NCBI GenBank assembly: GCA_039091855.1
Contig: JAWCLA010000011.1
Location: 1-16,769, forward strand
Direction of reading: 5' to 3'
DNA length: 16,769 nt
Origin: Candidatus Aenigmatarchaeota archaeon
GTDB taxonomy: Archaea; Aenigmatarchaeota; Aenigmatarchaeia; QMZP01
Below, piece by piece: positions 1 to 16,769 of this stretch. Every line of letters begins with the position of its first letter. Within the stretch, counting starts at the first letter, position 1. A model generated the notes under the pieces. That model saw only the letters and a program-made list of their open reading frames with translations. It was not told the origin of the DNA and ran no database searches. Both the position numbers and the translations under genes were made by a program.

Positions 1-210
1 CTTGGAAAGAAACTAAGAGAGGATGTTCTTGAAATGATGAGGAAGGATGGTGTGAAAGAGGTCTACGCAACCACCTGGTCAACAAACTCAAGAATGATTC
101 ACATAAACAGGAAGATGGGTTTCAAGGTCCAAAACATAAAAAAGAACGACAGGGGAAAGGGAATTCACACCATATTGTTCAGGAAGGTTCTGAAAGAGCG
201 ACAGGGTTAA
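1..210 (+). CDS. GNAT-family N-acetyltransferase, C-terminal part (5' end outside the window)
   Basis: Frame +1 is open from base 1 to TAA at 208-210: LGKKLREDVLEMMRKDGVKEVYATTWSTNSRMIHINRKMGFKVQNIKKNDRGKGIHTILFRKVLKERQG. It shows the end of GNAT motif A (GxxL helix), a beta strand, then N-x-x-x-I-x-x-N-x-K-x-G-F (motif B). Not in the ORF track. Confidence 0.8.
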   Translation, partial: LGKKLREDVLEMMRKDGVKEVYATTWSTNSRMIHINRKMGFKVQNIKKNDRGKGIHTILFRKVLKERQG

Positions 211-239
211 ACTAATATTTTTAATTCTAAATTATTTTT

Positions 240-440
240 ATGTACAGCGAACTTCATTGGGAGAGAAAGAACCTCGTAGGGATGGGTGCAAGGCAGATTT
301 CAGACAAAGAGTTTGCAGGCTATCTGGAACTGAAGAAAGACGGCTTGAGATACATATTTGAGCCTGTCTATGAAGCAAACGTGCACCCAGAGGAATCCAA
401 ACAGTGCCTGATAAGAAAAATAGAAAGGGTGGAGGGTTAG
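240..440 (+). CDS. Small hypothetical protein (66 aa)
   Basis: ORF fills the gap between genes, has an AT-rich TATA-like tract about 20 nt upstream (leaderless arrangement) and overlaps the convergent gene's stop by 4 nt. No family recognised. Confidence 0.55.
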   Translation: MYSELHWERKNLVGMGARQISDKEFAGYLELKKDGLRYIFEPVYEANVHPEESKQCLIRKIERVEG

Positions 441-880
441 TTCCTCACGCCATCCGGGTTGAATGTAAGCTTACCCAAATCCCTCTCGAGCCTCTCTATG
501 TCCTTCTTTATTGCCTCGAGATGGGCAAGAATCCTTTGCTTCTCCATGTCGAATTCCTCAAGGCTCTCGTAAACCTTTATGCCCTGCTTGAATTCGTTAA
601 GCGTGACCATCACGTAGGGAAACTTGTTCATCTCCCTTACGACGTTTGAACAAACCTTCTCAAGCCACTGGTTCATTGCGATTTTGACCTCCTTCTTTAT
701 CATCTTTTCCTTGTCAAGATGCTTTTTCATAAGCCTTACGACAGCGGCCTCGGGAAAGGCATATTTGCTTTCCTCCTCTGGCGTGGATTCCTCTTCCACG
801 GCCTCTAACATTTCCTCTTCCTTTTCCTCTTCAGGAGATTGAGCATTCTCTGTCTCCTGATTTTCTGATGTTACCATCAA
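437..880 (-). CDS. Atypical histone-fold protein (NF-YB/archaeal histone-like) with acidic N-terminal tail and C-terminal coiled coil
   Basis: FPEAAVVRLMKKHLDKEKMIKKEVKIAMNQWLEKVCSNVVREM aligns by eye with the histone-fold alpha1-L1-alpha2 pattern (LPxAxVxRIMK...I.K.AK). SD GGAGGTG lies just upstream of tandem TTG/ATG starts. Confidence 0.7.
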   Translation of the reverse strand: MMVTSENQETENAQSPEEEKEEEMLEAVEEESTPEEESKYAFPEAAVVRLMKKHLDKEKMIKKEVKIAMNQWLEKVCSNVVREMNKFPYVMVTLNEFKQGIKVYESLEEFDMEKQRILAHLEAIKKDIERLERDLGKLTFNPDGVRN

Positions 881-970
881 AACACCTCCGGACTTTCACT
901 CGTTGTTTCATTGGTTAATTAATATAATATTATAAATAAATATATAAGGGCATTCCTGCATATTCTTTTC
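881..970. promoter_or_regulatory. Divergent AT-rich promoter region (histone-fold gene / site-2 protease)
   Basis: Nearly pure A/T tract at about 915-948 with several TATA-like boxes. TATATAAG lies about 25 nt before ATG 971. Confidence 0.55.
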
Positions 971-2359
971 ATGACTGACTGGTACATGGTTTCTGTTCTG
1001 GTTTTTGCCGCTTTTCTGTCTGTGGTGGTTTACCTTGACAGGAAAAGGTGGAAGAGGGAGTCCATTCTCCTTCTCAGGAAAACCCAGAAGGGAAAGGCAT
1101 TCCTTATTTGGCTCGGCAACAGGTTTCCCAGGTTCTGGCTTGCCTTGGGAACTTTTGCAGTCATAATTACACTGGTTTCTTCTGTGTGGATTTTTTTGCT
1201 TCTGATAGTGAATACGCACCTATTGGCAACAGGCAAGACGGATTTGGGTCCCGGGATACTGCTGCCTTCACCTACTAACAAGGCTTTCATAGGACCCGGG
1301 TATTTGGCAGTGCCTTTCTGGTACTGGATAATATCAATAGCTGTTCTCGTGATAGCGCACGAGGGAATGCACGGTGTGATGGCAGCACGGGAAAAGGTAA
1401 GAATAAAATCACTCGGTTGGGGGCTTCTTGCAGTAATACCCCTGGCTTTTGTCGAGCCTGACGAAAAGCAGCTAAAAAGGCAAAAGCCGTGGAAGCAGCT
1501 CAGGGTTTTTGCCGCAGGCTCTTTCGCCAATTTTGCTGTAGCCTTTTGCAGCCTTGCCGTTCTTGCAATAATAGCGGTTGCGTTTTTTGTTCCAGCTGGC
1601 GTGGGATATACAGCCCTCATAAAGGACTATCCTGCGGAAAAGGCAAACATGACAGGAACGATAATATCAATAAATGGCGAGCCCGTTAATAGCAGGAAGG
1701 ATCTTTCTGAAATCCTCCTTAAAACAGGACCGAACAAAAACATTACAATAACCACGACAAACGGCACGCACAACTTTACTTATGTTATTGAAACCATTCC
1801 AGAGCCCGAGCCGGAATTCAGGCCTGACTTTTCCAGCTCAGCAGTCATATGGCTTGAGCACATATTTCCCGGAGCGATAGACTTCTCAAAATCAGTATCA
1901 GAAGGTCTTGCTTACATAACAGGAAACCAAAAGCAAAGGAGCTGGTCTTCCATCAAGGAGGAAATCAGTTTCTGGGAATACGTGAAATCCAACTATCCTG
2001 CTCTCACAGATAAGGCTGACTCAAAAATAAGCAATCTGGAAAAGGAATTGCAATCCCATCCTCGCTCAGGTTTCATAGGCATAATAGCAGATGTTTACGA
2101 TTACTCAAAAATCAAGCAGGGCCTCGAGAACTATGAGGGGGCTTTTGTCTTCCTTAAGGGGCTTATGTTTTTCCTCTTCTTTATCAACTTTGGTGTTGGC
2201 CTTTTCAATATGCTTCCGATAGGGCCTCTCGATGGAGGCAGGATGTGGGGCATAATTCTTAAAAGATTTGCCCCTGAGCATTCCAAAAAAATAATGAACT
2301 ACCTAACGATTTTGATAGTTGCGATATTGGCCTTGGATTTCATACTTGTGCTGACATAA
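971..2359 (+). CDS. Site-2 protease (M50 intramembrane zinc metalloprotease) with PDZ-like domain
   Basis: HEGMH (HExxH), AFVEPDE, AAGSFAN and NMLPIGPLDGG motifs; multiple TM segments; PDZ-like stretch YPAEKANMTGTIISINGEPV. Confidence 0.95.
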   Translation: MTDWYMVSVLVFAAFLSVVVYLDRKRWKRESILLLRKTQKGKAFLIWLGNRFPRFWLALGTFAVIITLVSSVWIFLLLIVNTHLLATGKTDLGPGILLPSPTNKAFIGPGYLAVPFWYWIISIAVLVIAHEGMHGVMAAREKVRIKSLGWGLLAVIPLAFVEPDEKQLKRQKPWKQLRVFAAGSFANFAVAFCSLAVLAIIAVAFFVPAGVGYTALIKDYPAEKANMTGTIISINGEPVNSRKDLSEILLKTGPNKNITITTTNGTHNFTYVIETIPEPEPEFRPDFSSSAVIWLEHIFPGAIDFSKSVSEGLAYITGNQKQRSWSSIKEEISFWEYVKSNYPALTDKADSKISNLEKELQSHPRSGFIGIIADVYDYSKIKQGLENYEGAFVFLKGLMFFLFFINFGVGLFNMLPIGPLDGGRMWGIILKRFAPEHSKKIMNYLTILIVAILALDFILVLT

Positions 2360-2392
2360 AGGATTTAAACCCAACCTGACATTTAGTTATAA

Positions 2393-2503
2393 CCCGGCAG
2401 CGCAGGAGCCGCTTAAACTATCAGGCGGCCGATTGAAGGTGGCGATTCGATGGAATGTTTTGAAATCGCCTTCTTTCGAAATATTGAACTGGGAGGTGCT
2501 TGG
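2393..2503 (+). promoter_or_regulatory. Candidate structured 5' leader of rps6e, ending in SD GGAGGTG
   Basis: TTTAAA box at about 2364-2369, then a GC-rich untranslated stretch with stems GCCGC/GCGGC and GGCGATT/AATCGCC. SD at 2492-2498. Confidence 0.45.
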
Positions 2504-2977
2504 ATGGCAAACTTCAAGATAGTGATTTCTGACCCAAAGTCAAGAAAGGCTTACCAGAAGGAAGTTGACCAGACCCAGTCTGGGCTTTTCGGAAAGAAAA
2601 TAGGGGACAGGTTTAATGGAAACCTCATAGGGCTTGCTGGCTACGAGCTTGAGATAACAGGAGGCTCTGACAAGGAAGGGTTTCCTATGAGGAGGGACAT
2701 TGATGGCTTTGCCAGGAAAAAGGTCCTTCTCTCAGGCCCGCCAGGCTATCACCCGAAATCAAGGGGAATGAGAAAAAGGGTTTCCGTCAGGGGAAACACC
2801 ATATCGCCGCAGATATCGCAAATCAACGTAAAGGTTGTCTCCTATGGGCAAAAGCCTATCGAGGAGATACTGGGCGTAAAGGCGAAGGAAAAGCCGGAAG
2901 AGAAAAAGCCGGAAAAGGAAACTGATGAGAAAAGCGAGGTAAAGGAGGAGAAAACAGAGTCAGAAAAAAAGGGATAA
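2504..2977 (+). CDS. rps6e: 30S ribosomal protein S6e (eS6)
   Basis: FKIVISDP, ITGGSDKEGFPMR, RKRVSVRGN and QINVKV are eS6 signatures. Start moved from 2450 to ATG 2504 because GGAGGTG lies 5 nt upstream and the family match begins at MANFKIV. Confidence 0.97.
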   Translation: MANFKIVISDPKSRKAYQKEVDQTQSGLFGKKIGDRFNGNLIGLAGYELEITGGSDKEGFPMRRDIDGFARKKVLLSGPPGYHPKSRGMRKRVSVRGNTISPQISQINVKVVSYGQKPIEEILGVKAKEKPEEKKPEKETDEKSEVKEEKTESEKKG

Positions 2978-2978
2978 A

Positions 2979-3182
2979 CTACTCCCTTATCCTGTCCTTT
3001 CCTCTTGCCCATCCGAGAAACCTTGAAACCCTGAACATTCCCTCGTTTCTGTGGCTTGAAAGGAATCTGTTGAAGCAGTCCCTGCAAACGTGGGCAGTTA
3101 TTCCTGTTGAGTTAAGGGAATCCCTCAGCTGAAGCCTGTACCTTTTCCTTGTAAGGTTCTTGCAGACTATACAATAATCCAT
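2979..3182 (-). CDS. Small zinc-finger protein (CxxC...CxxC, 67 aa)
   Basis: YCIVC and VCRDC motifs. SD-like GAGGTAGG precedes the ATG, and the gene follows another Cys-rich ORF on the same strand. Confidence 0.7.
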   Translation of the reverse strand: MDYCIVCKNLTRKRYRLQLRDSLNSTGITAHVCRDCFNRFLSSHRNEGMFRVSRFLGWARGKDRIRE

Positions 3183-3208
3183 AACCTACCTCTTCCCGAG
3201 AATAAGAA

Positions 3209-3352
3209 TCAGGGCCAGCAGAGGTCCCACCACCTGCACTTGTGGCCTTTCATCTTTGTTATGCAGCAGTCCTTGCAGATTCTTGCTCCGACAGGGTTGT
3301 GCACTTCGCATTCCTTCGTGGGAGAACTGTTCCCGCAGTCATCGCAGCCCAA
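3209..3352 (-). CDS. Unannotated Cys/His-rich microprotein (47 aa, TTG start)
   Basis: Manual translation: MGCDDCGNSSPTKECEVHNPVGARICKDCCITKMKGHKCRWWDLCWP. SD GGTGA is 4 nt before the TTG, and a TTTATATA box lies upstream at about 3405-3412. It has 8 Cys and 2 His. Confidence 0.72.
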   Translation of the reverse strand: MGCDDCGNSSPTKECEVHNPVGARICKDCCITKMKGHKCRWWDLCWP

Positions 3353-3503
3353 TTTTTCACCATTAATTTTTTCATTGATTTGGATAAAAATGTGGCTTAA
3401 CTGTTATATAAATCTTTGCATACACAAAAAACCAGATGACGAAATTTCAAACTATGTTTTTATAGCTTATTTCCCAAAATGATTTATTTCGGAAGGGAAG
3501 TTT

Positions 3504-4127
3504 ATGCCCGAAAGGATGACAGCGAGAAAGGTAAGGATAGCGGAAATAACCAACGGGAGATGGGTAAAGAACGAGGGGCTTGAGCCGAGTTTTGTGGTTA
3601 CGCCTTCGGGGGAGCAGGTTTCACGCGCAAGGATAATGGGAACTGTTGTATCAAAGTTCGTTTCAGAGGACGAGAATTTCGCCTCGATAACTGTTGATGA
3701 CTCCACTGATACGATAAGGGTCAAGACATTCAAGACAGTGAAGCCACTTGATGTTGTGCAGACAGGGGACATAGTGGATGTGATAGGAAAGGTTAGGGAA
3801 TACAACGCAGAGGTTTACATAATGCCGGAGATAGTGAGAAAGATAGAAGACCCGAATCTGGAACTTTTAAGAAGGCTTGAGCTTATTGCAAAGGCAAGAA
3901 AACTTATGCAATCCCCCATCCCACAGTTCATTTCTGCAAAGGAGGACAGGGCAAACCTCAAGAAAAAAGTCCTCGAGGTTATAGAATCGGATAAGTCAGG
4001 TGTTTCATACTCAAAAATCCTTGAGATGGTAAATGCACCTGAAACGCAGGTAGAGTCAGTGGTAAACGAGCTCCTTGACGAGGGAATATGCTACGAGCCA
4101 ACGCCGGGTAAGATAAGGAAGATATGA
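3504..4127 (+). CDS. RPA32/RPA2-like ssDNA-binding protein (OB fold plus C-terminal winged helix)
   Basis: VSRARIMGTVVSKF, ITVDDSTDTIRV and GDIVDVIGKVREY fit an RPA2-type OB fold. The C-terminal VNELLDEGICYEPTPGKIRKI fits a winged helix. Confidence 0.88.
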   Translation: MPERMTARKVRIAEITNGRWVKNEGLEPSFVVTPSGEQVSRARIMGTVVSKFVSEDENFASITVDDSTDTIRVKTFKTVKPLDVVQTGDIVDVIGKVREYNAEVYIMPEIVRKIEDPNLELLRRLELIAKARKLMQSPIPQFISAKEDRANLKKKVLEVIESDKSGVSYSKILEMVNAPETQVESVVNELLDEGICYEPTPGKIRKI

Positions 4128-4191
4128 AAGATTTATCTCCCTCTGGAAATAATCAGCCGCGCCTTATAAAACTTTTTCCCAAGTGTAATCT

Positions 4192-6210
4192 ATGATTACG
4201 CGTGTTTCTCTAAAAGGGTGGAAGTCTCACCTCGATTCAGAGTTAGAATTCTCCAAAGGCGTGAACGCGATAATCGGGATAATGGGTTCTGGAAAGACAT
4301 CTGTGATGGACGGTATTTCATTTGCACTTTACGGTAACTTTCCGGCCTTGCAGTCAAGGAAGGTCACAATCAGTGACTTGATAATGAAGAAGCCGCAAAG
4401 GAAAAGCAAGGCTGAGATAGAGCTGGTATTCAGCGTGAATGGCAATAGTTACTCTATAAAGAGAGTGATAGAGGAAAGGGGGACGACTGTTGCGGAAATA
4501 AGGAAAGATGGCAGGCTTGTTGACGTTAACCCGCAAAATGTCACTAAACAGGTTGAGAAAATTCTGCAGATGGATTACGAGCTCTTCTCAAGGGCTGTCT
4601 ATTCCGAGCAGAACGGGCTTGACTATTTTTTGAGGGTGCCGAAAGGCCAGAGGATGCAGCAGATAGACAGCATGCTTAAGGTTGACCAGTTTGAGGATGT
4701 GAGGGAAAGCTGTGTGTCGCTTGCTAACAGGATAGCAAACTCTGTGAAGGAAAAGGCAAGGATTGTTTCACAGCTTGAGAGCGAGATGCTTTCCGAAAGG
4801 ATAGAGAATATAGTGAATGAGATAGATGAGCTTAAGGGAAAGGCAAGGCCAATAAAGATCAGGCTGGAATCGCTTAAAGGGGAAATAGAATCGCTTTCAA
4901 AAAGGCTCTCTGGTTTCGAGGGATTAGAAACAGAAGCAAACAAAAAGAAAAGGGAACTGGATGCACTGAACGCCTCAATAGGCGAGATAGTTTCCTCGCT
5001 TGAAAATAAGAAGCCGGAAATAAAGGGAAAGGAGGGGCTTGACCTCAAAAAGGAGATAGCGGCAGTTGAGGATGGAATAAAGAACATAGAAGAGGATATA
5101 AGAGGGAAGAGAGAAACGCTAAATGGGTACAGAGAACAGATAGCATCAATAATGGCTAGGATGGAGATTGTTGAAAATGCCATAAAGGAGCTTGAGGGTA
5201 TTGAGGCAAAATGCCCTGTCTGCGAAAGCCAGATAACGGAGGAAAGAAAAAAATCCCTGATAAAGGCAAGAAGGAGCGAAAGAAAAGCCTTTGACGGCGA
5301 ACTTCACTCACTGGAGGAAAAAATAATTGCTGTTTCAGGGGAGATTCAGGCACTCGAAAAAAGGCTCAGGCTGAACATATCGGAAAGGGAGAAGCTTGTG
5401 CACCTTGAGAGTGACATAAGGCTCGTTAGAGAGTGGGAGAGAAGGCTTGAGGAGAAAAAAAGGGAAAGGGAAAGGGTGGAGGCGGAGCTGAAAAGAATGG
5501 AGGAGGAGCTTTCAAGGACCGACATCAAGAAGCTTCGCTCCGAGCTTCAGGAAAAAGCCATTGAGCAAAGGGAAGCAAATGTGATGCTCAGCTCTTTGCG
5601 CGAAAAAATCCTTGACAGGGAAGAGATGTTGAGGGACCTTGAGAAGAGAAATTCATTGCTGAAAGATTACAGGGAGGAGATAGAGAGGGACAGAAACGCA
5701 ATAGAGAGCCTCAACACGTTCGTCGGGGTTCTCAGGGCAACGCAGGAACAGCTCAGGGAGGAGTTCCTGAAGAACGTCAACAGGATAATGTCCGCTGTGT
5801 GGAACGAAATTTATCCTTATGCCGATTTCACGGGAATAAGGCTTGTTGTGGACAAGGATTACGTGCTTCAGCTGAAGGGTTCTGAGGGTTGGATTAATGT
5901 TGACGGGATAGCGTCAGGCGGCGAGAGGTCTATGGCATGCCTTGCGTTAAGGATTGCGTTTTCCCTCTCGTTCATACCAAACCTGAGATGGCTGATACTT
6001 GACGAGCCCACCCACAACCTTGATTCCAACGCGATTAACCAGTTCATAGAAGTCCTAAGGGAAAAGATGCCGTCATTCGTGGAGCAGGTTTTTCTTATAA
6101 CACACGACGAGAGGATTTCGGAGGGCGTTCAGGGAGCCGAAGGGGTCTTGTACAAGCTGGAAAGGAACAAGAACGAGAACGGGGCGACTTTTGTGAGAAG
6201 GTGGGAGTGA
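4192..6210 (+). CDS. rad50: Rad50/SbcC-family SMC-like ATPase
   Basis: Walker A GIMGSGKT, Q-loop YSEQ, long coiled coil with central zinc hook CPVC, signature SGGE, Walker B/D-loop LILDEPTHNLD and H-loop LITHD. Own TTATAAA box about 22 nt upstream. Confidence 0.92.
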   Translation: MITRVSLKGWKSHLDSELEFSKGVNAIIGIMGSGKTSVMDGISFALYGNFPALQSRKVTISDLIMKKPQRKSKAEIELVFSVNGNSYSIKRVIEERGTTVAEIRKDGRLVDVNPQNVTKQVEKILQMDYELFSRAVYSEQNGLDYFLRVPKGQRMQQIDSMLKVDQFEDVRESCVSLANRIANSVKEKARIVSQLESEMLSERIENIVNEIDELKGKARPIKIRLESLKGEIESLSKRLSGFEGLETEANKKKRELDALNASIGEIVSSLENKKPEIKGKEGLDLKKEIAAVEDGIKNIEEDIRGKRETLNGYREQIASIMARMEIVENAIKELEGIEAKCPVCESQITEERKKSLIKARRSERKAFDGELHSLEEKIIAVSGEIQALEKRLRLNISEREKLVHLESDIRLVREWERRLEEKKRERERVEAELKRMEEELSRTDIKKLRSELQEKAIEQREANVMLSSLREKILDREEMLRDLEKRNSLLKDYREEIERDRNAIESLNTFVGVLRATQEQLREEFLKNVNRIMSAVWNEIYPYADFTGIRLVVDKDYVLQLKGSEGWINVDGIASGGERSMACLALRIAFSLSFIPNLRWLILDEPTHNLDSNAINQFIEVLREKMPSFVEQVFLITHDERISEGVQGAEGVLYKLERNKNENGATFVRRWE

Positions 6211-6212
6211 AT

Positions 6213-6494
6213 TCATTCCCGCAGGCTCTTGACTATGGCTGAAATCATCCGCTTTCCTTTTTTTGTCAGGTAATATTCAACCTTCAGAGGCTTATCCACC
6301 ACTATCTTTTTTGTCACGAGTGCCATATCCTCAAGAGTCTTGAGCCTGTTGGAAAGGACTTTGGAGGTTATGGGCTTCAGGGCTTTCTTGATGTAGTTGA
6401 ATCCTACCTTCTCGTTCTCAAAAACAATGAACATAATCCTGAATACCCATTTCCTGTTTATCTTCTCTAACTTGTAGAAAAGAGGGTTTTGCAT
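6213..6494 (-). CDS. HxlR/DUF24-family winged-helix transcriptional regulator
   Basis: KW...I, FNxIKKxL, ITSKVLSNRLKTLE and PLKVEYYLTKKG match the HxlR pattern. Confidence 0.92.
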   Translation of the reverse strand: MQNPLFYKLEKINRKWVFRIMFIVFENEKVGFNYIKKALKPITSKVLSNRLKTLEDMALVTKKIVVDKPLKVEYYLTKKGKRMISAIVKSLRE

Positions 6495-6553
6495 GATGGC
6501 AAAAGATAGACGGCTTAGATAATGTTAGATAAAGCCGTCGTTCCGGGATAGCG

Positions 6554-6569
6554 GTATCCTTAAGGATAC
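6554..6569. promoter_or_regulatory. Perfect 16-bp palindrome, probable HxlR operator
   Basis: GTATCCTTAAGGATAC is its own reverse complement and lies between a TTATATAA box (about 6575-6582) and the hxlR start. Confidence 0.65.
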
Positions 6570-6683
6570 TTACGTTATATAATTGGCTGGAAACTAATAT
6601 ATAATAGTTCCTTTCAGGAGCGGGGTGAAAACCGGAGGTGAAAAAATGGAAGAATCACAGTGATTTTTAAATTTCAAATCCCT

Positions 6684-6702
6684 CTTTTTTTCTTTTTCAT
6701 TA
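6684..6702 (+). terminator. Oligo-T tract, possible archaeal terminator after the mini-ORF transcript
   Basis: CTCTTTTTTTCTTTTTCATT run downstream of 6663. Confidence 0.35.
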
Positions 6703-6729
6703 AAAATAAATTTTGCAAACTATGGTTTT

Positions 6730-7173
6730 ATGAAAGAAGTGTTAATAAGGGATTTTATAGAAAGTGACATAGAAAAGATTCTTGATTACAGAGAAGAGTC
6801 AGGAAGAATAAGTTTTCCGGAACTGACCATTGACAGGGAAAGGGCTAAAGGCTATATCATAGACCATGTTAAAAAATATCCCGGAACGCTGAAGGTTGCG
6901 GTGCTTAATGGCAAAACGGTTGGCTTCATAAGATTTCATATAGTGGAAGGCTCTTTCGGGGATTATGGCCTCATAGACATAATCTTCGTTGAAGAAATTC
7001 ACAGGAGGCAAGGCATAGGAAACCTACTCCTTCAAGAGGCGGAGAAATGGTTCCGCTCAAAAGGATTGTCCCGTATAGAAGCTACAATTACAAATACGAA
7101 CATACCATCAATAAATTTCTTCAAATCGCGTGGTTATATTGAAAAGAGAACTATCTTCGAGAAAAAATTGTGA
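6730..7173 (+). CDS. GNAT-family N-acetyltransferase
   Basis: IFVEEIHRRQGIGNLLL (motif A, acetyl-CoA binding) and NIPSINFFKSRGY (motif B). Confidence 0.93.
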   Translation: MKEVLIRDFIESDIEKILDYREESGRISFPELTIDRERAKGYIIDHVKKYPGTLKVAVLNGKTVGFIRFHIVEGSFGDYGLIDIIFVEEIHRRQGIGNLLLQEAEKWFRSKGLSRIEATITNTNIPSINFFKSRGYIEKRTIFEKKL

Positions 7174-7187
7174 GAAAAAACACATTA

Positions 7188-7790
7188 CTACCTCGCTCCC
7201 TCCGCCTCCTTCTCTATCCTGCTCCTTTCCTGTATGGCAAAGGACTTCGGGTCGTTGTTGTAGGCGGCAATAATCTCGCCTGCTATGACTTCCGGAAGAG
7301 GTGTCTTGCTCTTGAACTTCGACTTGTATATTCCCTGCGTGAGATGTCGCAAAGCTATGTCAAGCCGCCTTTGCGGAGAAACGACAACGGCCTGCCTTGC
7401 TATTATCCCACCGAGGCGATAAGATGCTACTTCTTCAAGAAGGGCTGAGTTCTCTATCGCCTTTACCAGAACCTGAACAGGGTTTTTCCCTGTCCTTTTC
7501 TCTATTATCTCAAAGGCCTTTTTCAAGTCGTTGTAAAGGCTCACTGTGTTCCCAACGCATTTCCCGGAAGTTATCTTGTGTTTCTTTCCCCTGTGTCCGG
7601 GAACCATCATCTTGTTCATGAACCTTTCCACAATGTTCATCTTGTTTTTGTGAAAGGCAGTGGTGGCATGCCTGCCCTGTGACCTCGGGACAATTACAGG
7701 CGCAAGGTTTATGTAATTCACCAAACCCGGGTCCTCAACCTTTACGTCAGACAAGTCCCACCTGTTGAAAAGAAGTATTTTTTTGTCCAT
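7188..7790 (-). CDS. rps7: 30S ribosomal protein S7 (uS7), divergent
   Basis: LFNRWD, DPGLVNYI, IVERFMNKMM, NPVQVLVKAIEN and SPQRRLDIALR. Start reassigned to MDKKI (7790), 4 nt after the uS12 stop, with GGAG upstream. Confidence 0.96.
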   Translation of the reverse strand: MDKKILLFNRWDLSDVKVEDPGLVNYINLAPVIVPRSQGRHATTAFHKNKMNIVERFMNKMMVPGHRGKKHKITSGKCVGNTVSLYNDLKKAFEIIEKRTGKNPVQVLVKAIENSALLEEVASYRLGGIIARQAVVVSPQRRLDIALRHLTQGIYKSKFKSKTPLPEVIAGEIIAAYNNDPKSFAIQERSRIEKEAEGAR

Positions 7791-7794
7791 ATTC

Positions 7795-8220
7795 TTATGC
7801 TCCCTTTGGCTTCTCCTTCTTCCCTGAAAGCAGCTCGGAAAGGGCAACCCCGTTTACTGCTATAACCTTGTACTTTATGCCGTGCATTGAGCCTACAGCC
7901 CCTCCCTGAGAGCCGCCTACACCTTCTATTGTAACCTCGTCGTGCTCGTCTATTAGCTTGATAGCTCCGGATTTTGGAACAAAAGCCGTAACCTGTATGC
8001 CGTTCTTTATTATCTGGCACCTTACAGCCTTTATTATTCCCGAGTGCGGCTGCTTCTGTTCTACGCCCTTTTTCTTAAGGACTATCGCCCTTGCGGTCGG
8101 GGCGCCCTCAAGCGGGTCCTTTTTCCAGAGCTTGAGGATCTTTCTCTTGTAAACAGTAGACTTCCACCTGGCTTTTTTCCTCTTTCTCTTCAAGTTCCTT
8201 GCGGCAAATTCTCCCGGCAT
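7795..8220 (-). CDS. rps12: 30S ribosomal protein S12 (uS12), divergent
   Basis: GEFAAR, DPLEGAP, KNGxQVTAFVP, IDEHDEV and GKKEKP. Start reassigned to MPGEF (8220). Confidence 0.97.
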
Positions 8221-8354
8221 AGCTTTCGCCTTGTGGCAATTTACTTTGCTGTTGGTTATTTTGCGACTCAACAGGTAAATCGGCGAAGCCGACTTCCAGT
8301 TAAACGAATCGCAGAATCGTTTATTGATTGGTTGCCTGTTATTTACAGAGCTGC
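8221..8354 (-). promoter_or_regulatory. Candidate structured 5' leader RNA of the rps12-rps7 operon
   Basis: Several complementary stems (detailed in findings). A TTTTTAAA box at 8376-8383 predicts a transcription start near 8352. Confidence 0.55.
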
Positions 8355-8415
8355 TAATATAAATAGCAAACAGCATTTAAAAAGCTATTTTAACATCATT
8401 CACGCATAAATAAAT

Positions 8416-8712
8416 ATGCTTGAGTATTGGTTCTGGGTAACAGCTCCACTGGCAGTTTTCACTGCAATCGGTCTATTAATTTACAAGATGGGAAGATACC
8501 CCAGCAAAAAGGAGCCCGGAAAGGAGGAGGCTTATACGTGTGGCGAACCTATCCCAGACATAAATGTGAGGGCCGACAACTTTTACCAGTCGATAAAGAG
8601 GTCATTTAGGTTAAGAAAGATCCAACATATTCACACAGGAGACATCAACGACTATGTGCTATGGCTGGTTTTGGGGCTTGTTGTTTTAATTGTTTTGGTT
8701 GCGGTAATATGA
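8416..8712 (+). CDS. mbhI: Membrane-bound hydrogenase subunit, MbhI-like
   Basis: N-terminal TM helix, loop motif YTCGE, amphipathic helix, HTGDINDYV and a final TM helix, the architecture of Mbh subunit I. ATGA overlap with the small-subunit gene. Confidence 0.75.
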   Translation: MLEYWFWVTAPLAVFTAIGLLIYKMGRYPSKKEPGKEEAYTCGEPIPDINVRADNFYQSIKRSFRLRKIQHIHTGDINDYVLWLVLGLVVLIVLVAVI

Positions 8713-9164
8713 AAAGCAAAAATCCAAGTGTTAAACAGAGGCTAATAAATTACTGCAGGAAAAGGTCAGTTTGGATTCTACCATTCAATTCCGGCGGTTG
8801 CAACGGCTGCGCAATAGAGCTTTTGAGCTGCATATCTCCGAGAAGCGATGTTGAGAGGTTCGGGATTGTTGCCAAGGGTTCACCGAGGCACGCCGATGTC
8901 CTTGTTGTTGACGGGCCTGTGACAACAAAGATGAAGGAGAGGCTTTTGAGGGTTTATCACCAGATGCCTGAACCGAAGATGGTTGTGGCTCTCGGTTCTT
9001 GCACAGCATCAAATGGTGTTTTCGATGGATGCTACAATGTTTGCGGACCACTTGACAGGATAATACCCGTTGACGTTTGGGTTCCTGGCTGTCCACCAAG
9101 ACCGGAGGCAATAATACAGGGAATTCTCAAGGCAATGGAAAAGATTGAAAGGATGGAAAGATGA
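8709..9164 (+). CDS. mbhJ: Group 4 [NiFe]-hydrogenase small Fe-S subunit (MbhJ/EchC/HycG; NuoB family)
   Basis: GGCNGCAIE (CxxC as in hydrogenases, not the CC of NuoB), DVERFG, SPRHADVL, GSC and PGCPPRPE. Start reassigned to ATG 8709, coupled to the upstream stop. Confidence 0.9.
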   Translation: MKSKNPSVKQRLINYCRKRSVWILPFNSGGCNGCAIELLSCISPRSDVERFGIVAKGSPRHADVLVVDGPVTTKMKERLLRVYHQMPEPKMVVALGSCTASNGVFDGCYNVCGPLDRIIPVDVWVPGCPPRPEAIIQGILKAMEKIERMER

Positions 9165-9273
9165 GAGCATTTGTTTGTTGGCGATCAGCCCGATTGGTTT
9201 GTCAGGTAAAGGGTTTAAGTGGATTTTTGGCTCACGACAAACTTTTAAGGATTCACACATATTAATAATAAAT

Positions 9274-9933
9274 ATGATTAAGAGGATAACCCCCGCCATA
9301 ACACTAATTCAGCTTTCTGACATTGATTCAAACATATATGTTTTGGGAGACACCGTAATTGATTCAGGGACCGGTTTCAATTTTACCCGTCTTCACAGCC
9401 TGCTCAAAATACTGAAGCTGAACTTTTCAAGCATAAGGCAGGTGATAAACACGCACGGGCATTTCGACCACATAGGTGGAAACGGCTATTTTCTTAATGC
9501 AAAAGTTGCAATTCACGAGAGGGACGCACCCATATTGGAGAACGGTGACGTTCAAAACAGCTATGCTGATTTCTTTGACGGAAAGCTGAAGCCGAGGCCG
9601 GTTGACCATAAGCTGAAGGAAGGGCAGGTATTGCAGGTCAATGGAATGCAATTAAGGGTTTTGCACACACCTGGCCACACGCCAGGCTCAATCTGCCTTT
9701 ACAACGAGAAGGAAGGCATATTGTTCTCAGGGGACACTGTTTTTTCTGATGGAATTGGAAGGACTGACATGCCAGGAGGGGACATTGAAGAGCTTGATTC
9801 CTCCCTCCAAAAGCTTTCCAAGCTGAAAATAAACAAGATACTTCCTGGTCACGGTGATATAGTCCCTGAAAAGGGCGACAAGCTTCTTAAAGAACTTCTT
9901 ACGGCTGTTGAATCTCCCGAAGAGGAGGAGTAG
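9274..9933 (+). CDS. Metallo-beta-lactamase-fold hydrolase (glyoxalase II-like)
   Basis: THGHFDHIGG, HTPGHTPGS, FSGDT and LPGHG motifs. Start reassigned to ATG 9274, about 25 nt after TTTTAA. Confidence 0.93.
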   Translation: MIKRITPAITLIQLSDIDSNIYVLGDTVIDSGTGFNFTRLHSLLKILKLNFSSIRQVINTHGHFDHIGGNGYFLNAKVAIHERDAPILENGDVQNSYADFFDGKLKPRPVDHKLKEGQVLQVNGMQLRVLHTPGHTPGSICLYNEKEGILFSGDTVFSDGIGRTDMPGGDIEELDSSLQKLSKLKINKILPGHGDIVPEKGDKLLKELLTAVESPEEEE

Positions 9934-9980
9934 TCGTTTTTTGTGGTAAAGGATTTAATAAACAACAACATAGCTTAATT

Positions 9981-10652
9981 ATGTGTTCAGACTATTCCTT
10001 AATGACAATTAGTGAACTTGAAAAAAGGATAGAGCGAATTCTCAGGAAACAGCCGAGGCAGGACGACCTTTTCAGGGCGGTTGTTTTCATGGGACAGATG
10101 GATCTGGCAAAATTCATCTATCACGACAAGAGGCATTGCCCTGGAAACAGGTTCGTGAAGGGGCTTTCAAAATCCTCTGAGACAGCAGCGTTCGGGCAGG
10201 CGCTTGTACAGCTTCTCCTTCTTGCCAAGTCGAGGGGGATGAGCTTTCCTGATGTTTTCAGGTACGCTATTGAGCACATGGAAGATGATGAATGGAAGGC
10301 ACGCGTTCCTGAAAAATTAACAGAAATAAGGGGAATTCCTGCGTTTCGTGGAAAGGTCAAGGGAACTGCTTATGTCGCGTCAGCAAAAAGCCCTGCATCA
10401 AAGGCGCCAAAGGGCAGCATCTTGGTTACAGAGCACGCTGATTCTCAGGTTTCCCACCTTATAAAAAACTTCTCCGCGGTTGTTTCTGACCAGGGAGGGA
10501 GGCTCTGCCACCTTGCTGTTGTGGCAAGGGAGATGGGAATTCCTGCTGTGGTAGGGACAGGGAATGCGACAAGCCTGATAAAAACAGGCGACATTATTGA
10601 GGTTGACGCAAACACAGGAAGGGTTATGGTTGAAAGGGCATCCAAACAATAG
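9981..10652 (+). CDS. Fusion of a degenerate MazG-like all-alpha domain and a PEP-utilising phosphohistidine swivelling domain
   Basis: C-terminal half GGRLCHLAVVAREMGIPAVVG...IKTGDIIEVDANTGRV is a clear PEP-utilisers mobile domain. The N-terminal helices resemble MazG (lower confidence). Confidence 0.75.
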   Translation: MCSDYSLMTISELEKRIERILRKQPRQDDLFRAVVFMGQMDLAKFIYHDKRHCPGNRFVKGLSKSSETAAFGQALVQLLLLAKSRGMSFPDVFRYAIEHMEDDEWKARVPEKLTEIRGIPAFRGKVKGTAYVASAKSPASKAPKGSILVTEHADSQVSHLIKNFSAVVSDQGGRLCHLAVVAREMGIPAVVGTGNATSLIKTGDIIEVDANTGRVMVERASKQ

Positions 10653-10654
10653 CG

Positions 10655-11116
10655 TCAAAAAAGCAGCTTTCTGATATCCTCGGATAACCTGATGATGTTT
10701 ATCTTTTTGTTTTGCTCCTTCGTTATTATGCCTTTACTTTTAAGGGAATTAATAATCCTGAAAACCTTAACCTTTGGCAAGCCAGTCTGCCTTACTATAT
10801 CCGCCTGCGACATCTCTCCCTTGTTTTCCAGCAGGGCGCTTATAACTGCAGCATCATTCCTTTCCATAAAATTAAGCAGCAGTTTCTTGTCAATAGGCGG
10901 CTTCTCAAACTTGGGGGAAAGCAGGTAGTAAGCCAAAACCCCTATCATAAGACCCATCGAGCCTATGAGCGGGACAAAGAGGTAAATTGGAATAGCGCAA
11001 CCGCAGGCGTTTCCTGACGAAACCTGAATCTGAACGTAAAGTGAGCTTATGGCAACTACAAAAATGAACGCGGTGAGAATGAGCATTCCTGTCAGGAACT
11101 TCTTATGCGGGCTCAT
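10655..11116 (-). CDS. Membrane-anchored winged-helix (MarR-like) regulator
   Basis: Two hydrophobic helices separated by a loop containing CGC, followed by GEMSQADIVRQTGLPKVKVFRIINSLKSKGII (HTH) and a wing. Confidence 0.85.
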   Translation of the reverse strand: MSPHKKFLTGMLILTAFIFVVAISSLYVQIQVSSGNACGCAIPIYLFVPLIGSMGLMIGVLAYYLLSPKFEKPPIDKKLLLNFMERNDAAVISALLENKGEMSQADIVRQTGLPKVKVFRIINSLKSKGIITKEQNKKINIIRLSEDIRKLLF

Positions 11117-11244
11117 ATAAAAGCTTTGGAAAGGTAATTTATATTTTTGTTAGAAATTGAATACTAAATATTTAGGCGAGCACTGTTAATAGCTGATAAA
11201 GTGATTAAATTTCGGATTTATACTTCTCACTATAAAAATATAAT

Positions 11245-12069
11245 ATGAGAAAACTACTTGAATTTCTTTGCTATTCAAACCTTTACCTTGCGTTTGGTGC
11301 AGCAATAACCACGCTTTGCACGCTTTTTATGGCAGGATATCCTTTATTGTGGGATTTAGTTTTCATACCTTTTTCAGCTTCATTTTTGATATACAACCTC
11401 AACAGGTTTACAGACATTCATGAAGACAGCATAAATCTGCCGAACAGGACATCCTTTGTCAGGAAATTCGGCAGAAAAATCCTGTACGTTGCTCTAGTGC
11501 TTTATGTTTTTGCACTTTTCTTGGCATATCAGAGAGGTTTGTTGGCATTCATTTTCACTTTAATACCGCCTGTTGGCGGATTTTTCTATTCGTATTTCAG
11601 GCTGAAGACACTCTTTGTCATAAAGAACATAATGGTTGCTGCGCTTTGGGGATTTAACGTGCTTATAGTATGCGCTTTTTTCGGGGATTTCGGCTTTTTT
11701 ATGGTTCTATCTTATCTATTCTTCTTTTTGGCATTTCTCATCAATGTTGTGATATTTGACATAAAGGACATCAAGGGGGACAGCATAAATAAGATTGACA
11801 CGCTTCCTGTAAAAATCGGAATTAAATCAACAAAATCTTTTTGCCTTTCGATACTTGCTGCACTTTTGGCTATTTTGACAGTAATGCTGACCATCAACAT
11901 AAGAAGCATTGTATTGTTGCCATTCCTTTTTTTCATTGGTTTTTTCATCAAGTATGCCCAAGGTTCAGAAAACTCCCCATGGTGGTATTATGGGATTTTT
12001 GTTGACGGAGAGTTCTTTGTTATTCTTGCGTCAATATTTTTGTGGTTTGTTTTAGGGGTCGGTTTTTAG
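11245..12069 (+). CDS. UbiA-family intramembrane prenyltransferase
   Basis: Aspartate-rich motifs NRFTDIHED..N.P.R and FDIKDIKGD...TLPV, the YS motif and about 8-9 TM helices. Confidence 0.92.
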   Translation: MRKLLEFLCYSNLYLAFGAAITTLCTLFMAGYPLLWDLVFIPFSASFLIYNLNRFTDIHEDSINLPNRTSFVRKFGRKILYVALVLYVFALFLAYQRGLLAFIFTLIPPVGGFFYSYFRLKTLFVIKNIMVAALWGFNVLIVCAFFGDFGFFMVLSYLFFFLAFLINVVIFDIKDIKGDSINKIDTLPVKIGIKSTKSFCLSILAALLAILTVMLTINIRSIVLLPFLFFIGFFIKYAQGSENSPWWYYGIFVDGEFFVILASIFLWFVLGVGF

Positions 12070-12177
12070 CATTTTTATCTTTTTAAAAAAAATCAGGTGT
12101 TTGTAGTGCTGTATAAATTGGAAAAAAGGATTTTAAGTAAATTCACCTTATTTATGTATTTTTCCTAAAAATACAAT

Positions 12178-13302
12178 ATGGATATTGCAATAGTTGGCGG
12201 TGGGCCGGCAGGGGCGTACCTAGGTTATTGCCTGGCAAAGGAAGGGATAAAAGCAACAATCTTTGATGATTCCCACCCAAGAGAAAAGCCCTGTGGAGGA
12301 GGGATATCAGAGTTGGCACTAAGAAAATTTCCTTTTATCAAAAAAATTGATGGTGTTAAAGGTATAGGAAGAAAAATAAGAATTATTTCTCCTGTTGGAA
12401 CAGAGGCAGTAATTGGAAAGGGTTTTATAATGGGGATATCAAGGCTTTTGTTGGATAAATATATTCTTGAAATGGCAAAAAACGAAGGTGCGCAATTAAT
12501 AGAAGAAAGGGTATTAGATATAAAAGAAAAAAATAATTCTTGGATAATAAAAACGAATAAAGGAAATAAATATGCTAAACTTATAGTTGGTGCAGATGGA
12601 ACAAACAGTATTGTTAGGAAAAATATTTTAGGACCTCACAGCAAGGAAAATCTTACAATGACATATGGTTATATAGTAAAAGGTATTGAAAATGAACTTA
12701 CATTAATGAAGTTCCTCTGGGGCAAAAACGGATATATATGGGTTTTCCCAAGAGGAAATCATACAAGCATAGGTATCGGTACTGAACTTACAAAAAGTTT
12801 TGGAATTAAAAAACATCTCGATTTTTTTATTAAAAATTATTATCCAAGAGTTAAGAAGCTGCACCATTTTGCTGCTATGATTCCTACTATTACAAACCCT
12901 GAATTTTTTAGGTTACCTACAGCTGGAAAGAATTGGTTAGTTATTGGCGACGCCGCTGGGCATGTTGATCCTATAAGTGCAGAAGGTATAACTTATGCAT
13001 TATGGTCTGCAAAATTGGCAGCAAAAGCAATTATTTATTGTGAACCAGAAAAATTTGATGAACTTTGGAGAAAGGAATATGGAAATGAATTTATTGAGGC
13101 AATAAAACTAAAAAATATTCTTTACAATCCTTATGTTCTTGAAATTTCAATAAGGTTTGCAAAAAAAAGTAAAACTTATTCTCAATTTTTATATGACATT
13201 ATAACAAGCAGGCAAGAATATTCCAAATTGAAAAAAAGATTATTTTATGATTATAAAAAAATTATAATTGAGATAACAAAGGGTTATCTATATGGCAATT
13301 AA
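12178..13302 (+). CDS. Geranylgeranyl-reductase-family FAD-dependent oxidoreductase
   Basis: IVGGGPAG (FAD), PREKPCGGG, GADG, GYIWVFP and GDAAGHVDPISAEGI. Confidence 0.92.
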   Translation: MDIAIVGGGPAGAYLGYCLAKEGIKATIFDDSHPREKPCGGGISELALRKFPFIKKIDGVKGIGRKIRIISPVGTEAVIGKGFIMGISRLLLDKYILEMAKNEGAQLIEERVLDIKEKNNSWIIKTNKGNKYAKLIVGADGTNSIVRKNILGPHSKENLTMTYGYIVKGIENELTLMKFLWGKNGYIWVFPRGNHTSIGIGTELTKSFGIKKHLDFFIKNYYPRVKKLHHFAAMIPTITNPEFFRLPTAGKNWLVIGDAAGHVDPISAEGITYALWSAKLAAKAIIYCEPEKFDELWRKEYGNEFIEAIKLKNILYNPYVLEISIRFAKKSKTYSQFLYDIITSRQEYSKLKKRLFYDYKKIIIEITKGYLYGN

Positions 13303-14431
13303 AGATCTTATGTTTTCATGGTTTATAAAAAACATATTGATACCTAAAAATGAGATAATAGATAGGCCAGGATTTATTATATTAAAACTTAGTGATAAAA
13401 AGGAGATTACTAATATAAGAGAGGTTCTTCTTCCAGAAAAAATATTTGTAGATATAGAGAGAGAAATTATAAATAAATATAAAGAAAATGGGGCGCATCT
13501 TTTATATTCCATAGGTAAAAATTTTGGATACAGATATGCTTCTGTTTCTCATTATCCTTCTATTAAAGAAAAGGGAGAAAAGGATTTTTTAAAATTTACA
13601 TATTTTGTTATAAAATATCTCGAAAGCATCTATTCATCTAAAATAACTTATAAAATTGATATAAAAAGAAAGATTTTCAAAATTTATTTAAAAAACTACA
13701 TAGTCTGCAATAAAAATGGTTTGGGATATTTACTTACTGATGGTTCTATAACAGGTACATGTGCATATGGCGTTCAAGATTTTACTCTTGAAGGAACACA
13801 AATAAAATGTCAAGGCAGAGGCAATGAAAAGTGTGAATTTATATGTGCCCCTCCTGATTATTTTAAAAAAAAAGGAATGCATGTTTTTATAGAAAATAAT
13901 TTGTATGCGCCTGCAGTAGAAATAGATAAATATAACAATATAAATGCAATTAGAAATACTAAATTTGCTTCTAACTCGCTTCAATCACTGATAGATAGTG
14001 GTTTTATCGCATACAAAAATGGTATAATGAATGTTAAATTTGAAAGGTTTTTACTTATAGAAGCCTCAGTAATGTACCTCCTTGAATCCGGGCTTTCCAA
14101 GCTAAAAGACGGCCTAAAGATACTCTGGGACTGCAGCTTCTCTTTCGGGAAGAGGCTTGCGGAGATTTCCGGAAAGCAGGAACCCTGCAAGTTCATAACC
14201 GACCTTTTCCCTGCGCTTGGTTTTGGGGACATCCTGGCTGTGGAGAAGAAGGGAAAGTACGAGGTTTATGTTAATTACTTCCCCTGGATGGAATTCCCGG
14301 AAGTGGATTTTGTGATGTTCAGGGGGCTTTTGTCAGGGGTTATCTCGGGTTTCGTTGGAAGGAAAGTGGAGCTGAAGAAGATAGAGAAGGATATTTCCGC
14401 GGGCTATCTTTCGCTGTTTATATCAGAATAA
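13292..14431 (+). CDS. Tandem V4R-like (XylR-N/V4R) ligand-binding domain protein
   Basis: Domain 1 has LLYSIGKNFG, IVC...GSITG and KCQGRGNEKCEF (the V4R Cys signature). Domain 2 has GIM...ERFLL, LWDCSFSFG, LGFG and FRGLLSGVISG. Overlaps the reductase stop by 11 nt. Confidence 0.75.
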   Translation: MAIKDLMFSWFIKNILIPKNEIIDRPGFIILKLSDKKEITNIREVLLPEKIFVDIEREIINKYKENGAHLLYSIGKNFGYRYASVSHYPSIKEKGEKDFLKFTYFVIKYLESIYSSKITYKIDIKRKIFKIYLKNYIVCNKNGLGYLLTDGSITGTCAYGVQDFTLEGTQIKCQGRGNEKCEFICAPPDYFKKKGMHVFIENNLYAPAVEIDKYNNINAIRNTKFASNSLQSLIDSGFIAYKNGIMNVKFERFLLIEASVMYLLESGLSKLKDGLKILWDCSFSFGKRLAEISGKQEPCKFITDLFPALGFGDILAVEKKGKYEVYVNYFPWMEFPEVDFVMFRGLLSGVISGFVGRKVELKKIEKDISAGYLSLFISE

Positions 14432-14435
14432 AGGA

Positions 14436-15170
14436 TTAGTCGAGAAGCACGATTCCCTTGGCTGTTATGTCTATGCTGTGCCTACCACCATCTATTTTTG
14501 TTTTTCTCATCTTGGCGATAAGGATATTTCTTTGCATATGCTTGCCAACGCTCTCGGCCTCTAGCTTTATTATACCATCGACTATGAACTCTGCTATCCC
14601 GTAGCGGGAATATATAGTGTCTTGTGACTCTGATGTCAGGAGGGTTGTCAACCCCATGTCCTTAAAGGAGTCTATTGTTTTGTAAAGTGTCCTCCTGACT
14701 ATTGATTCCTGTCCTGGCATAAGGGATATCTTTTTCATTATTGCCCAGGAGGGAATGTCCTTTATTATGGACTGGAAGGTTGATGCAAAGATCTCTATTG
14801 ATGAAAGGGAATCTATAACAAGCCTTTTTGCATTGATTTTCTTTGCCTCAGTTTCTATTATTTTTAGTAATTCCGTTATGTCCTTTGTTTCCTTTATCCT
14901 TAATATAACCACCTTTCCTTCCTTTTCAAGCCTTTCAAAATCCATTCCAAGCTGCTTAACGGATTCTTTCAGTTCTGAAGGGCTGTTCTCAAAAGAAACA
15001 TAAAGGCCCGGCTCATTGTTAAGCGCTCCTGAATATATGTACTGAAGGCAGAATGTTGTCTTTCCTGTCCCAGGACCGCCAGAAACCAGTACAGTTGATC
15101 CCTTAGGGTATCCGCCTTCCATAAGCTTGTCTAGCTTTTGAATTCCTGTCTTTATCCTTTCAACAGGCAT
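14436..15170 (-). CDS. KaiC/RAD55-family single-domain ATPase
   Basis: RIKTGI..LD.L..GG.P, Walker A GGPGTGKT, Walker B LVIDS, EFIVDGII and KMR arginine finger. Confidence 0.94.
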   Translation of the reverse strand: MPVERIKTGIQKLDKLMEGGYPKGSTVLVSGGPGTGKTTFCLQYIYSGALNNEPGLYVSFENSPSELKESVKQLGMDFERLEKEGKVVILRIKETKDITELLKIIETEAKKINAKRLVIDSLSSIEIFASTFQSIIKDIPSWAIMKKISLMPGQESIVRRTLYKTIDSFKDMGLTTLLTSESQDTIYSRYGIAEFIVDGIIKLEAESVGKHMQRNILIAKMRKTKIDGGRHSIDITAKGIVLLD

Positions 15171-15280
15171 AATATCACATCATCCATATTGACGCAAAAT
15201 ATATTATTATTTGGGTTTTTAATTTAAATATCACCATTGATCACAGCCAAGTAGAATTCTTTATTTGAAATCGGAAAACC

Positions 15281-16645
15281 TTACTTCTTTTTTTCTGGTT
15301 TGGCCTTTTTCTCAGCAGTTTGTTGTGGCTTCACTTCCTGGCTCTCTATTTCCTCCTCTAGCTCGTCCTCAATCTCTTCTTTATCATCCTCTTTGGCATA
15401 TATTTTAACGCTTGTCTGTGCTCCTCTGAACCTTTTTGAAGCTGCAAATTTTGCCACAACGGTGCTGAAAATCACGGTGAGAATTATTGTAAAAACAACG
15501 CTGTTCAGGATTTTTTCAGCCTCTGCTCCATAGTTTGCAGCCACAAGTGCCCCTGCAACTATTGGAGCCATGGCAGCTGCATCTATTCCCCTCGGTGCAA
15601 CAAAAGACATCACAAAAAGCTCCTGCCTCGTGTAGCTCTTTCTTTCGCTGCCCAACAGAGGGACAAGGGTTATCGGCCTTATCATAACTATAGCTATGAA
15701 GAAAAGCAGGGAAAGTATAATCTCATTGATACCAAGGAAAAGCGTGACCTGCGCGCCAAGGAATGTGAACACGGCTATCCTCAGCATTTCTGAAAAATGG
15801 TCCTCAAACCTCTTTACCTCTTCCTTTTCCGGAAATGCCATATCACCGACTATCAATCCGCAAACAGCCACTGCAAGTATGCCTGAGCCTCCTACATATT
15901 CCGCGGCCGCAAAAGTAAGAAGTGAAATTGACAGCAAAAGAAGAACCGTGTACTCCTCGACCATTCTTCTCACAAGCTTGGCAAAGCCTATGCCTAAAAC
16001 TATTCCTGCACCCACCCCTGCAATGATCATTTCGACAAACTTTGAGAAGTAAAGCATAGGTTGTATCTGGGCTCCTGGCTGGAGAGCAAGGAAGTCAAGC
16101 AATATGAGCGGTATCAGTATGCAAATTGGCGAATTGAAAATGGCCTCGCTCTTTAAAATCGTGAGGGGCCTTTTGTAATCCTTAAGCACGGCATCAAAGG
16201 TGAAAATTATCGCGTCAGCCGTGCCGCTTAAAATGCCGCCCAGAAGGAAGGCAAAGACCCACTCAAGGCCAAATATGAAATGTGCTGCAGCCCCTATAAG
16301 AATGGTATTGACAACAGCCGTTACGAAAGCTAGCTTTATTGCAACGCCTGATGACTTTTTGAACACCCTGAAGCCAACATTAAACATACCCGTAAACACT
16401 ATCAATACAAGGGCAAGCGTCCTGAGGAAATCAGGAACATTTCCCATCTCACCTATGTTTATCGGCTCTATCTTTACATACTGGGCAATAGCAGGGTTTC
16501 CCAGCACGGTGGGCCCAAGTATCAGGCCCAGCAATATAAGGAAAACCGTGTCTGGGAAATTCCTTTTCTTGAAAACATTTGCTATCAAAACCCCAAGCCC
16601 CAGAAGTATTGCAAAATATGTTATGGTTGTTATCACATCAGACAT
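15281..16645 (-). CDS. CPA1/NhaP-family cation:proton antiporter homologue with altered ion-binding motifs
   Basis: About 12-13 TM helices; LILLGLILGP, SE.IFN.P, GGSGILAV, F.FLG and PRG motifs; charged C-terminal tail. Confidence 0.88.
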   Translation of the reverse strand: MSDVITTITYFAILLGLGVLIANVFKKRNFPDTVFLILLGLILGPTVLGNPAIAQYVKIEPINIGEMGNVPDFLRTLALVLIVFTGMFNVGFRVFKKSSGVAIKLAFVTAVVNTILIGAAAHFIFGLEWVFAFLLGGILSGTADAIIFTFDAVLKDYKRPLTILKSEAIFNSPICILIPLILLDFLALQPGAQIQPMLYFSKFVEMIIAGVGAGIVLGIGFAKLVRRMVEEYTVLLLLSISLLTFAAAEYVGGSGILAVAVCGLIVGDMAFPEKEEVKRFEDHFSEMLRIAVFTFLGAQVTLFLGINEIILSLLFFIAIVMIRPITLVPLLGSERKSYTRQELFVMSFVAPRGIDAAAMAPIVAGALVAANYGAEAEKILNSVVFTIILTVIFSTVVAKFAASKRFRGAQTSVKIYAKEDDKEEIEDELEEEIESQEVKPQQTAEKKAKPEKKK

Positions 16646-16723
16646 AATTATAATTATTAAGGATGCTTTTATTTATTTAATTGTTATTTTGGCCCTTCCA
16701 ATATAATTCTGGAAAACCATAAA

Positions 16724-16763
16724 TATTAGACTAGAGGTGATTCATATGCACTCTAGTCTAATA
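16724..16763. repeat. 13-bp perfect inverted repeat covering an SD and ATG
   Basis: TATTAGACTAGAG (16724-16736) and CTCTAGTCTAATA (16751-16763) are exact reverse complements. Confidence 0.75.
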
Positions 16764-16769
16764 GGCTGC
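16746..16769 (+). CDS. Possible start of a gene running out of the window (MHSSLIGC...)
   Basis: SD GAGGTGA lies 5 nt upstream of ATG 16746 and the frame is open to the window end. Only 8 codons are visible. Confidence 0.35.

Follow-up and report, generated by a model that had tools for sequence, protein, structure and literature searches.

A UbiA, GGR, V4R and KaiC gene cassette in an Aenigmatarchaeota archaeon that may make and control a special membrane lipid

The window, the whole stretch of DNA analysed here, comprises 16,769 nucleotides from the 0.69-Mb genome of a hot-spring archaeon of the Aenigmatarchaeota. Between positions 11,245 and 15,170 it carries four open reading frames, which encode a UbiA prenyltransferase, a GGR reductase, a tandem V4R-fold protein and a KaiC ATPase (Table 1). 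The layout had been described in an earlier, sequence-only reading, and all of its frames and distances are confirmed: three co-oriented genes, the last two of which overlap by 11 nt (13292-13302), meet a convergent KaiC gene at a distance of 4 nt, with the TAA of the V4R gene (14429-14431) followed by AGGA and the TTA of the KaiC gene (14436-14438). The AT-rich spacer between UbiA and GGR has T-runs immediately after the UbiA stop and TATA-like strings ahead of the GGR start, and may separate two transcripts. A Pfam scan of 13 other ORFs of the window found no lipid or quinone gene, again in keeping with that reading.

Table 1. Features of the cassette and its borders (window positions)
Feature	Position	Strand	Size	Basis or remark
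Winged-helix (DUF7343/MarR/TrmB-like) regulator, left border	10655..11116	-		Pfam DUF7343, 43.4 bits
UbiA	11245-12069	+	274 aa	PF01040, 65.7 bits (cut-off 34.2)
AT-rich spacer, UbiA-GGR	12070..12177	.	108 nt	Read from sequence
GGR	12178-13302	+	374 aa	TIGR02032, 179.4 bits (cut-off 158.8)
Low-GC tract	12320..14059	.	~1.7 kb	27.9% GC, 40.1% around
Tandem V4R-fold protein	13292-14431	+	379 aa	Predicted structure
V4R domain 1	13292..13900	+	residues 1-203	Full XylR_N+V4R-type sensor fold, structure match
V4R domain 2	13979..14431	+	residues 230-379	V4R/Bet3-like fold, structure match
KaiC, single-domain, convergent on V4R gene	14436-15170	-	244 aa	PF06745, 205 bits
CPA1-type cation/proton antiporter, right border	15281..16645	-		PF00999, 130.3 bits

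Judged by its profile matches, the cassette UbiA is a divergent membrane prenyltransferase of the UbiA superfamily, similar to DGGGP synthase and chlorophyll synthase but an orthologue of neither. The closest solved structure to the profile of the cassette UbiAs is DGGGP synthase 6M31 (E 3e-16), and the second is chlorophyll synthase (E 1.6e-10). The window protein reaches none of the NCBIfam equivalogs (best PRK13591, 65.4 bits against 238) and scores 52.9-56 bits on the DGGGPS models, whose cut-offs are 296-353; none of 25 cassette UbiAs comes near any equivalog cut-off (best E-value 1e-27, cut-offs at least 238 bits). Cassette UbiAs form a clade of their own (SH-aLRT 94). Across the 25 proteins K127, D172, D175, D179 and T186 do not vary, and at least 90% retain Y50, D61, R68, P188, G192 and D254. 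The cassette GGR, by alignment and phylogeny, is a flavoenzyme of the geranylgeranyl-reductase family and a cassette-specific paralogue. Its scores on other models are below cut-off (BchP/ChlP, 131.6 against 343; DGGGPL reductase, 80.6 against 580; MenJ, 64.3 against 700), and its closest solved relative is Thermoplasma GGR 3OZ2 (E 5e-15), in alignment with which GGGPAG, the PCGG cysteine, GYIWVFP and GDAA are all in place. Nine cassette GGRs form one clade (SH-aLRT 99), separate from the genome's own copies on contigs C1 and C23.

Given these solved relatives, the two enzymes might be plain archaeol-finishing enzymes, a DGGGP synthase and a digeranylgeranylglycerophospholipid reductase, with two unrelated neighbours. 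This reading is scarcely credible. Better candidates for both steps lie elsewhere in the genome, namely a DGGGP-synthase-like UbiA on contig C28, with 271.6 bits on the DGGGPS model on which the window UbiA has 52.9, and the C1 GGR, with 262 bits on TIGR02032 and 307.6 on a DGGGPL-reductase model. The UbiA scores are far from the equivalog cut-offs, and of 301 genomes sampled from the phylum 284 lack the cassette, a distribution ill-suited to an essential step. On scores and clades alike, the window UbiA and GGR are distinct from the housekeeping archaeol copies. The genome also encodes HMG-CoA reductase, thiolase with a DUF35-type partner, and GGPP synthase, together with G1P-dehydrogenase-like, GGGP synthase and CDP-alcohol phosphatidyltransferase genes. 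Since it has its own isoprenoid and archaeol pathway genes, the earlier suggestion that a reduced symbiont draws on host-derived precursors is unsupported and unneeded.

The third protein scores 20.2 bits on the Pfam V4R model, under the cut-off of 31, and the match is a partial one (residues 167-184). Pfam alone is thus insufficient for the description of the protein as a tandem V4R, but a confident structure model (pLDDT 88.2, pTM 0.89) supports two domains. Residues 6-203, in domain 1, match the phenol-sensor domains of PoxR, MopR and DmpR (Z 11.1, rmsd 3.8, 179 aligned; Z is 11.1 to PoxR and 10.3 to DmpR), and C139, E167, C173 and C181 are invariant in 23 sequences. Domain 2 is without the Cys cluster and has a conserved GFGD motif, with G310, G312 and D313, in the 23 sequences. 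It matches the V4R protein MJ1460 (Z 7.9, rmsd 4.2, 129 aligned) and Bet3-family chains (Z 8.5, rmsd 3.0, 122 aligned), although a Z of about 8 is in the range labelled by the fold tool as possibly only a common arrangement; one Bet3-family entry among the matches is titled as covalently bound to palmitic acid. In addition, positions 228-293 of the family profile match MopR residues 18-86 (E 2.5e-4). The protein has no output domain, as had been claimed: its 72 near-length relatives are all 248-385 aa, and a search for a longer relative found none. One source presents hydrophobic-ligand binding, with signalling in cis or in trans, as the presumed function of V4R domains (PMC2253512).

The fourth protein matches PH0186 (2ZTS) over its full length (143.9 bits) and is, on that match, a single-domain KaiC/RecA-type ATPase. 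It lies below every curated equivalog cut-off, and circadian KaiC (151 bits against 408) and ArlH (60.5 against 215) are ruled out as identities. At least 85% of rows in an alignment of 22 cassette KaiCs retain the Walker A G-x-G-K, E61 and the Walker B V-x-D-S. With the UbiA Asp motifs, the GGR FAD and Cys motifs and the KaiC Walker A/B and Glu motifs kept, the cassette enzymes and ATPase look active. The V4R-adjacent KaiCs form no single clade but split into four or more groups, among which this genome's non-cassette paralogues are interspersed; the deep nodes are weak. KaiC may therefore be an exchangeable partner of a generic kind.

The linkage was assessed at 32 V4R-encoding loci from other species. 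UbiA lies near the V4R gene in 27 of them, KaiC in 26 (directly adjoining it in 24) and GGR in 12, and no other gene family is found in more than 4. Because only these three recur, the arrangement is far beyond chance, and the proposed module is indeed conserved in other genomes. The unit spans Aenigmatarchaeota, Thermoplasmatota, Micrarchaeota and one Altiarchaeota record. Since GGR is optional, saturation is not essential to it. Gene order varies by phylum, being UbiA>(GGR>)V4R> <KaiC in Aenigmatarchaeota and KaiC>V4R> <(GGR)<UbiA(<UbiA) in Thermoplasmatota, but the V4R position is constant, with the enzymes on one side and KaiC on the other. V4R comes second in a closely packed gene pair, overlapping UbiA or GGR by 4-11 nt in the window and at four related loci and following KaiC by 2-11 nt at eight others. 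Its operon geometry is thus tied to the enzymes in Aenigmatarchaeota and to KaiC in Thermoplasmatota. One locus (L010) has UbiA-V4R and no KaiC within 6 kb. (It is the only KaiC-less locus with about 6 kb on both sides; the others end at a contig edge on the relevant side.)

The KaiC-V4R pair could instead be a general-purpose switch, for example of transcription, motility or surface structures, that merely travels with UbiA genes and leaves their chemistry alone. The numerous KaiC paralogues of the genome and the polyphyly of the cassette KaiCs would fit this, as would two loci (L011 and L016) that keep KaiC and V4R remnants without UbiA. However, the V4R genes of both are split or truncated (150 + 221 aa; 232 aa), which looks like decay rather than alternative use, and UbiA is present in most loci while no regulator, pilus or motility gene recurs. 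Moreover, two more loci in the same genome join UbiA, V4R-like and KaiC genes to isoprenoid enzymes. At C12, UbiA, a GGR-like gene and KaiC accompany a 206-aa V4R protein (Atlas feature score 0.93, TM 0.88) beside GGPP synthase; at C4, a 334-aa tandem-V4R-like protein is found with UbiA, a polyprenyl-synthase-like gene and KaiC. A general-purpose switch is accordingly considered improbable.

The four-gene set is probably an imported addition to this genome. The left-border regulator, divergent from the UbiA gene, has orthologues in four same-genus, cassette-less genomes (E 1e-74 to 8e-80), and the right-border antiporter has them in three of these (E about 1e-200); the regulator is placed outside the conserved unit because it recurs in just 1 of the 32 related loci (L011). 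The cassette is missing from all four other same-genus genomes, and an aminotransferase block replaces it at the exact site in 3/3 of those with both flanks on one contig. Composition is uneven. The borders of the low-GC tract are both intragenic, at about GGR codon 48 and V4R codon 256 (2-lnL ranges 12300-12455 and 14040-14085 in a change-point fit); GGR has the lowest GC3 (0.21) among the 505 ORFs that reach 150 aa, and the GC3 of V4R is 0.16 in residues 1-220 and 0.52 in residues 221-379. The cassette-less sites and the GGR composition would be consistent with recently imported DNA of foreign composition that is decaying or unexpressed, or with an assembly chimera. Against this, none of the four frames is broken or shortened by comparison with homologues, the catalytic and invariant residues are in place, and unitigs of run X1 extend across both GC borders at similar depth and free of differences, although this run is possibly the MAG's own sample and not independent. 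Decay or chimerism is thus very improbable.

Taken together, these results are best accommodated by an accessory, horizontally traded cassette for a side branch of isoprenoid-lipid chemistry, in which V4R couples the enzymes to KaiC, an account given somewhat less than an even chance. Of the sequence-only reading, it keeps the conserved unit, the non-housekeeping enzymes and the V4R protein without an output domain, and it drops the host-derived precursors. The branch would run alongside the ordinary archaeol pathway. The divergent, DGGGP-synthase-like UbiA would move a prenyl chain onto a membrane acceptor, and the dedicated GGR-type flavoenzyme would saturate prenyl double bonds. Domain 1 of the V4R protein, with its phenol-sensor-type fold and three-Cys/Glu cluster, would bind the hydrophobic substrate or product, and its occupancy state would be passed, via the whole protein, to the neighbouring hexameric KaiC-type ATPase, an arrangement resembling, in trans, the control of the AAA+ ATPase by the V4R sensor in XylR/DmpR/MopR-type regulators. 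KaiC would then set the activity of the branch by ATP hydrolysis or autophosphorylation. The nature of the ligand, contact between V4R and KaiC, and which way control runs are inferred here. Weighing against the account are the optional GGR, the KaiC-less L010 locus, the polyphyly of the cassette KaiCs, the sub-threshold Pfam V4R score and the Z of about 8 for domain 2. A search of the literature found no description of a UbiA, GGR, V4R and KaiC cassette, which may represent an undescribed way to make and control a special membrane lipid.

The geometry of the genes would suit a V4R protein that senses product and relays to KaiC, and would suit a carrier or chaperone equally well. As a carrier rather than a sensor, the tandem V4R would keep a greasy substrate or intermediate in solution and deliver it between the peripheral reductase and the integral-membrane prenyltransferase, the role proposed for BchJ in bacteriochlorophyll synthesis, and KaiC would use ATP to drive loading, release or membrane extraction. 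The UbiA, GGR and V4R trio parallels BchG, BchP and BchJ, and one source presents BchJ as not being a vinyl reductase and as a possible substrate carrier, scaffold or chaperone that helps the pathway enzymes (PMC4432870). The BchP/ChlP model gives the window GGR more bits than the DGGGPL-reductase model does, the UbiA profile has chlorophyll synthase as its second-best solved relative, the Aenigmatarchaeota V4R gene is translationally coupled to the enzymes and not to KaiC, and there is the Bet3-family match titled as bound to palmitic acid. On the other side, the Thermoplasmatota V4R gene is coupled to KaiC instead and converges on the enzymes, the best matches of domain 1 are sensor domains of regulators, and no cassette component is orthologous to a Bch protein. 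Moreover, no KaiC-type ATPase is known to act on lipids. A carrier role is therefore held to be unlikely, if still of some weight, and the sensor-relay account is preferred.

Several known systems resemble parts of the cassette. Its enzymes belong to the same superfamilies as DGGGP synthase and digeranylgeranylglycerophospholipid reductase, with conserved catalytic motifs, but they are paralogues, patchy and lineage-specific rather than universal, always found with V4R and nearly always with KaiC. Eukaryotic Bet3/TRAPP subunits are a further comparison: Bet3-family chains can be superposed on V4R domain 2 and on a portion of domain 1 (Z 8.2-9.4), and Bet3 is described, in a passage of PMC2253512, as derived from prokaryotic V4R. 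The likeness is at the level of the fold, and the cassette is without a vesicle-tethering context. In its full-length similarity to PH0186, its Walker A/B motifs and its catalytic Glu, the window KaiC resembles the archaeal single-domain KaiC-like ATPases (PH0186/2ZTS, PH0284, SSO2452, ArlH), which have been proposed as signalling hubs. It differs in its association with V4R and a prenyltransferase, a setting for which the literature search found no precedent. In the photosynthesis gene clusters of purple bacteria bchJ, bchG and bchP are adjacent, and they bring V4R, UbiA-type and GGR-type families together around one prenylated product; the window UbiA, however, scores 39.8-41.6 bits on the BchG/ChlG models (cut-offs 212-313), the cassette hosts are non-phototrophic archaea, V4R is in tandem and KaiC is added. 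The aromatic-sensing regulators XylR, DmpR, MopR and PoxR have the sensor fold in common with V4R domain 1 over about 175 residues (Z 10.3-11.1), and the three-Cys-plus-Glu cluster of the cassette protein may resemble their zinc site. In both cases a hydrophobic-ligand sensor, here a predicted one, is paired with an oligomeric P-loop ATPase. The cassette, however, has sensor and ATPase on separate proteins, a tandem duplication of the sensor, an ATPase of the RecA/KaiC type rather than the AAA+ sigma-54 type, no DNA-binding domain, and membrane-lipid enzymes rather than catabolic operons as partners.

The four open reading frames that the sequence-only reading had called at the locus were recovered at exactly the same positions, and the sequence also bears out the 11-nt overlap between GGR and V4R and the 4 nt that separate the convergent V4R and KaiC stops. 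(The source genome comprises 689 kb in 38 contigs and is an estimated 84% complete; the window spans the initial 16.8 kb of its contig C3.) With 65.7 bits on PF01040 (gathering cut-off 34.2), the first protein belongs to the UbiA superfamily. The mark of this superfamily is a pair of Asp-rich metal/diphosphate-binding motifs, and both are present, as N53-x3-D57-x3-D61 and D172-x2-D175-x3-D179. Across 25 cassette UbiAs, residues K127, D172, D175, D179, and T186 are invariant, and Y50, D61, R68, P188, G192, and D254 are nearly so (D61 in at least 90%); D57 is poorly kept (<60% of 23 rows). The second protein, which scores 179.4 bits on TIGR02032 (subfamily cut-off 158.8), is a member of the geranylgeranyl reductase family. 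Alignment to the Thermoplasma GGR 3OZ2 reveals that the GGGPAG FAD loop, the KPCGGG cysteine, GYIWVFP, and GDAA are all retained, and the catalytic Cys (PCGG) occurs in at least 85% of 12 cassette GGRs. Its cavity motif has K in place of the leading P of PxxYxWxFP, the GGR motif named in a passage of PMC10821996. The fourth protein is a KaiC-like ATPase (PF06745, 205.1 bits vs 26.6) that matches Pyrococcus PH0186 over its full length and contains GGPGTGKT (Walker A), E61, and LVIDS (Walker B), which are kept in at least 85% of 22 cassette KaiCs. It is neither a circadian KaiC, having one domain rather than two (NF006799, 151 vs 408), nor ArlH (60.5 vs an equivalog cut-off of 215). With their catalytic motifs intact, the cassette proteins look functional. 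Elsewhere in the window are three genes that are odd orphans for a small genome: a stand-alone NuoB/hydrogenase-small-subunit-like gene (Oxidored_q6) that overlaps the start of a metallo-beta-lactamase-fold gene, followed by a gene for the mobile domain of PEP-utilising enzymes alone.

Locations of the cassette genes, their flanks, and related features in this and other genomes
Feature	Location	Strand	Content
UbiA gene	window 11245-12069	+	274 aa
GGR gene	window 12178-13302	+	374 aa
Tandem V4R gene	window 13292-14431	+	379 aa
KaiC gene	window 14436-15170	-	244 aa, single domain
Winged-helix regulator (flank)	window 10655-11116	-	
CPA1-type cation/proton antiporter (flank)	window 15281-16645	-	
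Orphan genes	window 8661-10652		Oxidored_q6, metallo-beta-lactamase-fold, 223-aa protein
Low-GC tract	window 12320-14059		27.9% GC vs 40.1% around
Low-GC contig end, same genome	C19:8500-10857		~28% GC
ORF within it	C19:8673-10424	-	GC3 0.22
Low-GC tract, Thermoplasmatota locus	L022:6031-8130		33% vs 50% GC
Second cassette, same genome	C12:45321-50199 (L050:4321-9199)		UbiA> <GGR-like <V4R <KaiC, then IdsA/GGPP synthase>
KaiC-IdsA/GGPP synthase pair	C12:48385-50199		divergent
KaiC-IdsA/GGPP synthase pair, second Aenigmatarchaeota genome	L007:5079-7641		divergent
Third locus, same genome	C4:15271-21149 (L051:5271-11149)		UbiA (264 aa), polyprenyl-synthase-like, 334-aa tandem-V4R-like, KaiC
UbiA-less locus	L011:3713-4840		V4R split, 150+221 aa
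UbiA-less locus	L016:5995-6693		V4R 232-aa C-terminal remnant

The V4R protein does not reach the gathering score of Pfam V4R (PF02830, 20.2 bits vs 31, a partial match at residues 167-184), and a precomputed Pfam V4R label is present on 4 of its 72 relatives. However, an AlphaFold model made from 23 homologues (pLDDT 88.2, pTM 0.89) has two domains. In this model, domain 1 (residues 6-203) superposes on the phenol-sensor domains of PoxR, MopR, and DmpR with Z 10.3-11.1 (PoxR: Z 11.1, rmsd 3.8, 179 aligned). Domain 2 (residues 230-379) superposes on the MJ1460 V4R and Bet3-family chains with Z 7.9-8.5 (MJ1460: Z 7.9, rmsd 4.2, 129 aligned), a range that is borderline by the tool's own caution; a profile match to MopR (E 2.5e-4) backs this fold assignment. 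Given the fold matches for both halves and the MopR profile match, the designation 'tandem V4R', first made from the sequence alone, therefore holds. Residues C139, C173, C181, and E167 are invariant in 23/23 V4R-family sequences and lie in domain 1 only, and a passage of PMC5847659 counts a cluster of three Cys among the features of V4R. In domain 2, the GFGD motif is invariant or nearly so across these 23 sequences. A sequence-level case for equivalence to the zinc site of MopR/PoxR was dropped, since domain 1 alone matches no sensor-domain chain. The family is compact, with 72 near-length relatives of 29-57% identity; of 1.84 billion cluster representatives, 186 match at E <= 1e-30. A search for forms of 665-2000 aa found none, which is weak evidence against fusions, and none of the best 150 representatives exceeds 391 aa.

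To see what accompanies this protein, 32 loci were taken from the genomes of other species, and all of their ORFs were clustered into families. Those recurring beside V4R are UbiA (27/32), KaiC (26/32), and GGR (12/32), and the next family reaches 4/32; the association that had been noticed at a single locus is thus a conserved linkage. A cassette is defined here, as a grouping of our own that corresponds to no published family, as a tandem-V4R gene flanked within a few genes by KaiC and UbiA, and the window contains one in the order UbiA>GGR>V4R> <KaiC. KaiC adjoins V4R directly in 24 loci and is separated from it by one gene in 2. Among the 6 loci that lack KaiC, three (L021, L033, and L034) end no more than 38 nt from the V4R start, on the KaiC side of their clade, L029 has a KaiC fragment at the contig edge, and the contig of L030 is cut after UbiA; L010 is the only KaiC-less locus with ~6 kb on both sides. 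UbiA is absent from 5 loci, 3 of which are cut at the V4R gene, while V4R is split or truncated in the others, L011 and L016. (These two are the only UbiA-less loci with ample upstream DNA; their broken V4R genes are still beside KaiC, and they look like decaying cassettes. L016 and the intact L008 belong to one assembly.)

Two gene orders are seen. In Aenigmatarchaeota, the order is UbiA>(GGR>)V4R> <KaiC, and V4R overlaps UbiA or GGR by 4-11 nt; in Thermoplasmatota, it is KaiC>V4R> <(GGR)<UbiA(<UbiA), and V4R lies 2-11 nt behind KaiC in eight loci. In both orders V4R closes a tightly spaced pair as its distal gene; operon structure joins it to the enzymes in Aenigmatarchaeota and to the ATPase in Thermoplasmatota, and it is thus the constant middle piece. 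The local winged-helix regulator was rejected as part of the unit because it recurs in 1/32 loci. (All four genes of L014, a 5.2-kb contig in a record titled Spirochaetes bacterium, group with Aenigmatarchaeota in the V4R, KaiC, UbiA, and GGR trees; this contig is probably mis-binned.)

The enzymes of the cassette are not the housekeeping ones. The source genome has four UbiA genes, and the window UbiA is well below the cut-offs of the DGGGP-synthase equivalogs PRK12882 (52.9 vs 296) and PRK12883 (56.0 vs 353); the housekeeping copy on contig C28 scores 271.6 bits on PRK12882. None of 25 cassette UbiAs approaches the cut-off of any NCBIfam equivalog. Among solved structures, the cassette UbiA profile comes closest to DGGGP synthase (E 3e-16), followed by chlorophyll synthase (E 1.6e-10). 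The window GGR is likewise below the cut-offs for DGGGPL reductase (80.6 vs 580), BchP-ChlP (131.6 vs 343.3), and MenJ (64.3 vs 700), and the housekeeping reductase on contig C1 outscores it both on the GGR family model (262 vs 179) and on a DGGGPL-reductase model (307.6 vs 66.8-80.6). In the trees, 30 cassette UbiAs cluster (SH-aLRT 94) away from the C28 enzyme, and nine cassette GGRs form a clade (support 99) away from the C1 and C23 copies. The further suggestion that precursors might come from a host is not needed, since the genome encodes isoprenoid/archaeol-pathway genes of its own: HMG-CoA reductase (391.5 bits), thiolase with a DUF35-type partner, IdsA/GGPP synthase, a G1P-dehydrogenase-like gene adjoining GGGP synthase, and CDP-alcohol phosphatidyltransferase. 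CarS was the sole pathway gene not found in this 84% complete genome.

These data show a self-contained unit, with a DGGGPS-like prenyltransferase, an optional prenyl reductase, a putative double hydrophobic-ligand binder, and an active-looking KaiC ATPase. The most likely mechanism, which we favor tentatively, is a sensor-ATPase couple acting on a prenyl-lipid side branch: on binding a substrate or product of the branch, V4R would set the state of KaiC, and KaiC would control the branch. (A V4R-KaiC complex prediction, run without controls, gave a score of 0.00, with the mark at 0.32, which counts neither for nor against binding.) The main rival, in which V4R would be a BchJ-like carrier or chaperone and KaiC its loader, draws on the way the trio UbiA/GGR/V4R mirrors BchG/BchP/BchJ, and excerpts of PMC4432870 present BchJ as a possible carrier, scaffold, or chaperone (PMC9066304 makes no mention of it). 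We consider this rival rather unlikely, and it shares with any tight model the difficulties that GGR is optional, that KaiC is missing from one locus, and that the cassette KaiCs are polyphyletic.

The same genome contains related loci. In the second cassette, on contig C12, the minus strand encodes KaiC (229 aa), after 4 nt a 206-aa protein, and after 1 nt a GGR-like flavoprotein (328 aa); a 484-aa UbiA with a 200-aa N-terminal extension converges on this operon, and a GGPP synthase gene diverges from KaiC. In the ESM Atlas, the 206-aa protein resembles V4R (feature score 0.93, structural TM 0.88, with all ten best matches V4R); by hhalign the resemblance is weak (E 3.7e-4). The reductase of the C12 cassette is of a type that recurs inside the tandem-V4R cassettes of L006 (E 6e-52) and L017 (E 1e-41), with clade support of 100, and the C12 KaiC groups as sister with those of the L019 and L007 cassettes. 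The divergent KaiC-IdsA/GGPP synthase pair is common to two Aenigmatarchaeota genomes, and therefore the KaiC link may extend to the prenyl-diphosphate supply step. The third locus, on contig C4, also holds a response regulator, a 187-aa protein with weak KaiC/DUF835/DUF7504 matches, and a divergent 328-aa polyprenyl-synthase-like gene; besides its first KaiC there are a 112-aa ORF and another KaiC, which the contig end truncates. Its 334-aa protein aligns to the tandem-V4R profile over 296 columns (E 6.8e-4, probability 27%) and structurally resembles a V4R-annotated cluster (TM 0.61), which is a lead, not proof, that it is a tandem V4R. The ESM Atlas also holds a 51-member Thermoplasmatota cluster named 'DUF835/V4R domain-containing protein'; if DUF835 is a degenerate KaiC-like domain, the cluster would be a fusion that physically links both families. 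A genome of 0.69 Mb can spare few genes, and this one holds three variant occurrences of the cassette; its function is therefore likely to be an important one for the cell.

The tandem-V4R gene is present in 17/301 sampled genomes of the phylum, in 5/98 high-quality ones, and in 0/4 other same-genus genomes (78-92% complete). The flanking winged-helix regulator and cation/proton antiporter are conserved in these relatives, and in the three in which they lie on one contig (G089, G107, and G231) they enclose a class-V aminotransferase and a ~267-aa protein, with no cassette gene (3/3). The window genome lacks a homologue of the 267-aa protein, and its sole counterpart of the aminotransferase is a 28%-identical paralogue. 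Therefore, with an alternative block between the same flanks in the relatives and its absence here, all four genes together constitute a lineage-specific replacement, and the site resembles a variable position flanked by two conserved genes. (At the relatives' loci, L065 (G089), L066 (G231), and L067 (G107), the aminotransferase is cysteine-desulfurase-like, the conserved 267-aa protein belongs to no family, and the variable extras are a beta-propeller, a HAD hydrolase, or a 183-aa ORF.) A search of the window for marks of a mobile element found no tRNA, no convincing flanking direct repeats, and no Rfam match. Such a distribution, patchy and with replacement at a locus, suggests that small archaea exchange functions for tailoring lipids.

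The cassette also contains a low-GC tract, both borders of which lie inside reading frames, those of GGR and V4R. The GGR GC3 of 0.21 is the lowest of 505 ORFs of at least 150 aa, and within V4R the GC3 is 0.16 for residues 1-220 and 0.52 for residues 221-379. Unitigs of one run, which may be the MAG's own sample, cross both borders cleanly; of the 4 runs listed, all from a single study, none was marked as RNA. (The tract is the lowest-GC stretch of the genome, tied with the end of contig C19.) A similar tract in the Thermoplasmatota locus L022 covers V4R and GGR from ~codon 56; there KaiC, UbiA, and the flanks are host-like in composition, and the GGR groups with an Aenigmatarchaeota GGR (SH-aLRT 94). 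The window V4R is 71% identical to that of L006 at residues 221-379 and 40% at residues 1-220, and for the N-half a clade uniting the window with L006, L008, and L009 is rejected (AU p 1.3e-8, for a group chosen after seeing the identities). However, trees of both halves assign the window to one clade (SH-aLRT 89 for the C-half), and the branches of L006, L008, and L009 are very short in the C-half tree. Since the half-trees place the window alike, intragenic recombination by phylogenetic incongruence was rejected and the composition switch alone stands; patchwise recombination is therefore a reading from composition only. That cassettes are always AT-rich was also rejected: in 23 loci, the window and 22 relatives, each having three or more flanking genes, GC3 of cassette minus flank averages -0.03, is negative in 16/23, and is below -0.05 in 8/23. 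A further reading makes V4R and KaiC an ATP-driven lipid device for dedicated UbiAs, which would pick up a prenyl lipid and feed it to, or withdraw it from, UbiA, with the enzyme genes and the V4R ligand-half exchanged by recombination as a lipid-retailoring kit that would let tiny episymbiotic archaea re-tailor membrane or surface lipids. We hold this to be improbable; were it true, a KaiC-family ATPase would for the first time have a role directed at lipids, and the V4R/Bet3 fold would gain a prokaryotic function at membranes.

To our knowledge, the regulation and diversification of membrane-lipid synthesis in archaea are largely unknown, and archaeal KaiC-like ATPases have almost no assigned targets. 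The cassette offers a compact pair, a putative hydrophobic-ligand binder and an ATPase, with a gene order that ties each to a specific prenyltransferase and reductase, and it bears on how DPANN-type envelopes are built and on the interpretation of archaeal lipid biomarkers. A description of the UbiA/GGR/V4R/KaiC gene set did not turn up in literature searches, though an arCOG neighbourhood table in the KaiC hub paper could already list it; a review of GGR multiplicity (PMC10821996) contains no KaiC, UbiA, V4R, or DPANN terms. The favored sensor-ATPase couple has its closest analogue in the XylR/DmpR-type regulators, in which a V4R sensor domain gates an AAA+ ATPase; in the cassette the gating would act in trans.

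Follow-up and report, generated by a model that had tools for sequence, protein, structure and literature searches.

A compositional break inside a tandem V4R-like gene suggests recombination within a UbiA–GGR–V4R–KaiC cluster of an Aenigmatarchaeote

The window (the whole stretch of DNA analysed, 16,769 nucleotides) comes from a hot-spring Aenigmatarchaeote. Its variable locus lies between two syntenic anchors. The left anchor is a gene for a MarR/TrmB-like HTH regulator (10655..11116, minus strand; Pfam DUF7343/MarR_2/TrmB), and the right anchor is a Na+/H+ exchanger gene (15281..16645, minus strand; PF00999). The same-genus genomes G001, G003 and G004 have orthologues of both on one contig, with 70–78% amino acid identity for the regulator and 69–74% for the exchanger. 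There the two genes are about 3–3.7 kb apart, with unrelated genes between them. In the window, the anchors enclose a UbiA-family prenyltransferase gene (11245..12069, plus strand), a geranylgeranyl-reductase (GGR) family gene (P0002; 12178..13302, plus strand), a gene for a tandem V4R/Bet3-fold protein of 379 amino acids (P0001; 13292..14431, plus strand), and, convergent with the latter, a gene for a single-domain KaiC-like ATPase (14436..15170, minus strand). The UbiA–GGR–V4R–KaiC block is an accessory four-gene cluster. It was absent from the HTH-to-exchanger interval in all three same-genus genomes with both anchors on one contig, and a search of four same-genus genomes (78–92% complete) found the V4R-like protein in none of them.

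UbiA matched PF01040 (65.7 bits; cutoff, 34.2) and reached no NCBIfam equivalog cutoff, such as that for DGGGP synthase; all scores were far too low (e.g., 56 versus 353 bits). The GGR protein passed TIGR02032 (179.4 bits; cutoff, 158.8) and PF22578 GGR_cat (33.4 bits; cutoff, 27) and contained the FAD-binding GxGxxG motif as IVGGGPAG at residues 5–12. It scored below the equivalog cutoffs of the digeranylgeranylglycerophospholipid reductase models NF041080 (80.6 versus 580 bits) and NF041160 (66.8 versus 780 bits). Three more GGR-like matches were present elsewhere in the genome. The KaiC-like ATPase, taken as the backbone partner of the V4R-like gene, matched PF06745 with 205 bits and had an intact Walker A motif; Gly31, Gly34, Gly36 and Lys37 were invariant in 41 sequences. 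Because it has a single domain of 244 amino acids (NF006799, 151 versus 408 bits), it is not a double-domain clock KaiC. Of 63 loci, 49 had a KaiC-like match in the flanking sequence retrieved (own count). Searches with UbiA, GGR and the V4R-like protein returned no match to PADLOC defence families or PHROGs phage families, and KaiC returned generic P-loop matches only.

The AlphaFold model of the V4R-like protein (pLDDT 94.3, pTM 0.92) was predicted to contain two modules, module 1 at about residues 1–195 and module 2 at about residues 230–379. Foldseek matched the model to the sensor domains of PoxR/MopR/DmpR and to Bet3, TRAPPC3 and MJ1460 (E = 1.7e-4 to 1.7e-2, probability 1.00), and the family profile matched MopR with E = 1.8e-5. 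The Pfam V4R model (PF02830) stayed below its gathering score (20.2 versus 31 bits, residues 167–184 only). Among 73 homologues, four had a precomputed PF02830 match and one a PF06505 XylR_N match. On the basis of the model, the protein is predicted to have a V4R/Bet3-type fold (PF02830/COG1719). Cys139, Glu167, Cys173 and Cys181, all in module 1, were invariant in 60 sequences; they match the conserved cysteine cluster of sensor-type V4R domains and may correspond to the zinc ligands of MopR. Sections of PMC5847659 describe a cluster of three conserved cysteines in V4R sensor domains, and sections of PMC2253512 give hydrophobic-ligand binding and signalling in cis or trans as the presumed roles of V4R domains. 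By analogy, the tandem V4R-fold protein is a putative hydrophobic-ligand sensor.

GC content changed abruptly inside this gene. In 60-nt lines, GC was 0.12–0.38 across 13221–14060 and then 0.47, 0.55 and 0.53 from 14061; in 300-nt windows, it was 0.22–0.30 across 13051–14100 versus 0.49 at 14101–14400. The 60-nt values given in the original prediction agreed with ours, although the lines were in a different register. GC1/2/3 were 0.34/0.27/0.17 at 13292–14059 versus 0.50/0.32/0.61 at 14060–14431, and GC3 within the 379-codon ORF rose from 0.17 to about 0.62 at 14063–14075. The maximum-likelihood change-point was 14063 with all bases and 14063–14072 with GC3 (LLR 38.6–39.2), and none of 500 shuffles of the third positions matched this LLR. 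When 414 genome ORFs, each of at least 200 amino acids, were compared, this switch (LLR 39.2) was the strongest; the next had an LLR of 13.0, and the 99th percentile was 9.5. It was also the strongest among 118 family members. An equal gradient in orthologues, which the original prediction had named as evidence against itself, was not seen: the half-to-half GC3 difference was 0.45 in the V4R-like gene versus a mean of 0.024 (SD 0.076) in 117 other orthologues. The switch had been placed at about 14060–14080, in frame and early in the second V4R domain. Our change-points agreed: the reading frame is kept, and in the predicted structure the switch falls some 30 residues into module 2, where the strands of residues 240–257 have ended and helix 259–268 begins. 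The compositional break was confirmed.

Composition and change-points delineated an AT-rich tract of about 1.75 kb with a GC3 of about 0.18 (12316..14065, plus strand), which takes in the greater part of GGR and, in the V4R-like gene, the first ~260 codons. On both sides, GC3 was genome-like, with 0.42 in UbiA, 0.62 in the 3' part of the V4R-like gene (14076..14431, plus strand) and 0.44 in KaiC. The GGR gene had the lowest GC3 of the 414 ORFs (0.21; genome mean 0.46, SD 0.075), and when the genome was cut into 3123 windows (1800 nt each), GC was lower than in the tract at one place only, the end of contig C19. The tetranucleotide correlation of the tract with the genome was 0.76, the 96th lowest of 1725 windows (about the 6th percentile), versus 0.88 and 0.92 for the flanks. 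Of the composition checks proposed at the outset, GC3 thus gave a sharp switch, and the tetranucleotide signature gave only moderate support for a foreign tract. The segment had been predicted to start at 12070. Instead, low GC3 probably sets in near 12316 (GGR codon 46), a weakly supported edge with an LLR of 5.6 that 69 of 2000 shuffles reached (p about 0.035). The 46 codons before it (12178..12315, plus strand) encode the extremely conserved FAD-binding N-terminus of GGR and had a GC3 of 0.41 versus 0.18 in the rest of the gene; a comparable 5' GC3 excess was found in one of 12 orthologous GGR genes. They form a possible left crossover region.

The locus contained no tRNA, no meaningful flanking repeat, no inverted repeats at the tract edges, and no integrase or recombinase among 18 Pfam-scanned ORFs; the original prediction had likewise seen no integrase, tRNA or terminal repeats. 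An integrative genomic island was rejected for the lack of integrase, tRNA and flanking repeats. A diversity-generating retroelement or shufflon was rejected as well, since neither a reverse transcriptase nor a recombinase was found and silent copies and repeats were also lacking. With E values up to 10 allowed, the V4R-like gene had a single genomic match, and no silent cassette copy was found.

We consider the 379-codon V4R-like gene to be, very probably, a natural recombinant, in which about 1.75 kb of AT-rich donor DNA lies in a resident cluster. The right recombination junction (14060..14075, plus strand; codons ~257–262) was placed by the GC and GC3 change-points and by a second allele that diverges just before 14075. 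In run X2, a 353-nt contig corresponded to 14075–14400 with one mismatch in 326 nt and then continued upstream into 27 unlike nt. These 27 positions matched the window at 13 and the clade-B locus L044 at 22 (own count), and they encoded the homologous peptide FFLCETSFI versus FLLIEASVM in the window. The second allele is seen in this one contig, with its 27 divergent nt. The X1 and X2 contigs indicated that the GC-normal 3' part is common to both alleles, as expected from the prediction of near-identical 3' ends on different 5' parts. The upstream 27-mer had no match in the 84%-complete genome with up to three mismatches allowed, and an exact 24-mer from the V4R 3' part had none in the metagenome contigs. 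A fragment search for the alternative allele, using the C part and shorter proteins, did not find it (best match 74%, and 79% over a 38-residue piece).

The cluster may instead have arrived already mosaic, having recombined in an earlier host before the whole UbiA–GGR–V4R–KaiC block was transferred; the junction would then carry no information on events in the present lineage. We regard this as unlikely. The absence of the block and of the V4R-like protein from same-genus genomes would fit such a history, as would weaker switches at nearly the same codon in loci L040 and L042 (residues 275 and 250, respectively). However, genome-like flanks with the AT-rich tract between them are in keeping with a cluster that was resident first and patched recently. 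In addition, the 3' part of the second allele, from the same study's samples, was the same at 325 of 326 nt, suggesting that both forms segregate in one population.

Somewhat less likely still is an assembly chimera, in which the assembler would have joined homologous genes of two co-occurring organisms at a shared word and no cell would carry the mosaic gene. The genome is a draft of 38 contigs with N-gapped scaffolds, and contigs of other loci (L086, L090 and L058) break inside the V4R-like gene, showing that assemblers struggle there. We compared the assembled contigs of runs X1–X4, rather than raw reads, with the window. A k-mer-based, unbranched contig from X1 covered 13859–14477 with no mismatch and bridged the junction with at least 200 nt on each side. 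Depth was about 4x on both sides, and it was 3.3–4.4 in the neighbouring contigs. Contigs of X1–X4 had no mismatch to the AT-rich tract where it was present; coverage by X3 and X4 was incomplete and of low depth. The left edge of the tract was bridged without mismatch in X1, X2 and X3, and a 4708-bp contig of another assembly encodes identical GGR residues 1–317. The exact 379-residue protein is on record from two contigs. A common 31-mer is improbable for alleles whose GC3 values are 0.17 and 0.62, with 13 of 27 nt agreeing beside the junction, and a chimeric assembly would have to include two separate joins that both preserve the reading frame. The junction is therefore contiguous in assembled contigs, and the misassembly of which the original prediction had warned was not seen in them.

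The two parts of the V4R-like protein were compared separately with their relatives. The N part was closest to P0003 (58% amino acid identity). The C part was closest to P0010, P0022 and P0025 (74–79%), whose N parts were only 42–46% identical to that of the window. Informative sites joined the N part with P0003 at 62 positions and with P0010 at 28, versus 7 and 34 in the C part (Fisher p = 4.6e-8); these two references were picked after the identities were seen, and under the same selection rule P0001 ranked 6th of 63, with a median p of 0.005. In the site-pattern test, none of 300 permutations reached the free-breakpoint value. The P0003 gene is GC-rich (GC3 0.76), and therefore a shared AT bias does not explain the affinity of the N part. 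The best relatives of the window's KaiC were at L041 (60%) and L044 (59%), the loci of the best V4R C-part matches.

Separate trees of the two halves had been proposed as a check. The nearest relatives of the halves did differ, but AU tests did not formally reject congruent placements (p 0.09–0.5). With N data, holding P0001 on the clade-B side gave a delta lnL of 37.3 and p = 0.088. With C data, holding P0001 with P0003 and P0006 gave p = 0.10, and holding it with the 11-row clade containing them gave a delta lnL of 1.5 and p = 0.52. One strong AU rejection was discarded as unfair, as its four partners were not a clade in the N tree. Across loci, identity to the window correlated between KaiC and the V4R C part (rho 0.39), whereas for the N part there was no such correlation (0.01); GGR and UbiA also tracked the C part. 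These correlations were not counted as evidence because they were dominated by phylum-level signal and the genomes were non-independent. The donor of the AT-rich tract was not found among relatives; the best were 64% identical for GGR and 58% for the V4R N part.

Similar breaks recurred in relatives. In seven unrelated pairs, near-identical DNA on the KaiC side ended inside the V4R-like gene. L114 and L058 were 97.3% identical over 2389 bp, from V4R codon ~104–122 through KaiC, with nothing in common upstream, again near-identical 3' ends on different 5' parts. L043 and L159 were 98.3% identical over 4748 bp from V4R codon 126. For L047 and L049, V4R protein identity was 37–47% and then 93–100%. 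In L142/L147 and L144/L146, identity ended at V4R codon ~31, and L044/L071 and L071/L086 were the remaining pairs. For P0018 and P0038, protein identity changed from 43% to 97%, and the protein breakpoints of several pairs clustered near codon 261. Compositional and DNA-level breakpoints in other loci were at codons ~31, 104–135, 160, 207–217 and 250–275. This scatter ruled out a single fixed hotspot at codon 261, and therefore only a preferred region is claimed. With these seven pairs, the window is a sharp case of a recurrent replacement that takes in the KaiC-distal sensor part and neighbouring prenyl-lipid genes. When the other family members were ranked by GC3 change-point, the 12 strongest were all AT-rich in the 5' part and GC-richer in the 3' part.

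This uniform polarity could hint at a locus-intrinsic cause, such that local mutational bias or relaxed selection made the 5' part and GGR AT-rich in place without transfer, but we find this highly improbable: synonymous sites of a single ORF change composition over only about 12 nt; the other orthologues lack the gradient; next to the junction, the differences between X2 and the window go towards both G/C and A/T, and the peptide shifts to the motif of another clade; the nearest relative of the N part is a GC-rich gene; and L114/L058 and L047/L049 carry 5' parts of 37–47% protein identity on backbones of 85–97% DNA identity, a pattern that in-place drift cannot produce.

We propose that an unsampled AT-rich source with a homologous cluster would have supplied the ~1.75 kb that replaced the interior of the resident cluster. 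Tract 12316..14065 is accordingly read, from its composition, as DNA of an AT-rich donor, with the AT-rich part as the probable incomer. The right crossover would be at 14063–14075, inside the second V4R module, and the left crossover would probably lie just past the highly conserved first 46 GGR codons. The product would have kept the sensor gene's own 3' third beside its KaiC partner and received the first V4R module with its conserved Cys/Glu cluster, the linker, and the reductase. Samples of the same study appear still to hold an allele that did not recombine and that resembles clade B upstream of the junction. The exchange may have depended on homology, and the swap may have changed ligand or substrate specificity.

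The original prediction attributed the tract to homologous recombination. Recombination was supported; it may have been homologous, with only 13 of 27 nt matching beside the junction. It also described an enzyme-plus-receptor cassette. The tract does carry most of the reductase and the whole of module 1. The unit may not be fixed: in other loci the co-swapped neighbour was UbiA, and breakpoints ranged from codon ~31 to ~275.

No paper was found that joins 'V4R domain' and 'geranylgeranyl reductase', and in papers on V4R, KaiC and archaea, across sections of PMC5847659 and the abstracts of the others, no description of a UbiA–GGR–V4R–KaiC cluster was found. Our searches did not find the UbiA/GGR association or the recombination pattern in print; Makarova et al. 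2017 may bear on the KaiC–V4R link. DPANN archaea are generally regarded as host-dependent for membrane lipids. PMC8407114 proposes that the host supplies lipids to Aenigmarchaeota; the paper does not mention V4R, KaiC, UbiA or geranylgeranyl. In the conserved, unstudied neighbourhood, two prenyl-lipid enzymes occur with a KaiC-type ATPase and a protein whose fold is that of hydrophobic-ligand sensors, and the genes bear clear traces of repeated partial replacement between lineages. As a speculation, a KaiC-like ATPase, a tandem V4R protein and UbiA and/or GGR might form an undescribed archaeal module for sensing or handling isoprenoid lipids. The KaiC-proximal sensor part would be a fixed signalling interface, and the KaiC-distal ligand-binding part with its cognate prenyl-lipid enzymes would be a horizontally exchangeable unit, swapped by host-dependent DPANN archaea to suit the lipids they meet in new hosts or habitats, with the sensor gene as the recombination seam. 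Should the exchange follow ligand or lipid specificity, it would offer a testable handle on lipid-handling adaptation in reduced symbionts, as well as an archaeal case in which recombination within a gene drives the modular evolution of a sensor. On the methods side, the window shows that when GC3 shifts within a gene of a metagenome-assembled genome, the change-point can reflect true recombination in a population and not an assembly error.

The penicillin-binding-protein genes of Streptococcus and Neisseria are mosaics from recombination with diverged homologues. The window shares with them foreign blocks inside a resident gene, abrupt breaks in composition and relatedness, and no mobile-element hallmarks. 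The differences are that the organism is a DPANN archaeon, that the block spans two genes, and that the pattern is found repeatedly in many lineages, always with the same orientation towards the KaiC neighbour. Further comparisons are the reassortment of domains in specificity subunits (Type I restriction hsdS) and shufflon-like cassette systems. As in those systems, a conserved part stays, a recognition part is exchanged, and the breakpoints are inside the gene. In contrast, no silent cassette, recombinase or inverted repeats were found for the present locus, its breakpoints are spread over the codon range given above, and the exchange would be between genomes, not within one. PoxR/MopR/DmpR, MJ1460 and Bet3/TRAPPC3 have the predicted fold in common with the V4R-like protein, whose family also has a conserved cysteine cluster like that described for V4R sensor domains. 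The protein differs in consisting solely of two modules in tandem, and it lacks any AAA+ or DNA-binding output domain. KaiC-like ATPases have been proposed as archaeal signal-transduction hubs (Makarova, Galperin, Koonin 2017, as cited in sections of PMC5847659), and the single-domain KaiC-like ATPase beside a putative sensor protein resembles that proposal.

Across 13221-14060, the GC content of successive 60-nt lines was 0.12-0.38, and it was 0.47, 0.55 and 0.53 thereafter; the drop with sudden recovery described in the original prediction is thus real. The switch lies inside the V4R-like gene (13292..14431, + strand; product P0001, 379 codons). GC3 was 0.17 at 13292-14059 versus 0.61 at 14060-14431, a change at synonymous sites within a single reading frame. 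The maximum-likelihood change-point was located at 14063-14072 (LLR 38.6-39.2), and 0 of 500 shuffles reached this value. Among the 414 genomic ORFs of at least 200 aa, this gene had the top within-gene GC3 change-point; the runner-up scored 13.0 and the 99th percentile was 9.5. With a GC3 of 0.21 (genome mean 0.46, SD 0.075), the upstream geranylgeranyl-reductase (GGR) gene (12178..13302, + strand) ranked last among the 414 ORFs. Tetranucleotide usage in the AT-rich tract (~12316-14065) was atypical, not extreme: it correlated with that of the genome at r = 0.76, ranking 96th from the bottom among 1725 windows, and it was typical in both flanks. No tRNA, flanking repeat or integrase was found at the tract, as had also been predicted. 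The left edge was less well defined than the right junction. GC3 was 0.41 in GGR codons 1-46 and 0.18 in the remaining codons. The LLR of 5.6 was equalled in 69 of 2000 shuffles, and 1 of 12 orthologous GGR genes had such a GC3 excess at its 5' end.

The window makes up the first 16,769 bases of contig C3 in a draft genome (689 kb, 38 contigs, GC 0.423, 84% complete) with archaeal gene content (S6e, histone, Rad50 and RPA). The closest homologues of the V4R-like gene were in records labelled Candidatus Aenigmatarchaeota, and the runs containing the window sequence carry the label hot springs metagenome. GC content across the genome is lowest on contig C19 (~8000-10857; L177:1674-3857), in a stretch encoding an McrB-like AAA_5 ATPase and an McrC homologue truncated by the contig end. 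It has the appearance of an McrBC restriction island gained by horizontal transfer, with no connection to the V4R-like mosaic. The least genome-like tetranucleotide signature (r ~0.33) was at ~3851-4900 of contig C33, which may be rRNA.

The V4R-like product was predicted to be a two-module α/β protein (pLDDT 94.3, pTM 0.92), with module 1 at residues ~1-195 and module 2 at ~230-379. Its fold matched the phenol-sensing domains of PoxR, MopR and DmpR, Bet3/TRAPPC3 proteins and the V4R protein MJ1460. The family profile matched MopR with E = 1.8e-5, and the Pfam V4R model scored 20.2 bits on P0001, under the cutoff of 31. The general view is that V4R domains take hydrophobic ligands and signal either in cis or in trans (PMC2253512). 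The invariant residues C139, E167, C173 and C181 are all within module 1. In the predicted structure, the junction (residues ~258-262) comes after strands 240-257 of module 2, indicating that it is within domain 2 and outside the linker.

The 5' neighbours encode a prenyltransferase of the UbiA family and a reductase of the GGR family; TIGR02032 was above cutoff, and none of the UbiA/GGR equivalog models attained its cutoff. The 3' neighbour is a single-domain KaiC-like ATPase gene, convergent with the V4R-like gene. The full UbiA-GGR-V4R-KaiC order was also present in genome G036 and at loci L040, L042, L097 and L099. A KaiC-like match was within the fetched flank at 49 of the 63 V4R-like family loci (manual count), downstream and convergent in Aenigmatarchaeota loci, upstream and on the same strand in loci labelled Thermoplasmatota or Micrarchaeota. 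The cluster proteins gave no signature of a defence system or a phage. Searches detected the V4R-like protein in six of 40 relatives; in the four same-genus genomes (78-92% complete) it was not found. The cluster is accessory here and conserved elsewhere. In three same-genus genomes (loci L030, L031 and L032), the genes between the HTH and Na/H-exchanger orthologues were unrelated to those at window 11117-15280. They encode a β-propeller protein, a HAD hydrolase, a class-V aminotransferase and unknowns, indicating that the interval varies within the genus. Same-genus genomes lacked a window-type GGR (best E-values 1e-13 to 1e-17). Three more GGR-like matches in the window's own genome (C23:28871-29770, C1:676-1695 and C12:46907-47380) were 26-33% identical to the window's GGR; the reductase of the tract is therefore an additional paralogue and belongs to a subfamily of its own. 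A cluster in such a locus could have been mosaic already on arrival, which we consider unlikely, and we favour partial replacement within a resident cluster.

An assembly chimera could also have made the mosaic gene. Contiguity was judged from contig assemblies of four runs, all belonging to a single study. X1 is the probable source sample; one of its contigs (619 nt) spanned 13859-14477 with 0 mismatches, and the contigs on either side of it had depths of 3.3-4.4. The left edge was bridged with 0 mismatches by contigs of X1, X2 and X3. The identical 379-aa protein was recorded on two contigs, and GGR residues 1-317 were encoded identically by a 4708-bp contig of a separate assembly. Scaffolding error is excluded as the source of the mosaic. 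A k-mer chimera is unlikely because the AT-rich and GC-richer compositions have little sequence in common, and we rate an assembly chimera of any kind as very improbable. Compositional drift in place is more improbable still: among 117 other full-length orthologues, GC3 of the C part (residues 262-379) minus that of the N part (1-261) averaged 0.024 (SD 0.076, maximum 0.26) versus 0.45 in the window, so the orthologues do not have the same gradient.

A second allele was observed in run X2. A 353-nt contig (depth 5.6), the single short contig from which this allele is known, equalled 14075-14400 with 1 mismatch. Its 27 further nt upstream of 14075 were dissimilar to the window (13/27 nt identical), and in frame they encode FFLCETSFI, where the window has FLLIEASVM. 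The corresponding nine codons of locus L044 were 22/27 nt identical to X2 (manual count). RFFLCEASFM is the usual motif in the group with C parts nearest to the window's, and the window's RFLLIE... motif is similar to those of L069 and L039. One 3' end thus occurs with a second 5' part that is homologous but different, and the two alleles diverge exactly where the composition switches. Near-identical 3' ends joined to different 5' parts had been anticipated by the original prediction.

We compared the two parts with 73 homologues, the best full-length match being 57% identical. The N part was nearest to P0003 (58%), P0013 and P0006; the C part was nearest to P0010 (79%), P0022 (76%) and P0025 (75%), whose N parts were just 42-46% identical to the window's. 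N and C identities were uncorrelated for P0001, with an r of 0.09 that ranked 4th from the bottom of 64 (the median for the family was 0.61). Quick trees grouped the N part with P0003 and P0006 in a 19-row clade that was starred, and the C part with P0010 and P0020 in a separate group. Informative sites were shared 62 with P0003 vs 28 with P0010 in the N part, and 7 vs 34 in the C part (Fisher p = 4.6e-8). These references were picked after identities were seen; with the same selection rule on all 63 members, P0001 ranked 6th (median p 0.005). AU tests did not reject congruent placement with N data (p = 0.088) or C data (p = 0.10 and 0.52). One strong AU rejection was set aside as an unfair test. 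Because of the selected references and the non-rejecting AU tests, the tree evidence for different ancestries is suggestive only. The gene of P0003 is GC-rich (GC3 0.76), so convergence driven by AT bias does not account for the affinity of the N part. The window KaiC was nearest to those of L041 (60%) and L044 (59%), which also have the best C parts, and the window GGR was nearest, among the loci compared, to that of L040 (60%).

The break recurred in relatives. The next 12 strongest change-points in the family, at residues 71 to 275, were all AT-rich 5' and GC-richer 3' (at L114, GC3 changed from 0.17 to 0.61 at residue 148). At these loci, the AT-rich stretch takes in the upstream UbiA or GGR gene and stops inside the V4R-like gene, and KaiC and all beyond are GC-richer; at L045 and L046, it is a bounded patch. 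L114 and L058, from different samples, shared 97.3% DNA identity over 2389 bp, from V4R-like codon ~104-122 via KaiC to the contig end. Upstream of this stretch, they had no DNA similarity, and the proteins were 37-44% identical. L043 and L159 were 98.3% identical over 4748 bp from V4R-like codon 126. In L043, V4R codons 126-203 recur upstream of UbiA as a direct repeat of 235 bp, the copies (L043:3913-4141 and L043:5378-5611) being 90.6% identical. L159 is without the interval between the copies (UbiA and the 5' part of the V4R-like gene), and its flanks are 95-98% identical to L043 on either side, which looks like the footprint of insertion or deletion via recombination within the gene. The L047 and L049 proteins were 37-47% identical over ~125 residues and 93-100% thereafter. 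One genome carries both L044 and L071, and the identity of these two copies (92%) was limited to codons 123-327. L071 and L086 were 93% identical over 5372 bp from codon 83 of L071's gene, the match in L086 starting at its contig start. In L142/L147 and L144/L146, where KaiC is upstream, DNA identity was 91-97% over KaiC and the first ~31 codons, and protein identity fell to 20-60% past codon ~31. Protein-only pairs also switched; in P0018/P0038, for example, identity rose from 43% to 97% at residue 261. What these cases have in common is conservation on the KaiC-proximal side and replacement of the KaiC-distal sensor part and the neighbouring lipid genes. The codon at which the seam falls within the sensor gene varies, but the strongly conserved ERFFLCEASFMYILEKELKK stretch is preferred.

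Other features were seen at these loci. A V4R-like 3'-end remnant (L041:1948-2085), 78% identical to the window's C part, sits upstream of a UbiA, GGR-like, UbiA, V4R, KaiC array, suggesting an earlier duplication or replacement at L041. Some genomes have two V4R-like copies (L044/L071, L086/L090 and, in tandem, L076:3790-6134). Several contigs end inside the V4R-like gene, which fits strain-level heterogeneity at the locus.

It is probable that a resident accessory cluster took a ~1.75-kb patch from an unsampled AT-rich donor with a homologous cluster. The right crossover would be at 14063-14075 and the left one probably past GGR codon 46. DNA passing in this direction, presumably by use of homology, would have brought in most of the reductase and the entire Cys-cluster V4R module, and the resident 3' part of the V4R-like gene would have been retained beside KaiC; a functional consequence may have followed. 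Intragenic recombination mosaics are well known. Nothing was found in print on the KaiC/V4R/UbiA/GGR neighbourhood and its replacement, the main KaiC-hub work being outside the search's reach. The conserved KaiC, tandem-V4R and UbiA/GGR neighbourhood appears to be new, as does the way parts of it are replaced, repeatedly and with the same polarity, across lineages of archaea.
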